Virus record (IMG/VR): IMGVR_UViG_3300025645_000055
Location: 9,386-73,385 of that record
Reading direction: 5' to 3' (one strand)
Source: a virus
DNA length: 64,000 nt
Positions within the stretch are counted from its first letter, which is position 1, and each line of letters begins with the position of its first letter. Both the position numbers and the translations under genes were made by a program. Below the pieces are notes generated by a model, which was not told the origin of the DNA, did no database searches, and saw only the letters and a program-made list of their open reading frames with translations. Shown in pieces: positions 1 to 64,000 of this stretch.

Positions 1-1
1 A

Positions 2-682
2 GAAAAGAAAAAAACTTTTGATGGTGGTACTAAAAAGTTTAAAAACAGTTTCCCAACATCTGAAACTGAAAAGGTAGATACTTCTACCACACCAAAGGAT
101 TTCTTTAATAACCCTAAAGATGTTTTTAAACCCACAGAAACACTAACACCAAATAGTGATGTGTGTGAACCACATATGGATAAGATTATGTCTATGTATG
201 AAGAAGGGTTCAATAAAATGAACCAAGATGGATATGATTTCTTTGAATTTTTCAAGGGTGTTGTTGAAGCCGATGGTGTTGATAACCCAACCGTATATAA
301 AATGGCACTTAGCATGGCTAAGAATATGGGTGGTTCGGTAACTAAAGAATCGTTACTTAATCAAGCCGACTACTACTTAAAAGAGATTAATACTGTATAC
401 GAACACTACGTAGCACTTGGTAAAACCAAGAGAAGTAATACTCTTACCCAAAAAGAAAATGAAGAATCAACATTGAATTCAGATTTAATTAGAATCAATA
501 ATGAGATTGCAAGACTTAATCTTGAAAAGGGAACTGTTCAAAGGTCTTTAGAAACAATAGATGGTAAGTATACACCACAAGTAACAGACATTGATTGTAA
601 GCTTTTAGCTAACAATCTTGCAAAAGAAACACTTGTAAATTCAATTACAAGCGTAGTAAATGGAATCAAAAATAACATTTAA
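2..682 (+). CDS. 5'-truncated coiled-coil hypothetical protein, first gene of the envelope operon
   Basis: Frame is open from the window start through the 161..682 ORF; C-terminal heptad-like region. Confidence 0.8.
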   Translation, partial: EKKKTFDGGTKKFKNSFPTSETEKVDTSTTPKDFFNNPKDVFKPTETLTPNSDVCEPHMDKIMSMYEEGFNKMNQDGYDFFEFFKGVVEADGVDNPTVYKMALSMAKNMGGSVTKESLLNQADYYLKEINTVYEHYVALGKTKRSNTLTQKENEESTLNSDLIRINNEIARLNLEKGTVQRSLETIDGKYTPQVTDIDCKLLANNLAKETLVNSITSVVNGIKNNI

Positions 683-707
683 TAACAATCAATTTAAAAC
701 AAAAATT

Positions 708-1817
708 ATGAGCAACGGTAACACGGGTAGTAGATATCCAATTTTAAATCACTTTAATGGTGAGCAAATTAAAGAGTCAGTAGATTCTTTTAGAAAAGGT
801 GAAAAAGGATTATTCTTTTTCATGAAATTAGCAGCATTAATCTTAGTGGCTGCGGGTCTTTGGGTATATGTTTTACCACCATTATTTATTATGGCTGGTA
901 AAGCCTTAGCAGTAATTGGTACATTAGTATTAGTAGGTGCATTTATTATTGCATTACCAGTAATCGTTAAAGGATTACGTAGATTTACAAGGTTTATGCA
1001 TAAGTCCCTTATCAAACATGACCCATTCGGTGAATTGTACGAGCAAAAAGATAAGCTTAAAGCTAATAAGACTAATTTCAACCTATCTCAAGGTAAAATT
1101 AATAACCTTAGAGAACAAATGGAAGTTAGTGCATCTAAATCTGAAAATGATGCAGCCGATTACCAAGAGAAAATACTTCAATATAATAAGAAAGCATCTA
1201 AGATTAAAGCACGTATGAATGCTGCTATCGAAAAGTCTGGTGCTGCAGCTAAAGGTGAAGATGAATACATTAATGATAATGTAGAGTTAATGAAAGTAGT
1301 TTCACAAGCCAGTAGAATTGGTCATATGCTTGAACAAGCCAAAGACTTCGTTGTGAAGTATGGTCTTAGGGCAGCAACAATGAAAAGACTTGCACAAAAA
1401 CTGATTATGGTTGGTGCAGCTTTAGATATTAAAATCCTTGATTTTGATGCAACAATTGAAATTCTTGAAAAAGATTTTGAATATGCAAGAGAAGCAAGAG
1501 AAGCGACTACAGTAGTTAAAAACTCATTAGAGTTTGAGGATGGATGGGAAGTTAAGTATGCATTAGGTGTAGTAACAACTACAATTGCACAAGATAACGC
1601 AATCACAAGTGCTAATTTCACAGACATTAATGCATTAACTGCAAACTATGATATGGATTCTGATGTATTATATGACAAGTTAAACATTCTTGCCGATAAT
1701 ATTAACACTGGTAATGATATCATACCATCTGCAAACAAATTTAATGCAGTTGATTACAAGCCAACACATGAAGAGAAGATGACTGCTGGTGGTGGGTTTG
1801 GAAGTGATATGTTTTAA
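708..1817 (+). CDS. Membrane-anchored long coiled-coil protein (PspA-like architecture)
   Basis: Two N-terminal TM segments followed by a long helical region; start moved to the ATG at 708 after an A-rich leader. Confidence 0.7.
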   Translation: MSNGNTGSRYPILNHFNGEQIKESVDSFRKGEKGLFFFMKLAALILVAAGLWVYVLPPLFIMAGKALAVIGTLVLVGAFIIALPVIVKGLRRFTRFMHKSLIKHDPFGELYEQKDKLKANKTNFNLSQGKINNLREQMEVSASKSENDAADYQEKILQYNKKASKIKARMNAAIEKSGAAAKGEDEYINDNVELMKVVSQASRIGHMLEQAKDFVVKYGLRAATMKRLAQKLIMVGAALDIKILDFDATIEILEKDFEYAREAREATTVVKNSLEFEDGWEVKYALGVVTTTIAQDNAITSANFTDINALTANYDMDSDVLYDKLNILADNINTGNDIIPSANKFNAVDYKPTHEEKMTAGGGFGSDMF

Positions 1818-1912
1818 AAAATAAAAAAAAAAGGGGTAAATATTTGATTTTTAAATATATTAATCTTATATTTGCCTCATATTAATAATTAAACAATTTA
1901 AATAAACGAATT

Positions 1913-3754
1913 ATGAGTACAGAAAACAATGGATTAATTTCAAGAGACAAAGGAATGTTCTCGAAAATGACACCCTTATTAAAAGTGATATTGGTGGTAG
2001 CAGTTTTAGCAATAGTAGGAGTGGCTGTTTGGTTTGCTGCACCTGGATTAAGGGTTTCGGCTTCTCAATCGTTAGATGAACTAACATTGGATGACACGAA
2101 ATTAGACAATCAATCAGATTCAAACTTGATTGTATTACCAACAACAAGACCTTCTAATAAGGTTCAAAGTACACCTCAAGTGACTATTGGAACTTATGCT
2201 TGGAATGGTTTAACACCTCTTGCGGCTGCAACTGGTGGTCCTTTTACAACAAAAGGTTCTTTAATGGAAACTAATGGTGTAAACTTAAGAATTGTACGTC
2301 AAGACTGGTTATCTGGTTTACGTGAAATGCAAATGAAGTTCATCGAACAATTTGATGCTGGACAAGAATTCCCAGACTCTGATAGAGCTGCAATGGGAAT
2401 TACAATAATGGGTGATGGAGCACCTTTCTATATCTCCACAATGCAAGGAGCATTAGATGCTAAGTTTGGTAAGGGTAAATATCATGTTGAAGTGGTAGGT
2501 GCATTTGGAATGTCAGATGGTGAAGATAAGGTGATTGGTCCACAAGAGTGGAAAACTAATCCTAAATCAATGATTGGGGCATTAATCTCAACAGTACCAG
2601 GTGATGGTGACTGGGTTACATTGTTAAACTATTGTTTTGCAAATGGACTTAAGGTTAATCCAGACTTTAATACTTATGATGCAGATGCAGTAAATATTTT
2701 TCCATCTAAGGATGATGATTACATCAACTCTGCGAAAGAGTTAATCGCTTCTCAAACAGAAGGATTTACAGTATCACTTAAAGTGGTTAAAGATGGTCAA
2801 CTTACTGGTGAAACAATTCAAAAAGAAATTGATGGTTGTGCAACTTGGACACCTGGAGATAAAATGGTGTTTGATGCATTGGTTGGATATACTGATATTG
2901 CATCAACAAGAGACTTCCCAAATCAAATGGCAACAACACTTATAGTTGTTAAAGAATGGGCATCTACACATCCAGAGATTGTTTCAAATATTCTTAAGTC
3001 GGCATTAACGGCTGCTAATCAAATCAAACAATATGATGAATGGGCAGTTAGAGGTTCAGAAGCTATTGAAGCAACTTTTAAAGTAGAAACACCACAATAC
3101 TGGTATGATATGTTTAAAGGTCAAACTGGAACTAAGAATGGTATTACATACAATATGGGTGGTACGAGAGTACTTAACTATGCAGATGTAATGCAATACT
3201 ACGGTATCACAGATGGTACTAATAGATATAAAGCAGTTTATAATCAAGTATCGGGTTACTTAGTAAACCTTAATCCTTTTGGATTTAACGAATCGGTTGA
3301 TGGTATTGTACCTTACGCAGATGCAGTTAACTTGTTCTACCTTAAGAACATCAATGATATTGATGCTGGTACAACAGTAGAGGTTGATTATACAACAACA
3401 AAAACAGAAGTATTAGCAGATGGAGATTGGTATATCAACTTCAACACTGGTAGTGCAGAGATATTAGGTTCATCTAATACAGACTTAGCTTCGATATATA
3501 ATTTGTTAGTTCAAGCAGAACAAACAAAGATATTAGTTAGTGGTCATACAGATAGTACTGGTAGTGCTAGTGTTAACTTCCCTCTTTCAGAGAGCAGAGC
3601 AAACTCTGTTGTTAACTACTTAGTTAAACGAGGTATCTCAAGAGATAGAATACAAGAAGTAAGTGGTAAAGGAGATTCTGAACCAATTGCATCTAATGGT
3701 ACGAATAGTGGTAGAGCGACTAATCGTAGAGTACAAGTAACATTTGTTCAATAA
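1913..3754 (+). CDS. ABC-type periplasmic substrate-binding domain fused to a C-terminal OmpA-like peptidoglycan-binding domain
   Basis: N-terminal TM; C-terminal INFNTGSA..GHTDSTG..NFPLSESRANSV..NRRVQV OmpA motifs; in an operon with an ABC permease and ATPase. Confidence 0.85.
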   Translation: MSTENNGLISRDKGMFSKMTPLLKVILVVAVLAIVGVAVWFAAPGLRVSASQSLDELTLDDTKLDNQSDSNLIVLPTTRPSNKVQSTPQVTIGTYAWNGLTPLAAATGGPFTTKGSLMETNGVNLRIVRQDWLSGLREMQMKFIEQFDAGQEFPDSDRAAMGITIMGDGAPFYISTMQGALDAKFGKGKYHVEVVGAFGMSDGEDKVIGPQEWKTNPKSMIGALISTVPGDGDWVTLLNYCFANGLKVNPDFNTYDADAVNIFPSKDDDYINSAKELIASQTEGFTVSLKVVKDGQLTGETIQKEIDGCATWTPGDKMVFDALVGYTDIASTRDFPNQMATTLIVVKEWASTHPEIVSNILKSALTAANQIKQYDEWAVRGSEAIEATFKVETPQYWYDMFKGQTGTKNGITYNMGGTRVLNYADVMQYYGITDGTNRYKAVYNQVSGYLVNLNPFGFNESVDGIVPYADAVNLFYLKNINDIDAGTTVEVDYTTTKTEVLADGDWYINFNTGSAEILGSSNTDLASIYNLLVQAEQTKILVSGHTDSTGSASVNFPLSESRANSVVNYLVKRGISRDRIQEVSGKGDSEPIASNGTNSGRATNRRVQVTFVQ

Positions 3755-3770
3755 GAACAAGTAACAAGTT

Positions 3771-3812
3771 AAAGGCAATCCCACTAAAAAACAAATCGGG
3801 GTTGCCTTTATT
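3771..3812 (+). terminator. Intrinsic terminator-like hairpin
   Basis: aaggcaatccc...ggggttgccttt followed by T-rich sequence. Confidence 0.65.
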
Positions 3813-3848
3813 TATTAAATAAATGAGTATAATTAATTAAAAACAATT

Positions 3849-4346
3849 ATGAGAAAAACAATTTTATTATTATTAGTGATGTTAATGTCCACAGTGGCAT
3901 TCTCACAAACGGAAGTAGAAACTACAGAAGTAGAAACTACAAAAACTAGCTTATGGAATCCTTACATCGCAGTAGGGTTATCTGTAACAGATTCAAATGA
4001 TTTTGATGCTACATCTTATGTATCGGCAGAGTTCGGTACTACTATGGATAACTTCTCAGTAGGGGTGGTATTTGGTCGTAATAACCTAGTAGACATTGGA
4101 AAAGATGAATCTTTTAAAGGTGAAAATGGTTATTGGACTGAACTTAAGATTGCAGCTTCAACCCCATTAGGGTTTGTTGATGGATATGCTTTAGTTGGTG
4201 TTGGAACATACTTTGATGGTGGTGGAACATTCCTTGAATATGGGGCTGGACTATCTAAAAATCTAGGACCAATTGATGTTTTTGTACAAGTATCAAATTG
4301 GGATGGCACGACATACGTGACACCTGGAATAAGTGTTTCATTATAA
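3849..4346 (+). CDS. Secreted small outer-membrane beta-barrel-like protein
   Basis: Bacteroidota-type signal peptide (..VAFSQ) and alternating amphipathic strands. Confidence 0.6.
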   Translation: MRKTILLLLVMLMSTVAFSQTEVETTEVETTKTSLWNPYIAVGLSVTDSNDFDATSYVSAEFGTTMDNFSVGVVFGRNNLVDIGKDESFKGENGYWTELKIAASTPLGFVDGYALVGVGTYFDGGGTFLEYGAGLSKNLGPIDVFVQVSNWDGTTYVTPGISVSL

Positions 4347-4367
4347 TATAGTGAACAAATAGAGATT

Positions 4368-4402
4368 AAAAAAAGGGTTAACATATGTTAACCCTTTTTT
4401 TT
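4368..4402. terminator. Palindromic, probably bidirectional terminator
   Basis: aaaaaaagggttaacatatgttaacccttttttt. Confidence 0.75.
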
Positions 4403-4470
4403 ATTTAAATTAATTTGGTAGTCTCATTTATTTAACTTATCTTTGTATTATATAAATAAACAAAAACAAA

Positions 4471-6231
4471 ATGAAATTAAAACAATTATTATTATTCGGA
4501 ATTTTAACCTTAGTAATGGGGTTAACAAATGTTAACGCACAAGACTTTTATCTAAACGCTAATGGTGTCACTTGTATGTGTCCAACGGCAAATATTGGTG
4601 ATAGTGGTGTTGTTAATGGTGTTACCTATACTAAAAGAATCGCAACCGAAATAACCGATGTGAACGCATCTACTACTTGTACGAGTGGTATAACAGATAT
4701 GTCATATTTGTTTGATTCTCATTTTTCTTTTAATGGTGACATTGGAAGTTGGGATGTGAGTGATGTTATAAATATGAGTGGGATGTTTTGGGTTGCAACT
4801 GATTTTAACCAAAATATAGGAAGTTGGGATGTAAGTAATGTTATTAATATGGACAATATGTTTCGAGAAACAACTTCATTCAATCAATATTTGGGGGATT
4901 GGGATGTAAGTAATGTGATTAATATGGAGGTTATATTTTATGAATCACAATCTATTAATCAAGATTTTAGTAATTGGCAATTTAATCCTAATGTTAATTT
5001 GAATTATTTATTCAGTAAATCTGGGTTGGATACTGATAATTATGATTCCTTATTACAATCCTTTGTGAATCAGAATCTTTTAAATAAAGAGATGGTTGCT
5101 GAAGATTTAACATATTGTAATGAAACCCCCAGAAATGAATTACTCAATAATATGGGGTGGATAATTACTGAAGATTTATATCTTCAACCTAATTTAGTAG
5201 CACCAATTAATCTAAATATTGAACCCAACCCAACGACTTGTGTTGCTACTGGTGTAGACCTTGGCACACCATCCACTACAAATGGGTGTGGTGTTGGTGT
5301 TGTGACTAATAACGCACCTACTGAGTTCCCAATAGGTGAAACAATAGTTACTTGGACACTTACTGATGGAAATGGTATTACGGATACAGACACACAACTT
5401 GTTACAGTTACATTATCTGTTGATGTTGCTGAGGTTTGTTATGTGACCAGTGATGATGTTGTGGTAACTAATAATAGAATCTTTCTTTTTAATATCGATG
5501 GTCAAAATGTTGACAATTACGAAGTATTAAGAGAAACAACAACGGGTGGAGTTTATGAAACAATAGGTTTTATCATACCACCAGCAAATTCATTTTTAGA
5601 CACTACTTCCAATAATAACACTCAAGCATATCGTTACAAAGTTCAAACTTTAGATGTGTGTGGTGCAATGTCAATTGAATCACCTTATCATAAAACAATA
5701 TTATTACAAAGTAGTATTGCAGCAAATCAAACAATAAATCTTAGTTGGACACCATATGTTGGTACTGATTATACCACATATAATATTTTCAAACAGATTA
5801 ATGGTGGAACGTTTGAATTATTCACTTCAATAGCTTCAACGAATTTAACATATAATGATATTGATGTGGACATAGCATTAAATGACTATGCATACTTTGT
5901 TTCAATTGATGTTGGTGGTTGTGTCGGAACACCATTTATGTCAGAGTCGATTAAATCAAATCAAGATGGTACATTAATACTTGGTATTAATGATAATGAA
6001 CAATTGGAAAAATCAATTATATTATTTCCAAATCCAACGAGTTCAATAGTTAATATTGAATTACCAGATGATTTAACATTAAATGAAGTTAATATAATAA
6101 ACAATCTTGGTCAAATAGTTGCCCAATATAATAGTAAGTCTTTTAATATCGAAGCATTATCAACTGGATTATATTTTTTAAATATCAATACCAGTAAAGG
6201 AAGTTTCGTTAAACGTTTAATTAAAAACTAA
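4471..6231 (+). CDS. BspA/DUF285 repeat surface protein with HYR/FN3-like domains and a T9SS type A C-terminal sorting domain
   Basis: Signal peptide ending AQ; WDVSNVINM repeats; FPIGETIVTWT; C-terminal FPNPTSS...LSTGLYFLNI...KRLIKN. Confidence 0.9.
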   Translation: MKLKQLLLFGILTLVMGLTNVNAQDFYLNANGVTCMCPTANIGDSGVVNGVTYTKRIATEITDVNASTTCTSGITDMSYLFDSHFSFNGDIGSWDVSDVINMSGMFWVATDFNQNIGSWDVSNVINMDNMFRETTSFNQYLGDWDVSNVINMEVIFYESQSINQDFSNWQFNPNVNLNYLFSKSGLDTDNYDSLLQSFVNQNLLNKEMVAEDLTYCNETPRNELLNNMGWIITEDLYLQPNLVAPINLNIEPNPTTCVATGVDLGTPSTTNGCGVGVVTNNAPTEFPIGETIVTWTLTDGNGITDTDTQLVTVTLSVDVAEVCYVTSDDVVVTNNRIFLFNIDGQNVDNYEVLRETTTGGVYETIGFIIPPANSFLDTTSNNNTQAYRYKVQTLDVCGAMSIESPYHKTILLQSSIAANQTINLSWTPYVGTDYTTYNIFKQINGGTFELFTSIASTNLTYNDIDVDIALNDYAYFVSIDVGGCVGTPFMSESIKSNQDGTLILGINDNEQLEKSIILFPNPTSSIVNIELPDDLTLNEVNIINNLGQIVAQYNSKSFNIEALSTGLYFLNINTSKGSFVKRLIKN

Positions 6232-6238
6232 AAACATT

Positions 6239-7006
6239 ATGAAAATATTAAAACCTTTTGAGGTTGTAGAAACAAAAACAAAATATGCTATCATATTTGG
6301 GTGGTTATTATTGTTATTTGGAAGTTGGTTATGGTATGGTTTATCAGAAACCCATATGTTCCCAACACTTCCACAAGTTGGTGATGGATTTGTGGGTCTG
6401 TGGAATGAAGGGTTAGTAACCCACATATTTAGTTCACTAGCACTTTGTGGTAAAGCAGTGGTATTAGCAATCATAGTTGCATTATCATTTGTTTATTTAT
6501 CACCATTACCATTAATTCAACCAATAGCACATATGTTATCTAAATTTAGATATCTACCACTTACTGGTGTTGCTTTTTATATTACAATGGTTATTTCTGG
6601 TGGACGAAGTATTCAAGTATGGATACTTGTGGTATTTATGACAACATATTTAACCACCTCACTTTTATCGATGTTAAAAGACATTAAAGAAGAAGAATTT
6701 GACCACGCTAGAGCACTTGGGTGTAACAGATGGGAAATACTTTGGGAAGTAGTTGTTAAAGGTAGATTAGATTATGTAATCGAAATGGTTAGACAAAACC
6801 TTGCTATCGTATGGATGATGCTTGTTACAGTAGAAAGTATTATGGCATCGGCTGGTGGACTTGGATTTCTTATTAAGAATTCAGATAAGTTCATGAATCA
6901 CGGTAGAATCATTGCATTACAAATAGTAATATTAGGTGTAGGACTTAGTATGGATTATTTTCTTACAACAACAAGAAGATTATTATTTAGATATTCAAAA
7001 ATATAA
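6239..7006 (+). CDS. ABC transporter permease (NitT/TauT family)
   Basis: Multiple TMs; EAA-like loop DHARALGC; ESIMASAGGLGF. Confidence 0.9.
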   Translation: MKILKPFEVVETKTKYAIIFGWLLLLFGSWLWYGLSETHMFPTLPQVGDGFVGLWNEGLVTHIFSSLALCGKAVVLAIIVALSFVYLSPLPLIQPIAHMLSKFRYLPLTGVAFYITMVISGGRSIQVWILVVFMTTYLTTSLLSMLKDIKEEEFDHARALGCNRWEILWEVVVKGRLDYVIEMVRQNLAIVWMMLVTVESIMASAGGLGFLIKNSDKFMNHGRIIALQIVILGVGLSMDYFLTTTRRLLFRYSKI

Positions 7007-7009
7007 ATT

Positions 7010-7171
7010 ATGACTAAAAAAAACCATTTCGGGTTTTGGTTAATAATATTAGGTCTAATACATTTGATGTTAACATTAATATTTGAAGGACAATTTGGTA
7101 TTGATATGGCGTGGTATTGGTTTATCATTAGTTTAACAACGATATTCATTGGAATATATTTATACGAATAA
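7010..7171 (+). CDS. Small two-TM membrane protein (53 aa, not in ORF track)
   Basis: MTKKNHFGFWLIILGLIHLML...YLYE read by hand; fills the gap between neighbouring genes. Confidence 0.6.
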   Translation: MTKKNHFGFWLIILGLIHLMLTLIFEGQFGIDMAWYWFIISLTTIFIGIYLYE

Positions 7172-7173
7172 TT

Positions 7174-7479
7174 ATGAAGTTTACAAGAGAACAATTTGAC
7201 GAATTAGGACCCCTTCATGTAGATGATTTTCCTATTGATAGTTCCAACCAAGATATAATGTTTAATCTATTCAATAGTCTAGATGAATATCTTCAAGGAA
7301 TGGCACTTCAACACGGTTTTAGTGATAGTGTTTTTAGAGACGATTTATTTGAGTGTTTATGTGATAAACTATTAGGTATGACTTGTGAAGAATACTATAA
7401 GAGTGATATTGGTAAGGATTATTTTGATAATGGTGAAACAATAGAACTTGATTTTACCATTATCAAGGGGTGGATATAA
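7174..7479 (+). CDS. Hypothetical protein
   Basis: ORF in operon context. Confidence 0.7.
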   Translation: MKFTREQFDELGPLHVDDFPIDSSNQDIMFNLFNSLDEYLQGMALQHGFSDSVFRDDLFECLCDKLLGMTCEEYYKSDIGKDYFDNGETIELDFTIIKGWI

Positions 7480-7507
7480 AATATTAATAATATAAATAAT
7501 TAAAAAC

Positions 7508-8338
7508 ATGCAATACGAATTAAAAGACACTATATTATATTTAGACAAAGTTGAGTTAGGATATGGTAGTGGTAAAAATTATAAAACAGTCCTTAAGGAT
7601 GTTAATATAGTTGAAAAAGATGTGGTTAGAGATGGTCATGTAACGGGTCAAGTGATTGCCGTTGTTGGAAGAAGTGGTAGGGGAAAGTCTACCCTATTTA
7701 AAGCCATGACTGGTCTTGTAAAACCTCATAGTGGGGAAGCATTGATTACTGAGTTGGATAGTCCAGAGGGTGATGATGCAAAGAATGTAGAAGAGGGTGA
7801 TGTAGGTTTTGTAGACCAGAAATATACCTTATTCAGACATAAGACAGTTGAACAAATATTTCGCTACGCACTTAGAAAAAGTGGATTAACCAAGGTTGAG
7901 AAAACTGAAAAGGTTAATCGATATTTAGGTGAGTGGGGATTAGAAAAACAACGTAAGCAATACCCGATTGAATTATCTGGTGGGCAAAGACAACGTACTG
8001 CAATCATTGAACAAATTCTTTCATCTGGACACTTTATGGTATTAGATGAACCGTTCTCTGGATTGGATGTTGGAAACATTAGAGATGTAAAAAGGTCTAT
8101 CGAATTAATTAAGAAAGACCACGAATTAAACACTATCATCTTCTCAACACATGAGTTAAGACTTGCAGTTGAATTGGCAGATAGTATATATGTAGTTGGT
8201 TACCCAGAGGGAACAACTGATTATGCGACAATCGTTAAACATTACGATTTAAAAGAAATGGGAATAGCTTGGACAGAGTATGGTCAAGCCCACATTGATT
8301 TAGTTGCAGATATTGATAATACAATGATGAATTCATAA
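7508..8338 (+). CDS. ABC transporter ATP-binding protein
   Basis: Walker A GRSGRGKST, signature LSGGQRQR, Walker B MVLDEPF, H-loop STH. Confidence 0.95.
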   Translation: MQYELKDTILYLDKVELGYGSGKNYKTVLKDVNIVEKDVVRDGHVTGQVIAVVGRSGRGKSTLFKAMTGLVKPHSGEALITELDSPEGDDAKNVEEGDVGFVDQKYTLFRHKTVEQIFRYALRKSGLTKVEKTEKVNRYLGEWGLEKQRKQYPIELSGGQRQRTAIIEQILSSGHFMVLDEPFSGLDVGNIRDVKRSIELIKKDHELNTIIFSTHELRLAVELADSIYVVGYPEGTTDYATIVKHYDLKEMGIAWTEYGQAHIDLVADIDNTMMNS

Positions 8339-9055
8339 ATGGCAAGAGAAACCTTACTTAGTGGAAAAGCATATGATAATTGTGAAATGCAATCTATCAA
8401 TGGTGATTTTTTAGCTTTTACCAGCTTCAAAAGAATGAATTGGTATGTTAGTAGAGGTTTAGCCGAAGTTATTGATGACAACAAGTATCAATTAAATTTT
8501 GTGACCAATGGGGATTTCGGTGATAAGAGTGATTACTATCGATTAAAACTAGAGAATAAATGTGTTATATGTGGTGATGAAGATAATTTAACTAAGCACC
8601 ACATCGTACCATATCAATTTAGAAAGTTTATTCCAATGAAATATAAAAAGGGGTTATCCCGTGATGTGGTTTGTATATGCCATGGTTGTCATAAAGATTA
8701 TGAAACAATAGCAGACATCTTTAAGGAAGAACTACTAATCAAGTATGATTTGGTTGATGACTTAAATATTAGTAACACCCTTGGTAAGTATTTTAATACA
8801 CTTAAGAATTATAGTCACTATCAAACTAAAGAAACAATAGAACGTTTATCTAGTTTTATAACAACACATGTTGGTAGACCAATTGATGAAGTACTTAAAG
8901 ATGATTGGTTAGAAACAGTCGATACTTCTAAAAAATTGGTTGATTTAGTTAATGTTGATGACTTTATTATTTTATGGAGAAACCATTTTATAGAAACAAC
9001 AGAACCAAAGTACTTACCAGAAGAATGGGTTAAGGACATAAATAGAGTAATATAA
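8339..9055 (+). CDS. HNH-like zinc-binding protein resembling the EXD2 C-terminal domain
   Basis: YDNC..WY..ENKCVICG..HHIVP..FRK..DVVCICHGCH..WRNHF..PKYLP motif order. Confidence 0.75.
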   Translation: MARETLLSGKAYDNCEMQSINGDFLAFTSFKRMNWYVSRGLAEVIDDNKYQLNFVTNGDFGDKSDYYRLKLENKCVICGDEDNLTKHHIVPYQFRKFIPMKYKKGLSRDVVCICHGCHKDYETIADIFKEELLIKYDLVDDLNISNTLGKYFNTLKNYSHYQTKETIERLSSFITTHVGRPIDEVLKDDWLETVDTSKKLVDLVNVDDFIILWRNHFIETTEPKYLPEEWVKDINRVI

Positions 9056-9234
9056 TGGCAGAAAGAAAAACAAAGTGTGATGTGTGTGATAGTACTAAAT
9101 TTATAATTCAACATACTATACCCCAAAAAATGTTAGTCAAACAATTACAAATGGTACAAGCTAAATGTATATGTGGTAATATTTTTGAGTTCGTAAGACG
9201 CACACCTGGAGTGGGTAGAGGCAGAATTCTATAA
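9055..9234 (+). CDS. Small zinc-ribbon protein (59 aa, not in ORF track)
   Basis: CDVC...CICG; start overlaps the previous stop (taatg). Confidence 0.6.
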   Translation: MAERKTKCDVCDSTKFIIQHTIPQKMLVKQLQMVQAKCICGNIFEFVRRTPGVGRGRIL

Positions 9235-9261
9235 ATTTTTTAAAAGTTTTTCCAAAAAGAC

Positions 9262-9551
9262 TTGCTTTTTATAAAAAGTTGTCTTATATTTGTACCATAA
9301 TAATTACAATGACTTGTAGTCGGGGGCTTCTAATCAAACGGGAGTTATACGTAATCATACTGGAAATGGAAGTGTAAGTCTTCCCAGGTCAACAAAAAAA
9401 AATAAATTAAAAGTTTTTTAAATAAAACTTGCTTTATTAAAATAATAGTTCTATATTTGCACTGTTGTTAATTTGAAAGACAACGAAAAAAAATATATTA
9501 AAAGTTTTTTAAAAAAAACTTGCTTTATTAAAATAATAGTCTTATATTTGC
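9262..9551 (+). promoter_or_regulatory. Three tandem Bacteroidota sigma70-type promoters driving the RNA island
   Basis: cttgc-N~18-tatatttg at about 9262-9292, 9429-9459 and 9520-9550; the last two are near-identical ~50-bp repeats. Confidence 0.8.
9310..9392 (+). ncRNA. tRNA-like RNA with atypical D and anticodon regions
   Basis: Acceptor tgacttg/caggtca; T-like arm ggaag-tgtaagt-cttcc. Confidence 0.5.
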
Positions 9552-9576
9552 AGAGTCGTTTAGAAATAGATGACAC

Positions 9577-9592
9577 GTTCATTAAAATATTG
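9577..9592 (+). promoter_or_regulatory. boxA-like antitermination element
   Basis: gttcattaaaatattg between the promoters and the giant RNA; second copy at 11644-11662. Confidence 0.5.
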
Positions 9593-9597
9593 AAAAT

Positions 9598-10575
9598 ATG
9601 GGGTGCTTATACTCCAGTCTTCGGACAAGGATAGACCAGCAATGGTTTAAAGTAGTAGATTTAGTGTCTATTGCGTTGCATTAACCCTTCGGGGTTAGAC
9701 AATCCACGTAAGCATGATTACCAAACCGTATCAAGGGCATCTGCTGAGATACGAAACCCACAACTTATGGGGATTGAGTAGAAATACAATAGTAAGGTAG
9801 TTAGAATCAGATATCCTAAAAGGGGGTATTGTTTGACTAAACGGTGTAAAAGCTATTGGTTGGATTCATTAAGAAATTTTATGGGACTTATCTTCGGGTA
9901 ATAAGTGAAATGATTAACATGATGGTAAAACATTATATCGAGGCGTTGTATTCTTAACCACTCAAAAGGTGGCACGAATGTCAACCAGCAGACACGTCTT
10001 GAAACTTAGAGTGAGGCTTATACCAGAGTTAAATGGTGCATTTTTTTTTGATAAAAATAAAAAGAGAAAGTTCTGTTGGACTAGAACTGAAAATTAAGTT
10101 ATGCCGTTGAAATATATGGCTGGTTGATTCCTCTCAAGGGATGAGATTAAATTTGATGAGTACATGTCATAAGGAACGGGGTCGCACTCGTTTATTCTCG
10201 CAAGGAACCTGGGCAAAGAAAGCTAGATTATATAAGTTCTATGTAGCAGAGTTATGGTCACTCTAAGACCAACTTAATGTTATCTACTTGAAGGAAACTG
10301 ATAGTGTGTGAAAAAGCTGAAAGGCATATAAATGATAACGGGGGCAACCCACTTGCTGAACACTCAAGCATAAATCTGGGCGTACTACTTCAACTTGTTG
10401 GAGGGAGTGCAATAGGTTCAAATCCTTTTACGCCCACTAAATTATATTTCGAGAGTACTAGATAACAAATTCCAGTCGATGTACTCGTTAAGAACCTATC
10501 CGCAAGATAGGAATATACCCAAGAGTAATGGATTGTGAGGGAATTGTATAATTTAAACTAAGAATCTCATCATAT
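9598..10575 (+). ncRNA. Giant structured ncRNA, GOLLD-like
   Basis: About 980 nt with no ORF of 60 aa or more; UUCG/GNRA hairpins; long-range pairs 9603-10/9708-15, 9740-46/9986-92, 9699-9706/10529-36, 10140-48/10563-71; next to tRNAs and enclosing a tRNA-like element. Confidence 0.7.
10378..10436 (+). ncRNA. D-armless tRNA-like element, copy 1, inside the giant RNA
   Basis: gggcgta/tacgccc acceptor; agg-ttcaaat-cct T arm; one central hairpin. Confidence 0.65.
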
Positions 10576-10631
10576 GGATGAATATAAGCTTTGTAATGAA
10601 GATTATTTTAAATAAGTTGAGGTTTTTAAAC

Positions 10632-10700
10632 GGGGATTTCGTCTAAGACAAAGGCAGCACCACACCAGGTGTTAATGAAGTATCGAACCTTCAATCCCCA
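10632..10700 (+). ncRNA. tRNA-like RNA with a 6-nt ACACCA loop
   Basis: Cloverleaf ggggatt/aatcccc, gtct/aggc, gcacc/ggtgt, gaag/cttc. Confidence 0.7.
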
Positions 10701-10780
10701 CAAATATAGTTGGTTGGACTATAATAGGATTATGGTACCCCTTTGAAGGGTTTAATGTTAGAAACTTAATTTTATAAACT

Positions 10781-10848
10781 GCGAGTTTCGTCTAAGCTAA
10801 GACGCTATCCCACCAGATAGAAATGAAGTATCGAATCTTCGACTTGCA
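10781..10848 (+). ncRNA. tRNA-like RNA with a 6-nt CCACCA loop
   Basis: Cloverleaf gcgagtt/gacttgc, gtct/agac, ctatc/gatag, gaag/cttc; paralog of 10632-10700. Confidence 0.7.
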
Positions 10849-10852
10849 CAAA

Positions 10853-11021
10853 TTTTGAAGTGGTGAAAGGAAGACACCCTACGGAATATAAAACTGTCCT
10901 TTGAGAATGGTGTGTGGAGCAACTGTGATTAGTACCTCCAACAGTAAAGTAGAGTCTAACCGACTAATAATCAAAAAGTCGGAACAATTAGAATAGTTAG
11001 TTTCATGGCTAACCTTCAAAA
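10853..11021 (+). ncRNA. Expanded tRNA-like RNA (~170 nt)
   Basis: Closing stem ttttgaag/cttcaaaa; Leu-like 5' end gtggtgaaaggaagacac; terminal hairpin gttagt/gctaac. Confidence 0.45.
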
Positions 11022-11023
11022 AT

Positions 11024-11082
11024 GGGCGTACTATCACAAGTTATTGTGAGAAGTGTGTTAGGTTTAAATCCTTTTACGCCCA
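11024..11082 (+). ncRNA. D-armless tRNA-like element, copy 2
   Basis: Same acceptor and T arm as 10378-10436 but a different central hairpin (tcacaa/ttgtga). Confidence 0.65.
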
Positions 11083-11112
11083 CTATAGTTTCGAAAACTT
11101 AAATTGAGAAAC

Positions 11113-11187
11113 CGAGAGGTAGCTCAGTTTGCTCAGAGCGTCACCCATTGGGGGTGGAGGTCGTTGGTTCGAATCCAACCCTCTCGA
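11113..11187 (+). tRNA. Atypical tRNA with a Pro-type acceptor (C1:G72, A73) and anticodon loop CATTGGG
   Basis: Full cloverleaf with TTCGAAT; A33; TTG at the canonical anticodon position; no D-loop GG. Confidence 0.7.
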
Positions 11188-11276
11188 CAAAAATTAAAAT
11201 AAATTAACAAAAAACGTAACTTTAATATAGTTACACATATTTAATAGAAAGGGATAAACCCTAAACAATAGAAATT

Positions 11277-11381
11277 ATGATGAATTATACGACAACATAT
11301 CAAAAGCAGTATCCGCAAGGGGGGAAACCTAGTGGGCTGGACTTGTCGTGTATTTACTCTAAAGGTAAAACAGGTGTGTAA
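11277..11381 (+). CDS. Putative attenuator leader peptide MMNYTTTYQKQYPQGGKPSGLDLSCIYSKGKTGV
   Basis: 34-codon ORF after an A-rich start context (gaaattatg), overlapping alternative stems upstream of a terminator. Confidence 0.75.
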   Translation: MMNYTTTYQKQYPQGGKPSGLDLSCIYSKGKTGV

Positions 11382-11408
11382 ATAAATCAATTACATAACT
11401 TAAACGGT

Positions 11409-11445
11409 AAGCTCAGCTATAAAGAAATTTAGTTGGGCTTTTTTC
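11409..11445 (+). terminator. Intrinsic terminator (attenuator) ahead of the tRNA array
   Basis: aagctcagcta...tagttgggctt plus T-tract; first tRNA starts 16 nt later. Confidence 0.85.
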
Positions 11446-11460
11446 ATGCCCAAATTTCAA

Positions 11461-11555
11461 CGGGTAATGTGCGAGTGGTTTAAGCAATCGGTCTTGGAAG
11501 CCGATGACAATTTCAAGAAGGTTATTGTCCGTAGGTTCGAATCCTACTTACCCGA
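11461..11555 (+). tRNA. tRNA-Pro(TGG) with a long variable arm (class II-like body)
   Basis: cgggtaa/ttacccg, loop CTTGGAA, variable stem gacaat/attgtc, T arm gtagg-ttcgaat-cctac. Confidence 0.8.
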
Positions 11556-11563
11556 CTAAACAT

Positions 11564-11636
11564 CGGGATGTATATCAATTGGTAGATTACGTGCTTTGGG
11601 AGTACGAGGTTGCTGGTTCGAGTCCAGTCATCCCGA
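11564..11636 (+). tRNA. tRNA-Pro(TGG)
   Basis: Canonical cloverleaf, loop TTTGGGA. Confidence 0.95.
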
Positions 11637-11643
11637 CAGAATG

Positions 11644-11662
11644 AAAGTTCATTGACATGTTG
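11644..11662 (+). promoter_or_regulatory. boxA-like antitermination element
   Basis: aaagttcattgacatgttg, resembling Bacteroidota rrn boxA as recalled. Confidence 0.55.
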
Positions 11663-11732
11663 GTTAAGTAAAATATAGAAGTCTAGGGAGCCATTGCTCT
11701 TAAAACGTCCAACCTAGAAACTTCTATAATAT

Positions 11733-11805
11733 TGGGATATGGTGTAATTGGTAACACGTCTGTTTTTGGTGCAGAAGAGTATGGGTTCGAGACCCGTTGT
11801 CCCAA
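11733..11805 (+). tRNA. tRNA-Gln(TTG)
   Basis: Cloverleaf, loop TTTTGGT, U1:A72. Confidence 0.9.
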
Positions 11806-11812
11806 CTAATAT

Positions 11813-11885
11813 TGCCCTATGGTATAACGGTTAATACGTCTGGTTTTGAACCAGAAGATTGGGGGTTCGAATCCGTCTAGGGTAA
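11813..11885 (+). tRNA. tRNA-Gln(TTG)
   Basis: Cloverleaf, loop TTTTGAA. Confidence 0.9.
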
Positions 11886-11958
11886 CAATAAAGATATTTG
11901 GGAGACTGTTATTAATTCATAGAACCTATTGCGAGTGGTATCATAGAATTAAAATTAT

Positions 11959-12031
11959 TGGGGTATGGTGTAATGTGTAACATTCAAGATTTTGGTCCTT
12001 GAGAGTGTCGGTTCGAGTCCGTCTACCCCAA
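11959..12031 (+). tRNA. tRNA-Gln(TTG)
   Basis: Cloverleaf, loop TTTTGGT. Confidence 0.9.
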
Positions 12032-12182
12032 CTATATTGTGTGCGTAACTAAGGTATTTAGGAGTATACATAACAAGTAGTTGACTTAGTACTATCAATG
12101 AAAAGTATGTGGAAAATGATACAGTTTGAACGGAATCCCATGTTGGGGAGAGATATGAGTGCAAGCCTCATCAATATAAATT

Positions 12183-12264
12183 GGGAGTATTGAGCAACTG
12201 GTTGCTCAGCAGACTGTAAATCTGTGGTCTTACGACATTGGGGGTTCGAATCCCTCTACTCCCA
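12183..12264 (+). tRNA. tRNA-Tyr(GTA)
   Basis: gcaga-CTGTAAA-tctgt; variable arm; TTCGAAT. Confidence 0.92.
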
Positions 12265-12269
12265 CAATT

Positions 12270-12350
12270 GGGAACTAAAAGCCATTCGGATATGGCATCG
12301 GGACTGTAAATCTCGTCCTTCGGGGAGTGGTTCGAGTCCACTAGGTCCCA
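12270..12350 (+). tRNA. tRNA-Tyr(GTA) with an atypical D arm
   Basis: cggga-CTGTAAA-tctcg; variable hairpin cc-ttcg-gg; T arm agtgg/ccact. Confidence 0.85.
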
Positions 12351-12423
12351 CAATTGGTCACAGATGAAACGACCAGTCTTCACAGAAAGACTTCCTCATG
12401 AGGGGATATAAATAAAGCTGCAT

Positions 12424-12493
12424 GGGTTGTGAAAGGATACTAGCCGAGGTTGTAACCCTCTAGCTTTGTAGGGTTCGAGTCCCTATCAGCCCA
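12424..12493 (+). tRNA. Degenerate or atypical tRNA-Tyr(GTA) with a reduced D arm
   Basis: gggttg/cagccc; gagg-TTGTAAC-cctc; taggg-ttcgagt-cccta. Confidence 0.6.
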
Positions 12494-12498
12494 CAACT

Positions 12499-12631
12499 TG
12501 ACTATAATTGGTCGGCAATGTTAATGTAGTGTTTGAGAGCAAACCGTATAATCTCGGCAAACCATCATTAATGAATGAGTTATGTATGTTACATCATAAC
12601 CTTTTGTGGGGTTCGACTCCCCAATGGTCAA
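12499..12631 (+). ncRNA. Expanded tRNA-like RNA (~133 nt)
   Basis: tgactat/atggtca acceptor; canonical T arm tgggg-ttcgact-cccca; two internal hairpins. Confidence 0.6.
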
Positions 12632-12667
12632 CACGCTAGGCTAGTAAGTGTCCAACACGCTAGGCTA
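12629..12667 (+). repeat. Direct repeat caacacgctaggcta, two copies
   Basis: Seen directly between tRNA genes. Confidence 0.7.
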
Positions 12668-12671
12668 ATAT

Positions 12672-12743
12672 TCCTTCGTAACTCAGAGGCAGAGTACCGT
12701 GCTTTTAACACGGGAGTCGTGATATCGTAATTCACCGAGGGAA
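12672..12743 (+). tRNA. tRNA-Lys(TTT) with an atypical T loop
   Basis: ccgtg-CTTTTAA-cacgg; T loop atcgtaa. Confidence 0.8.
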
Positions 12744-12822
12744 CAAAAATTAGTAGCATATGCTCGATGAACGACTATGTACATGTAAGTAGGGATACTA
12801 GTCATGTTACTAATTTTAATTT

Positions 12823-12895
12823 GCACCCGAAGCTCAAGTGGACGGGCTTCCCGCTTTTAACGGGAAGGTTACGGGTTCGAGGCCCGTGGGGTGCA
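12823..12895 (+). tRNA. tRNA-Lys(TTT)
   Basis: tcccg-CTTTTAA-cggga; T arm acggg/cccgt. Confidence 0.88.
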
Positions 12896-12900
12896 CAAAT

Positions 12901-12984
12901 GCGATGTTAGTGTAAGTCAAAGATTCTAGATTAAACACGCAACCCATAGGGGTTGAGATGGGGGTTCAAGTCCTTTGCATCGCT
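12901..12984 (+). ncRNA. Gly-acceptor tRNA-like RNA with an enlarged D loop and a 6-nt anticodon loop
   Basis: gcgatgt/gcatcgc plus U73; caacc-catagg-ggttg. Confidence 0.6.
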
Positions 12985-12989
12985 CAAAT

Positions 12990-13083
12990 GATAGTATAGT
13001 GAAATATTCTGTGTAGACGTACATATAAAAATCACACCTTCTGCTTAGGTTGGAATAATTGGTATGAAATCCAATTACTATCT
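12990..13083 (+). ncRNA. tRNA-like RNA with a D-loop hairpin insertion and a degenerate anticodon arm
   Basis: gatagta/tactatc; gtga/tcac enclosing tgtgta-gacg-tacata; T-like arm attgg/ccaat. Confidence 0.55.
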
Positions 13084-13088
13084 TAATT

Positions 13089-13159
13089 GCCGATATCGTA
13101 TAACGGTATTACGTGCCCTTGGTAGGGGTGAAATCTCAGCTCGTTTCTGAGTATCGGCT
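13089..13159 (+). tRNA. tRNA-Thr(GGT)
   Basis: gccgata/tatcggc; loop TTGGTAG; T loop ctcgttt. Confidence 0.85.
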
Positions 13160-13160
13160 C

Positions 13161-13316
13161 TAAGTTTATTAATAAGTGGGTAAAACCTTGAGGCATCCCC
13201 CTCGGACTATGACGGCTTATATTTGACGATATAAGTGTTCAAGTTTCTGGTCAAGCAATGCACCAGGTTTGGTGGAATCACCTTACAAAAGCGAGGATTA
13301 ATATTAATAGACTTAA
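13161..13316 (+). ncRNA. Unknown structured RNA (~155 nt) between tRNAs
   Basis: 13-bp closing stem taagtttattaat/attaatagactta enclosing GC-richer hairpins. Confidence 0.5.
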
Positions 13317-13318
13317 CT

Positions 13319-13401
13319 GCGAATATCGTATAATGGAGGGGAAACCCGTATTATAGTGGCCTTCCAAGTCACGGATGAGAGTTCGATTCTCTCTATTCGC
13401 T
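13319..13401 (+). tRNA. tRNA-Gly(TCC) with a GAAA hairpin in the D loop
   Basis: Loop CTTCCAA; U73; insert ggg-gaaa-ccc. Confidence 0.88.
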
Positions 13402-13409
13402 CAATAATT

Positions 13410-13496
13410 GCCTCTATAGCTCAGTTGGTTTGGCGAAAGCCTTAGAGCAGCCCCCTTTTAAGGGGCAGGTCGTAGGTTCGAATCCTACTGGGGGTA
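13410..13496 (+). tRNA. tRNA-Lys(TTT) with a GAAA hairpin in the D loop
   Basis: gcccc-CTTTTAA-ggggc; insert ggc-gaaa-gcc. Confidence 0.88.
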
Positions 13497-13555
13497 CTAA
13501 GTTAGTTATGACATTATGATTTGAGGCTTAATCATCCTCTTTAACTAACTTTATT

Positions 13556-13626
13556 GCGAGATGTAGCTTAATGGCAAAGCATCGGCCTTCCAAGTCGAGG
13601 ATGCGGTTCGACCCCGACATTTCGCA
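13556..13626 (+). tRNA. tRNA-Gly(TCC) with an 8-bp acceptor and short T stem
   Basis: gcgagatg/catttcgc; loop CTTCCAA; A73. Confidence 0.75.
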
Positions 13627-13634
13627 CTAAAAAT

Positions 13635-13720
13635 GCCCCCCTAGTATAATGGAGACGAAAGTCGTATTACCTTGGATTTGTAACCCAAAGATATCAGTTC
13701 GATTCTGATGGGGGGCTCCA
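13635..13720 (+). tRNA. tRNA-Thr(TGT) with a GAAA hairpin in the D loop; CCA encoded
   Basis: Loop TTTGTAA; insert gac-gaaa-gtc. Confidence 0.88.
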
Positions 13721-13725
13721 TACCA

Positions 13726-13810
13726 GCCGATGTCGCATAGTGGTCTATTGCACTTGATTTGTAATCAAGAGAAAGAAATTTCATCGTCAGTTCGAATCTG
13801 ACCATCGGCT
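13726..13810 (+). tRNA. tRNA-Thr(TGT) with a long variable arm
   Basis: cttga-TTTGTAA-tcaag; variable stem gaaa-gaaa-tttc. Confidence 0.88.
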
Positions 13811-13825
13811 CACATATTTATTAGT

Positions 13826-14287
13826 ATGAAAAACTTAATCAACAAAATCTGGGCGTTCATCAAACTAATGCTACCTAATAGCTGGTTTCCAGAAGACGTA
13901 ATAATTTACGCTATCGAAGATGATATGAAATCGTGGAAACTTATTGAAGTTCTCATTGTTAGAGAAATAAATAAGTATAGAATCGAAAATGGTCTTAAAC
14001 CAGTATCTGGTGAGTTAAACACCAAGCTAGAAACAAAGATAAGAAGCGACTTTATGTCGGATGAAGAAAAACTATCCCACGATGGTTTTGGTGTATCATC
14101 AAGAAGACTTAAAGATATGGGGTTTAAAAGTGTTGGTGAAATTATAGCCTATGGTTATACAAATGGTGGTGATGTGGTTCATGCTTGGAAAAATAGTCCA
14201 AGTCATAATCGTGTATTACTTGGAAATTATAAATACCTGGGTGTTAGTAAAACTGATAGATATTATTGTGTAATATTTACCAGATAA
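13826..14287 (+). CDS. CAP/SCP domain protein
   Basis: INKYRIENGL, LSHDGF, GEIIAYG, WKNSPSHNRVLL. Confidence 0.9.
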   Translation: MKNLINKIWAFIKLMLPNSWFPEDVIIYAIEDDMKSWKLIEVLIVREINKYRIENGLKPVSGELNTKLETKIRSDFMSDEEKLSHDGFGVSSRRLKDMGFKSVGEIIAYGYTNGGDVVHAWKNSPSHNRVLLGNYKYLGVSKTDRYYCVIFTR

Positions 14288-14289
14288 AT

Positions 14290-14400
14290 GCGAGTGTAGC
14301 TCAGTTGGTTAGAGCGTTATTTAAATCATGCGGGAGTAGCTCAATGGTAGAGCGATACGTTACCAACGTATAGGTTGAGGGTTCGAATCTGATTACTCGC
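14290..14400 (+). pseudogene. Chimeric tRNA: 5' fragment (14290-14317) plus a tRNA-Gly(ACC) body (14330-14400)
   Basis: atacg-TTACCAA-cgtat; the 3' end tactcgc pairs with the upstream gcgagtg, not with its own 5' end. Confidence 0.65.
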
Positions 14401-14406
14401 CAAATT

Positions 14407-14434
14407 AAGGATGACATAAATGTTATCCTTTTTT
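14407..14434 (+). terminator. Terminator closing the tRNA array
   Basis: aaggatgacat-aa-atgttatcctt plus T-tract. Confidence 0.8.
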
Positions 14435-14469
14435 ATTTGTTTTATTCGATTAATTGAACTATATTTGTT

Positions 14470-14540
14470 AAATGATAGGAGTATGAGTCCGTACATAAAA
14501 ATTGGTCGAATAGGACATCGCTACCAAAACCTATCATTTT
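14470..14540 (+). ncRNA. Three-way-junction leader RNA with a possible kissing loop
   Basis: aaatgatagg/cctatcattt; loop gtcc complementary to loop ggac; starts just after the promoter tatatttg. Confidence 0.45.
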
Positions 14541-14562
14541 TTAATAAATAAAACAAAGAATT

Positions 14563-14802
14563 ATGATTAGAATTATTAAAGTATTAATGGATTTCGGGAT
14601 GGATTTTGAATATGAAAATCGTGGGTCTGAAGGTGAGAAGATTGTTTCCTATGAACTAGGGTTAGATATATCCAACCAAAATGGTAAGATATATTACTCT
14701 TGTGGTTGTGAACCAGAAACAGTTGAAGATGTAGATTTTGAATACATGCGACTTGCTAGTGAAGTACAAGACGAATGTATCGCACAAACAGCATCCTTTT
14801 AA
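14563..14802 (+). CDS. Hypothetical protein
   Basis: ORF with A-rich start context. Confidence 0.7.
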   Translation: MIRIIKVLMDFGMDFEYENRGSEGEKIVSYELGLDISNQNGKIYYSCGCEPETVEDVDFEYMRLASEVQDECIAQTASF

Positions 14803-14803
14803 T

Positions 14804-15127
14804 ATGAGTGATGATGTAGCTTGCCCATATTGTGGCACATACCAAGAGATTAACCACGATGATGGTTATGGGTATGAAGAAGATGGAAATCATGAACAAC
14901 AATGTTATAATTGTGAAAAGAATTTTATCTTCACAACCGCAATAATATATCATTATGAAGGTTATAAAGCAGATTGTTTGAATGGTGATGAACACTTATA
15001 TAAACCAGTGCCAACTGCACCTAGGTGTTACGCTAAAATGAGGTGTGAAATGTGTGGTATTGAAAGAGAACCAACGGAAGATGAAAAAGTAACATATAGT
15101 ATACCAGAAAAACCGAATTATGATTAA
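14804..15127 (+). CDS. Zinc-ribbon phage protein
   Basis: CPYC, CYNC, CEMC; start moved to 14804. Confidence 0.75.
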
Positions 15128-16391
15128 AAACCCAACCATAGCAATAATAGGATTAGGATATGTTGGGCTACCACTTGCCGTTGCTTTTGCAAAAAAGTAT
15201 AAGGTGATTGGTTTTGATATTGATAATAAACGAGTATCACAATTACAAGAAGCATTTGATTCAACATTAGAGATGAGTTCACCAGAACTAATAGAGGTGT
15301 TACACCCAAATGGTTTAACTGTTACAACAGACCCATATGTCCTTGGTAAAGCAGATGTTTTTATCATTGCAGTTCCAACACCAACAAATCATAATAATGA
15401 GTCTGTATTAACACCACTTATTAAGGCATGTGAGAATGTTGCATGTGTACTTGAAAAAAATAAGGTTGTGATTATAGAATCAACTGTATACCCAGGTGTT
15501 ACAGAAGATATTCTAGTTCCAATACTTGAAAAAGAATCTGGTCTTAAATTCAATGAAGATTTCTTCGTTGGTTATTCACCAGAAAGAATCAACCCAGGTG
15601 ATAAGAAACACACAGTTACAAAGATACTTAAGGTTACATCTGGTTCAACACCAGAGTCTGCCAAATACATAGATGAACTATATGCATCAATCATTACGGC
15701 TGGTACATACTTAGCACCATCTATTAAAGTGGCAGAAGCAGCGAAGGTAATTGAGAACACCCAAAGAGACATTAACATAGCATTTATGAATGAATTGGCT
15801 AAGATATTTAGTCTATTGGATATTGATACTAAAGAGGTGTTGGATGCTGCTGCAACCAAGTGGAATTTCTTAAAATTTACACCAGGTCTTGTTGGTGGTC
15901 ATTGTATTGGGGTTGACCCATATTACTTGGCTCAAAAAGCAAGGGCAGAGGGTTATAACCCAGAGTTAATATTAGCAGCTCGTAGACTTAACGATGGTAT
16001 GGGTGCTTATGTTGGTAGAGAAGTCATCAAGTTGATGATTAAACACAATAAACAAATAAATGGTGGTAATGTATTGGTTTTGGGAATTACTTTTAAAGAG
16101 AATTGTCCAGACATTAGAAATACCAAGGTGGTTGATATTGTTTCAGAGTTAGAGAAATTCTACGTTAATGTAGATGTATATGACCCTTGGGCAAATCATG
16201 ATGAGGTTGAAGATGTGTTTGGTATAGATTTACTACATGTAGAAGACTTAAATATAAAAAAATATGATGGTATAGTATTAGCCGTTGGACATGATGAGTT
16301 TAAAACAATTATAAATATTAATAACTTTGATGGTGTGGTATATGATGTTAAGTCGTTCCTACCAAAAGAAAATGTAAATGATAGATTATGA
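15120..16391 (+). CDS. UDP-N-acetylhexosamine 6-dehydrogenase (TviB/WbpO family)
   Basis: [35 protein letters not shown]. Confidence 0.95.
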
Positions 16392-16585
16392 ATAAAGAAG
16401 AATTTGAAGAATGGGTTGTTGATGTGCACTGTGATTTATTTCACGTGATGCCAACATACATGGATGACGAACATGGTGTTAGGATAGACCAACTAAGGGT
16501 TTTAAGTGCTATTAACAAACACCCAAAGGTATTACAACATAAAACATTAAAACAACTACTCGAACAATTCGAGGTATTAAATTAA
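16388..16585 (+). CDS. Hypothetical protein
   Basis: Translationally coupled ORF. Confidence 0.6.
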
Positions 16586-16590
16586 GAGAT

Positions 16591-16797
16591 ATGGATGAAT
16601 GGGAAAGCAGATTGTTTAAATACAATTACACTTCGTATTGTCAAGGTACGGCAGATAGAGGTGTTGGATATGCACTTTTAAATGTGCCAAGAAGTACTAC
16701 ATTTAATAACAATAGAAGTGTACTAATGAATAGTAGGCATAACGATAATCATGAGATTGATATTGAAAGTGTTGAGGATTTAACAATTCACTTCTAA
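16591..16797 (+). CDS. Hypothetical protein
   Basis: ORF in gene run. Confidence 0.6.
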   Translation: MDEWESRLFKYNYTSYCQGTADRGVGYALLNVPRSTTFNNNRSVLMNSRHNDNHEIDIESVEDLTIHF

Positions 16798-16835
16798 TAT
16801 TTGGTTATTAAAAATAATTATTATATATTTGTAAA

Positions 16836-17258
16836 ATGAAATTACTTAAAGAATTTAAAGACTTTGCCATTAAGGGTAATATGATGGATATGGCAATCGG
16901 TATCATTATCGGTGCATCATTTAATGGTATCATCAATATCTTGGTTAAGAAAATAATTCTACCACCAATTGCTTATATATCTAACGGTATCAATTTAAAA
17001 GATAAACGTATGGTATTACAAGAAGCCACTGGTGATACTACAGAAATAGTAGTTGAATATGGTGAACTAATAGAAGCCTTTATAGACTTCTTTATTATTG
17101 GTCTGGTATTGTTTATAGTTGTTAAGATTATGAACAAATGGATGGACAGAGCACAAGACCCAAGAGATATTACCGTTAAAACACCTAAAAATATTCAACT
17201 ATTAAGTGATATTTCAGATTTACTTGAAAAACAAAATGAATTATTAAAAAACAAATAA
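16836..17258 (+). CDS. mscL: Large-conductance mechanosensitive channel
   Basis: KEFKDFAIKGNMMDMAIGIIIGASF, YGELIEAFIDF, LLSDISDLL. Confidence 0.95.
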   Translation: MKLLKEFKDFAIKGNMMDMAIGIIIGASFNGIINILVKKIILPPIAYISNGINLKDKRMVLQEATGDTTEIVVEYGELIEAFIDFFIIGLVLFIVVKIMNKWMDRAQDPRDITVKTPKNIQLLSDISDLLEKQNELLKNK

Positions 17259-17263
17259 ATATT

Positions 17264-18208
17264 ATGGGAAGCTTCTATTCAACATGTTCGATATCGGATA
17301 TGACATTAACAAATCAAAAAACAAGTATTCAATTACTAGTACCAACCTTTTCTAAAGATTTTTCAGAACATAAGGGTATGATAGTATCTAACGATGGGGC
17401 AATGTGTTTCTTTGCACCATTTGGGTTTCCAATCCATGGTAGATATTATGACTATGGGCAAATTGAAGATATAGAAAGAGATGCAAACGTTGAAATGCTT
17501 GAGGATTTCTTCAACCTATCAATAGAACAAATACTAGAGAATGTTGGTGATGACCGTTGGCATAAATATGGTGAAAAAAGAGATGGTGATTCAACTGATA
17601 ACCACTGGAAAATCACTGGTAAAGATGGTGGTGCTGTTAAGAATCAAGATGTGTTCCTTGAATTGGGGATGACATATTTTAGAACTGAGGTTTTAGAATA
17701 CCTAGAAGAAGGTTGGAAAGATTTAATACCTGGGGCTAAAGAACATGGTCAATACACAATTGGTGGTAGAATAGGACAATACTTTGATGAATTAAAAAAA
17801 TTAAGAAAAGAAGATAAATCAATATTTGGTTCAAAATATGAATCAAAATATGGTACTAGTTTATATCTACCAAGTTTGATTGAAATTAGTATGTGGGATT
17901 TATTACCAATCACTCAAGAAACATCTGGTGATGAAATGCTTAAGCAAGTTACGTTCTTATACAATCTTGGATATCGTAAACTAGGTAAAATGTTATTACC
18001 ATCAGTTTATGGTTCACAACAAGACAATTGGTTTGAAACACTTAAGTTTAATAAATTCACCAATGATTTATTGGTTAAAGATATTAACGAATATAATAGT
18101 TGGATGATTGAAGATTATACCACTGATGGTGTTTTTGATAAAGAAGGTTTTATTGAAGACTATGGTGAAAAATATCTTGAACAAATAGAAATGATTCAAA
18201 ATGGGTAA
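17264..18208 (+). CDS. Hypothetical phage protein
   Basis: 314-aa ORF. Confidence 0.8.
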   Translation: MGSFYSTCSISDMTLTNQKTSIQLLVPTFSKDFSEHKGMIVSNDGAMCFFAPFGFPIHGRYYDYGQIEDIERDANVEMLEDFFNLSIEQILENVGDDRWHKYGEKRDGDSTDNHWKITGKDGGAVKNQDVFLELGMTYFRTEVLEYLEEGWKDLIPGAKEHGQYTIGGRIGQYFDELKKLRKEDKSIFGSKYESKYGTSLYLPSLIEISMWDLLPITQETSGDEMLKQVTFLYNLGYRKLGKMLLPSVYGSQQDNWFETLKFNKFTNDLLVKDINEYNSWMIEDYTTDGVFDKEGFIEDYGEKYLEQIEMIQNG

Positions 18209-18743
18209 AAAAGATGTAAGTAGATTTTTAAGTCTTGTATTAAGACATAAACCAGAGACGATTGGAATTACCCTAGATGAAAATGGGTGGGTAGATGTTG
18301 ATGTGTTATTATCTTCACTAAAATCTCATAATAGAGAAATTACTTTTGGTGAACTTAAAGAATCGGTCATCACCAATAATAAGCAACGATTTACCTTTAA
18401 CGATGATGAAACCCAAATTAGGGCTAATCAAGGACATAGTGTTGATGTTGATTTACAATTAAAACCTTCTAAACCACCAAGTAAATTATACCATGGGACT
18501 GTTGAGAAAGCAATTCAAGGTATAAAAGAGACTGGTTTAAAGAAAATGAATCGTCACGCACTACATTTAAGTGAAGATGTGGCTACGGCTACTAATGTGG
18601 GTTCTAGACGTGGTGATGCAATCATACTAGAAATTGATTCTGGTGCAATGGACATAGATGGATTTGAATTCTGTCAATCAAAAAATGGTGTGTGGCTTAT
18701 TGATATAGTACCACATAGATATATTAACTTTGAAAACTATTAA
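18201..18743 (+). CDS. kptA: RNA 2'-phosphotransferase (Tpt1/KptA)
   Basis: LSLVLRHKP, KQRF, IRANQGHS, LYHGT, HLS, NGVWL. Confidence 0.95.
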   Translation: MGKKDVSRFLSLVLRHKPETIGITLDENGWVDVDVLLSSLKSHNREITFGELKESVITNNKQRFTFNDDETQIRANQGHSVDVDLQLKPSKPPSKLYHGTVEKAIQGIKETGLKKMNRHALHLSEDVATATNVGSRRGDAIILEIDSGAMDIDGFEFCQSKNGVWLIDIVPHRYINFENY

Positions 18744-18746
18744 ATA

Positions 18747-18974
18747 ATGAAAGGACTTATTGATAGATATATGAGCAGTTACCTTAGATTGGTGGTACTC
18801 ATAGTTATTAGTATTATGGCTGGACTATCATTATTATTAAGCCCAGAAAACGTTAGCCATTTGGTTATTAGATTTGTTGGGGTTATATGGGTAATAGATG
18901 GTATTAATTATATTGGGTTGTATAAACTTAAACGACTTAAAGATAAATCAGATACAGAAGAATGGGTGAAATAG
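18747..18974 (+). CDS. Small membrane protein
   Basis: Two hydrophobic segments. Confidence 0.6.
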   Translation: MKGLIDRYMSSYLRLVVLIVISIMAGLSLLLSPENVSHLVIRFVGVIWVIDGINYIGLYKLKRLKDKSDTEEWVK

Positions 18975-19165
18975 ATAAAAAATTAGACGAACTAATAGAC
19001 TTAGTGGTAAAGGAAAAGGACTATAGTAGTGGGACTGTTCTTTATGCTCTAAAGGGTGCAAAGTGCATACCACATCACCATAGGGTGTTTGCTTTAGAGG
19101 TTTGTAGGTTGGTTAAAGATAAGATGAGACCAATGCTTGAAGCAGAAAAAGCATCATGGAACTAA
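18962..19165 (+). CDS. Hypothetical protein
   Basis: Overlapping gene run. Confidence 0.55.
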   Translation: MGEIDKKLDELIDLVVKEKDYSSGTVLYALKGAKCIPHHHRVFALEVCRLVKDKMRPMLEAEKASWN

Positions 19166-19416
19166 TGAAAAAATTAAGATATAATATTAAGAAGTGGTTT
19201 TTAAAGAGAAAATTAAAAAAGTTCTTTAAAAAACTTAATTGGTCACATGATGATATCATGGGGATGACTAGTCATTGTGGTTCATTAGATGATGCCACGA
19301 AACACCTTACATATAGATTATTACAAAAATTCTTATGTGATGAAAGGGAAGAGAAAATTTTACACATGACGGCTAAAGTATTGGTTAGAGATGGGTTTAT
19401 TAGGGGTTGGAAATAA
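19156..19416 (+). CDS. Hypothetical protein
   Basis: Overlapping gene run. Confidence 0.55.
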   Translation: MELMKKLRYNIKKWFLKRKLKKFFKKLNWSHDDIMGMTSHCGSLDDATKHLTYRLLQKFLCDEREEKILHMTAKVLVRDGFIRGWK

Positions 19417-19802
19417 TGTATAAAGTTAGATTCAATTTAGGTAGGGGTCCTCGGTATATGACCTGGAAGATAGAAAACCCAGATGGTACTGTAGAGTATT
19501 TAGAACCAAATGACATATCTTTATCAATGTATGGTTGTGAACTTAAAAACAACCCTAAAGCTGCTAAAAGAATATTTGATGGTGCAAACAAATATGTGTG
19601 TGCATTTATTAAGTGTAAAACGTTAATTATTAGTGAACCATTAACCGAAGACAAAGATATTAGTATGTCTTTAATGTATAACCCAAGGGTTAAACCTTAT
19701 TGGGTTAATAATAATGGTGATAACTTAGATGGTAAAAAGATTGATTGGGTGATAACCAATGGTCGTAAATTATGGTTTAAAAACCTTGACTATTTCAAAT
19801 AA
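19416..19802 (+). CDS. Hypothetical phage protein
   Basis: KVRFNLGRG..WKI, YNPRVKPYW; taatg coupling. Confidence 0.7.
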   Translation: MYKVRFNLGRGPRYMTWKIENPDGTVEYLEPNDISLSMYGCELKNNPKAAKRIFDGANKYVCAFIKCKTLIISEPLTEDKDISMSLMYNPRVKPYWVNNNGDNLDGKKIDWVITNGRKLWFKNLDYFK

Positions 19803-19820
19803 TGTTATTATATTGGTGCT

Positions 19821-20069
19821 ATGAAAAACAAAATATTTATAGACCTAGATAGTGAACGAGATGAAACCATCTTAATAACCAAACCAGAGAACATTGTTGA
19901 AGAAATATCTGATGAAGAATCTGCAAAGAAGATGATTCTTGAGGATATAACAACGGTATGTCAAGCATTGGGTACACTAATCAAAGTAGGTAACGACAGT
20001 GAGTATTTCGATGGTGAAAAATCTGCAAAGATTTGTATCAAATACTTAGAAGATAACTTTATAAAATAA
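19821..20069 (+). CDS. Hypothetical protein
   Basis: ORF in gene run. Confidence 0.65.
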   Translation: MKNKIFIDLDSERDETILITKPENIVEEISDEESAKKMILEDITTVCQALGTLIKVGNDSEYFDGEKSAKICIKYLEDNFIK

Positions 20070-20072
20070 AGG

Positions 20073-20342
20073 ATGATAAATTGTGAATTATGTAATAGAG
20101 AAAAAGAGCTAACCTCACATCATCTAATACCAAAACAAGTACACGCTAAGAGTTATACCATGGGTCTTTACACTAAAGAGGAAATGAGGTCTAATAGAGC
20201 AATGCTTTGTCGTTTATGTCATCGAGAGATACATAAGTTTTTCACCCATAAAGAATTAGCAACTATTTATTATACAGTAGAGTTGTTAAAAAATAATGAG
20301 ACCGTAAAGAAGTTCTTGGTCTGGGCTAGAAAACAAAAGTAA
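20073..20342 (+). CDS. Small HNH endonuclease-like protein
   Basis: CELC..TSHHLIP..LCRLCHREIH. Confidence 0.8.
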   Translation: MINCELCNREKELTSHHLIPKQVHAKSYTMGLYTKEEMRSNRAMLCRLCHREIHKFFTHKELATIYYTVELLKNNETVKKFLVWARKQK

Positions 20343-20344
20343 TT

Positions 20345-20908
20345 ATGAAACTAACCAAAATTTACAAAAAACTAATCACCGAAGCAAGTAATTCACATTC
20401 ATACGGATGTGTCATGCTTTATTTTGATGCTAAAGAACCATTGTTCAAACAAGCACAAAAAATAATAGAAAAAGATGACCTATACTTAGGTACTGAAGAT
20501 GACCCAGGTTATGGTTTAGAAACAGAACCACATGTTACTGTATTATATGGTATTCATGGTGATGTTCCAGATGAAGATGTTGAAGCTAAAATAGATAACT
20601 TCACCCAACCAGAAATAAACTTGAAGGATATATCAATATTTGATAATGCAGCCAAGGGGTTTGATGTGGTTAAATTTGATATCACCAATAAGGAACTGAA
20701 TAAGATGAATAAGGATGTATCTAAATTACCCCACACAACAGATTACCCAGATTATCATGCACATATTACAATTGCATATGTTAAAGCTGGTAAAGGTGAG
20801 AAATATGTTCAAACATTATCAGAGGATAAACAAATTAACATTAAACCCAATAAGATAGTCTACAGTAAACCAGATGATTCCAAAAAAACTTATGATTTTA
20901 ACGGATAA
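20345..20908 (+). CDS. 2H phosphoesterase, Acb1/T4 57B-like
   Basis: GCVMLY, EPHVTVLYG, HAHITIAYV (two HxT motifs). Confidence 0.8.
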   Translation: MKLTKIYKKLITEASNSHSYGCVMLYFDAKEPLFKQAQKIIEKDDLYLGTEDDPGYGLETEPHVTVLYGIHGDVPDEDVEAKIDNFTQPEINLKDISIFDNAAKGFDVVKFDITNKELNKMNKDVSKLPHTTDYPDYHAHITIAYVKAGKGEKYVQTLSEDKQINIKPNKIVYSKPDDSKKTYDFNG

Positions 20909-20945
20909 ATAACTAGGTTTGTTGATAGGTTTAATATTTATTAAT

Positions 20946-21704
20946 ATGACAACATTTAATATAATAATTTATTCAACACTACCAACATTCTTATATATAT
21001 TCTTTATATATTCGGTTTTACCATATAACACATTTAAGATAAGAAAGTCTTTATTGTACTGGGGTTTTGGTGCACTTTCTATTTTACTTGTCATGGGTTT
21101 TTATAAGTTATTCCCAAATTGGAGTAACCTACCAAGCATTCTTACTAATATGTATACCGATAAACTTGGTTATTTACACATTAGGAACTTCATACAGATA
21201 GGTTTATTAGAAGAATTGAGTAAGATGATTATGTTCTTATTGTTGGGTGTACTTGGAAGTAGGTTACCAATGTTTAAGGCGTTATCACCAATTGAAACTA
21301 TGCTTTATTGTGGTTTTCTAGCACTTGGATTTGCGGGTGTTGAAAACATATACTATGGTCAAAATGTTAATAACCCAGAATTTGTTTTAAAACTTCGTTC
21401 AATTACTTCAGTACCAGCTCATCTTATATTTGGGTTATATATGGGGTATTTTATAGCTAAGGGTAAATTAATTTTGCGTATTAAAAATAAATCATATATC
21501 GATTTATTACTAAGTAACAATAAATTTAGAAAGGTAATATTTGGATTATTTGGGTTGTTTGTTGCCATGGTTCTTCATGGTATTTATAACCTACACATAG
21601 CTTTAAACACCTATTCATTTATAAGTGGAACGTATATATTTTTATTTGCAGCCACATTTGGATTATATTGGTGTTACAACGACATCCGAAAAATAACTTC
21701 ATAA
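20946..21704 (+). CDS. PrsW-family intramembrane glutamic protease
   Basis: EELSK, GFAGVENIYY, PAH, LHGIYN; multiple TMs. Confidence 0.9.
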   Translation: MTTFNIIIYSTLPTFLYIFFIYSVLPYNTFKIRKSLLYWGFGALSILLVMGFYKLFPNWSNLPSILTNMYTDKLGYLHIRNFIQIGLLEELSKMIMFLLLGVLGSRLPMFKALSPIETMLYCGFLALGFAGVENIYYGQNVNNPEFVLKLRSITSVPAHLIFGLYMGYFIAKGKLILRIKNKSYIDLLLSNNKFRKVIFGLFGLFVAMVLHGIYNLHIALNTYSFISGTYIFLFAATFGLYWCYNDIRKITS

Positions 21705-21798
21705 TCCCTTGTTTTTATAGAAAATTAGAACTATATTTGTACTATAATAATATTTCAAACCATTGATTTATTATTAAAAAATAGTATATTAGTTACCT

Positions 21799-22197
21799 AT
21801 GGCAAAGAAAAGGGTAATTAAAAAGGTAACACCTAAGAAACCAGCACCTAAAAAAAAGACGGTGGTGACAAAAAAGGCAGTACCTAAGAAAAGGGTTACA
21901 AAGAAAACTGTAACTAAAAAAAATGTAGTGGCGAAGAAGGTTGTTATTAAAAAGAAAACAACATCTTCACGTAGACCAGTTAAGAAAACTAGTGTAACAG
22001 AAGCTAAACACGATAAAGTACCAGTTAAAACGGTTAAGAAACCTAAAAACGTTAAAAACTTTGTTAAGATTAGTACCACATCCAAACATAGTAAGTTTGT
22101 TGATGCTGGTAAAAGAGTTCAAGCTGGTGAGTTACAATGGTCAAGATATGTGGTAGAGGGTAATGTCTCATATCACTATTATTTAATATTAAAATAA
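21799..22197 (+). CDS. Lys-rich, histone H1-like basic protein
   Basis: KK-rich repeats across the N-terminal ~90 aa. Confidence 0.6.
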   Translation: MAKKRVIKKVTPKKPAPKKKTVVTKKAVPKKRVTKKTVTKKNVVAKKVVIKKKTTSSRRPVKKTSVTEAKHDKVPVKTVKKPKNVKNFVKISTTSKHSKFVDAGKRVQAGELQWSRYVVEGNVSYHYYLILK

Positions 22198-22203
22198 AAG
22201 ATA

Positions 22204-22587
22204 ATGACAATTTTTGAAAAAATGTGTGCGGATTTCTTAGCGGCTTATAAGGCCAAAGAAATGGAAAAGAAAGATTTTTTAGGTTTCCTTAAATCGGAAA
22301 TTCTTAGAGAGGGTAAACCCACAGATGATGCTTATGTGATTCTTAAACTTAAATCTATGTTTAATAAATTAGAGGATTCTGATTCAATCACTGAAATGGA
22401 GTTTAATGTGTTTCATTCATATATTCCAAAACAAATGAGTGAAGAAGAATTAACTGTTATTATTGGTTTAGTGGTTCAAGAATCGTTAAACGCAAATATG
22501 GGTACAATCATGAAACATTTGATTAAAACATACCCAGGTCAATATGATGGTAAAATGGCATCAATAATTGCTAAAAAATTATTATAA
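22204..22587 (+). CDS. GatB/YqeY domain protein
   Basis: AYKAKE..LKSEI, YIPKQMSEEEL, MGTIMK, DGKMAS. Confidence 0.85.
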   Translation: MTIFEKMCADFLAAYKAKEMEKKDFLGFLKSEILREGKPTDDAYVILKLKSMFNKLEDSDSITEMEFNVFHSYIPKQMSEEELTVIIGLVVQESLNANMGTIMKHLIKTYPGQYDGKMASIIAKKLL

Positions 22588-22589
22588 AA

Positions 22590-22785
22590 AATAAGTCAGA
22601 GAACGTATCGCACTACGGTGAGAAACCTCCAGACATCACAGTTTAAGGTAGGAGACGAAAGTCGATTGCACTACCGAGGATGCAACTCAAACAGACCGAG
22701 GGGATGAACTGCCCGTTGAGGTCGGGTTAGAGGCAAATAGGTAAATGATACGATAAAGCAGAATTTGGGGTAAGCTCAACTTATT
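22590..22785 (+). ncRNA. rnpB: Minimal RNase P RNA (catalytic domain only)
   Basis: P1 aataagt/acttatt; P2 cgtatc/gatacg; P3 cac-tacg-gtg; P4 GAGAAA-CC(U)CCAGA pairs with CAGAA-UUUGGGG-UA with the bulged U; P5 catc/gatg. Confidence 0.8.
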
Positions 22786-22803
22786 ATTAAAAAAAACAAT
22801 TAA

Positions 22804-23370
22804 ATGAATAGAGAAAAAATCTTTGATAACTTAGATAACTTACTTGCTAATAAGCATGGTAAGAATTTCATAAACCATCTAGTGATGGCTTATGTACCAG
22901 TGAATAAAGTTGATAAGGTTTTTATCAGACCACAGAAGGTTAAATTTAAATGTGCAATCATTGATGAACAATTAATATCTGTTAATGAAATACTTAAGGG
23001 TGTTACAGAAGATGCGTTTAAAGATGATGTATTCAAGTATCTTCACACAATGTTTGATACTAAAAGTGAACCAGAAACACCAATTAAGAAATTAATGGGT
23101 GATAAGAAGCTTGGTATCCAAGGTACTAAAACCGATACCTTTATGTCTATTGATGGTTATTTCCTTTTCTATGATTGGCTTTCAACTAAAATTATGTTGG
23201 GTGATAAACATATCACCTGGTTAATGAGAAAGGCTAAGGAAACCCTTACTGATAGCACTGGTAATAGGGTTAAAAAAGAGGTGGAGAAAAAAGAGGTTAG
23301 AGCAACCTTTGCCCTTGGTGACCTACCAGCACTACAAGCCCTTAAGGATAAATTAGATGGGAAAAAATAA
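22804..23370 (+). CDS. Hypothetical protein
   Basis: 188-aa ORF; C-terminal TFALGDLPALQALK. Confidence 0.75.
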   Translation: MNREKIFDNLDNLLANKHGKNFINHLVMAYVPVNKVDKVFIRPQKVKFKCAIIDEQLISVNEILKGVTEDAFKDDVFKYLHTMFDTKSEPETPIKKLMGDKKLGIQGTKTDTFMSIDGYFLFYDWLSTKIMLGDKHITWLMRKAKETLTDSTGNRVKKEVEKKEVRATFALGDLPALQALKDKLDGKK

Positions 23371-23553
23371 ACATGTTAAGAGTGGGTGGAATAAGGGTAA
23401 CTATTGTGGTTGCCACTATTGTACTGGTACTACTTATGAAGATTGGTTGGAGTTAAAACATAATCTAAAACCTAAACATAAAAATACTCTATAAATGTTT
23501 GCTTATTAAATATATTATACTTATCTTTGTCCTATAATTGTAAAACAATATAT

Positions 23554-24537
23554 ATGGATATTAAGAAAACAGTAAACCCAGAAGATTATAGTGTTGGTGT
23601 GATAGTTGCACGGTTTCAAACCCACGAATTACATGACCCACACAAAGAGATGATTGATATCGTCTGTGATAATCATAAAAAGGTACTTATTTTCCTTGGA
23701 ATATCTACAATTCCAAATACCAAAAGAAACCCATTAGATTTTGCCACTAGAATGGTGATGATACAAGAATATGCACCAAAAGCGGTGATTATACCAATTA
23801 AGGATAATCGTTCTAATTTAGTATGGAGTAAATATTTAGATTCACAAATATCATTAATATTTGGTGATGCTAATGTTAAACCATTACTATATGGTAGTAG
23901 AGATTCTTTTATCCCATTCTATGAGGGTAGATTTGATACTGCTGAATTAACAAGCGATGTTATGATTAGTGGTACTGAAATAAGAAATAACGTTTCCAAA
24001 GAAATCCTAATGTCTCAAGACTTCCGAGCTGGGGTTATACACGCAAATTACGCACAAAGAGCAGTATCATATCCAACGGTTGATGTTGTTGCATATAATG
24101 ATAAAGGTCAAATCTTAATGGCTAAGAAACCAAACGAAGACAAGTATAGATTTGTTGGTGGATTTGTTGACACAAGTGATAATAGACTTGAACATTCTGC
24201 TAGACGAGAGTTTATGGAAGAAACTGGTGGTAGTGGTGAAATAGGTGAATTAAAATATGTTTGTTCACAAGCCATTGATGATTGGAGATATAAGAAAGAA
24301 GACTCTGGTATTATGACCACACTCTTTATTGGTTATTTCAGATGGGGTTATGTAAGACCCTCAGATGATATTAGTGAACTTAAATGGATGGACTTCTCTA
24401 GATTCTTAGATATGGGTTATATTAAACATAATATGATGCCAGAACACGAAACCTTAATGATTACCCTTGTTAATAAAATTAAAGATGGTACATTAGGTAT
24501 TAAAACACTTGAAGAACAAAATACAGAAAAACTATAA
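23554..24537 (+). CDS. Bifunctional NMN adenylyltransferase / Nudix hydrolase (NadM-Nudix)
   Basis: VARFQTHELHDPH, RNPLDF, SGTEIR; Nudix box GGFVD..ARREFMEETG. Confidence 0.9.
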   Translation: MDIKKTVNPEDYSVGVIVARFQTHELHDPHKEMIDIVCDNHKKVLIFLGISTIPNTKRNPLDFATRMVMIQEYAPKAVIIPIKDNRSNLVWSKYLDSQISLIFGDANVKPLLYGSRDSFIPFYEGRFDTAELTSDVMISGTEIRNNVSKEILMSQDFRAGVIHANYAQRAVSYPTVDVVAYNDKGQILMAKKPNEDKYRFVGGFVDTSDNRLEHSARREFMEETGGSGEIGELKYVCSQAIDDWRYKKEDSGIMTTLFIGYFRWGYVRPSDDISELKWMDFSRFLDMGYIKHNMMPEHETLMITLVNKIKDGTLGIKTLEEQNTEKL

Positions 24538-24538
24538 T

Positions 24539-26200
24539 ATGGAAACATTAGAACTAAATAAACAAGGGGTTAAGACAGTTACCTTACCCAAGCGTAAGAT
24601 AGCAGACGTACCTAGACTATTATGGGCAGATGCCTATACTGCTGGGTCAAATAAGTTTCAATCGGCTAAAGCTAAACAAGAATCTGTTTACTATGTCACA
24701 TTCCGTAGACAACTATCTACTGTTAATCCACTCTTATATAATGTGGGTGATGATAGAATTATCTTCGGTGGTCTACAACGACTATTAGAGAAGATTTTCT
24801 ATGAACCAGTAACACATAAAGAGATTGATGATGCTAAGGAATTTCTTTCTACATTCAAAGCCACAACATTAGGTTATGCAGAATATGAGTTTCCAGAGGA
24901 AATGTGGAGAACAGTTGTAGACGAATATAACGGTAGACCACCAATCCTTATTAAAGGGATGCCAGAGGGTTCTGTTGTATATCCTAATGAACCAGTTGTA
25001 CAAGTTACATCAATGGTTGATGGTATGGGTGAATTAGCAGCTTGGTTTGAATCTACCATCCTTAAGGTATGGGCAGTTTCAGAACGTATCACACAGAACG
25101 AACATTGGATTACAAAACTTAAAGGTATGATTCATGGAATTGAACCAGATTTAGATGATGAATCTGTTCACTTTCAAGCATCACTTATGCTTACCGATTT
25201 CGGTGACAGAGGTGGTATAACACCAGAAGAATCAGAAGAATTAGGTATGGCTCACTTATATACGTTCCCAGGTACAGACACATGTTCTGGGGCATATCAA
25301 GCTTGGTATAATGCTAATAAAACACCAGTGGGTAGTAGTGTTAATGCACTTGCCCATAGAAACGTACAAGCATATAAATTAGAAAATGATGTTTATGAAG
25401 CGATTTATAACTCATGTAAAGATAACGAAATCATTTCGATGGTTGCCGATTGTTACGATTTCTACTATGCAGTAAGAGAATACTTATTACCACTAGCACT
25501 CCGTAGTATCAAAGAAGAAAATGGAAAGGTTGTAGTGGGTAGACCAGACTCTGGAAATGCAGTAGAACAAGTCCTATGGCTTTGTAGACTAGCTAAGAGA
25601 TATGGTTTATATACCACAAAGGTAATTGATGGTGTTGAGTGGTACTTCGGTACAACACTTAAGTTCATCGAGGGTGATGGAATGAAATATGATACAATGT
25701 GGGAAATCATTCAAGCATTAGAAAAAGAAGGATTTGCACCACACGGTTGGGGATTATTTGGCGTAGGTGGTGGACTAAGAAATGGTATCAAAAGAGATAA
25801 CCTTTCTGCTAAATACGCACTATGTTCAATGGGTTACGACCACGTTGGTGTTACAAAGTTCTCTGAAACACTAGGTAAAACTACTTTACCTGGACCTTTC
25901 AAAGTTTTAAGAAGTGCCGAAGCATTACATAATAAAGAAACCATAGTGTTTGATACTGAAAAAGGAGAAGATGCAATGGTGGTTTACTATGATGGTTCTA
26001 ATATATACAAACCATTTGGTGAGGGTCAAGATGATGACTTCTTAGTTATTAGAGCAAGGATTAGAGAACAGTGGGATAGTATGCCACTTAATCTAACATC
26101 TGATACTAATCATAATTATCCAGCTAGTAAAGCAATACTTGCAAAACGTATTGAATTACTTAAGGAATATGCACCTAATAAACACGCTAAAAACTACTAA
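24539..26200 (+). CDS. nadV: Nicotinamide phosphoribosyltransferase (Nampt/NadV)
   Basis: ADAY, DFGDRG, GTDT, VADCYD, RPDSG, EGDG, FGVGGGL. Confidence 0.9.
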   Translation: METLELNKQGVKTVTLPKRKIADVPRLLWADAYTAGSNKFQSAKAKQESVYYVTFRRQLSTVNPLLYNVGDDRIIFGGLQRLLEKIFYEPVTHKEIDDAKEFLSTFKATTLGYAEYEFPEEMWRTVVDEYNGRPPILIKGMPEGSVVYPNEPVVQVTSMVDGMGELAAWFESTILKVWAVSERITQNEHWITKLKGMIHGIEPDLDDESVHFQASLMLTDFGDRGGITPEESEELGMAHLYTFPGTDTCSGAYQAWYNANKTPVGSSVNALAHRNVQAYKLENDVYEAIYNSCKDNEIISMVADCYDFYYAVREYLLPLALRSIKEENGKVVVGRPDSGNAVEQVLWLCRLAKRYGLYTTKVIDGVEWYFGTTLKFIEGDGMKYDTMWEIIQALEKEGFAPHGWGLFGVGGGLRNGIKRDNLSAKYALCSMGYDHVGVTKFSETLGKTTLPGPFKVLRSAEALHNKETIVFDTEKGEDAMVVYYDGSNIYKPFGEGQDDDFLVIRARIREQWDSMPLNLTSDTNHNYPASKAILAKRIELLKEYAPNKHAKNY

Positions 26201-26201
26201 G

Positions 26202-26441
26202 ATGAATTTAACAGATTTATTAAAAGATAAGGTCGTATTGTATATGACCGATGCGTTGGTTGAGGTAGAACTCACCATTAAAACGGCTGAGGAAGTAAAA
26301 CACTCAAGAGACTTAGAACCCTCAACAAGAGAGAACGATTGGTGGCCTGCCTCTGAGTCTTGGAGAACAGTAAGTGTTGTATTTACTAATGGATTTAGGA
26401 AGTCTTATGGTAGCCTATCAGAAATTAAATTAAAAGAGTAA
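26202..26441 (+). CDS. Hypothetical protein
   Basis: Start moved to MNLTD. Confidence 0.65.
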   Translation: MNLTDLLKDKVVLYMTDALVEVELTIKTAEEVKHSRDLEPSTRENDWWPASESWRTVSVVFTNGFRKSYGSLSEIKLKE

Positions 26442-26445
26442 AATT

Positions 26446-26772
26446 ATGGAAAGAAAGATAAGTGAAACACCCAACAAGTGGGTTATATTAGGATTACCAG
26501 ATAACCATTATAAAGTTTATGGAACTTGGGCTGGTGGTTATTTGGATGGTGATAGATGGAAATTAAATTCTGGAATAAAAGAGGTTGAACAAGATGATGA
26601 CTTCTATTATTTTATTGGATATAGTGGAAGTTGTTATAAATGCGATAAAAAAGGATATGGTGTGATGACATCCTTTGGTCATGATGTTTTAGATAAGATG
26701 ATAGGATTAGCAAAAGGACAAGTTGAAGTACTTGATGATGTTGATGATTGGGCAGAACACATAAAAGAATAG
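26446..26772 (+). CDS. Hypothetical phage protein
   Basis: WAGGYLDGDRWKLNSGI motif familiar from phage proteins. Confidence 0.75.
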   Translation: MERKISETPNKWVILGLPDNHYKVYGTWAGGYLDGDRWKLNSGIKEVEQDDDFYYFIGYSGSCYKCDKKGYGVMTSFGHDVLDKMIGLAKGQVEVLDDVDDWAEHIKE

Positions 26773-27063
26773 TCGAAAAAGGGTTAACAGTAGACTTTAA
26801 AGACACAAACCAGTAACCTTGCGGGGCATATGTCCCCAATACACCAAACCCTAAGCATATGTAGTGGGTGAGAAAGCTGTTAGGTGTCATTTTTAAATAA
26901 AAAATTATGGAAATTAAACCACTAGATTTAACATTACAACAATGGGTTAAAGACCATATAGAGTTTAGAGAATTCCTAGAGAAAAAGATGCGTGAGTATT
27001 GTATGTCTGAATTAAAGATAGATAAGTCTAGGTTTGGTGAAAAATAATTAGTATCTTTGTATT

Positions 27064-27300
27064 ATGGAAACAGAAGAAATTTATAAAAAAGCATATAGTA
27101 GATATATCTCACCATCTATGTATGATAAGATGTTTAGTAATGGGTGGCGTTTTCAAGAGTTCCCATTCGGTGGAGGAAATAAAGATATTATACTTGCTAG
27201 AATTGAAGAATTATTGATAACTAAACAAGTTAAATGTGGTTATATGGCTACGTCAATACGAGGATATCATAACTACTATTATATATACAAAAAGAAATAA
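27064..27300 (+). CDS. Hypothetical protein
   Basis: Follows promoter tatctttg. Confidence 0.65.
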   Translation: METEEIYKKAYSRYISPSMYDKMFSNGWRFQEFPFGGGNKDIILARIEELLITKQVKCGYMATSIRGYHNYYYIYKKK

Positions 27301-27303
27301 AAT

Positions 27304-27525
27304 ATGGAAATAATAGGTTATATAATCAATTTCATTGTTTTTGGGGTATTAATCCTTGCATGGATTGCTATGTGGACACATGATGATTCACGAATGACCG
27401 ATGAACAACTCTATGGTATGAGTGCCGAAGAGTACTCCCGTAAGATGATGGGTGATGAAACCTATGAAAAATATTTAAATCAAGGTAAAGATGAAAAGAG
27501 TTTGGAGAAACCTAAGTCGGAGTAA
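27304..27525 (+). CDS. Small membrane protein
   Basis: N-terminal TM. Confidence 0.6.
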   Translation: MEIIGYIINFIVFGVLILAWIAMWTHDDSRMTDEQLYGMSAEEYSRKMMGDETYEKYLNQGKDEKSLEKPKSE

Positions 27526-27709
27526 ACCACCAGTAAATGAAGAGGTCGAACTACAACATATGATTGTGGGTATCGGTGCACCAGAACGTGAGGGTTGGTT
27601 TAGCACTGGTAGGATGAGAGAGAGTGGTACATATAGTATATTACAAAATAAAAGTGGAACTGTAGATTACAGACCACCAACCCATTGGAGAGCAATTAAA
27701 ACAGATTAA
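27491..27709 (+). CDS. DUF551-like phage protein
   Basis: W....KPP...PTHWR pattern. Confidence 0.55.
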   Translation: MKRVWRNLSRSKPPVNEEVELQHMIVGIGAPEREGWFSTGRMRESGTYSILQNKSGTVDYRPPTHWRAIKTD

Positions 27710-27710
27710 G

Positions 27711-28493
27711 ATGAAAAACGATTTAGGAAAACGAATGAAAGAGAACTACGAGTATAGGACTAAATCCTATATTCCTAGACGAACATATACAATAATTAGA
27801 TTAGATGGTAAAGCTTTTCACACCTTTACAAAAGGGTTTGAAAGACCATATGATACTAAGTTAATGGATGCAATGAATTATGCAACCAAGATGCTTTGTG
27901 AGAATGTACAAGGTTGTAAGTTGGGTTATACACAGTCTGATGAAATTAGTTTATTATTAACTGATTTTGATAAGATTGGTACTGATGCTTATTTAGATGG
28001 TGCTATTCAAAAGATAGTATCAATTACTGCATCTATGGCTACGGCATACTTCAATAGATACATGCTTGAAAATGATATTACTGCTAAATTGGCTTTCTTC
28101 GATAGTCGAGTGTTTAGTATTCCAGAAGCAACTGAAGTTGAAAACTATTTCATTTGGCGACAAGAGGATTGTGTTAGAAACTCAATTAGTATGACTGCAC
28201 AGTCACTTTATAGTCACAAAGAACTACACGGTGTTAACACATCTGGTATGCAAGATTTATGTATGGAGAAGGGTGTTAATTGGAACGACCAACCCGATGG
28301 GTTTAAAAGGGGTCGTATGATTGTTAAAGAGCAATATGAAATCCAAGCATTTGACCTGGAGACTAGTGGTTTAGATAACAACCATAGACCAATTAATGTT
28401 GGTACTGCAATCAGAAATAGGTGGGCTATCAAACCAGCTACTTGGATTCTAAGAGATAGAGAAGAGTTTAGCGATTTAATACCAAAACGATAA
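27711..28493 (+). CDS. tRNA(His) guanylyltransferase Thg1-like protein
   Basis: RLDGKAFHTFT, YTQSDEISL, FDSRVF, YFIWRQEDCVRNS. Confidence 0.95.
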   Translation: MKNDLGKRMKENYEYRTKSYIPRRTYTIIRLDGKAFHTFTKGFERPYDTKLMDAMNYATKMLCENVQGCKLGYTQSDEISLLLTDFDKIGTDAYLDGAIQKIVSITASMATAYFNRYMLENDITAKLAFFDSRVFSIPEATEVENYFIWRQEDCVRNSISMTAQSLYSHKELHGVNTSGMQDLCMEKGVNWNDQPDGFKRGRMIVKEQYEIQAFDLETSGLDNNHRPINVGTAIRNRWAIKPATWILRDREEFSDLIPKR

Positions 28494-29380
28494 TGAATGT
28501 ATTATCACTTTTCGATGGATTATCTGGTGGACAGATAGCATTACGTAACTTGGGTATTACACCCACTAATTACTATGCATCTGAAATAGACAAGTTCGCT
28601 ATCAAGGTTACCCAACATAATTTTCCAAATACTATACAGCTTGGTGACATCACAAATATAGGTGTTGCCAAGCCTTTTATGGATTCTTGGATATATGATA
28701 AAACCACCATGGAAAAACTTCATAATATAGGTGGTGGTATCGATTTACTAATGGGTGGAAGCCCTTGCCAATCATTTAGTAAGGCTGGTGATGGCACTGG
28801 TTTTGATGGTAAGAGTAAGTTATTCTGGGAATACCTAAGAATACTTAAAGAGGTGAAACCTAAATACTTCTTACTAGAGAATGTAGTAATGAAAAAGGAG
28901 TGGGAAGATGTTATAACAGAGGCAATGGGTGTTGAACCCATCATGATTAACTCTAATCTTGTAAGTGCTCAAAATAGAAAACGATTATTCTGGACTAATA
29001 TACCAAATGTAGAACAACCAGAAGATAGGGGTATCCTACTTAAAGACATTCTTGAGGACGATGCAGACCCTAAGTATGCTATTAGTGATTCTAAGATAGA
29101 TAGAGTACTAAACTCTCAATGGGGTAAAGGTTTCTTCTATGATAAGTCACATGATAAGATTGGAACTGCAATTGCTGGTTATCATAAACTACCAACAGAT
29201 GGTACATACATTGACCTGGGTTACCCAAGGAAGATAACACCAACAGAATTTGAAAAATTACAGACTGTACCAGTGGGATATACTGATTGTGTGAGTGATA
29301 CACAACGCTATGCTATGGTGGGTAATGGGTGGACAATTGATGTTATAAGTCATATCTTAAAAAATATGGAATTGGGTTGA
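28493..29380 (+). CDS. DNA cytosine-5 methyltransferase
   Basis: LSLFDG, GSPCQ, ENV, QNRKR, GNGW. Confidence 0.95.
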   Translation: MNVLSLFDGLSGGQIALRNLGITPTNYYASEIDKFAIKVTQHNFPNTIQLGDITNIGVAKPFMDSWIYDKTTMEKLHNIGGGIDLLMGGSPCQSFSKAGDGTGFDGKSKLFWEYLRILKEVKPKYFLLENVVMKKEWEDVITEAMGVEPIMINSNLVSAQNRKRLFWTNIPNVEQPEDRGILLKDILEDDADPKYAISDSKIDRVLNSQWGKGFFYDKSHDKIGTAIAGYHKLPTDGTYIDLGYPRKITPTEFEKLQTVPVGYTDCVSDTQRYAMVGNGWTIDVISHILKNMELG

Positions 29381-29422
29381 TTAATTCAATTAATAGAACT
29401 ATATTTGTTTAAACAACAAAAT

Positions 29423-30337
29423 ATGAATGTATTATCACTATTTGATGGGATGTCTTGTGGACAGATTGCGTTAGAAAGAATAGGAGTAAAAGTAGACAAT
29501 TATTATTCAAGTGAGATTGATAAGCATGCTTTGAAAGTTACCGAAAAGAATTACCCAAATACAATACAAGTGGGTGATGTAAAAGAATTAAAGGGTAGTG
29601 ATTTACCTAAGATTGATTTAATGATGGGTGGAAGCCCATGTCAAGGGTTTAGCTTTAGTGGTAAACAATTGAATTTCGATGACCCAAGGAGTAAGTTGTT
29701 CTTTGAATTTGTTAGATTAATAGATGAAATCAAACCTAAATACTTCTTACTAGAGAATGTGGTGATGAAGCAAGAGTTTCAAGATGTGATAACAGAAGCA
29801 TTAGGTGTTGAACCTATTATGATTAATTCTCAATTGGTAAGTGCTCATCATAGAAAGAGGTTGTATTGGACTAACATTCCAAATATAGAGCAACCAGAAG
29901 ATAAGGGTATTGGTTTAATAGATATACTTGAGGATGATGAAATGATAGGACCCTCAGCGATTAGAGGTCGAAGACTTAACAAGGCAACAATACTTGGTAG
30001 AAGACTAAATGAACGTGGTAAGAGGGATGATTATAATAAAGAGATACCTATTACCCAATGTCTTGAAGTAAGGGCATCAAATAGGACTAAATCAAACTGT
30101 TTAACAACAGTTGCCAAAGATAATGTATTAACAACAATGCCGATTGGGAGACACCCAGATGCGTTTAAAAAGGGTTTACCCTTTAGATATTATACAATAA
30201 AAGAATATTGCAGACTACAAACAGTGCCAGATGATTATTTTGAAGGTGTTGCAAGTGAAAATCAAGCCAGAAAAATGATTGGTAATGGTTGGACTGTAGA
30301 TGTAATAGGACACATATTAAAAAACATGGAATTATGA
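29423..30337 (+). CDS. DNA cytosine-5 methyltransferase (paralog)
   Basis: LSLFDG, GSPCQ, ENV, GNGW; start moved to 29423. Confidence 0.95.
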   Translation: MNVLSLFDGMSCGQIALERIGVKVDNYYSSEIDKHALKVTEKNYPNTIQVGDVKELKGSDLPKIDLMMGGSPCQGFSFSGKQLNFDDPRSKLFFEFVRLIDEIKPKYFLLENVVMKQEFQDVITEALGVEPIMINSQLVSAHHRKRLYWTNIPNIEQPEDKGIGLIDILEDDEMIGPSAIRGRRLNKATILGRRLNERGKRDDYNKEIPITQCLEVRASNRTKSNCLTTVAKDNVLTTMPIGRHPDAFKKGLPFRYYTIKEYCRLQTVPDDYFEGVASENQARKMIGNGWTVDVIGHILKNMEL

Positions 30338-30816
30338 TTAATGATAAATCAGTATTTTTCTGGGGTGGTATCTGTAGCCAATGGTATCCTTCGGATTTTG
30401 AAATAAACGAAGAAAAATTTACATCTGCTGAACAGTATATGATGTATAAGAAAGCATTACTATTTGAAGATGAAGAAGTAGCCAATGCAATAATGAGAAC
30501 CAACAACCCTAAAGACCAAAAAGCTTTAGGTAGAAAAGTGAGGGGATTTGATAAAGATGTATGGGAAGAAGTATGTCGTGAGTATGTTTACGAAGGTAAT
30601 TATGCTAAATTCACACAAAACCCAGAGTTACTTGAAGAATTACTTAGCTATGGCGATAGAGAGATAGTAGAAGCTAGTCCAGAAGACCCAATTTGGGGTA
30701 TTGGACTACATGAAAACGATAAAAGAGTCCTTGATAAAGAACAATGGTTAGGAACTAACTGGTTGGGTGAGGCAATAATGAGAGTGAGAGACGAATTAAA
30801 CGCACATAAACCATAA
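30334..30816 (+). CDS. NADAR (YbiA-like) protein
   Basis: SQWY, AEQYMM, KALGRKVRGF, KFTQN, EASPEDPIWGIG, NWLGEAIM. Confidence 0.95.
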   Translation: MINDKSVFFWGGICSQWYPSDFEINEEKFTSAEQYMMYKKALLFEDEEVANAIMRTNNPKDQKALGRKVRGFDKDVWEEVCREYVYEGNYAKFTQNPELLEELLSYGDREIVEASPEDPIWGIGLHENDKRVLDKEQWLGTNWLGEAIMRVRDELNAHKP

Positions 30817-30819
30817 GAT

Positions 30820-31176
30820 ATGAAACCAATACCATTTAAAGAACAAACAAACGTAGCAGCCGAAACACAAGATGAATATGGTGACTTACCATTTCTTGAT
30901 ATGAAGGGTAAAACGGGTACAATAGTATCTTGTTGGGGATTATCCGAAGAAGAAATAGCAGAGGTTGTTAAGACTGGTAAGATATGGGTTGGGTTAATGT
31001 GTTTTGGTAACCCATTAACACCAAGCCTTTTGACCGTTAATAAAACGGATTTATTTGAAACAACAACCATACCATGTACCTCTTGTGGTATTAACGATGT
31101 TGAAGGAATTGTTAATATGGTTGAGGATAACCTGGTTAATGAAAAAGAATGTAAAGATTGTGATAGTGTAAAATAA
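30820..31176 (+). CDS. Hypothetical phage protein
   Basis: MKPIPF..VSCW..GKIW. Confidence 0.7.
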   Translation: MKPIPFKEQTNVAAETQDEYGDLPFLDMKGKTGTIVSCWGLSEEEIAEVVKTGKIWVGLMCFGNPLTPSLLTVNKTDLFETTTIPCTSCGINDVEGIVNMVEDNLVNEKECKDCDSVK

Positions 31177-31181
31177 AGATT

Positions 31182-31850
31182 ATGGAACAAAAACCTAAAG
31201 ACAACTTCAGATTTAACTTTGGTGGGTTACCACCAAACAAGATATGGTTCACATCAGACCCACACTTTTTTCATACTAACATCATTAAATATACCGATAG
31301 ACCATTTGATAATGTTGGTGAAATGAATATGGCGTTGGTTAGAAATTGGAATAATACGGTTAAAGATGATGACCTTATATTTTGCCTTGGGGATTTTGCC
31401 TTGGGGAAGAATCAAGAATGTAACGACCTACTTCAAGTATTAAATGGTCAGAAGGTTTTAATCATTGGTAATCATGAAAGAACGATTATGAAACACCCAG
31501 CAAATAGAGATATGTTTGATGGTGGTATCTATGAAAGACTAGAGATTAAGGTTAATGATGATGAGGTTTCAGATAACTTTCAACACTTAACACTTTCACA
31601 TTACCCAATGATTACTTGGAATCATTCACATAGGGGTTCTTGGCAACTATTTGGACACGTACATGGTGTTTTGGATGGTAACCCTAAGTTATCACCAAAC
31701 CAATTAGATGTAGGTGTTGATTCACATAACTTCACCCCCATTTCTTATCAAACAGTTAAGGAATTAATAACCATAGAAAATATAAATAGGGTTAAAATAA
31801 CAAGAGTGAATAACCACAATAAAGATGATAATAGTAACAGTAACCGATGA
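31182..31850 (+). CDS. Calcineurin-like metallophosphoesterase
   Basis: SDPHFFH, LGDF, GNHE, HYP, GHVH. Confidence 0.92.
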   Translation: MEQKPKDNFRFNFGGLPPNKIWFTSDPHFFHTNIIKYTDRPFDNVGEMNMALVRNWNNTVKDDDLIFCLGDFALGKNQECNDLLQVLNGQKVLIIGNHERTIMKHPANRDMFDGGIYERLEIKVNDDEVSDNFQHLTLSHYPMITWNHSHRGSWQLFGHVHGVLDGNPKLSPNQLDVGVDSHNFTPISYQTVKELITIENINRVKITRVNNHNKDDNSNSNR

Positions 31851-32325
31851 ACAAAGAGAAAGGGCGAGTAAGCTTTATGATTTTGAAGCATTAAATAATA
31901 GTATTACAAAGGGAGAGGGCAACGTTGTCGGCTCAATAGGTGAAATAGTCGTTTGTGATTATTTTGATGGTACACAAGCCAACACATATGATTATGATAT
32001 AATCTTAAATAATAAAAAGATAGATGTTAAAACTAAAAAATATCAGAGTCATTTAGTACCACATATGGGTTGGAACTTAAACATACCAGTGTTTAACACA
32101 ACTCAAGAGTGTGACCACTATTGTTTTGTTGTTGTATCTGATGACTTAAAAAAGGCTTGTATATTTGGTTTCATTAAAAAAGAAAACTTTTATAAAAGGG
32201 CAGTGTTAGGTAAGAAAGGTGAAGTAGACCCAAATGGTAATGGTGTGTGGAAGTTTAGGTCAGACTGTTATAATCTATCACCAAAAGAATTAAAGTTACC
32301 TAAAAAAATTGAACAAAATGGATAA
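31825..32325 (+). CDS. PD-(D/E)XK-like nuclease-fold protein
   Basis: GE..YDYDI..IDVKTK. Confidence 0.6.
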   Translation: MIIVTVTDEQRERASKLYDFEALNNSITKGEGNVVGSIGEIVVCDYFDGTQANTYDYDIILNNKKIDVKTKKYQSHLVPHMGWNLNIPVFNTTQECDHYCFVVVSDDLKKACIFGFIKKENFYKRAVLGKKGEVDPNGNGVWKFRSDCYNLSPKELKLPKKIEQNG

Positions 32326-32764
32326 TTTAACAAAATGGGATAAGAAGTTTATTAGTCTGGTGGCGGAAGTAGCCTCTTGGTCTAAGGACACTAATAGGCA
32401 AGTAGGGTGTGTTATCGTAAATGATGATAAAGATGTACTTACACAAGGTTATAATGGTTTCCCAAGGGGTTCAGATGACGACAAAGACCCTAGACGTTAT
32501 GAGAAACCAGCGAAATACATGTGGACTGAACACGCAGAACGAAATGCGATATATAATGCAGCTAGGTCTGGGACAATATTAAAGGGTGGAACACTCTATT
32601 GTAGTTTCTTCCCTTGTGTTGATTGTTGTAGGGCTACGATTCAAGTAGGGATAAAAAAAGTATATGCACCTAAACCAGATTTAAATCATAAAACATGGGG
32701 TGATGGGTGGATAGAAGGTATCATCATGTTAAAAGAATGTGGTGTTGAAATAATTTGGATATAA
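32318..32764 (+). CDS. dCMP deaminase
   Basis: GYNGFPRG, HAERNAI, PCVDC. Confidence 0.95.
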   Translation: MDNLTKWDKKFISLVAEVASWSKDTNRQVGCVIVNDDKDVLTQGYNGFPRGSDDDKDPRRYEKPAKYMWTEHAERNAIYNAARSGTILKGGTLYCSFFPCVDCCRATIQVGIKKVYAPKPDLNHKTWGDGWIEGIIMLKECGVEIIWI

Positions 32765-32774
32765 AAAATTAATT

Positions 32775-32960
32775 ATGAGTGAAAAAAAAATGATATTATT
32801 AGGTGTTGCCAATGAAGGGGAACAGAACTTTGAATTAGCACTTGTTAAAGAGTGGGTAATCAATAAAACTACCTTGGTTGGTAATACTGTGTTCTTCGAA
32901 GTAGATGGCACATATTTTTCAGTAGATAGACAAAAATTTGATAACATAATAACAAAATAA
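32775..32960 (+). CDS. Hypothetical protein
   Basis: ORF in gene run. Confidence 0.55.
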   Translation: MSEKKMILLGVANEGEQNFELALVKEWVINKTTLVGNTVFFEVDGTYFSVDRQKFDNIITK

Positions 32961-32961
32961 T

Positions 32962-33381
32962 ATGGTATTACGAGCAATTAAAAACGCCTTTAAATTAAAG
33001 GAAAACAGAGGTTGGGATAGAATATACTTTGCAATTGATTTACATAGTACGGTGGTTAAACCAAACTACAGTACTGATTCAATTCCAACAGAGTTCTACC
33101 CACACTCAAAAGAGGTGTTACAAGCACTAACTAAGCGTGATGATATCGCACTTATTATGTGGACTTGTTCACACCCACACGAAATAGTTAAATACGTTAA
33201 GTTCTTCAAGGACATGGATATTGTATTTGACCATATAAATAAAAATCCAGAAGTTAAAACCGATGTTAATGGTTATGGTAACTATGATGATAAGCCTTAT
33301 ATGAGTGCAATCATTGATGATAAAGCTGGGTTTGATGCCGACACCGAATGGGAAGGTATAAAAGAATATTTTGAATTATGA
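32962..33381 (+). CDS. HAD-superfamily-like phosphatase
   Basis: FAIDLHST, MWT, KP..IIDDKAGF. Confidence 0.65.
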   Translation: MVLRAIKNAFKLKENRGWDRIYFAIDLHSTVVKPNYSTDSIPTEFYPHSKEVLQALTKRDDIALIMWTCSHPHEIVKYVKFFKDMDIVFDHINKNPEVKTDVNGYGNYDDKPYMSAIIDDKAGFDADTEWEGIKEYFEL

Positions 33382-33575
33382 AAAAATTTGTATTAACAAC
33401 AAAGAGTGAAAGTGGTGACGATTATATTTATTTAATCGAACACAAAAAACAACCCACTATGAAAGAATTAGATAAATTCTTAATGATTAACGGTTGTGAT
33501 ATGGATGAAGAAAGGACATATGAAGATGTCGTACATCTAGAAGAAATAAAAGAATTTGAAACAATACCATCATGA
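33378..33575 (+). CDS. Hypothetical protein
   Basis: Coupled ORF. Confidence 0.6.
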   Translation: MKKFVLTTKSESGDDYIYLIEHKKQPTMKELDKFLMINGCDMDEERTYEDVVHLEEIKEFETIPS

Positions 33576-34282
33576 AAAAAATAGTAGTATTTACGGGAGC
33601 TGGTGTATCAGCCGAATCGGATATCTCAACATATAGAGACATCACAGATGGTCTTTGGTATAACTATAAGGTTGAAGAAGTTGCAACCATTGAAGGTTGG
33701 AAGGCCGATAAAGAAAAGGTGTTGGAATTTCATAACATGCTTAGGGGTAAATTACATGATAAGAAACCTAACTTAGCACATACCTTAATTGGTGACCTGG
33801 AAGATGATTTTGAGGTAACAGTCATCACCCAAAATGTAGATGAACTACATGAAAAGGGTGGTTCTAAAAATGTACTTCATATCCACGGTGAGTTAATGAA
33901 GTGTAAAAGTAGTGTTGACCCAAGCTTATTTTATGATGCTAGGGGAAGTATCAATATAGGTGATAAGTGTGTTAAGGGGTCACAGTTAAGACCCGCCACT
34001 GTATTATTTGGTGAGTTCCCATACTTTATGCCAGAATCAATAAAAGCTTTAAAGAGATGTGATATCTTGATTATTGTTGGTACTGGGTTTGACATTCAAT
34101 ATACCACTGGTATGATTACTGAGGTTAAACAAAGTTGTAAAATATACTACGTAGACCCACAACCAGCTAAGTTTTTGGAGTCATATCCAAATTTGGGTGG
34201 TCGAATTAACTATGTTGAAAAACCAGCAACCACGGGGGTTCAAGAGGTGTTTGATGAAATATATGAAAAATTTGTAGGATAA
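33572..34282 (+). CDS. Sir2/CobB NAD-dependent deacylase
   Basis: TGAGVSAES, TQNVDELHE, HIHGEL, LRP..VLFGE. Confidence 0.93.
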   Translation: MKKIVVFTGAGVSAESDISTYRDITDGLWYNYKVEEVATIEGWKADKEKVLEFHNMLRGKLHDKKPNLAHTLIGDLEDDFEVTVITQNVDELHEKGGSKNVLHIHGELMKCKSSVDPSLFYDARGSINIGDKCVKGSQLRPATVLFGEFPYFMPESIKALKRCDILIIVGTGFDIQYTTGMITEVKQSCKIYYVDPQPAKFLESYPNLGGRINYVEKPATTGVQEVFDEIYEKFVG

Positions 34283-34331
34283 TAGAATTATTATTTGTAT
34301 ATTTGTAATCAACAATTTAAAATATAGTATT

Positions 34332-34865
34332 ATGAAGCGATTAATTTTTATTATGGTGATGCTTATCACCTTTACAAGTCAAGCACAATTTAACTGGTTC
34401 GAGTGGAATCAAGATGAAGAATTTCTTTTAAATGTTTGGGTTGACCCCACATTTACAGATAAGGGTGAACAGTATGGTATTGGAGTCACCAAAGAACTTG
34501 GTGGTGGATGGGTATCTGCTGAAATCTCTTATTATGGAGCATTAGAACCTTATTACTTAGATTTGGTTGGTAGTGGTGGTGCAAACTTTCATTTATTTAG
34601 AAATGATGCAGTTAAATACTATGTAGGTGGTAGACTTGGTTGGATACATCGTGGAGATGGATATTCACCACACGCACTTATGGGTGTTACTGGTGGGTTT
34701 GATATAAAGATTAATGATATTATACGTGGCTTTCCCGATGTACGACTTGGGTTGAGGTATTGGGGTGATTTTAGAACCGACCAACACGAAGATTTCTTAG
34801 GTGGTACAGATGATAACCAATGGCGAGATAACGTTGGTGGTGTGGTAACATTTCCACTCAATTAA
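34332..34865 (+). CDS. Secreted outer-membrane beta-barrel-like protein
   Basis: Signal peptide ending SQAQ; Gly/aromatic amphipathic strands. Confidence 0.55.
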   Translation: MKRLIFIMVMLITFTSQAQFNWFEWNQDEEFLLNVWVDPTFTDKGEQYGIGVTKELGGGWVSAEISYYGALEPYYLDLVGSGGANFHLFRNDAVKYYVGGRLGWIHRGDGYSPHALMGVTGGFDIKINDIIRGFPDVRLGLRYWGDFRTDQHEDFLGGTDDNQWRDNVGGVVTFPLN

Positions 34866-34979
34866 GATGAGAGATACAACAGATGGTAAAGTAATTATAA
34901 ACAGTGATGATTGCTTTGGTCAATTAGGTACATTAACACACCTTAAAGATGGTGAAAAATTCACATTAAGACAATAGTT

Positions 34980-35486
34980 ATGGGATGGATTAAAACATTT
35001 AAACGTGGTGATGGTGGTTACGATAGTTTCGATTGGAAAATATCTGATTCAATTGCCGTAGATTTTATTACAGTATTATTTGGAATCATCTTAGGTTTCA
35101 TTCTTGGTATTATCATACCAATATTAATGTTATTCTTTTATGCTTGGAGTATTGATAGTCACCGTAGAAAACAATCCATAGTTGGGTTGGTGTGTTGTAT
35201 ACTTTGGGTATTGGATTTCATATTTGGTGGTCTTGCTTATAGTATGTGGGCACATGAGTATCCAAACTTCTTTTTATCTCTAGCTACCCTATTTTTAAGT
35301 ATGGGAACTATATTTGTTGTGTTATTGAGGTTTGATGATTTCTTATTTGATATGTTTCAGTCTTTTAACTATCCAGTACTAACATCGTTGGTTTGGTTTG
35401 GTGCTATAATATTTTTCACCCACCCAATATTTAAGATATTATTAGAGTTTATTGGTGTAGCTAGTAAACCATTTATAACATTTTAA
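34980..35486 (+). CDS. Multi-pass membrane protein
   Basis: About four TM segments. Confidence 0.7.
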   Translation: MGWIKTFKRGDGGYDSFDWKISDSIAVDFITVLFGIILGFILGIIIPILMLFFYAWSIDSHRRKQSIVGLVCCILWVLDFIFGGLAYSMWAHEYPNFFLSLATLFLSMGTIFVVLLRFDDFLFDMFQSFNYPVLTSLVWFGAIIFFTHPIFKILLEFIGVASKPFITF

Positions 35487-35488
35487 TA

Positions 35489-36364
35489 CTAGTTAAAGCT
35501 AAACATATTTGATTCTTTTTCTCTTCTTGAGGCGTGTCCACTATATGATACGGCTGTAGTTTTAATCTTTTCTTTTGCTTTGGTTAATTCATTATTTTTA
35601 ACCAATTGAATGAACTTAGACTTTCTGAAGTTACCAATCCCCATATTATAAATCATTGATACCATTGCATCATACATTCCTTGGGTAATTTTAACATCCA
35701 ATTTCTTAGTATCCCATTTATGTAGTATTCTATTAAGGGCATCACTGGCAACCTTAATATCTTTTGCTAATAAGGTTTCTGCTTGTTTATCATTTATTTT
35801 AGTCTCACCACTAACCATTTTTGTTTTACTTTTACGTTCCGAATGTCCCCAACCAATGGTGATTCTACCATCACCAATATCATATGCGGTTAAAACTGGT
35901 TCACCTTTTTTTCTGGCAGAACCTTCTTCATCTTTAATAAATTCAATAAGACTTTCACTAACATTTCTAATTTGTAAATTAGATTTAGGTGTTGTTGTTT
36001 CATCCTTTATTTTATTAATAACTTGGTTATCAAGTTCGATAACACTTGCTTTCACATCTGGTGGTAATTTGTTTAAAACCTTTTTAGTTTCACCAACATT
36101 AGAAAGCATTATAACCCCTAATCCTACGATAGCCATACTCAATACTTTTTTCTTAGTGTTTGTTGGAAGACCCTTAATTTTCTTATGTAACATAATTAAA
36201 TAGTTTTTAGCTTTATCAAGCGTATTAACGCCCTCAATTGATTTATCTATGGTAACACCTATGTCATCCCAATTAACCTCGTTAGGGGTATCTGGATTAA
36301 CCTTACCAGAGAAATCCTCAAGTAGTGTGTTTAGTTTATGAATATGATATGCGTTAACTAACAT
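35489..36364 (-). CDS. GH24 lysozyme with an N-terminal extension
   Basis: IKDEEG..AYD..TIGWGH; YDAMVSMIYNMG; RREKE; the only minus-strand gene. Confidence 0.88.
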   Translation of the reverse strand: MLVNAYHIHKLNTLLEDFSGKVNPDTPNEVNWDDIGVTIDKSIEGVNTLDKAKNYLIMLHKKIKGLPTNTKKKVLSMAIVGLGVIMLSNVGETKKVLNKLPPDVKASVIELDNQVINKIKDETTTPKSNLQIRNVSESLIEFIKDEEGSARKKGEPVLTAYDIGDGRITIGWGHSERKSKTKMVSGETKINDKQAETLLAKDIKVASDALNRILHKWDTKKLDVKITQGMYDAMVSMIYNMGIGNFRKSKFIQLVKNNELTKAKEKIKTTAVSYSGHASRREKESNMFSFN

Positions 36365-36468
36365 ATGTTTGTTTTTAATATAAATATACGGGATTTATTC
36401 AAAAATATATCAGATAAGTTGATTTTTAAATTCTTTTGAACTATATTTGTTTAAACTAAATACAAACC

Positions 36469-36972
36469 ATGGTAATAAACCACATTAAACCACCAAAAAC
36501 CATTTGTACTATAACCGATGAGGGACATAGAGTCTTTCTAGCTGGTAGTATTGAAATGGGTAAAGCCGAAGACTGGCAACAAAAAATAACAGATACCTTA
36601 CATAAGGATAAGTATAGACCATTTATAATATACAACCCAAGACGAGATGATTGGGACTCATCTTGGAAACAAGGTATGGAAGAACCACAATTTTATCAAC
36701 AAGTAAATTGGGAGATGAACGCATTAGACAAATGTGATACCATCTTTATGTACTTTGATAAGAATACCAAATCACCAATCTCATTACTTGAATTAGGACT
36801 CTATGCGTCATCTAAAAAGATGGTAGTATGTTGTCCAGACGGTTTTTGGAGAAAGGGCAACGTGGTAGCTGTATGTGAGAAATACGGCATCCCAATGTAT
36901 AATGACTTTGATGAAGCTACAGAAAGTTTAATCAAAAAGGTTAAAACGAGTGGTAAGCAATTATTAACCTAA
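36469..36972 (+). CDS. Nucleoside 2-deoxyribosyltransferase-like protein
   Basis: VFLAGSI, WQ, NPRR, QVNWE, SPISLLELGL. Confidence 0.9.
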   Translation: MVINHIKPPKTICTITDEGHRVFLAGSIEMGKAEDWQQKITDTLHKDKYRPFIIYNPRRDDWDSSWKQGMEEPQFYQQVNWEMNALDKCDTIFMYFDKNTKSPISLLELGLYASSKKMVVCCPDGFWRKGNVVAVCEKYGIPMYNDFDEATESLIKKVKTSGKQLLT

Positions 36973-37029
36973 GTTGCTTTATTGAAAAATTAGAACTATA
37001 TTTGTTCAAACCAAAACCAAAAACTAAAC

Positions 37030-37389
37030 ATGAGCATATTAAAATTTGAATTAAAAAAAGAACACATTGAGTTGGTGAAGTACCTTAATTGGGATAATCT
37101 AAAGGATGGTACAATTAGTACAGAACCTTCAGAACCATTTGGTAGTAATAACTCGTATGATGATATGGGTATCATTTTATATGGTAAACCAGAAGATTTT
37201 GACCCATTTAATTATGATGGTGATGAAATAGGTAATCCATTTAAATGGTCTTTAGAGCAATTAGAAGAAATGGAAACGTTATTAAGTGAATTACCACAAG
37301 CCATCGAAGTGATATTAAATGCACAAACATTCGAACCTGGTATGTATAAAACCAGATATAACGATAAGTCTTGGAAAAAGATTAAATAG
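37030..37389 (+). CDS. Hypothetical phage protein
   Basis: Follows a promoter; PFGSN motif. Confidence 0.7.
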   Translation: MSILKFELKKEHIELVKYLNWDNLKDGTISTEPSEPFGSNNSYDDMGIILYGKPEDFDPFNYDGDEIGNPFKWSLEQLEEMETLLSELPQAIEVILNAQTFEPGMYKTRYNDKSWKKIK

Positions 37390-37934
37390 TGGGTTTTTTA
37401 ACAACACTTAAGGCTGCTGTAGATGGTAATGAACCTGCGTTGGAAAAAATTCATGATAAAATATTTAATGTCGTAGATTTTAACTGTATGAGATTTAGCA
37501 CATCCAAATTGGATGGTGAAGATAATATACAAGAATGCTACATTAAGATTATGAATAAACTTCACACCTTTAATGGTAGAAGTTATAAGTCATTAAACAC
37601 ATGGGTTAAACATATATGTGTTAACTATTCGATAGACCAGTATCGTAAGAAGAATAATATTATTTCTGGAGAAGATATTTCTGAATATATAAACCACTAT
37701 TCAGATGAAGAAGAAACCGAAGCTAAAACATATTCTATTGATGATTTTATAGATGTTATTGATAGATTAGGTGATAAACAACGTATGATATTTAACCTAT
37801 TCGTACTTGATGGTTTTAGTCATAAAGAAATAAGTGTGGAACTTAACATAAGTATTGATGCATCCAAAAGTGGTCTTTACTTAGCTAAAAAAAACCTAAG
37901 AAAGTTCTCAAAAACAAAACAACAAAAACTATGA
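37389..37934 (+). CDS. ECF (sigma24-like) sigma factor
   Basis: EDNIQECYIKI, TWVKHICVNYSID, region 4 DGFSHKEISVELNIS. Confidence 0.85.
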   Translation: MGFLTTLKAAVDGNEPALEKIHDKIFNVVDFNCMRFSTSKLDGEDNIQECYIKIMNKLHTFNGRSYKSLNTWVKHICVNYSIDQYRKKNNIISGEDISEYINHYSDEEETEAKTYSIDDFIDVIDRLGDKQRMIFNLFVLDGFSHKEISVELNISIDASKSGLYLAKKNLRKFSKTKQQKL

Positions 37935-39634
37935 AATTTAAACAATTAACAAGGGAAAACAAAAACTTTATTGCAAACACTTATCGTGATAATAATCTAA
38001 GTTGGCAAGAGAGAATTCGTTTATTAGAAGATTATTGTGGGGTAAATGAACGAACTGTTAGAAATTGGGTTAAGAAATTAAACCTTAAATTAACAGAAGT
38101 GGTGGATTCACCAGAACTTAAAAAGGCAAAGGATAAAAACTTTAATAAGGATGCAACCAGATTTATTGTTACTTGGGCACAAAATGATACACCAGTACAT
38201 CTTAAATTCTTAAATAACATAGAACACTATGCTAAAGAAATAAATGCAGATATACATGTGATAGCTGGAAGGTATAAAAACCCAACATCTGTATTCACAG
38301 ATTCGACACATGATAAATGGTCAGATGATGTGGTAGAATATTTAGATGCTGCTAGACATGATATTCATAAGTATGTTAGTATAATGTCTGATGTAAAGGT
38401 ACAACCAACGGCAATAAACCCAATGACTGGATTACAAGGTATGTCTGGTGTTAATTCTTGTATTTTTGGCTCACCAAAGGTTCAATTAGAGATGATACCA
38501 GTGTTGGAAAAGGCAAAACCAAAGATGATGGTTACAACTGGTGCTTGTACTGTTTCAAACTATACAGATTCTAAGGCTGGTAAGAAGGGTGAATTCCACC
38601 ACCAACTTGGTTTTGTTATTGTTGAGATAAAGGATGATAACATATTCTATATGCGACAAGTAACCGCAGATGATGATGGTAACTTTACTGATTTATATTA
38701 CAATGTACAGTTTAAAGGTATAAGAGCACCTATAGAGTTTAGTGGTGAAACATTAATAGAGCAATTATTAAATAAAAGTGATTGGATTAAAAACCATTGT
38801 GGTTCTGAACCACTTATGTTATTAGGTAAGACTAAAATTAAAAAGGTTAAGAAGATAGCAGCTTGTATTCTTGGTGATATACATTATGGTCATCACGATA
38901 AAAAGGTGTTAAAGAAAACATATGAATTATTAGATAGGGTAATGCCAGAGCACGTTGTACTTCATGATGTATTTGATGGTGATTCAATATCACACCATGC
39001 AATGAAGGACCCCTTTATCCAATATGGTAAAGAAATGAACAATACCAACAACTTAGCTAACGAGGTTAACTTCATGATGAAGAAACTTAAAAAGTTTAAG
39101 AAATATGATAATGTGGTTATTGTTAGAAGTAATCATGATGATTTCTTGGATAGATGGCTTAAGTTGGGTGATTGGAAGAAACAACCAACCTATAAGAACT
39201 CACCATTATATATGGAATACAGTGGTATTCTACTTAAACAATATGCCGAAACACCAGAGGATGTTAAAGGTGTTATTCCAGAATTAATTAATAGAAAATT
39301 CCCTAAGTTTATAACACTTGGTAGGAGAGATTCATATAGGGTTAATGATTGGGAGTTAGGACAACATGGTGACTACGGTTCAAACGGTTCTAGAGGTTCA
39401 TTAGTACAAATGAGAAAACTTAACACAAAAATTGTGGTAGGTCATTATCATAGTCCAGGTCGTAAAGATGGTGCATTAGCCGTTGGAACATCAACCAAAT
39501 TAAGGGTTGGTTATAACCAAGGTCCAAGTTCTTGGGCACAATCACACGTAATTATACATGAAGATGGTAAAGCACAACATATCGTGTTTGTATCAGATGA
39601 TGATGGTAATGTGAATTATACAACCTTTGAATGA
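37931..39634 (+). CDS. N-terminal HTH plus metallophosphoesterase phage protein
   Basis: ERTVRNW HTH; GDIH, HDVFDG, SNHDD, HGD, GHYH. Confidence 0.8.
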   Translation: MKFKQLTRENKNFIANTYRDNNLSWQERIRLLEDYCGVNERTVRNWVKKLNLKLTEVVDSPELKKAKDKNFNKDATRFIVTWAQNDTPVHLKFLNNIEHYAKEINADIHVIAGRYKNPTSVFTDSTHDKWSDDVVEYLDAARHDIHKYVSIMSDVKVQPTAINPMTGLQGMSGVNSCIFGSPKVQLEMIPVLEKAKPKMMVTTGACTVSNYTDSKAGKKGEFHHQLGFVIVEIKDDNIFYMRQVTADDDGNFTDLYYNVQFKGIRAPIEFSGETLIEQLLNKSDWIKNHCGSEPLMLLGKTKIKKVKKIAACILGDIHYGHHDKKVLKKTYELLDRVMPEHVVLHDVFDGDSISHHAMKDPFIQYGKEMNNTNNLANEVNFMMKKLKKFKKYDNVVIVRSNHDDFLDRWLKLGDWKKQPTYKNSPLYMEYSGILLKQYAETPEDVKGVIPELINRKFPKFITLGRRDSYRVNDWELGQHGDYGSNGSRGSLVQMRKLNTKIVVGHYHSPGRKDGALAVGTSTKLRVGYNQGPSSWAQSHVIIHEDGKAQHIVFVSDDDGNVNYTTFE

Positions 39635-40059
39635 AAATATTTAAAAAGGGTAGAATTGAATTAGGTGAAGGTCATATAATCCAATACACCTTATTCGAAT
39701 GGAAACCATTGGGTGGTATTTGGTTTTACCACTGGAAGACAATAGACCAAAATAGATTTCACACACACGCCTTTAATAGTATAGCTACCACACTTAGTGG
39801 TGGTTATACTCAAGAGGTTATAAAGGATGGTGTAGTAACAAAAGAATATGTTAGTAAACTATTTAGACCAAGATTCTTACCAAGGAATTACTGTCATAGA
39901 ATATTAGAAGCAAAACCAAATACCTGGACAATGGTAATGTTTGGTAGATGGATACCATATTGGTGGGAATATTTCTCTGATACAAAAACTTGGGTGAAAT
40001 ATACTTGGGGTCGAAAAGTGGTGGATAAACGAAATGGTGATGAAACAACAATACTTTAG
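39631..40059 (+). CDS. Cupin-fold protein
   Basis: FHTHAF..GGY.Q..HRI..WT. Confidence 0.6.
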   Translation: MKIFKKGRIELGEGHIIQYTLFEWKPLGGIWFYHWKTIDQNRFHTHAFNSIATTLSGGYTQEVIKDGVVTKEYVSKLFRPRFLPRNYCHRILEAKPNTWTMVMFGRWIPYWWEYFSDTKTWVKYTWGRKVVDKRNGDETTIL

Positions 40060-40062
40060 ACT

Positions 40063-40422
40063 ATGAAATTTAAAACCAGAAAAGAAAGATTAAAACATAG
40101 ACTAGAAAATGAAACCAATGGTGAAAATATTGATAAGTTGATGGAAATCTTTGAGTATTATGAACGTAACAATTTAAATACTATAGAAAAATTAAACAGA
40201 CGAAAGAAGATATATACCAATGGTATTAATGGAGCATTGAGGGGTGCAATAACAGCTCATGGTCCTATTACTAAGTTACTTATAGGTAGTGCATCCAAAC
40301 GAATATATGGTAGTCTTCTTAAAAGTGAGACTGAAGCCAAATACAGATTTTCACTTATTTCCTACATTTTAGGTATATTTTCTTTGTTAGTTGGATTATT
40401 TGTAGTATATTTGCTGTATTAA
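40063..40422 (+). CDS. Hypothetical protein with a C-terminal TM
   Basis: Hydrophobic C-terminus. Confidence 0.65.
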   Translation: MKFKTRKERLKHRLENETNGENIDKLMEIFEYYERNNLNTIEKLNRRKKIYTNGINGALRGAITAHGPITKLLIGSASKRIYGSLLKSETEAKYRFSLISYILGIFSLLVGLFVVYLLY

Positions 40423-40423
40423 T

Positions 40424-40654
40424 ATGATAAAACAACAACAATTACATGAGGCAATTTTAAATGATACAGTTTTAAAGGATATGTATCAATACATAAATCA
40501 TATCTACTCTGTCTCATTCCCAACAATTATTTATGAAATTGGTAGTAACACCATTACGTATAAATACAGTGAGGTGGTTGAATCGTTAGTTGGTAATGTT
40601 AAACATGTAATAAAACATAGAGAAAATCAAATAATAGGATATTATGAACGGTAA
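40424..40654 (+). CDS. Hypothetical protein
   Basis: ORF in gene run. Confidence 0.55.
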   Translation: MIKQQQLHEAILNDTVLKDMYQYINHIYSVSFPTIIYEIGSNTITYKYSEVVESLVGNVKHVIKHRENQIIGYYER

Positions 40655-40988
40655 AGACTTAAAAAAGGATTCTTATGTAAAATGGGAAGCTAGAAGAATG
40701 TTAAAGGGGTGGAATACATTTGGGAAAGTAACCAACTTAACCAAGAAGGAAGTTACAATACTTACCTTTGATGATTTTAAAGAAACAACAATATCAAGAA
40801 CTGGTGAAGCAGTTGATGATGAGATATATCTTGTTACTAAACAAGATGTTGAAGATAATCTATTGTTATCTCGTATCGAACTAGATGCCCAAATAGGTAA
40901 AGTAGAACTTGAAGCATTAAAAGAGGTGCGTGAGTTACAAAAAATAAAAAGAAAAATAACAGAATATATAGATGGAGAAGATAACTAA
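40644..40988 (+). CDS. Hypothetical protein
   Basis: ORF in gene run. Confidence 0.65.
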   Translation: MNGKDLKKDSYVKWEARRMLKGWNTFGKVTNLTKKEVTILTFDDFKETTISRTGEAVDDEIYLVTKQDVEDNLLLSRIELDAQIGKVELEALKEVRELQKIKRKITEYIDGEDN

Positions 40989-41505
40989 AATAACATACTT
41001 TGATTTTGATGGAACATCCGTTAAAACACAAATGCCAGACTCTGGTAAAATAATTTGGGAAAATGTTACTGGTAATGTTTGGCCTCACATTGGGTGGTGG
41101 TCTAAACCAGAATCACTAGATATTGAGGTATTTGAACACCCAGTTAATCCATTGGTAAAAGAGGCTAATGACATCCACAATGGTTGTGATGAAACCCTTA
41201 CTGTTATGCTTACTGGTCGTAGAAAACACCTAGCAACGTTGGTTGAAGATTTATTGGATAAGTATGAATACAAATTCGATAGACACCAGTATAACTACGG
41301 TGGTTCTACAGAACAAAATAAGATAGACCAAATGAACAATGCACTTGAAGAATTTAAAAATGTTAAAACCATAACATTCTTTGATGATAGGTTAGAACAC
41401 CTACCAATCTTTAAGGACTACTTAACATCATTGGTTGACAACGGTAGATTAGACACATTTAACCTTTACCATGTAGATGGTCAAGGTGAAATCAACGTAT
41501 ACTAA
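40972..41505 (+). CDS. HAD phosphatase, RNA-repair (Swiss Army Knife)-like
   Basis: FDFDGT, GWW, MLTGR, K, FDDR..H. Confidence 0.8.
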   Translation: MEKITKITYFDFDGTSVKTQMPDSGKIIWENVTGNVWPHIGWWSKPESLDIEVFEHPVNPLVKEANDIHNGCDETLTVMLTGRRKHLATLVEDLLDKYEYKFDRHQYNYGGSTEQNKIDQMNNALEEFKNVKTITFFDDRLEHLPIFKDYLTSLVDNGRLDTFNLYHVDGQGEINVY

Positions 41506-41738
41506 TGGATACTAAAGAAAACTTAGTTAAACAACTCTTATCAGAGTGTAAGATATACACGGACAAACCAACGACAAAACTCGGTGGTCAAAGTGCTGGT
41601 ATGACTTATTACCCAACAATCGTTGAGCATGAGAGTCTGGAAATTAAGTTTAGTATCAATTACCATAAGTCTATGTACAAGAATAGGGAATTGGGCTTAA
41701 CTCTTATGGAGTTAGCCCTTTCTGAGATTATAAAATAA
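41505..41738 (+). CDS. Hypothetical protein
   Basis: taatg coupling. Confidence 0.6.
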   Translation: MDTKENLVKQLLSECKIYTDKPTTKLGGQSAGMTYYPTIVEHESLEIKFSINYHKSMYKNRELGLTLMELALSEIIK

Positions 41739-41741
41739 AAT

Positions 41742-43661
41742 ATGAATAAAATAGAAATAGGAGACATACTAGAAGGAACAATACATTTTAACAAATTTGG
41801 TTCTGCATATCTAGTAAGTAATAAATTAAAAAAAGACATCTACATACATAAAAATAACACTAATAAATCTATTCATTTAGATACTATTAGTCTTAGGGTT
41901 GTGAAAGGAGTAAATCGTTCAATAGAAGGTGTCGTTGAAGAAGTAATAGAACGGTTTAAAACAACATTCGTTGGTACAATACAAATTAATAATGGGTTTG
42001 GGTTTCTGGTTGCAGATTCCGATAAAATGCCATTTGATTTGTTTATTCCACAAATTAAATTAATGGGTGCAACCAACGGTCAAAAGGTGGTTGGTAGATT
42101 GGTTGATTGGCTTGATGGTATGAAAACACCAAACGGTGAAATCATTGAGATACTTGGTGATATTAACGATAACGATGTTCAAACAAATGCTATCGTTCAC
42201 CAGTATGAATTACCAGGTGTGTTCGATGAAGATGTTAAAGCAGAGTCTGAAATGATATCTGATGTGATTACTGATGAAGATATTTCAAATAGGTTAGACC
42301 TAAGAGAGATATTAACATTTACAATTGACCCAGATACCGCAAAAGACTTTGATGATGCACTATCATACGAAGACTTACCAAATGGTGATATAAAGATTGG
42401 AATACATATAGCAGATGTTAGTCATTATGTGAGACCTGGAACTGCATTAGATAAAGAAGCATACGAAAGAGGAACATCCATCTATTTAACCGACACGGTT
42501 ATTCCGATGCTCCCAGAGAGACTTTCTAATGGGATATGTTCACTAAGACCTAATGAAGATAAACTAACGTTCTCAGCCATCTTTACGTTCAATAAGAACT
42601 ATGAGGTTATTGATGAATGGTTTGGTAGAACGGTAATACATTCTAACCATAGACTTACATATGGTGAGGCAGAAAATCTTATATTATTAAGTAAACCCAC
42701 TAGTGATGATGAAATGGAAAGTGTGTTACCAGTAATAAATGATATTGCAAAGGAATTAAGGAGTATTAGAGATGATGATGGTGCAATTACATTTCAACGT
42801 GATGAATTAAAGTTCTTCACCAATGGAGCTGGTGAGTTGGATATAATGGTGAAACCAACATTAAGTTCTAATATTCTTATTGAAGAATTCATGCTACTAG
42901 CCAACAGAAGGGTTGGTAGATTATTAAAGAGTAAGAAGATTCCGACTGTTAATAGAATACACGAAGAACCTAATCCAGAGAAGCTTGGTGATGTTCAAAA
43001 ATCACTTAAAGAGTTTGGATATAATGTTGATTTATTAAGTCCTAAAAACTTAAGGAGAAACATTAACAACTTATTAAGAGAAGTACATGGTAAGGATGAT
43101 GAGCATTTGGTGAATAACCTATTGCTTAGGTCGATGCAAAAGGCAGTATATTCAACAGAACACGCAGGTCACTTTGGTTTGTCGTTTGATGATTATACAC
43201 ACTTTACATCACCAATTAGACGTTACCCAGATATCATGGTTCATAGAATACTTAATCGAGTGTTGGAAGGTAAAAGCCAACATAAGGAGAGTAAACTATC
43301 CACAAGATGTAATCACTTATCCAATATGGAAGTTAGAGCACAAAAAGCATCTAGGGAGTCTATCAAGTATAAGCAATGTGAGTACATGAAAGAAAGGGTT
43401 GGTAAACTATTTACTGGTGTTGTTTCATCAATAAACACACATGGGATATATGTTGAAATAGTAGGTGCAAACTGTGATGGTTTCATCAATACTTCATCAT
43501 ATTCTAAAGATGAATCATATACCATTAATTCAAATAAAGTATCTACAATTGGAAACGATAGTGGAAAGACAATTACATTAGGTGATAAGATACCAATTCT
43601 AATTAAAAGTGTAGACTTTGTAAGTAAAACTATCAACGTTAAGCATTTTAATTTAAAATAA
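41742..43661 (+). CDS. rnr: Ribonuclease R (RNB family)
   Basis: TIDPDTAKDFDDALS, HIADVSHYV, HFTSPIRRYPD, C-terminal S1 domain. Confidence 0.95.
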   Translation: MNKIEIGDILEGTIHFNKFGSAYLVSNKLKKDIYIHKNNTNKSIHLDTISLRVVKGVNRSIEGVVEEVIERFKTTFVGTIQINNGFGFLVADSDKMPFDLFIPQIKLMGATNGQKVVGRLVDWLDGMKTPNGEIIEILGDINDNDVQTNAIVHQYELPGVFDEDVKAESEMISDVITDEDISNRLDLREILTFTIDPDTAKDFDDALSYEDLPNGDIKIGIHIADVSHYVRPGTALDKEAYERGTSIYLTDTVIPMLPERLSNGICSLRPNEDKLTFSAIFTFNKNYEVIDEWFGRTVIHSNHRLTYGEAENLILLSKPTSDDEMESVLPVINDIAKELRSIRDDDGAITFQRDELKFFTNGAGELDIMVKPTLSSNILIEEFMLLANRRVGRLLKSKKIPTVNRIHEEPNPEKLGDVQKSLKEFGYNVDLLSPKNLRRNINNLLREVHGKDDEHLVNNLLLRSMQKAVYSTEHAGHFGLSFDDYTHFTSPIRRYPDIMVHRILNRVLEGKSQHKESKLSTRCNHLSNMEVRAQKASRESIKYKQCEYMKERVGKLFTGVVSSINTHGIYVEIVGANCDGFINTSSYSKDESYTINSNKVSTIGNDSGKTITLGDKIPILIKSVDFVSKTINVKHFNLK

Positions 43662-43740
43662 TACCAAATATAGTTGAAACTCTATTTTAATAGAACTATC
43701 TTTGTCATCAATAATAACTATAATAACATCCTTAACCTAT

Positions 43741-44616
43741 ATGAGAGTACTAAAAATCGGTAGTGGCTACACTATAAAAGAATCTGAAAGTTTAAAACAA
43801 TATTTAAAGGATGTATCAAAAATACCTTTATTCGCATCATCTGATGCTGAAGCTGAATGTGCTCAAAGAGCATTTGGGGGTGATAAAAGGGCTATTGATG
43901 AATTAGTAAGTAGAAACCTAAGATTTGTTATTAGTGTTGCAAAACAACACAAGACCACCAACGTACTATTAGATGATTTAATCAACGAGGGTAATATAGG
44001 TTTGCTTGAAGCTGCTACCAAGTTTGACCCAAGTCATGGTAATAAATTTATATCCTTTGCCGTTTGGTATATTAGGAAAGATATCATGAAGTATGTATAC
44101 ACCCATGAAAGGGTTGTAAGGGTACCTCTCAACAAGTTAAACGCATTAAATATGCTTAATAATGAAATCTGTGCTGCCGAACAAGAAACTGGTGGTAAGG
44201 TATCTATGAGTGAAATTCAAGAAAGAGAAAATTTAAACCATTTAACAACATCTAAAATGTCAGATTTATTGGCATTAAGCACTAGTAATACCATGTCAAT
44301 TGACACACCATTAACTGGTGGTGAATCAACAAGATATTCTGATGTGATGGAATCTAAGGAGTTTGATGATACTGATGGAAAGTTAATTAATGAACAACAA
44401 TTAGATAGATTAAACCTATTGTTAGATAGGCTTGATTATGATACTGCTTTTGTTGTTAAGATGTACTATGGTATTGATTGTTTTTATCCTTTAAAACTAG
44501 AAGAAATAGGTGAAATCCTAGGTTTATGTAGTGAACGTGTTAGACAAATTAAAATCAGTGGACTTAAAAAACTTAAAGAATTAGGTAATGTGGTTGAGTT
44601 TAGAGATATGCTTTAG
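43741..44616 (+). CDS. Sigma70 RpoD/SigA-family sigma factor (Bacteroidota-like)
   Basis: YLKDVSK, NLRFVISVAKQ, DLINEGNIGL, KFISFAVWYIR, ERVRQIK. Confidence 0.93.
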   Translation: MRVLKIGSGYTIKESESLKQYLKDVSKIPLFASSDAEAECAQRAFGGDKRAIDELVSRNLRFVISVAKQHKTTNVLLDDLINEGNIGLLEAATKFDPSHGNKFISFAVWYIRKDIMKYVYTHERVVRVPLNKLNALNMLNNEICAAEQETGGKVSMSEIQERENLNHLTTSKMSDLLALSTSNTMSIDTPLTGGESTRYSDVMESKEFDDTDGKLINEQQLDRLNLLLDRLDYDTAFVVKMYYGIDCFYPLKLEEIGEILGLCSERVRQIKISGLKKLKELGNVVEFRDML

Positions 44617-44663
44617 TGTTTTCTATAATTTTATAATATTTATTACTATAAAAGATATTTAAA

Positions 44664-45038
44664 ATGGCAAAAAATACAATAAAAAGACTGGTTAGAGAAT
44701 CACTATTTGGTGAGGTAGCAAAGAAGAAAGAAAAGAATCAATCCAAACTTAAGGGTAGTCAAGATAATAATGACAAAGAAAAGGGTAACGAAGTTAATCA
44801 TGAGAAGAACACCAAAAAGGATTATACAGATGTTCAACACGCATTAGATAAGGATAGAAACCCTACGGGTCCTTCAAATGTTGGGATAATGAAAGCTATG
44901 GGTATTGAAGATGATGCTGGTGGTATCGCTAGGTCTTTATTTGGTAAGAAATTAAACCAAGATAAAAATGACCAAGGTGGTTTATATCAATTTGATGATA
45001 CAGAATTGGCAACAATTAGAGGTCTTATACCAAAATAA
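44664..45038 (+). CDS. Hypothetical protein, possibly virion-internal
   Basis: Upstream TATTTAT; N-terminal IKRLVRES. Confidence 0.65.
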   Translation: MAKNTIKRLVRESLFGEVAKKKEKNQSKLKGSQDNNDKEKGNEVNHEKNTKKDYTDVQHALDKDRNPTGPSNVGIMKAMGIEDDAGGIARSLFGKKLNQDKNDQGGLYQFDDTELATIRGLIPK

Positions 45039-45058
45039 AATACATAACATATATAATT

Positions 45059-45086
45059 AAATCACCTATCCAGGTGATTTTTTTTG
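45059..45086 (+). terminator. Intrinsic terminator
   Basis: aaatcacct-atcc-aggtgattt plus T-tract. Confidence 0.8.
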
Positions 45087-45131
45087 TTTAAAAACTTGTA
45101 TAACCCAATTATTAGTCTTATATTTGTGGTG

Positions 45132-45398
45132 ATGAAAAAATTAGGTAAATATTTAATCGTTATCGGTCTGTTGTTTGGGTGTGAAGAATTCCCATCAACC
45201 TATACCAAAAAAACTATCAAAGAATATAATAAGATGGATAAACCAATCACCCTATTAGCCAAGGCTAAGGATGGAAATGGTTATTACTCTGTTACACTTC
45301 TTGATGGTAGTGGCGAAGCACACCAATTCAGTAGTATGAGTAGGTTCGCCAATGATATAGGTCAAACATACAAGAAAGGTGACACAATAAAACAATAA
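45132..45398 (+). CDS. Putative lipoprotein
   Basis: MKKLGKYLIVIGLLFGC lipobox-like signal. Confidence 0.6.
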   Translation: MKKLGKYLIVIGLLFGCEEFPSTYTKKTIKEYNKMDKPITLLAKAKDGNGYYSVTLLDGSGEAHQFSSMSRFANDIGQTYKKGDTIKQ

Positions 45399-45401
45399 AT
45401 T

Positions 45402-45884
45402 ATGGGAATTAGTGTATGTCCTAGGATTATCCTAGGTGTTAATATGAGTTACTTAATCAGAACAAGGATTGAGAAAGAAGAGTTTGAAATCCACGATGAG
45501 CGAGGACAAAAAACTGGTAATATTGGTGTAGATAAAAAAACCTTCTACGATATTGATTATAAAGGTGGAACTTTAACCACTGGTGATGCTACTGGTGAAG
45601 GTCTATATACTGATGAAATCTGTGATTTAATTAATGTACCAGAAGAACCAAATGAAAACAAATTAGGTGTCTTCCAAACTGATTACGAAGAAGAAAATAC
45701 ACCAGATAATTTAATATTAGGTGTTAAATTAATAGAAGGAGACGATGCCATGTATGGTAGCACTACTGATATTCTAAATACTGATAAATTAGCTAGGGAC
45801 ATTGAACAGTTAAAGAAAACACTTAAAGATGACTTTAATTGTGATATCATACCTTCATTATATCTTAATACAAATGTTGGATAA
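45402..45884 (+). CDS. Hypothetical protein
   Basis: 160-aa ORF. Confidence 0.7.
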   Translation: MGISVCPRIILGVNMSYLIRTRIEKEEFEIHDERGQKTGNIGVDKKTFYDIDYKGGTLTTGDATGEGLYTDEICDLINVPEEPNENKLGVFQTDYEEENTPDNLILGVKLIEGDDAMYGSTTDILNTDKLARDIEQLKKTLKDDFNCDIIPSLYLNTNVG

Positions 45885-46093
45885 TGGAAACATTAAAATT
45901 TCATAACCCACAACTAAGTAACTTCTTAATTGAAGCGAAAGAAAATGAGTACCCAATGTCTAAAACGGATATTGGGCATAACTCAATAACATTTGTTATG
46001 AATGAATACACCCAATTCACCTTCACATATTATGATAATAAGGTGGCTAGGGATGAAGACTTTGAACAATTTAAAAATTACTCATTAACATGA
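45884..46093 (+). CDS. Hypothetical protein
   Basis: Coupled ORF. Confidence 0.6.
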   Translation: METLKFHNPQLSNFLIEAKENEYPMSKTDIGHNSITFVMNEYTQFTFTYYDNKVARDEDFEQFKNYSLT

Positions 46094-46320
46094 CACAATT
46101 ACCAGCTTTAATAGCAATTGGTACATTACTATATATGACCATTGTAAATAAGGAGATTAAAATACTATATTTAATCTCTGCAATATGTGGTGGAATCGTT
46201 GCTATTGGTAGTACCATTAAAGTTTTTAGTGGTGGTATGGTTATATTCTACGTTATTGGTAGTATATTCTGGATAATTTTTACATATTTTATATTTAAAC
46301 AATGGAAGAAATCCGTTTAA
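46090..46320 (+). CDS. Small membrane protein
   Basis: Three hydrophobic segments. Confidence 0.6.
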   Translation: MTQLPALIAIGTLLYMTIVNKEIKILYLISAICGGIVAIGSTIKVFSGGMVIFYVIGSIFWIIFTYFIFKQWKKSV

Positions 46321-46437
46321 GTGTAACAAAACATAGATAAAGAGTACAATTTTAATAAAAAATATGTTAAAATATTATGGAATTAATAACTTTTTGGTTA
46401 TAACATAGTTTTAAGATATTTATAACAATATAGTATT

Positions 46438-46746
46438 ATGGATATAATGAACATATTAATAGTGATAATCATAATATTGGTGGTTGCGTTAATAGTTATT
46501 CCACCAATAGTTAAGAATAACATAACCTTAAATACAACACTTAGCTTATCGTTGGTTGTTGCTTGTGGGTCGTTATCGGTTCTATTAGCAACTAGGGGTA
46601 ATTGGTTTGGTTGTGCATTATGGGCTGTTTATTCGGTCTTATTTGTTACCAGAATGGTTAATCATAGGTCATGTAGATTAAAAACTAAAGATATTGAAAA
46701 ACGATTAGAGAAACTAATTGAAAAAGAGAATCTAGATAAAAAATAA
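46438..46746 (+). CDS. Three-TM membrane protein
   Basis: Hydrophobic with a basic C-terminal tail; TATTTATA upstream. Confidence 0.6.
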   Translation: MDIMNILIVIIIILVVALIVIPPIVKNNITLNTTLSLSLVVACGSLSVLLATRGNWFGCALWAVYSVLFVTRMVNHRSCRLKTKDIEKRLEKLIEKENLDKK

Positions 46747-46752
46747 CATATT

Positions 46753-47046
46753 ATGTATAGTCTTATTTTATTCATCACCATCACGGTGATTGAAACAATT
46801 TTTGTTTTATGGAAATGGTCCGACATTAGAGACTACCAAAACATCGCAACAGATGTTGCCTCGGTTACCAACTTAGATAAACAAACTAAGTATAAGAAGA
46901 TAACTAAAATCTTCGGTAACCTATTAAACAACTTCAGAAAATTTCTTATTATACCAATAATTTTAATCCTATTGGTTAACTTTATTGCCTCAACAATCGT
47001 TGGGTCATTGATTCATTTGGTGGTTTATTTAATTTCTTTGATTTAA
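46753..47046 (+). CDS. Membrane protein
   Basis: Two hydrophobic segments. Confidence 0.6.
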   Translation: MYSLILFITITVIETIFVLWKWSDIRDYQNIATDVASVTNLDKQTKYKKITKIFGNLLNNFRKFLIIPIILILLVNFIASTIVGSLIHLVVYLISLI

Positions 47047-47083
47047 ATTAGGTAGTGTCATTTATTTTTTATATCTTTGTAAT

Positions 47084-47842
47084 ATGAAAAACATAACTAG
47101 AAATACAATTAAGGTAAACGTTCCACTTCCAAGGAAAGATTTTTTAAAGTGGGAAGATGAACAACAAACCCTTAGTGTTCAAACTGAATTTAATGGTGAC
47201 ACTAATAACTTCACATTTAGATTAACAATACCTAAATTCGTTTACGATAAGGTTAAGGACACAGATTCTGGTTACTACACAAACCCACTAAAGGTTGAAG
47301 CTTGGGAAACCAAAGAAAAGAAATTTACAAAAACAATGTCATATAGTCAATTGGGTTATTTACTAACACAACTAACAGACTTATGTGTCTATGCTATGTC
47401 ATTAGCAGAGAGAGAAGAAGCTAAGACTGAAAAGTATATTGCTATTAACTTCGTTCATGGTAATCTACAAAGAAAGGATGATTTTAACTTTGCATCGATG
47501 GGAAAACAAACCCAAAACAGTTTTCAATTCTTTACAGTATATAAGATAATTAAATCCCCACATTCACTTGATAGATACAATTACAAATCTGATGTTAGAA
47601 TCGGAAGTAAGATGGAAACCAATAAAAATGCTAATAATAAGAAATGGCATTACTATGGTGTGGGTACAGTTGAACGATTTAAACTAGTTAGATGGACTCA
47701 AGAAAGAGAAGACTTCTTAACTAAGGTTCAAACTAAGTTTGTAGATATGAATGATTCACTAGATGTGTTTCTTGGTAATATCACAGATGATAAAATAGAA
47801 GAACTAATGACTAATAGTCCAAAATTTTTACTAGAAAACTAA
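47084..47842 (+). CDS. Hypothetical protein
   Basis: 252-aa ORF after a promoter. Confidence 0.75.
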   Translation: MKNITRNTIKVNVPLPRKDFLKWEDEQQTLSVQTEFNGDTNNFTFRLTIPKFVYDKVKDTDSGYYTNPLKVEAWETKEKKFTKTMSYSQLGYLLTQLTDLCVYAMSLAEREEAKTEKYIAINFVHGNLQRKDDFNFASMGKQTQNSFQFFTVYKIIKSPHSLDRYNYKSDVRIGSKMETNKNANNKKWHYYGVGTVERFKLVRWTQEREDFLTKVQTKFVDMNDSLDVFLGNITDDKIEELMTNSPKFLLEN

Positions 47843-48150
47843 TGGAAAAAACGACAACACAAAGAGGTTTTGATATCACAAATTTCAAAGACCTATACGA
47901 CAATGACTGTTCACTACAAGAGTCTAGCCTAGCAACACAAGCTGCTATTTGGTTAGGTATCAGTCGTCCAACCCCAAAGATTATGGCCTCACAAGCTAAA
48001 CAATTTGGTGTTGAAACAGATGAAACAACTGGTTGGGTAGAATATCCAATTCCAGAAGAGGTTTTAATATCCACTAGGATGCATTTATCTGTTGACCTGG
48101 CTAAAGAACTTATAACAGAATTAGAAACCTTTGTAAAAGAAAACGAATAA
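47842..48150 (+). CDS. Hypothetical phage protein
   Basis: RGF..F.D.Y..CSLQESSLA..IWLG..RMHL. Confidence 0.75.
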   Translation: MEKTTTQRGFDITNFKDLYDNDCSLQESSLATQAAIWLGISRPTPKIMASQAKQFGVETDETTGWVEYPIPEEVLISTRMHLSVDLAKELITELETFVKENE

Positions 48151-48515
48151 TGACAGAAGAAGATATTAAATTACAATACGAAGACTTTAAGTTGAATAAT
48201 AAACTTACCTATGAGACATTGGGGAAGCTATTATTTGATGCTAAGGTTGTTAGAATAGACAATGACTATGTTGAAAGTTATAACTATGCTGGTAAACACC
48301 CAACGGTAGATAACTACTCTATGTTGGTAAAAACTAATGATGTTGAACGAATTCAAGTGGTTTATAAGTCATTTAAAGGTGAGTACTATGTATGTACTGA
48401 ACCACTACATGATTTGTTCATTGATAAGATAATCATTGAAAATAGAATAGCCAAAGCTGAGCACATACATAATGGGGTTAAAGAAAAGTTGGTACAATAT
48501 ATAGAAAACCAATAA
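48150..48515 (+). CDS. Hypothetical protein
   Basis: Coupled ORF. Confidence 0.65.
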   Translation: MTEEDIKLQYEDFKLNNKLTYETLGKLLFDAKVVRIDNDYVESYNYAGKHPTVDNYSMLVKTNDVERIQVVYKSFKGEYYVCTEPLHDLFIDKIIIENRIAKAEHIHNGVKEKLVQYIENQ

Positions 48516-48582
48516 AAAACTTGTGAGTAACAATTAAAAGAACTATATTTGCTAAACAATAACGAACTTTAATATAATAATT

Positions 48583-48876
48583 ATGAATGAAATAGGTGGT
48601 AGTATAATTTTTTTTCTTGGGGCATTCGGTCTCATGTGGGTAATCAGTGCTGGTCTTAGAAGCACATATCAAATTACAGATTACAATGCAAAAACACAAA
48701 TAGAACGAGTTGTGGGTACTAAAGAGTATAAAATACTTGATAGAAGTAACAATTCAATATGGGTTGGGTCACCTGGTGATGTAACTTACAATCTTGAACT
48801 ACCAAGTGGTGAAGTAGTATCTTGTCGATGTACAGATAGTTTCTTCCAACCATTAATTTGTAGAAAATATCAATAA
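48583..48876 (+). CDS. Membrane-anchored hypothetical protein
   Basis: N-terminal TM. Confidence 0.6.
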   Translation: MNEIGGSIIFFLGAFGLMWVISAGLRSTYQITDYNAKTQIERVVGTKEYKILDRSNNSIWVGSPGDVTYNLELPSGEVVSCRCTDSFFQPLICRKYQ

Positions 48877-48878
48877 TT

Positions 48879-49142
48879 ATGGGAAAATATGTAAATGTAA
48901 TTGGTGGAGAAGTAATTGGTGCATCCTTTAGAGATAAAGTACAAGCATTAATTGGGGGTGGTGCAAAAGAAACCACGGGTGATAAATTTGAAGAAAACTT
49001 GGTTTGTGTCGTAGATAATGGATTCTTCGCTGCAGCAGGTTATGCTTATAACGAATCAGAGTATGAAGAATTTAGTGACCCAGATGACCCAAGACCAAAA
49101 AGATGGTTCACACTTGATGATGTTGAAAACATAGCCAAATAA
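48879..49142 (+). CDS. Hypothetical phage protein
   Basis: VCVVDNGFF.AA..D.RPKRW. Confidence 0.7.
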   Translation: MGKYVNVIGGEVIGASFRDKVQALIGGGAKETTGDKFEENLVCVVDNGFFAAAGYAYNESEYEEFSDPDDPRPKRWFTLDDVENIAK

Positions 49143-49161
49143 TAACATAAAAAAATAAAAC

Positions 49162-50250
49162 ATGAGTCATTTTGCAGTATTAGTAATAGGAGAAAATATT
49201 GAGGGTCAATTAGCACCATACCAAGAGAGTATGGATGATAACTCCAATGAAGAATATTTTGAATTTCATGACCTTACACCAGAGTATAAAGAAGATTATG
49301 AAACTGGAACATCTAGTGAGTTTTATTGTTCTAGTAATTCTTCTTGGGGTCAAGAAATTACCGAAGACTTATTTAAAACACTTGAAGATGCCGTAGTTGG
49401 TAGACGAATAATCCATACGGTTGAAAAATCAATGGGTTTAGGTAGTTACTATAAACTTAATGGAAACTACAGAGGTTATTACCCATTACCCGAAAACAAA
49501 AGATGTGAGGGTGATGTATGGTTTAAGGTAACCAAAATCATAGAATCTACACACCCAACTGAAGGTGTGTGTTTTGATGGTGTAATTCAAGTTCAAAAGA
49601 TTGACCCACCAAAAGAACTTCCCAATAAAGATGCATATACAACATTTGAAGAGTTTTGTCTTGACTACTGTGGTAGTGAACCAGAAGAAGATGGTAGATA
49701 TGGTTATATGACAAACCCAAATGCTAAATGGGATTGGTTTCAAATTGGTGGTAGATACAGAGATAGACTTAAAATGAAACAACCAGAGTTAGCCTTGAAA
49801 GGTGGGGGTATGGAGGCATTCCCGACACTTTATCGTGAATCAACAGATGGTTATGGGGATGTGGGTTTAAAATCCGACATTGATTTCGATGCAATGCATG
49901 GTAACCAAAAAGACTATGATGAAGCAATTCGTTTCTGGGAAATGAAAATAGATGGTTCTGAACCAACTACACCAGAAGAAGAAGAACAAATGAAATTTTC
50001 TTACTATAAAGATGCTTACTACACTGATAGATACAAAACCAAAGAGGTTTACGCTAAGTGTATGGCTAATTTCACGATGTGGGCTATTTTAAAAGATGGT
50101 AAATGGTATGAGAAAGGTGAGATGGGTATGTTTGGTATGTCTGGTGAGTCTGGTGATGAAGCATTAGAATGGGAACTTAACTTCTATGATACATTCATAG
50201 CACCATTAGACGATAATACATTAATAACAGTTGTAGACTGTCACATATAA
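49162..50250 (+). CDS. Hypothetical phage protein
   Basis: MSHFAVLVIG..NPNAKWDWFQIGGRY..VVDCHI motif set. Confidence 0.8.
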   Translation: MSHFAVLVIGENIEGQLAPYQESMDDNSNEEYFEFHDLTPEYKEDYETGTSSEFYCSSNSSWGQEITEDLFKTLEDAVVGRRIIHTVEKSMGLGSYYKLNGNYRGYYPLPENKRCEGDVWFKVTKIIESTHPTEGVCFDGVIQVQKIDPPKELPNKDAYTTFEEFCLDYCGSEPEEDGRYGYMTNPNAKWDWFQIGGRYRDRLKMKQPELALKGGGMEAFPTLYRESTDGYGDVGLKSDIDFDAMHGNQKDYDEAIRFWEMKIDGSEPTTPEEEEQMKFSYYKDAYYTDRYKTKEVYAKCMANFTMWAILKDGKWYEKGEMGMFGMSGESGDEALEWELNFYDTFIAPLDDNTLITVVDCHI

Positions 50251-50721
50251 ATGGATATACCCAAAGTAAATCAAAGAATAAGAAATGTTGAGGAAGAAAT
50301 AGAAAATCAATATGTGTATGATATATACAGAACTGAAATCTATGAAACCTTTAGCGATAAAGCCCATACTAATGGGTGGAAACTATCCTTACAAGGTCAT
50401 ACAACCAAAGATGGTCTATTCCTATATCATAGGCTTATAGACTTCTTAGATGAGACCCAAACGGCTTATAAATTAGCAACAGTTAGAAGGTATAATCATA
50501 CGAAGGACTTTAAACCAACGGAACAATCCAAAAAGGGTATGACCATCTATATCAGAAATGATTGGGATACAATGCTCTTCGCAGAAGAGATATACAAACG
50601 AATTAAAGACTATAAAGGTTGGCAAGATATTCCAACCCCAACGTCTTATGAGCACTACGCAGGTGCTGTCTATATTAGAAATGATAGAGACGAAAATGGC
50701 GAATATATAAGAGCAAATTAA
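50251..50721 (+). CDS. Hypothetical protein, possible phosphothreonine-lyase-like fold
   Basis: GWKLSL..YK..K.MTIY. Confidence 0.5.
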   Translation: MDIPKVNQRIRNVEEEIENQYVYDIYRTEIYETFSDKAHTNGWKLSLQGHTTKDGLFLYHRLIDFLDETQTAYKLATVRRYNHTKDFKPTEQSKKGMTIYIRNDWDTMLFAEEIYKRIKDYKGWQDIPTPTSYEHYAGAVYIRNDRDENGEYIRAN

Positions 50722-50740
50722 TAATAAAAAACAAGAAATT

Positions 50741-51142
50741 ATGAGTGGAACAAAAATTACGGTAATAGCAGTAATAGGGGTGGTTGGAATAATTCTATCA
50801 CTAATGTTTGGGATTCCCAAATATAATGTATGGCAATCTAAAATAGCAATTGAAACTGCCCAAAACAATGGTAAGGCTCAAATGGCTCAAGCCGAAGAAA
50901 ACCGTAAGATTGCAGTGTTAGAAGCACAAGCAAACCTGGAAGTGGAAACACTTAATGGTCAAGCCGAAGTTGAAAGAGCAACCTATATGGCACAAGCTAT
51001 TGAAATAGAGAATGGTAAACTTACCACTAAATATATTCAATATCTATGGGTTAGAAATATCGATAAAATGGATGGTGATGTAATCTATATCCCAACCGAA
51101 GCTAATCTTCCAATATTGGAAGCAACAAAGAAAAACCAATAG
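50741..51142 (+). CDS. Membrane-anchored coiled-coil protein (SPFH C-terminal-like)
   Basis: TM, A/E-rich coil, YIQYLW..IYIPTE. Confidence 0.65.
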   Translation: MSGTKITVIAVIGVVGIILSLMFGIPKYNVWQSKIAIETAQNNGKAQMAQAEENRKIAVLEAQANLEVETLNGQAEVERATYMAQAIEIENGKLTTKYIQYLWVRNIDKMDGDVIYIPTEANLPILEATKKNQ

Positions 51143-51144
51143 TC

Positions 51145-51381
51145 ATGAGAGGTATATTAGGACTAGTATTAATGGTAGTGGGGTTGATTGGGGCTGGATA
51201 CATCGCAATTTGGTGGGGTATCGTACAACCAATAATGACAATAGCAGAAGCTATTGATACAGACACAGTTTCGGCAACGTTGATTGGAAAAGAAGTGATT
51301 AAGTTCTTCTTAAAAGAGGTGGTAGCTGGAATATGGTTTTATGTATTTGTTATCTGGGGATATACAAGATTATTAAAATAA
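51145..51381 (+). CDS. Membrane protein
   Basis: Two TMs. Confidence 0.6.
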   Translation: MRGILGLVLMVVGLIGAGYIAIWWGIVQPIMTIAEAIDTDTVSATLIGKEVIKFFLKEVVAGIWFYVFVIWGYTRLLK

Positions 51382-51550
51382 TGAAGTATTTACCATTTTT
51401 AATACCATCAATACTACTTGCTCTAGGGACTGTGTGGTTAGCCTATAATGGGATAAATGGATGGGGTTGGTTACTATTTGGAGCAATAATACTGTTCCCA
51501 ACAATTAAAAGTGATTCAGATGATGAATAATATATAAAAAAAAAACAATT

Positions 51551-52471
51551 ATGGATACAACAATAACAGAAAGAGAAATTATCATAAACGAAGATTTAGA
51601 GTTTGGTGATATTAGTACGTGGGGAGACCCAATAGAAAATTTAGTTAAGACTTTTAGAGGGTCTAACATCGTTAGAACGGTAGTAAGTGGTAAATATACC
51701 CACTATACCTTTATTGAGTACCTAAAGATGGCTTATGATAACCATAAGGGTTTGATTATTAAGCCAGATTTCATTTGGCATACGGTTCTTTATGAATTGT
51801 CTCAACTAATCATTGCAGACCCAGAAAAATATCGTGATTTCTTTACAACCACAGAGGGTAAACAAAAAATTACTGTACCAACTAATGACCCACAATTAAT
51901 TGATTTACAACTAATCATAGATATTCTACACGAACTAGTGCCAACAGACACACGTGATTATTTATTAGATTTTTCAACAACAGATGAATTATCTAAGATG
52001 GCGATTAATGCAGCTTTTTGTGAAGCAGTATCACCGTTTTATGATTATGGTATGTTCATGTGTGGTATCCCCAAGATGAAGATACTTGGTACTGAAGAAG
52101 ATTGGGACAAGATAAAAACTTCATGTGAAAACCTAAAAGAAACATTCAGTGACCATACATCATATTTTGATGGTGTAATTAATTTGGTTGATAAGTTTAA
52201 TGATGGTACAGATATAGAATATTTGGGTCAAATATTTAATAGCCAACGAGAAGGTTCTGGAAGTAAATTACACATTGATGGTTGGGTTAAAGATTTGTTC
52301 GCAGATAAAACCCACACCAAGTATAAAGAAATGCCAAGGCAATTGTCTAGTGTTAAGTATGAATTTCTTAATACTGGTCAAAACTTTAAACTACATTGTG
52401 GTCTGTTTTCTTCTAACTTAGAAGATGACTATTTAGTACCAGAATACGGATATCTAATAGAAGAATTATAA
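51551..52471 (+). CDS. DUF4419-like protein
   Basis: AYDNH..L.IKPDFIW, DFSTT, CGIP...LGT.EDW, I.GW. Confidence 0.75.
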   Translation: MDTTITEREIIINEDLEFGDISTWGDPIENLVKTFRGSNIVRTVVSGKYTHYTFIEYLKMAYDNHKGLIIKPDFIWHTVLYELSQLIIADPEKYRDFFTTTEGKQKITVPTNDPQLIDLQLIIDILHELVPTDTRDYLLDFSTTDELSKMAINAAFCEAVSPFYDYGMFMCGIPKMKILGTEEDWDKIKTSCENLKETFSDHTSYFDGVINLVDKFNDGTDIEYLGQIFNSQREGSGSKLHIDGWVKDLFADKTHTKYKEMPRQLSSVKYEFLNTGQNFKLHCGLFSSNLEDDYLVPEYGYLIEEL

Positions 52472-52492
52472 TAATTTAAAAAACATTTAATT

Positions 52493-52750
52493 ATGAAAAC
52501 ACAAGAGGAAAAAGATTTAATGATTCAAAGACTAAGTGATGAACGAGATTCAACACCAGAGTATAGTTTTTTCAATGAGAATAATTGGATAAAACTTGAT
52601 GCCAAGATTGATATAATTAGTGGTGATATGTCCTTAGAGGATTTTGATGAGGGTGATTGGGAAGAAATGGATGATGTTAACATGGCGTTTCGAGCAGCAG
52701 AAGAAGCTGAAGATTGGTTAAATGGGGACTTAGATGATGAAGACCTATAG
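52493..52750 (+). CDS. Acidic hypothetical protein
   Basis: D/E-rich ORF. Confidence 0.65.
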   Translation: MKTQEEKDLMIQRLSDERDSTPEYSFFNENNWIKLDAKIDIISGDMSLEDFDEGDWEEMDDVNMAFRAAEEAEDWLNGDLDDEDL

Positions 52751-52752
52751 TC

Positions 52753-53112
52753 ATGGGTTTTTTCACTAAGAGAAGTAAAGAGAAAATATGCAGTGAAACC
52801 AAGAAACACCGATATAATTCGGAAGCACAAGCTGTAAGGGCTATCAATAATTATGACAAACTAAAAAGGTCATACTATTGTGAACATTGTGATGGATTCC
52901 ATAACACCAGTGCATCGATAACAGATGTACTTGAACATGGTCAATTATCACTTGAAGAAGAAAATAGACTATTAAAAATTAAGGTTAATGAAATCGTTAA
53001 ACGTAATGATATGTTAATCGAGAAAAGTCGTAATCAAAAACATGCATTGGCAACTGCCAATCTTAAGATTAAATCAATGAATGCTGGGTTTAAACCTGGT
53101 GATAAGTGTTAA
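52753..53112 (+). CDS. Zinc-finger hypothetical protein
   Basis: K.RY..A..R.YYCEHCDGFH.TS. Confidence 0.65.
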   Translation: MGFFTKRSKEKICSETKKHRYNSEAQAVRAINNYDKLKRSYYCEHCDGFHNTSASITDVLEHGQLSLEEENRLLKIKVNEIVKRNDMLIEKSRNQKHALATANLKIKSMNAGFKPGDKC

Positions 53113-53122
53113 AATAAACAAT

Positions 53123-53377
53123 ATGAAAGGATTATTTAACGTAGACGATTATAATGACTGGTTTAATGACAAAGGTAAAAAAACCGAATCATACGCAAAC
53201 CCAGGTATCTTCCTAAGATTAGATAAGTTATCTGATGACCTAATATTTGATTACTTTAGAGAATGTAGGGTTGATGATGTTGAGAACCTAATGTATGGTC
53301 AATATAAAGAAGAATTTAATAAATTCCGAACTGACATAAGAGCAGATTGGAGAGATAAACTAGATAAAAAAGAATAG
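53123..53377 (+). CDS. Hypothetical protein
   Basis: Start moved to MKGLF. Confidence 0.6.
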   Translation: MKGLFNVDDYNDWFNDKGKKTESYANPGIFLRLDKLSDDLIFDYFRECRVDDVENLMYGQYKEEFNKFRTDIRADWRDKLDKKE

Positions 53378-53382
53378 AAATT

Positions 53383-53739
53383 ATGAGTGGAACAAAAATT
53401 ACAGTAAAGAAAAAAGACCTTATCACTAAGATTAAGGAGAACAAAGCATTACATGTTGAAGAATTCAATCAAGCAGTTGTTGATTATAAAGTAGAAGCAT
53501 TAAGACAACTTAATGAACAAATCAGTGAGGTTGCAAATGGTGGGCTTGAGGCAAAATTAGACTTGGTAACACCAATTGATAACTCTTCAGAGTATGATGA
53601 CCTTATCGATATGTTTGGTTGGACAACCAAAAAAGAGATTGAGTTAGAAAAGCATGAGTATAATCAATATATTAAGGATGATACCCAATCATCTATTCAT
53701 GCTAAATTTCAAAACACCTTTTATTCTTCAACACACTAA
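53383..53739 (+). CDS. Hypothetical phage protein
   Basis: 118-aa ORF. Confidence 0.7.
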   Translation: MSGTKITVKKKDLITKIKENKALHVEEFNQAVVDYKVEALRQLNEQISEVANGGLEAKLDLVTPIDNSSEYDDLIDMFGWTTKKEIELEKHEYNQYIKDDTQSSIHAKFQNTFYSSTH

Positions 53740-53742
53740 GAC

Positions 53743-54060
53743 ATGGAAAAGTTTTTAGAAATTAAAGAAGCAACCACCAAACTCCTTACTACTAAGTTAA
53801 AGGAACTGATGGTTCAAGATATTAAATACCTAATGGTTGGTAAGTTAACCAGTGTTAAGGTAATAGGTGTAAGCCTAGGTGATGTTGTTACCCACTTAGA
53901 AGAACTGGGTTTTACAGAGTCTAGAGACCTTGAATCAAATGGTTGGCAAATGGACTTCTGGATGCAATTCACCAATGGTGATGTAACATATGACCTGGGT
54001 GGTAGTGGTTACTACGGTAACGCTATATCAATCGAACTTAATACTGATAAAGATGAGTGA
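53743..54060 (+). CDS. Hypothetical protein
   Basis: ORF in gene run. Confidence 0.65.
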   Translation: MEKFLEIKEATTKLLTTKLKELMVQDIKYLMVGKLTSVKVIGVSLGDVVTHLEELGFTESRDLESNGWQMDFWMQFTNGDVTYDLGGSGYYGNAISIELNTDKDE

Positions 54061-54397
54061 GACCGTACATTATAGGGGAACACTAACTAAGGTTGATACC
54101 AAAGGTAAGACCGTTAACGAGTACGCTACAGAGTTTATAGACTCAAAAGGTATTGGTGTGGATGATTATTATGATAGTCCAGTAGAACATCTGGTAGACG
54201 ATTTCTATGAAATATTCTATTATCATAAACCATCAAAGACCTTGTATCTGATTAAAAGACAAAGGGTTGAAATTGATGAAGACATCATCAAAGCTGAACG
54301 ATTAGATAGTGGTGTCATTGAATTTGAACTAAAGTATTATAACGGTGGAGCTGGGTTTGAAGAATGCCTAGATGAAGCAATAGAAAATATGCAATAA
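54053..54397 (+). CDS. Hypothetical phage protein
   Basis: MSETVHYRG..YYNGGAGF. Confidence 0.7.
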   Translation: MSETVHYRGTLTKVDTKGKTVNEYATEFIDSKGIGVDDYYDSPVEHLVDDFYEIFYYHKPSKTLYLIKRQRVEIDEDIIKAERLDSGVIEFELKYYNGGAGFEECLDEAIENMQ

Positions 54398-54765
54398 TGG
54401 ATAAAGAGAAACTATTTCAAGACGTTAAATTCCCATTACATTGGGGTTGTGAAGAATATAAAATGTATATATTTGATGCCGATGATGAAATGGTTGCAAT
54501 GACCTATTATGATGTATTAGATGCAACAGCTACGTATCACCCATTTGAGAAATTGATTGGTGAATACAAGGATGTGGAAGAACCACCAAATGCCAAATAT
54601 GCACATACCAAAGGGGATTATTACGATAAGGGTATTTCAGACGAACCAATTGGTTGTGTTAGGGGTTGGGGTCATATCTCCAACAAGTATAGAAAGAATA
54701 TAACAGAGGCAGAAAATCGCCAAGATAATATTGGGGAATATATATTCCTCGTAATAAATTCATAA
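54397..54765 (+). CDS. Hypothetical protein
   Basis: Coupled ORF. Confidence 0.65.
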   Translation: MDKEKLFQDVKFPLHWGCEEYKMYIFDADDEMVAMTYYDVLDATATYHPFEKLIGEYKDVEEPPNAKYAHTKGDYYDKGISDEPIGCVRGWGHISNKYRKNITEAENRQDNIGEYIFLVINS

Positions 54766-54921
54766 TGACCGAAGAAAAGGCAAGAAGAATACTTGATAAA
54801 CATGATAAGTTTGTCGTTAAACACGGACTTAAGATTAGATACTTCATCAATGGATTTGTATGTGGTGTTATGATGTGTGTTGTTATGTTGGTAATAGGTA
54901 CAATTTTAAAACAATAATATA

Positions 54922-55146
54922 ATGGGTAAAAAAATACATAATGTAGATTGGGTAAATTCATCAAATGGATGTATCGGTATAGTATTATACGAAAACGAAT
55001 ATGGTGATAAGTTCGCCTATGTTAAACAAGTAAAGGGTCAAGACGAAGCTACTGATGTAGATGACGTTATCGATTGGGGTGGTAAAATACACCCACACCA
55101 AGCAAAAAGAATAAGTGAATTTTTAAATACAGAAGAAGATGCATAA
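54922..55146 (+). CDS. Hypothetical protein
   Basis: ORF in gene run. Confidence 0.6.
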   Translation: MGKKIHNVDWVNSSNGCIGIVLYENEYGDKFAYVKQVKGQDEATDVDDVIDWGGKIHPHQAKRISEFLNTEEDA

Positions 55147-55804
55147 AATATATGGGGAAAATGATGGTGAACTAGAGGGTCAACCAATGTCTGAATCAAT
55201 GGGTAATGACATAGAAGCAAAGTTTATAAATGAAATGTGTAATATGATAATTAATACATTAGATATTAATTATAATGATAGACGAATATTTTGGGCATTA
55301 TTTAAAGGTGTTTTTAATGATAAGTTAGATAATCGAGGTAAAAATAACCCAGGTCTTCTACAACAATATGAAGCATATGTTTTAGATAAGTCTTCTGAAA
55401 GGATTATTGGTTTTTTAGAATTGGGTGATGTGAAGGTTAACCATTCCCACGCAACACATGCCAAGTTTGCAGACATAATTAAAGCTATTGAAGATAAGTT
55501 TGCAGAACCAGTAATAGAAGAACCTAATGTTGTGGATTATAGAGATGAAACTAAGAATTGTAAATGTAGTGGTGATGGTTGGACAGAACATTCTCCAGGT
55601 CAAATAAGAACTTGCACTTGTAAAAGAAAAGAAGAACCAACTAGTATACCAGACTTAATCAAAACGTATAAAGGTAGAATCAACGAGATTAACGAATTGA
55701 TAGAAGATGGTGGTATGAATGAACATCTTATATATGAAACAGAACGTGCTACTCTTGAAGCTGTTGTTAACAATCTATCTAGTTGGTTGGTGTATCACTA
55801 CTAA
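55139..55804 (+). CDS. Hypothetical protein with a Cys cluster
   Basis: CKCSGDGW..CTC. Confidence 0.65.
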   Translation: MHKIYGENDGELEGQPMSESMGNDIEAKFINEMCNMIINTLDINYNDRRIFWALFKGVFNDKLDNRGKNNPGLLQQYEAYVLDKSSERIIGFLELGDVKVNHSHATHAKFADIIKAIEDKFAEPVIEEPNVVDYRDETKNCKCSGDGWTEHSPGQIRTCTCKRKEEPTSIPDLIKTYKGRINEINELIEDGGMNEHLIYETERATLEAVVNNLSSWLVYHY

Positions 55805-55980
55805 GAATGAGTAATAGTAAACGTTATCGACTGCATAGAAAGGTAAGAGATGAAGGGTATAGGGTTGATGCTTATATCAGAACAGTATATACCCCTTGGA
55901 ATAGTGTAACAGTAACAGATAGTGTGAGGACCCTTATGGATATCTATCACTACTCACTTCAAACAGAAATAGTATAAATT

Positions 55981-56508
55981 ATGACAAAGACATTTACAAT
56001 AGAAAAAAAACAAATTGAATCCTATAAGATTCGTAATACCGATGGTGGATTTGCTTGGGCAGATATTACAATTGATGATAGTGGTGGTAAGAACGCTGGA
56101 AGAATACAAATAGCATCTGACTATGGTCAATGGCAAAACTATTGGGGGGCTTGTGGTACACCATTTAAGAAATTCTTAGGTCAATTAGATATCCATTATG
56201 CTGCTGGTAAGTTTGGTACTGGAAACCATTTTGACCACGATGCAACCATCAAAAATCTAGAAAATAGGGTTGATGAATATAGTGAAGATTATCCAGAGCT
56301 TAAATCTGTTCTATTAGAAGAATTAGATGTGTTAAGGGATGCATATAACATGAATGAGTTTGAAGCACAAATGTGGAATTGTGATAACATACTAAGTATG
56401 GAAGGTCACCAACCAGATATCATTAAATGTGTCGAACCAGGTTTCAGACGATTCTGGGAAGAAATTTGGCCAAGTTTTATTGAACACTTAAATACAGAAG
56501 ATGAATAA
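55981..56508 (+). CDS. Hypothetical phage protein
   Basis: 175-aa ORF. Confidence 0.7.
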   Translation: MTKTFTIEKKQIESYKIRNTDGGFAWADITIDDSGGKNAGRIQIASDYGQWQNYWGACGTPFKKFLGQLDIHYAAGKFGTGNHFDHDATIKNLENRVDEYSEDYPELKSVLLEELDVLRDAYNMNEFEAQMWNCDNILSMEGHQPDIIKCVEPGFRRFWEEIWPSFIEHLNTEDE

Positions 56509-56935
56509 ATATGAAGGTTCAAGGTTAGAAGCAATACACTCATTTGTTGTAATGCCAAAGGATTGTAACTTCAACAACAACACCGATAATAACGATAAGA
56601 ACGATATACTGTTCGGTGGTACGTTAATGTATAACATAGACTATTCTGGTGCTAAAATTGCCAGAAGAGCAACCTATGGTGTTGACTGTGATATGATTGT
56701 TACTGCATCTATGGATAGACTTAACTTTGAGAAACCAGCTTTCTTAGGTGATATTATTACAATGGTGGCAACTATCAAATCTCTAGGCACTAGTTCAATT
56801 AGTATAAGAGTTAAGGTAACAAGAGAAAGCCCAGTTGGTGATATGGAACAAATATGTTCTGCTAATATGACTTTCGTTACAATGAAACAAGGAAGACCAA
56901 CACCACATAAATTAAGTTTTAACAATTTAACATAA
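56501..56935 (+). CDS. Hotdog-fold acyl-CoA thioesterase (YciA-like)
   Basis: VMPKDCN..LFGG.LM..D, VTAS.D...F.KP...GD, GTSS, MTFV. Confidence 0.88.
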   Translation: MNKYEGSRLEAIHSFVVMPKDCNFNNNTDNNDKNDILFGGTLMYNIDYSGAKIARRATYGVDCDMIVTASMDRLNFEKPAFLGDIITMVATIKSLGTSSISIRVKVTRESPVGDMEQICSANMTFVTMKQGRPTPHKLSFNNLT

Positions 56936-56940
56936 ACAAT

Positions 56941-57159
56941 ATGGCACTACATAGACCAGATTATACAATGGAAAATGCACGTAAGGTGGTTGAAAACCTT
57001 GGTGATTCAGAAGAACATGAGGCTATTAAATATTATATCAAGAAAACAAAGGAGTGGACTGATAAGCAAGAGGTTAAATTAAAAGAATATGAATCATTCT
57101 TTAACTTAATGAAGAAGCTTTTACCAAGAAGCTTTAGCACTAATAGACCACTAATATAA
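56941..57159 (+). CDS. Hypothetical protein
   Basis: ORF in gene run. Confidence 0.6.
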   Translation: MALHRPDYTMENARKVVENLGDSEEHEAIKYYIKKTKEWTDKQEVKLKEYESFFNLMKKLLPRSFSTNRPLI

Positions 57160-57509
57160 TGGATAAGAAAGATATTAAAAATGGAAACCTGGTGTTTGAT
57201 AGAGATTCTGACACATACTGTAGAATCCAAGATGTTGGTAATGCAATAGAAAAGGGTGATAGAAATGAACATAATCTAAATAAAGAAGAATTATCATACA
57301 GTATTGTAGAGATTATTAGTGGTAAGGTACATGATGGTATATGTGAAAATTCTGGTATGACCGCACAATTTTTAAGACTTGTATCCAAACAAGAGGTTTC
57401 TATGGCATTTGAAAGACTACAAGCAAAATGTACAATAAAACTAGGTAAAGCTAAACGAAATCTACTCGATATCGAAGCTACAATTTTTGAATTTAATAAT
57501 AAACTATAA
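57159..57509 (+). CDS. Hypothetical protein
   Basis: Coupled ORF. Confidence 0.65.
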   Translation: MDKKDIKNGNLVFDRDSDTYCRIQDVGNAIEKGDRNEHNLNKEELSYSIVEIISGKVHDGICENSGMTAQFLRLVSKQEVSMAFERLQAKCTIKLGKAKRNLLDIEATIFEFNNKL

Positions 57510-57510
57510 T

Positions 57511-57732
57511 ATGGATAAAGTGTTAGGAATGTACGAAGTAACAACAACAAAATATAAGAGGTATTTTGTTATGGCAAATGGATATGATGATGCCAAAGAT
57601 AAAGTAGAAAATAGAATACTAGATGACGACACTGGTGGTAGTATATTAGATTCTGATGGTTCACTTAAAAGTGGATACACTTTAGATGTGGTTAATAATA
57701 TTAAATGTATAGGGGATGACTTTATACGATAA
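57511..57732 (+). CDS. Hypothetical protein
   Basis: Start moved to MDKVL. Confidence 0.6.
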   Translation: MDKVLGMYEVTTTKYKRYFVMANGYDDAKDKVENRILDDDTGGSILDSDGSLKSGYTLDVVNNIKCIGDDFIR

Positions 57733-57744
57733 AAGATAAAAATT

Positions 57745-58068
57745 ATGGATAAATTTGACAAATTAGTAAAAGAACTAAACGACCTACAGATTCACCAACA
57801 AAGTGGTGACTGGGCTGAAGACTTACCAGAAGAAATCTGGAATGAACACTTTAAAGATAATCATAACTTTGTTAAGTATGGACTGGACGTGGATAAACAT
57901 CGATGGTATGAACTATCAACACAAGTTGTTGAAATATATGGTAGACTATTAGGTGTAACATCAGTAACAGATACATCTGGTAATGGTGATGTTGGGGATA
58001 ATTACCATCACCTATACTTTAGAGAAATGGAAGAATTTACAACCATATCATATAAAGATAAAAAATAA
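57745..58068 (+). CDS. Hypothetical phage protein
   Basis: LDVDKHRWYE. Confidence 0.7.
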   Translation: MDKFDKLVKELNDLQIHQQSGDWAEDLPEEIWNEHFKDNHNFVKYGLDVDKHRWYELSTQVVEIYGRLLGVTSVTDTSGNGDVGDNYHHLYFREMEEFTTISYKDKK

Positions 58069-58141
58069 ATAAGGATTATTTGGTAATACCAAATAAAAGT
58101 TATATATTTGCTAAACATAATATAAATTAAAACTAAAACAA

Positions 58142-58762
58142 ATGAAAACATTTTTAACACTAATTATGATACTTTTAGTATCAACAGTGACATTATCACA
58201 AAGTTCATCAGTATTTGATGAAGTACTAGACACTGGTCAAGACCTTATCGGACTATCAAACTTAGCCGATATTGACACGATTAAAGACCTCTTTATTCAT
58301 TATACCAAAGAAGCAATTGAAGGGTCTAAGGATGCCGTTTCTAGTGGTGTAACACTTGTAGAGGATGCAGTTAATATGCTTATAGAAGAAAGTACCATTG
58401 TTGTTAGACAATTTATAATCTTTACTGCCATTAGCTTTGCAATCCCATTAGTATTTGGATTCCTATTACTATGGTTTGGTTTTAAGAAAGTATCAAAATA
58501 CTTCGTGACCCCACAATTGGTGGCAACACAATTTAATGAAGAAGCAGATAAAGAAGAAGTTGAATGGAGAAAAGAAAATAAATATATCCTATATATGGGT
58601 AACTACTTTAGAAACAAGTTAACACTAATAGGTTTTAAAACCACACAATTTGGAATATATGCATGTGGTGGACTATTAATTGGTGCGAACCTTATGTCCT
58701 TTATTAAGGTGACATTCTTTAGTAAATTGTATTTAGTTGAATTATTAACTCAATACCTATAA
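58142..58762 (+). CDS. Membrane protein with a signal peptide
   Basis: Signal peptide plus two TMs; follows a promoter. Confidence 0.7.
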   Translation: MKTFLTLIMILLVSTVTLSQSSSVFDEVLDTGQDLIGLSNLADIDTIKDLFIHYTKEAIEGSKDAVSSGVTLVEDAVNMLIEESTIVVRQFIIFTAISFAIPLVFGFLLLWFGFKKVSKYFVTPQLVATQFNEEADKEEVEWRKENKYILYMGNYFRNKLTLIGFKTTQFGIYACGGLLIGANLMSFIKVTFFSKLYLVELLTQYL

Positions 58763-58765
58763 AAA

Positions 58766-59587
58766 ATGTCTAGAACATCAAATAAACTATATAAGCACAA
58801 AAATGATGTGTTGAATAGAAAAGAAGAAAGTGTTGGTGTTGCCAACAAAGAAGAACTATTACTTCTTTCTGCACCAAAAGAAACTGATATTGTGTTTGAT
58901 TCTTTACACATTAGAAGTCTAAGTGACTTTGCAGCAGAACAAATGAAAGATACTATCGAAATAGATACTGTATCTAAATTGTATAATGGGGCTGAAACCT
59001 TTAAAGGGTCACACCTTAAGACAATCTGTAATAAATACTTCCTAGCAGTTGTATCTATTGATACTTTCAAAGGTATATTTCCAGACGATGCTGCCAAAGC
59101 AATCCTAGACTTCACAAAGGCTAATAAGTCTACTATGTTATCAACTAGTAGATTATACATCATGACCCATAAAAAGTGGTTTAGAAAGTCTATGAGTGAT
59201 AAACTAATCAAAGATGCTTTCATTATCTTTTATAAAGAAAATAATAACGATGAGAGAGGAAATGGTATGTATATAATGGATGATAGTAATGCAACCCAAA
59301 TTTATTCATCGGGTAATGACTTCTCTGAGTTTAATAAGGTTACTAAGTATTTTACACTTGAGGGGTTTTGGAATGAATCAGACCTAGCAGTAGGATATGC
59401 AAATTATGCAATGATATTCATATATACAATACTAATGTTTTTTGCTATATATAATACATCATTTGGTGCTATTTTAATAATCAACCTAGTGTTTTTATTT
59501 GGTGCAATAAGGTTTAATTTTAAAGCCGAGTATAAAAAATATTGGAATTCAATCCCTAAAGAAAGAGGTTATGATGAAGTATCTTAA
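58766..59587 (+). CDS. Hypothetical membrane protein
   Basis: C-terminal TMs. Confidence 0.7.
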   Translation: MSRTSNKLYKHKNDVLNRKEESVGVANKEELLLLSAPKETDIVFDSLHIRSLSDFAAEQMKDTIEIDTVSKLYNGAETFKGSHLKTICNKYFLAVVSIDTFKGIFPDDAAKAILDFTKANKSTMLSTSRLYIMTHKKWFRKSMSDKLIKDAFIIFYKENNNDERGNGMYIMDDSNATQIYSSGNDFSEFNKVTKYFTLEGFWNESDLAVGYANYAMIFIYTILMFFAIYNTSFGAILIINLVFLFGAIRFNFKAEYKKYWNSIPKERGYDEVS

Positions 59588-59864
59588 CATATCAACAATA
59601 CTTATATTGGTTGTAGTAGCAACCATCGCACTACCTTGGTATCTAGCACCAAACGAACCTTACTACGATATTGTAGATACAAAAGAATATCTATCATTTG
59701 AGGATGCAAATTCTCTTCTTGTGAAACCACTAAATGAAGATAATGATTATTATTATACAGAATCTAGAACTTATGAGAAAAAAAGAGGTAAGTTTCCATT
59801 TGTGTATGATAAGAAACAAATAACAAAAACACCAAGGTCTTATTGGTCAAGTAGTAAGAAATAA
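59571..59864 (+). CDS. Membrane-anchored hypothetical protein
   Basis: N-terminal TM. Confidence 0.6.
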   Translation: MMKYLNISTILILVVVATIALPWYLAPNEPYYDIVDTKEYLSFEDANSLLVKPLNEDNDYYYTESRTYEKKRGKFPFVYDKKQITKTPRSYWSSSKK

Positions 59865-59867
59865 ATT

Positions 59868-60293
59868 ATGGAAAATTATTATCTGTTTGGAGTAGACGGT
59901 TCAATGAATAAATTGGTTAAAACACCAGAGGAAATGTTAGAGTTCTTTAGTATAAATAATATACCAAAGATTTATAAACATCAATATTTCCAACTGGTGT
60001 TAACTGACCAATTAAACAATCTTATGGATTTAGGATTACTTGGTGGTGATAGAGTACCAGATGAAAAAATAATTGGTGCTGAGAACCTAAAAAACATTAT
60101 AGAAGAACACCTAGACTATACACTAGGTGAAGATGTTGTTGATGGTTTAAAAGCTGAACTAGAGGTTAAATGGCAAGTTACATTTAATGACGAAGATATA
60201 CCACAAGAGATACTAGATAAGACAAACGAAATGTTTGATGACTTAAATATAGAAACGGAAGAAGAGATTGTTCCACCAAAAATGTTCCCATAA
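59868..60293 (+). CDS. Hypothetical protein
   Basis: 141-aa ORF. Confidence 0.7.
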   Translation: MENYYLFGVDGSMNKLVKTPEEMLEFFSINNIPKIYKHQYFQLVLTDQLNNLMDLGLLGGDRVPDEKIIGAENLKNIIEEHLDYTLGEDVVDGLKAELEVKWQVTFNDEDIPQEILDKTNEMFDDLNIETEEEIVPPKMFP

Positions 60294-60579
60294 TGATACT
60301 AATAGAATTAGCGGCTGAATTAATGATGGCTGGTGCTGAATCAAAATCTAAAGGTGGATGTATATTCGCAGTGATTATACTTCTCCTAACAATAGGTGGG
60401 TGCATATTATATTTCAATTATGTTGAATAATATTTGGTAGTTAAATTTATTTGACCTATATTTGTAATCTAAAATAAAAACATATGGATTTTACAGTAAA
60501 TAAAAGAGGTCAATATTATAGGTGACATTAGAGAAAGCAGAAAAACTATTAGAAGAACTAATTAAATTAAGAAAATAAA

Positions 60580-60825
60580 ATGGAAGCAATAGAAAACTAT
60601 AATAAAAAAGAATTCTTAGCAAAAGAAAGTATTACCTCAATGGGTGCCATCTTTTGTAAAAAATATGATGATGGTATAGCCATTGTAAGAATAAGCGATT
60701 GCCATAGAAGCATTAAACTGTGGAATAACCTAAATGAAATAGGTGCAAAAGAAGAAATGCTAGAAAAATTAGAAACCCTAGAAAGAAATATAATAGAATT
60801 TAAAATCTTTATTAAAAATCAATAA
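60580..60825 (+). CDS. Hypothetical protein
   Basis: ORF in gene run. Confidence 0.6.
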   Translation: MEAIENYNKKEFLAKESITSMGAIFCKKYDDGIAIVRISDCHRSIKLWNNLNEIGAKEEMLEKLETLERNIIEFKIFIKNQ

Positions 60826-61005
60826 AATAAAGTGGTACTTAAATCAATATACTAATGGCAACATATAAAAAAAGATTAGATAGACTAAAACCACGTTATC
60901 CAAATAACGAAGATGACAAACCAAAATTCGTTTGGTTAAAAAGTAATAAATTTAACCTACTAGTTGGTATTTTAATAGGTTTAATAATAGGTTTAATAAT
61001 ATAAT

Positions 61006-61194
61006 ATGGGAAATAAAACAAAAGCATATAGTAATTTAATAATTGGGTTGGTGGGATTCTTTATGCTAGGTGCATATGCAACTTCTCAATTCAAATTTGA
61101 TGAACCCGTTGAAATATTTAGATGGTGTTTAACTGGTGGTTTCGCAGTTATCTTTATTGGTATGGCTATTAACCAATTTAAACAAACTAAATGA
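61006..61194 (+). CDS. Small two-TM protein
   Basis: Hydrophobic. Confidence 0.55.
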   Translation: MGNKTKAYSNLIIGLVGFFMLGAYATSQFKFDEPVEIFRWCLTGGFAVIFIGMAINQFKQTK

Positions 61195-61595
61195 CCAAAA
61201 AGAAAAATGATAGTGAATTAATTGAAACCACAATAGGTTTCGATACCGCAAAATTAGCCAACGAAAGAGGTTTCATATGTAAGAGTAGTATGTGTGATGA
61301 AATATACCTAGAAGATGGTACTAAACATTGGAATCTAGGTACACCACTTAAGGATTGGGATGCACCAGCACCAATAACATATCAAGCACCAACACAAGCT
61401 CTGCTACAAAGATGGCTTAGAGAAGAACATAATATCCACCTTAACCCAGATGTGGCAAACCTATACCCCAAAACTACATATCATAGTAGCATATATTATG
61501 AGGGATATAGAACGTGGGTGGAAAAAGAATATAATAGCTATGAAGGTGCATTCGAAAATGGACTCCAAGCTGCACTAAAATTTATGAAAACATGA
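61191..61595 (+). CDS. Hypothetical Bacteroidota-phage-type protein
   Basis: F.TAKLA.E.GF..APTQALLQRWLRE.H..YE.A.E.GL..AL. Confidence 0.75.
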   Translation: MTKKKNDSELIETTIGFDTAKLANERGFICKSSMCDEIYLEDGTKHWNLGTPLKDWDAPAPITYQAPTQALLQRWLREEHNIHLNPDVANLYPKTTYHSSIYYEGYRTWVEKEYNSYEGAFENGLQAALKFMKT

Positions 61596-61786
61596 AAGGA
61601 AAATATATACTGGTTTCAGAAGATGGTAAAGACTTCTATAAAGATAAAGATGATAAATTAATATTACTTGATGATTTAAGTTATGCATGTAATATGATGG
61701 GGATGCTTGAAGTAGATGGATATGTATGTGAAATCAAACATCACCACATAGAAAGTGAATTGAGTGGTAATGATAAAAATATTTGA
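61592..61786 (+). CDS. Hypothetical protein
   Basis: Coupled ORF. Confidence 0.55.
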   Translation: MKGKYILVSEDGKDFYKDKDDKLILLDDLSYACNMMGMLEVDGYVCEIKHHHIESELSGNDKNI

Positions 61787-61787
61787 G

Positions 61788-62048
61788 ATGAACGTAGTTA
61801 AAAGAAGAATCAAGTCTTGGTGTAGATACTGGCATTATAATGTGACTGGTGTGTTGCGTGATAACGAAGGGCATTCAAACTACCTAAACGTTATATCTAA
61901 CTTAGACGATTGGCACAATACAAATGCTTGGGGTATAGATGATGAAAATGACTTAGATGAAGCTTGGAAAATAGTGCTACAAAATATTGGTAAATGTAAC
62001 GAAGAACAACTTAGTGTGTTAGAAAGGTTGTGCTCAACTAAAAATTAA
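61788..62048 (+). CDS. Hypothetical protein
   Basis: Start moved to MNVVK. Confidence 0.55.
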   Translation: MNVVKRRIKSWCRYWHYNVTGVLRDNEGHSNYLNVISNLDDWHNTNAWGIDDENDLDEAWKIVLQNIGKCNEEQLSVLERLCSTKN

Positions 62049-62052
62049 AATA

Positions 62053-62334
62053 ATGAGGAACATTAAATACCATAGCGAAAGAGAAGACCAAGTTGAAAAA
62101 GAAATTGATAACCTATTTACCATCGGTAAATGGATTAGGTCTTGTGAAACCCTTGAACAACTAAATACTATAGATGACTTCTTAAGTAACTATTGTAAAC
62201 GAACTGGAAAATGGTATCACTCAGAATTATCAGCACTAAACTATCACCTGGGTATCATAGATGGATTCTATATGTCAATGGTGGATAAACTAAAACCTAA
62301 AGATGAAAAAACTACCTTGGAAATGGACAGTTGA
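62053..62334 (+). CDS. Hypothetical protein
   Basis: ORF in gene run. Confidence 0.6.
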   Translation: MRNIKYHSEREDQVEKEIDNLFTIGKWIRSCETLEQLNTIDDFLSNYCKRTGKWYHSELSALNYHLGIIDGFYMSMVDKLKPKDEKTTLEMDS

Positions 62335-62396
62335 AGAAGCTGTTGAATTTATAAAATAAATTTGGTAGTGTCAATTCTTTTAACTATATTTGTAAT

Positions 62397-62672
62397 ATGA
62401 AAACATTTGAAAACTTAACAATAGACGGATACGATGGAAAATATGACTTCGAGGTATATGATAACACAGAAATAATAAACATTGGGGATGAATTTATATT
62501 CTTCTTCGCTGGTATCGTGGATGTACAAGTTTGTATTGGTGAGAATATGAAAGAAGAAATAAACCCAAATGATAGAGTCTATGACCATACTAAAATTGAC
62601 CTAACGACTGGCTTCTGGATGAAGTGCTATAAGATAAAGAATACTAACTTTGACCTAAGTAAAATACACTAG
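62397..62672 (+). CDS. Hypothetical protein
   Basis: Follows a promoter. Confidence 0.65.
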   Translation: MKTFENLTIDGYDGKYDFEVYDNTEIINIGDEFIFFFAGIVDVQVCIGENMKEEINPNDRVYDHTKIDLTTGFWMKCYKIKNTNFDLSKIH

Positions 62673-62674
62673 AT

Positions 62675-62869
62675 ATGATAACACTAATAATAATAATTCT
62701 AACATTTCTCGCAACCATATACTATGCTGTGATAATAGCAACCTTTATAATGGGTGACTATGAATCTAACGACACCCTAATAACACCCAAAGACTTTGCA
62801 TTAGCATTAATACCATTCTACCATTGGATTTATTTAATAGTAAGAAGGTTTAAAGAACTTAACTCATGA
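62675..62869 (+). CDS. Small membrane protein
   Basis: Hydrophobic. Confidence 0.55.
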   Translation: MITLIIIILTFLATIYYAVIIATFIMGDYESNDTLITPKDFALALIPFYHWIYLIVRRFKELNS

Positions 62870-63040
62870 ATAAAGAAGAAATAAATGTAGAAAGGGGTTG
62901 GACTAAAATGATATTAAATTCTTTTTATGGTTTCCCACCAATTGTATTATCACCATTTGTGTTCTTCGATGAAAATAAAGCACTTCAAATTACTGAAGAA
63001 GGTAAAAAGAATTTAAGATTGATACAAAAAACACGTAAAA

Positions 63041-63370
63041 ATGAACGATAAGAAAGAAGCAAGCGATGCTATAATTGATGGGATGATGTGGAAACTTAAA
63101 ACACACGCACTACTCAAAGGCCTTAAAGCTGAAAAAATTGACGAGTTTATGACCAAGGCTACAGAAATTGATAACTATGAAAGCTATGGTGAAACATATT
63201 TTAACATTGTATTCAAAATCAAACAAGAACTAGATTGTGTGAGAGGATTCATTAGAAGTAAACACCTATCAAGTGAACTAAGTGAATGGATTGAAGTGTG
63301 GCTGGAAACTAGAAATGATATCTTTGAAGATGAAGAAGATGAAGACGTAAATGTAGATTCCGATGACTAA
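63041..63370 (+). CDS. Hypothetical protein with an acidic tail
   Basis: 109-aa ORF. Confidence 0.65.
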   Translation: MNDKKEASDAIIDGMMWKLKTHALLKGLKAEKIDEFMTKATEIDNYESYGETYFNIVFKIKQELDCVRGFIRSKHLSSELSEWIEVWLETRNDIFEDEEDEDVNVDSDD

Positions 63371-63463
63371 TAAAAAACAATTTGAACCTTGTGATAAATG
63401 TGGAGAAGCATGTTACGGAACATGTAATACCCACTCTAACTTTATCGATAAAGACTTCCCGAT

Positions 63464-63874
63464 ATGAACAGAACAAACCAAGAGTGTAGAGACTTAATAG
63501 ATGAAACCGTGGCTTACTATAGTGCTGATACAAGTAAACGTGGACTCTTAAATATTGGTGATGATATTATCGCATTCACCAATGGTAACTGTACATACTT
63601 TAATGATGATACGGGTAACATGTGTGCTGTGGGTAGATGTATGATTGCACCAGATAAACTTAATAGTATAGAAAGAACACATAGTGTTGATGTATTTGAT
63701 AACCTAGACTCTTACCTTAAAGATGAATATAAAGGATATGATATGTTATTCTGGGGTAGATTACAATGGTTACATGATAATACCCAAAATTGGGATGAAA
63801 AATCTATTACCGAAGATGGAAAAGAGTGTGTAAAAATACTTAAAGCAAAATACCCCGTAGCAATTGAATTATGA
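63464..63874 (+). CDS. Hypothetical phage protein
   Basis: C.Y....G.MCAVG.C..LQ.LHD. Confidence 0.7.
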   Translation: MNRTNQECRDLIDETVAYYSADTSKRGLLNIGDDIIAFTNGNCTYFNDDTGNMCAVGRCMIAPDKLNSIERTHSVDVFDNLDSYLKDEYKGYDMLFWGRLQWLHDNTQNWDEKSITEDGKECVKILKAKYPVAIEL

Positions 63875-64000
63875 CCAACGAAAAACGAAAAGTGTTGTGA
63901 AGTAAAGTAGCAACACGCCCTTTTTTTAAATCAAATAATATGAAAACAAAATCAATAATAGCATTAGCAGTAGTAATTATACTATCAACAACCTCAACAC

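What the first reader, a model, noticed from the sequence alone, without database searches (positions are those of the whole stretch)
22590..22785. Phage-encoded minimal (~195 nt) RNase P RNA with no specificity domain and a covaried P4
Seen: P1, P2, P3 and P5 helices plus the P4 pseudoknot. The bacterial consensus GAGGAAAGUCCGGG...ACAGAACCCGGCUUA appears as GAGAAACCUCCAGA...GCAGAAUUUGGGGUA, with compensatory changes and the bulged U kept. The region between the P5 strands is only a short stem (ggtag/ctacc) with a gac-gaaa-gtc hairpin. Established: the S-domain reads the tRNA T/D elbow. Inference: an elbow-blind ribozyme would suit the many elbow-altered tRNAs and tRNA-like RNAs at 9.3-14.4 kb.
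Basis: partly seen in the sequence, partly recalled or inferred. Interest (0 to 1): 0.82.

Follow-up and report, generated by a model that had tools for sequence, protein, structure and literature searches.

The report
Phage-encoded minimal RNase P ribozyme
A large freshwater phage carries a 196-nt, stripped-down version of the RNase P ribozyme that trims transfer RNAs, and it belongs to a family of about 110 such genes in phage contigs that I could not find described in print.

Summary
Window 22590-22785 (+) is an intergenic, 196-nt RNA with P1, P2, P3, the P4 pseudoknot with its bulged U, P5 and P15/16. Only a 41-nt stem stands where the specificity (S) domain should be.

Alone it fails Rfam (RNaseP_arch 7.7 bits, E=5). 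I found about 110 homologous loci in viral contigs.
- On 65 aligned members, 93.7% of structure cells pair against 67% in shuffles (0 of 500 reach it). P4 is 99.6% paired and 6 of its 8 pairs change on both sides.
- Bridging members hit RNaseP_bact_a at E=8e-24 (L305) and E=2e-12 (L246), with the S-domain block collapsed.
- Profiles built without the window find it as the only hit in 64 kb (E=7e-36 to 3e-19).
- 93 of 110 loci hold tRNA genes, and 1144 of 1145 of those are co-oriented with the RNA.
- Five large carrier genomes (four 100% complete) hold 31-62 tRNAs.
- 3 of 15 large carrier records encode an RnpA protein.

Best reading: a working phage RNase P RNA, derived from bacterial type A, for the phage's own pre-tRNAs. 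Nine literature searches found no prior description.

The parts
22590..22785 (+). Whole mini RNase P RNA gene (196 nt), P1 5' end to P1 3' end
   Evidence: sole hit of leave-out family profiles in the window
22590..22601 (+). P1 5' strand (1-7 and 10-12), pairs with 22775-22785
   Evidence: Inner 3 pairs 90.3% paired and all 3 covary on 65 sequences. Outer P1 is 80.6% paired on 18 sequences, with ragged alignment
22604..22609 (+). P2 5' strand, pairs with 22747-22752
   Evidence: 100% of cells paired, 6 of 6 pairs change on both sides
22611..22620 (+). P3 hairpin (CAC-UACG-GUG), the shortest P3 in the set
   Evidence: Base pairs 98.5% paired. The closing C-G is kept in 64 of 65 sequences
22620..22633 (+). 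CR-I and P4 5' strand GAGAAACCUCCAGA; bulged U at 22628
   Evidence: U39 and C40 are invariant in 65 of 65 sequences
22634..22637 (+). P5 5' strand CAUC, pairs with 22679-22682
   Evidence: 98.5% paired, 3 of 4 pairs covary
22638..22678 (+). Vestigial S-domain: P7-like stem 22647-22651/22671-22675 and GAAA hairpin 22654-22663, with a conserved junction
   Evidence: 92.2% paired on 18 sequences and 73.5% on 65 (register problems in MAFFT). Replaces about 140 model positions of RF00010 in relatives
22683..22693 (+). J5/15 GCAACUCAAAC
   Evidence: C94, A96, C99, A102, C103 and A104 are invariant. Aligned to GCAA..AAAUAG of RF00010 in L305
22694..22723 (+). P15 (GACC/GGUC) with P16 stem and L15/16 loop
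   Evidence: With P15 left free in the search, 100% paired and 3 of 4 pairs covary
22724..22746 (+). J15/2 with CR-IV-like UAGGUAAAUGA; no P18
   Evidence: P18-like hairpins are present only in larger members
22753..22771 (+). J2/4 and CR-V (GCAGAA), then P4 3' strand UUUGGGGU at 22764-22771
   Evidence: P4 is 99.6% paired and 6 of 8 pairs change on both sides; parse
11113..14401 (+). Phage tRNA array, the presumed substrates (15 by ARAGORN; 15 by Rfam's permissive scan, partly different)

Best explanation
The locus encodes a genuine RNase P RNA reduced to its catalytic domain plus a short vestigial S-stem. It descends from bacterial type A. It is transcribed with its + strand neighbours and folds around the P4 pseudoknot. 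Together with a small basic protein cofactor, it cleaves the 5' leaders from the phage's own many pre-tRNAs during infection. The cofactor would be the host's RnpA in most lineages, probably including this one, and a phage-encoded RnpA in one sub-clade.

Shown here: homology, structure, selection on pairing, linkage to tRNA arrays, and the presence of phage RnpA in some carriers.
Inferred: catalysis, the identity of the cofactor in this phage, and tRNA leaders as the substrate.
For: (1) Structure under selection. On 65 members, 93.7% of cells pair against 67.0% in shuffles (0 of 500), and the covariation score is 0.681 against 0.187 (0 of 500). P2 is 100% paired, P4 99.6%, P5 98.5% and P15 100%. 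P4 parsed member by member gives 17 of 19 at 8/8 pairs and 2 of 19 at 7/8.
(2) Homology to RNase P. L305 hits RF00010 at 82.6 bits, E=7.7e-24, over the full model 1-367. L246 gives 48.9 bits, E=2e-12. L318, L262 and L330 hit RNaseP_arch at E=1e-3 to 4.5e-2. The window aligns over the full RNaseP_arch model with CR-I and CR-V in register. It is tied to these members by profile E-values of 3e-19 to 7e-36.
(3) Core bases. The bases invariant in 65 of 65 sequences lie in CR-I (G33, A35, A36, U39, C40), J5/15, the P15 3' side, CR-IV and CR-V (C170, A174).
(4) Context. 93 of 110 family loci hold at least one tRNA gene in the fetched flank, and 62 of 110 hold one within 300 nt. 1144 of 1145 of these tRNAs are on the RNA's strand. 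Five of five large carrier genomes tested hold 31-62 tRNAs.
(5) Protein partner. PF00825 RnpA above the curated cut-off is found in 3 of 15 large carrier records. No full-size RF00010 match at E<=0.01 is found in 0 of 5 such genomes.
(6) Precedent. A C-domain alone can catalyse cleavage at reduced efficiency (PMC5839562, abstract in the search listing). [quoted passage not shown]
(7) Weak hint of expression. A 166-nt contig in a metatranscriptome run lies at 22604-22769, inside the RNA, with no mismatches.
Against: - The window RNA itself gets only 7.7 bits (E=5) from any Rfam RNase P model, and no family member reaches a gathering score.
- At E<=1, 4 of 8 loci (L270, L254, L343, L292) and 3 of 6 (L482, L001, L270) gave no RNase P hit at all.
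- The window's sub-clade departs from consensus at well-conserved core positions. It has GAGAAA instead of GAGGAA, GCAGAA instead of ACAGAA, and P4 pairs 2 and 3 are C-G where L305 and the RF00010 consensus have A-U and G-C.
- No RnpA is found in this 73-kb fragment, nor in 12 of the 15 large carrier records, 9 of which are at least 90% complete.
- No promoter or terminator signal above chance.
- Here the gene lies 8.2 kb from the tRNA array, not inside it.
- The metatranscriptome evidence is one contig. Three other RNA-library contigs lie on neighbouring ORFs, and DNA carry-over is not excluded.
- No activity was measured.
Confidence: 0.72

Rival explanations
1. An active ribozyme whose loss of the S-domain is adaptive because it no longer reads the tRNA elbow. 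This would let it mature non-canonical phage tRNAs or tRNA-like RNAs that the host enzyme handles poorly.
For: CR-II/CR-III and P8-P14 are absent. By my reading, 2 of 15 window tRNAs (12672-12744 and 13089-13160) lack a GTTCRA T-loop, and a few have odd D-loops. Three ARAGORN tRNAs were missed by Rfam's gathering scan.
Against: 13 of 15 window tRNAs have ordinary T-loops. Relatives with the same mini RNA sit among tRNAs scoring 55-76 bits. The S-remnant keeps invariant unpaired bases across the family, which argues that it still does something. The analogous type T remnant is modelled as contacting the elbow (PMC13462272, passages).
Confidence: 0.12
2. A non-catalytic decoy. The RNA keeps the protein-binding face of the C-domain, soaks up host RnpA, and so damps host tRNA maturation or redirects it.
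For: Most carriers lack their own RnpA (12 of 15). The window sub-clade has substitutions in CR-I and CR-V. A camelpox RNase-P-like RNA was discussed as a possible decoy, though it was inactive and had only a 20% effect (PMC3001073, passages).
Against: The bulged U, the following C, the CR-I adenines, the J5/15 adenines and CR-IV/CR-V are invariant in 65 of 65 sequences. That is more than protein binding alone should need. The genes sit inside co-oriented tRNA arrays. One sub-clade carries its own RnpA, which makes a decoy pointless there.
Confidence: 0.1
3. A decaying relic of a captured host rnpB gene, with no present function.
For: It is reduced and divergent, and it fails Rfam thresholds. 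In L315 and L363 the gene is interrupted by an endonuclease-like ORF.
Against: About 110 loci keep the same fold through hundreds of compensatory changes (629 cells changed on both sides). The length is tightly kept, with a median of 218 nt.
Confidence: 0.03
4. An unrelated structured RNA that resembles RNase P by chance.
For: Only the weak score of the window sequence alone.
Against: Family members hit RF00010 at E=7.7e-24 and 2e-12 across the full model. All C-domain helices and conserved regions occur in the canonical order.
Confidence: 0.01

Closest known systems
Bacterial type A RNase P RNA (Rfam RF00010)
   Same: Same C-domain: P1-P5, P15/16, the P4 pseudoknot with bulged U, CR-I, CR-IV and CR-V. 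It is the best Rfam hit of the least reduced members (L305 82.6 bits, L246 48.9 bits). A bacterial-type RnpA is encoded in 3 of 15 carrier records.
   Different: The S-domain block (about 140 model positions) is replaced by about 52 nt in L305 and 41 nt in the window. The window has no P18. No member reaches the gathering score of 100 bits. The gene is encoded by phages, and it is additional to a cell's own gene in the one cellular bin examined.
[quoted passage not shown]
   Same: About 200 nt. [quoted passage not shown] It is reported catalytically active (PMC7191817 and PMC13462272, passages).
   Different: Type T is archaeal, works with archaeal proteins (Pop5, Rpp30, Rpp29, L7Ae), and is reported only from archaea (PMC7191817, passage). 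The phage RNAs score best on the bacterial A and general archaeal models, and they co-occur with bacterial RnpA. The resemblance is therefore probably convergent. RF02357 itself never appeared as best-of-clan and was not tested separately.
Engineered C-domain-only E. coli RNase P RNA
   Same: Shows that a C-domain without the S-domain still cleaves, at reduced efficiency (PMC5839562, abstract in the search listing).
   Different: It is a laboratory construct. The phage RNAs are natural, conserved, and keep a short conserved S-stem.
Camelpox/orthopoxvirus RNase P-like RNA
   Same: A virus-encoded RNA with some resemblance to RNase P RNA (PMC3001073, passages).
   Different: It was reported inactive in pre-tRNA processing, comes from a eukaryotic virus, and is not linked to tRNA genes. 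Here there is strong covariation, a conserved catalytic core and tRNA-array context.

Membership tests
RNase P RNA (any type) | P4 long-range pseudoknot with a bulged U between CR-I and CR-V | tested here: met
   Window 8 of 8 pairs plus bulged U. 99.6% of cells paired, 6 of 8 pairs change on both sides, and U is invariant in 65 of 65 sequences
RNase P RNA (any type) | C-domain conserved regions CR-I, CR-IV and CR-V in canonical order with P1, P2, P3, P5 and P15 | tested here: met
   The window deviates at three consensus positions (GAGAAA, GCAGAA, P4 pairs 2-3)
RNase P RNA (any type) | Significant covariance-model match to a curated RNase P family | tested here: inconclusive
   Window alone: 7.7 bits, E=5. 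Relatives: E=7.7e-24 and 2e-12, but below gathering. 0 members reach gathering
RNase P RNA (any type) | Site-specific 5' cleavage of pre-tRNA | not testable with these tools
   Needs a bench assay
Bacterial type A (RF00010) | Full S-domain (P7-P14, CR-II, CR-III) and P18 | tested here: not met
   41 nt lie between the P5 strands and there is no P18 in the window. The S block is collapsed in the L305 alignment
Bacterial type A (RF00010) | Gathering score of 100 bits | tested here: not met
   Best family member 82.6 bits. 0 of 5 carrier genomes at E<=0.01. Own record: none
Bacterial RNase P holoenzyme | RnpA (PF00825) protein subunit available | tested here: inconclusive
   None in the 73-kb, about 20% complete record. 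3 of 15 large carrier records have one. Use of host RnpA was not tested
Archaeal type T (RF02357) | Archaeal lineage with archaeal protein subunits and a minimal S-stem | tested here: inconclusive
   The architecture is similar (PMC13462272, passages). RF02357 was never the best clan hit. Archaeal subunits were not searched for

The most novel reading that the evidence does not exclude
Large phages run their own tRNA-maturation enzyme: a roughly 200-nt RNase P ribozyme that evolved by shedding the S-domain, convergently with archaeal type T. In some lineages it is paired with a phage RnpA. This would make tRNA 5' processing independent of the host, possibly while host RNA metabolism is shut down. 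The variable S-stem would serve as a platform for new substrate-recognition modules; one member even nests a tRNA-like element there.
Probability: 0.3. Interest if true: 0.9.

Novelty: new variant of a known kind. Interest (0 to 1): 0.82.

Why it matters
RNase P is a textbook ribozyme, and I know of no functional RNase P RNA reported from any virus (from memory; my searches found only the inactive camelpox RNA). A minimal, S-domain-less form was reported only from one archaeal order (PMC7191817, passage).

A natural, widespread phage family of about 200-nt bacterial-type RNase P RNAs would matter in several ways:
- It would add tRNA 5' processing to the translation-related functions that large phages carry.
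- It would give a second, independent natural experiment on how little RNA RNase P needs.
- It would offer small, diverse scaffolds for structural and engineering work.
- It would explain why these genes are missed: standard annotation at gathering thresholds finds none of them.

Tried and rejected
- **Single-sequence folding:** the + strand gave z=-1.28 and the - strand z=-0.36. Neither is informative, because the pseudoknot cannot be drawn.
- **Rfam on the window alone and on L001:** nothing significant.
- **Patterns:** too loose. One search gave 1 new true member, and one search gave none that the profile recognised.
- **Pattern for the window's sub-clade:** 7 of 8 hits were unrelated sequences. 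I therefore did not assume that long patterns give only true hits, and checked one search's loci with the profile (76 of 76). In one search, 1 of 12 (L578) was false.
- **Genome-contig scan:** Among the 122 loci newly on hand (the 120 stretches of that scan plus the two RnpA loci L368 and L369; L482) is a full member and two gave only short weak hits.
- **Promoter/terminator scan:** 2 promoter-like sites against 4.0 expected, and 0 terminators.
- **Synteny:** the YqeY-like ORF is in 3 of 110 family loci and the 188-aa ORF in 2 of 110, kilobases from the RNA. RnpA is in 0 of 110 local flanks. So no dedicated neighbour exists.
- **S-remnant length regex:** it matched only 18 of 110 loci and mis-registered, so I discarded it. 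Lengths are taken from the pattern gaps instead.
- **Read laying:** parts without cover say nothing.
- **Rows dropped before counts:**
  - A1 used 18 of the 27 hits. Left out were L247 (identical to L246) and L064, L253, L281, L332, L363, L315, L364 and L366 (partial, interrupted or doubtful).
  - A2 used 17 of those 18 (L330 dropped as cut by its contig end), plus L482, plus 47 of the 76 new loci (only near-full-length, non-identical profile hits).
- **Supplements of papers are closed.** The huge-phage paper PMC7162821 may list RNA genes there that I could not see.

Full report
**1. The observation.**
The stretch 22590-22785 lies in a 216-nt gap between two + strand ORFs, 22204-22587 and 22804-23370. 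The RNA ends I derived independently from P1 pairing are exactly 22590 and 22785. With RNA position 1 = 22590, the structure is as follows:
- P1: 1-7/190-196 and 10-12/186-188
- P2: 15-20/158-163
- P3: 22-24/29-31, capped by UACG
- CR-I GAGAAACCUCCAGA at 31-44; its P4 strand (36-38 and 40-44, U39 bulged) pairs with UUUGGGGU at 175-182, which follows GCAGAA
- P5: 45-48/90-93
- a 41-nt insert between the P5 strands, made of a GGUAG/CUACC stem and a GAC-GAAA-GUC hairpin
- J5/15: GCAACUCAAAC
- P15: 105-108/131-134, with P16 at 111-113/123-125
- a CR-IV-like UAGGUAAAUGA, with no P18

**2. The sequence alone is not convincing.**
Rfam at gathering thresholds finds only 14 tRNAs in the window. A permissive scan of 401 nt gives RNaseP_arch at 7.7 bits, E=5. 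That alignment does span the whole model 1-288 and puts CR-I and CR-V in register. The MFE fold is unremarkable (z=-1.28).

**3. Relatives.**
The window is part of a 73-kb IMG/VR virus record that CheckV rates about 20% complete. Its large ORFs hit phage protein families at E values down to 2e-144.
- The only blastn hit in 50,697 phage records fell exactly on the 3' half of the RNA, in the 634,780-bp uncultured phage LR745206.1.
- Pattern scans of viral contigs followed by nhmmer screening gave about 25 homologs.
- A scan anchored on CR-I and J5/15, leaving P15 free, gave 81 stretches. All 76 new loci on hand matched the family profile. Their median length is 218 nt, range 196-285.
- The same anchors with a 150-180 nt gap gave 12 stretches, of which 11 are members with an expanded apical hairpin.
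- A scan for the window's own sub-clade gave 7 false hits among 8. The window's nearest kin in hand are L292, L001 and L085.
- In all, 110 of 110 collected family loci match the final profile.

**4. Structure under selection.**
On 18 sequences (alignment A1), 46 pairs are 91.9% paired against 65.4% in shuffles, with 0 of 500 shuffles reaching the observed value on all five measures. Slid partners give 31-38%.

On 65 sequences (alignment A2), 38 pairs are 93.7% paired against 67.0% (0 of 500). The covariation score is 0.681 against 0.187 (0 of 500), and slid partners give 30-40%. One measure, the number of pairs with a change on both sides, was reached by 123 of 500 shuffles.

| Helix (A2) | Cells paired | Pairs changing on both sides |
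|---|---|---|
| P2 | 100% | 6 of 6 |
| P4 | 99.6% | 6 of 8 (the other two are invariant A-U and C-G) |
| P5 | 98.5% | 3 of 4 |
| P15 | 100% | 3 of 4 |
| P3 base | 98.5% | 2 of 3 |
| P16 | 93.5% | 2 of 3 |
| inner P1 | 90.3% | 3 of 3 |
| P7-like stem | 73.5% | 4 of 5 |

- P15 was invariant in A1 only because my search pattern fixed it. It was not fixed by the pattern for the 47 rows added in A2.
- The P7-like stem was 92.2% paired on A1. On A2, MAFFT visibly shifts sub-groups.
- Parsed one by one, P4 is 8/8 in 17 of 19 members and 7/8 in 2.
- The second P4 pair is A-U in L305, G-C in most members, and C-G in the window's group. That is a true double compensatory change.

**5. It is RNase P RNA.**
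- L305 hits RNaseP_bact_a at 82.6 bits, E=7.7e-24, over model positions 1-367. Its alignment shows GAGGAAAGUC, GCAA..AAACAG, CGGGU, UAG..GAAUG and ACCGAAUCCCGCUUAC in place. The S-domain block of about 140 model positions is matched by about 52 nt.
- L246 gives 48.9 bits, E=2e-12.
- L318, L262 and L330 hit RNaseP_arch at E=9.7e-4, 6.7e-3 and 0.02-0.045.
- Against this: 4 of 8 loci and 3 of 6 gave no RNase P hit at E<=1. No member reaches a gathering score, including 0 of the 12 long-insert loci. RF00010 finds nothing at E<=0.01 in five large carrier genomes.
- The window is tied to the scoring members by leave-out profiles. It is the sole hit in 64 kb at E=7.4e-36, 5.1e-29 and 3.2e-19.
- The bases invariant in 65 of 65 sequences lie in CR-I (including the bulged U and the next C), the first P5 pair, J5/15, the 3' side of P15, CR-IV and CR-V.

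**6. What remains of the S-domain.**
CR-II/CR-III and P8-P14 are absent. The remnant is not a neutral linker, though. Its junction bases (GGAG at 62-65, CG at 74-75, AC at 81-82) are invariant or at least 90% conserved in one or both alignments. The junction is kept when the hairpin above it grows from about 10 nt to 100-120 nt. P18-like hairpins occur only in larger members. From memory, P18 docks on the S-domain's P8 in bacteria, so losing both together would make sense. A 2026 paper models the type T remnant as one stem bearing a single T-loop that still stacks on the tRNA elbow (PMC13462272, passages). The window's UUGCA at 77-81 could be such a loop, but this is only my inference.

**7. 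Context.**
- 93 of 110 family loci hold at least one tRNA gene within the fetched flank, 72 within 1 kb and 62 within 300 nt. 1144 of 1145 of those tRNAs are on the RNA's strand.
- Five of five large carrier genomes tested (four of them 100% complete) hold 31, 53, 57, 61 and 62 tRNA matches.
- In the window, the gene is 8.2 kb downstream of a co-oriented array of 15 ARAGORN tRNAs.
- None of the 15 encodes a 3' CCA, by my reading.
- A bacterial-type RnpA (PF00825, 46-49 bits against a cut-off of 22.3) is encoded in 3 of 15 large carrier records. These are the L001, L085 and L270 genomes, which form one sub-clade.
- The LR745206.1 RnpA ORF contains KRAVDRNRIKRLMRE. From memory, that fits the RNR motif of RnpA.
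- Twelve of the 15 records, 9 of them at least 90% complete, have no RnpA. That includes the genome of L292, the window's nearest relative.
- The 3.7-Mb cellular bin that holds member L482 has its own full-size RNase P RNA (225.9 bits) on another contig. The mini gene there is therefore an extra copy.
- No neighbouring protein gene is conserved with the RNA.

**8. Expression.**
Two freshwater metatranscriptome runs held 8-10% of the sampled words. When laid on the locus, run X12 has a 166-nt contig without mismatch at 22604-22769, inside the RNA, and another at 23750-23902. Run X11 has contigs at 22132-22324 and 23555-23726. These are contigs, not reads, and DNA may be present in such libraries. 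This is a weak hint only.

**9. Mechanism.**
The most likely account is as follows. The RNA is transcribed with its + strand neighbours, since no promoter or terminator stands out. It folds into the RNase P catalytic core. It binds a small basic RnpA protein, which would be the host's in this phage and a phage copy in one sub-clade. It then removes 5' leaders from the phage's abundant pre-tRNAs.
- Shown: homology, fold, purifying selection, tRNA linkage, and RnpA in some carriers.
- Inferred: catalysis, cofactor choice and substrate.
- Rivals, each treated in its own section: an adaptively elbow-independent enzyme (0.12), an RnpA decoy (0.10), a relic (0.03) and chance (0.01).

**10. Comparison and novelty.**
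By ancestry the closest family is bacterial type A. By architecture it is archaeal type T, which is stated to occur only in archaea (PMC7191817, passage). The likeness to type T is probably convergent. A virus-encoded RNase-P-like RNA is known from camelpox, but it was inactive (PMC3001073, passages).

Nine full-text searches found no paper describing a phage-encoded RNase P RNA. The 2020 huge-phage paper shows 0 occurrences of 'RNase P' or 'ribonuclease P' in its main text (search listing). Subscription journals and supplements were not searchable, so prior description cannot be excluded.

I rate it a new variant of a known kind, with interest 0.82.

Noticed in passing
window 9938-10370 (+): A GOLLD-like large RNA (RF02032: 57.1 bits, E=2.9e-13, full model, below the gathering score of 150). 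It lies in an ORF-free stretch (about 9.1-11.1 kb) just upstream of the tRNA array. Family locus L579 also has a GOLLD RNA (203 bits), about 2 kb from its mini RNase P RNA.
   Followed up: partly
window 11113-14401 (+): The tRNA array has redundant anticodons (Gln x4, Gly x3, Pro, Tyr, Lys and Thr x2 each). No 3' CCA is encoded in any of the 15. Two genes (12672-12744 and 13089-13160) lack a GTTCRA T-loop. One Pro gene is 96 nt long. Rfam and ARAGORN disagree on several.
   Followed up: partly
L315 about 2580-3554 (-) and L363: The mini RNase P RNA gene is split right after the P4 5' strand by an insert of about 610 nt. The insert is almost entirely an ORF with a GIY-YIG-like N-terminus (the motif name is from memory). 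It replaces the P5 5' strand of the relative L357. There is no room for a group I intron core. L315 lies in a 436-kb, 100% complete genome with 57 tRNAs.
   Followed up: partly
L572 7540-7718 (-): A family member whose expanded S-stem hairpin contains a tRNA-like element (Rfam tRNA 42.8 bits at 7589-7668). In other words, a tRNA-like fold is nested inside an RNase P RNA.
   Followed up: no
L368 1465-1812 (+); also L369 and L490: Phage-encoded RnpA homologs (PF00825, 46-49 bits) in three huge-phage genomes that also carry the mini RNA. They are not adjacent to it.
   Followed up: partly
L366 about 3811-4008 (-): A family member that seems to lack the P1-P3 5' part and begins directly after a tRNA gene.
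   Followed up: no
window 22204-22587, 23527-26200: The flanks are a YqeY/GatB-tail-like ORF (PF09424, E=2.7e-13), a NUDIX plus cytidylyltransferase-like ORF, and a nicotinamide phosphoribosyltransferase-like ORF (NAD salvage). In L507 the YqeY-like ORF and the 188-aa ORF are neighbours with a gap of about 400 nt between them, which I did not examine.
   Followed up: no
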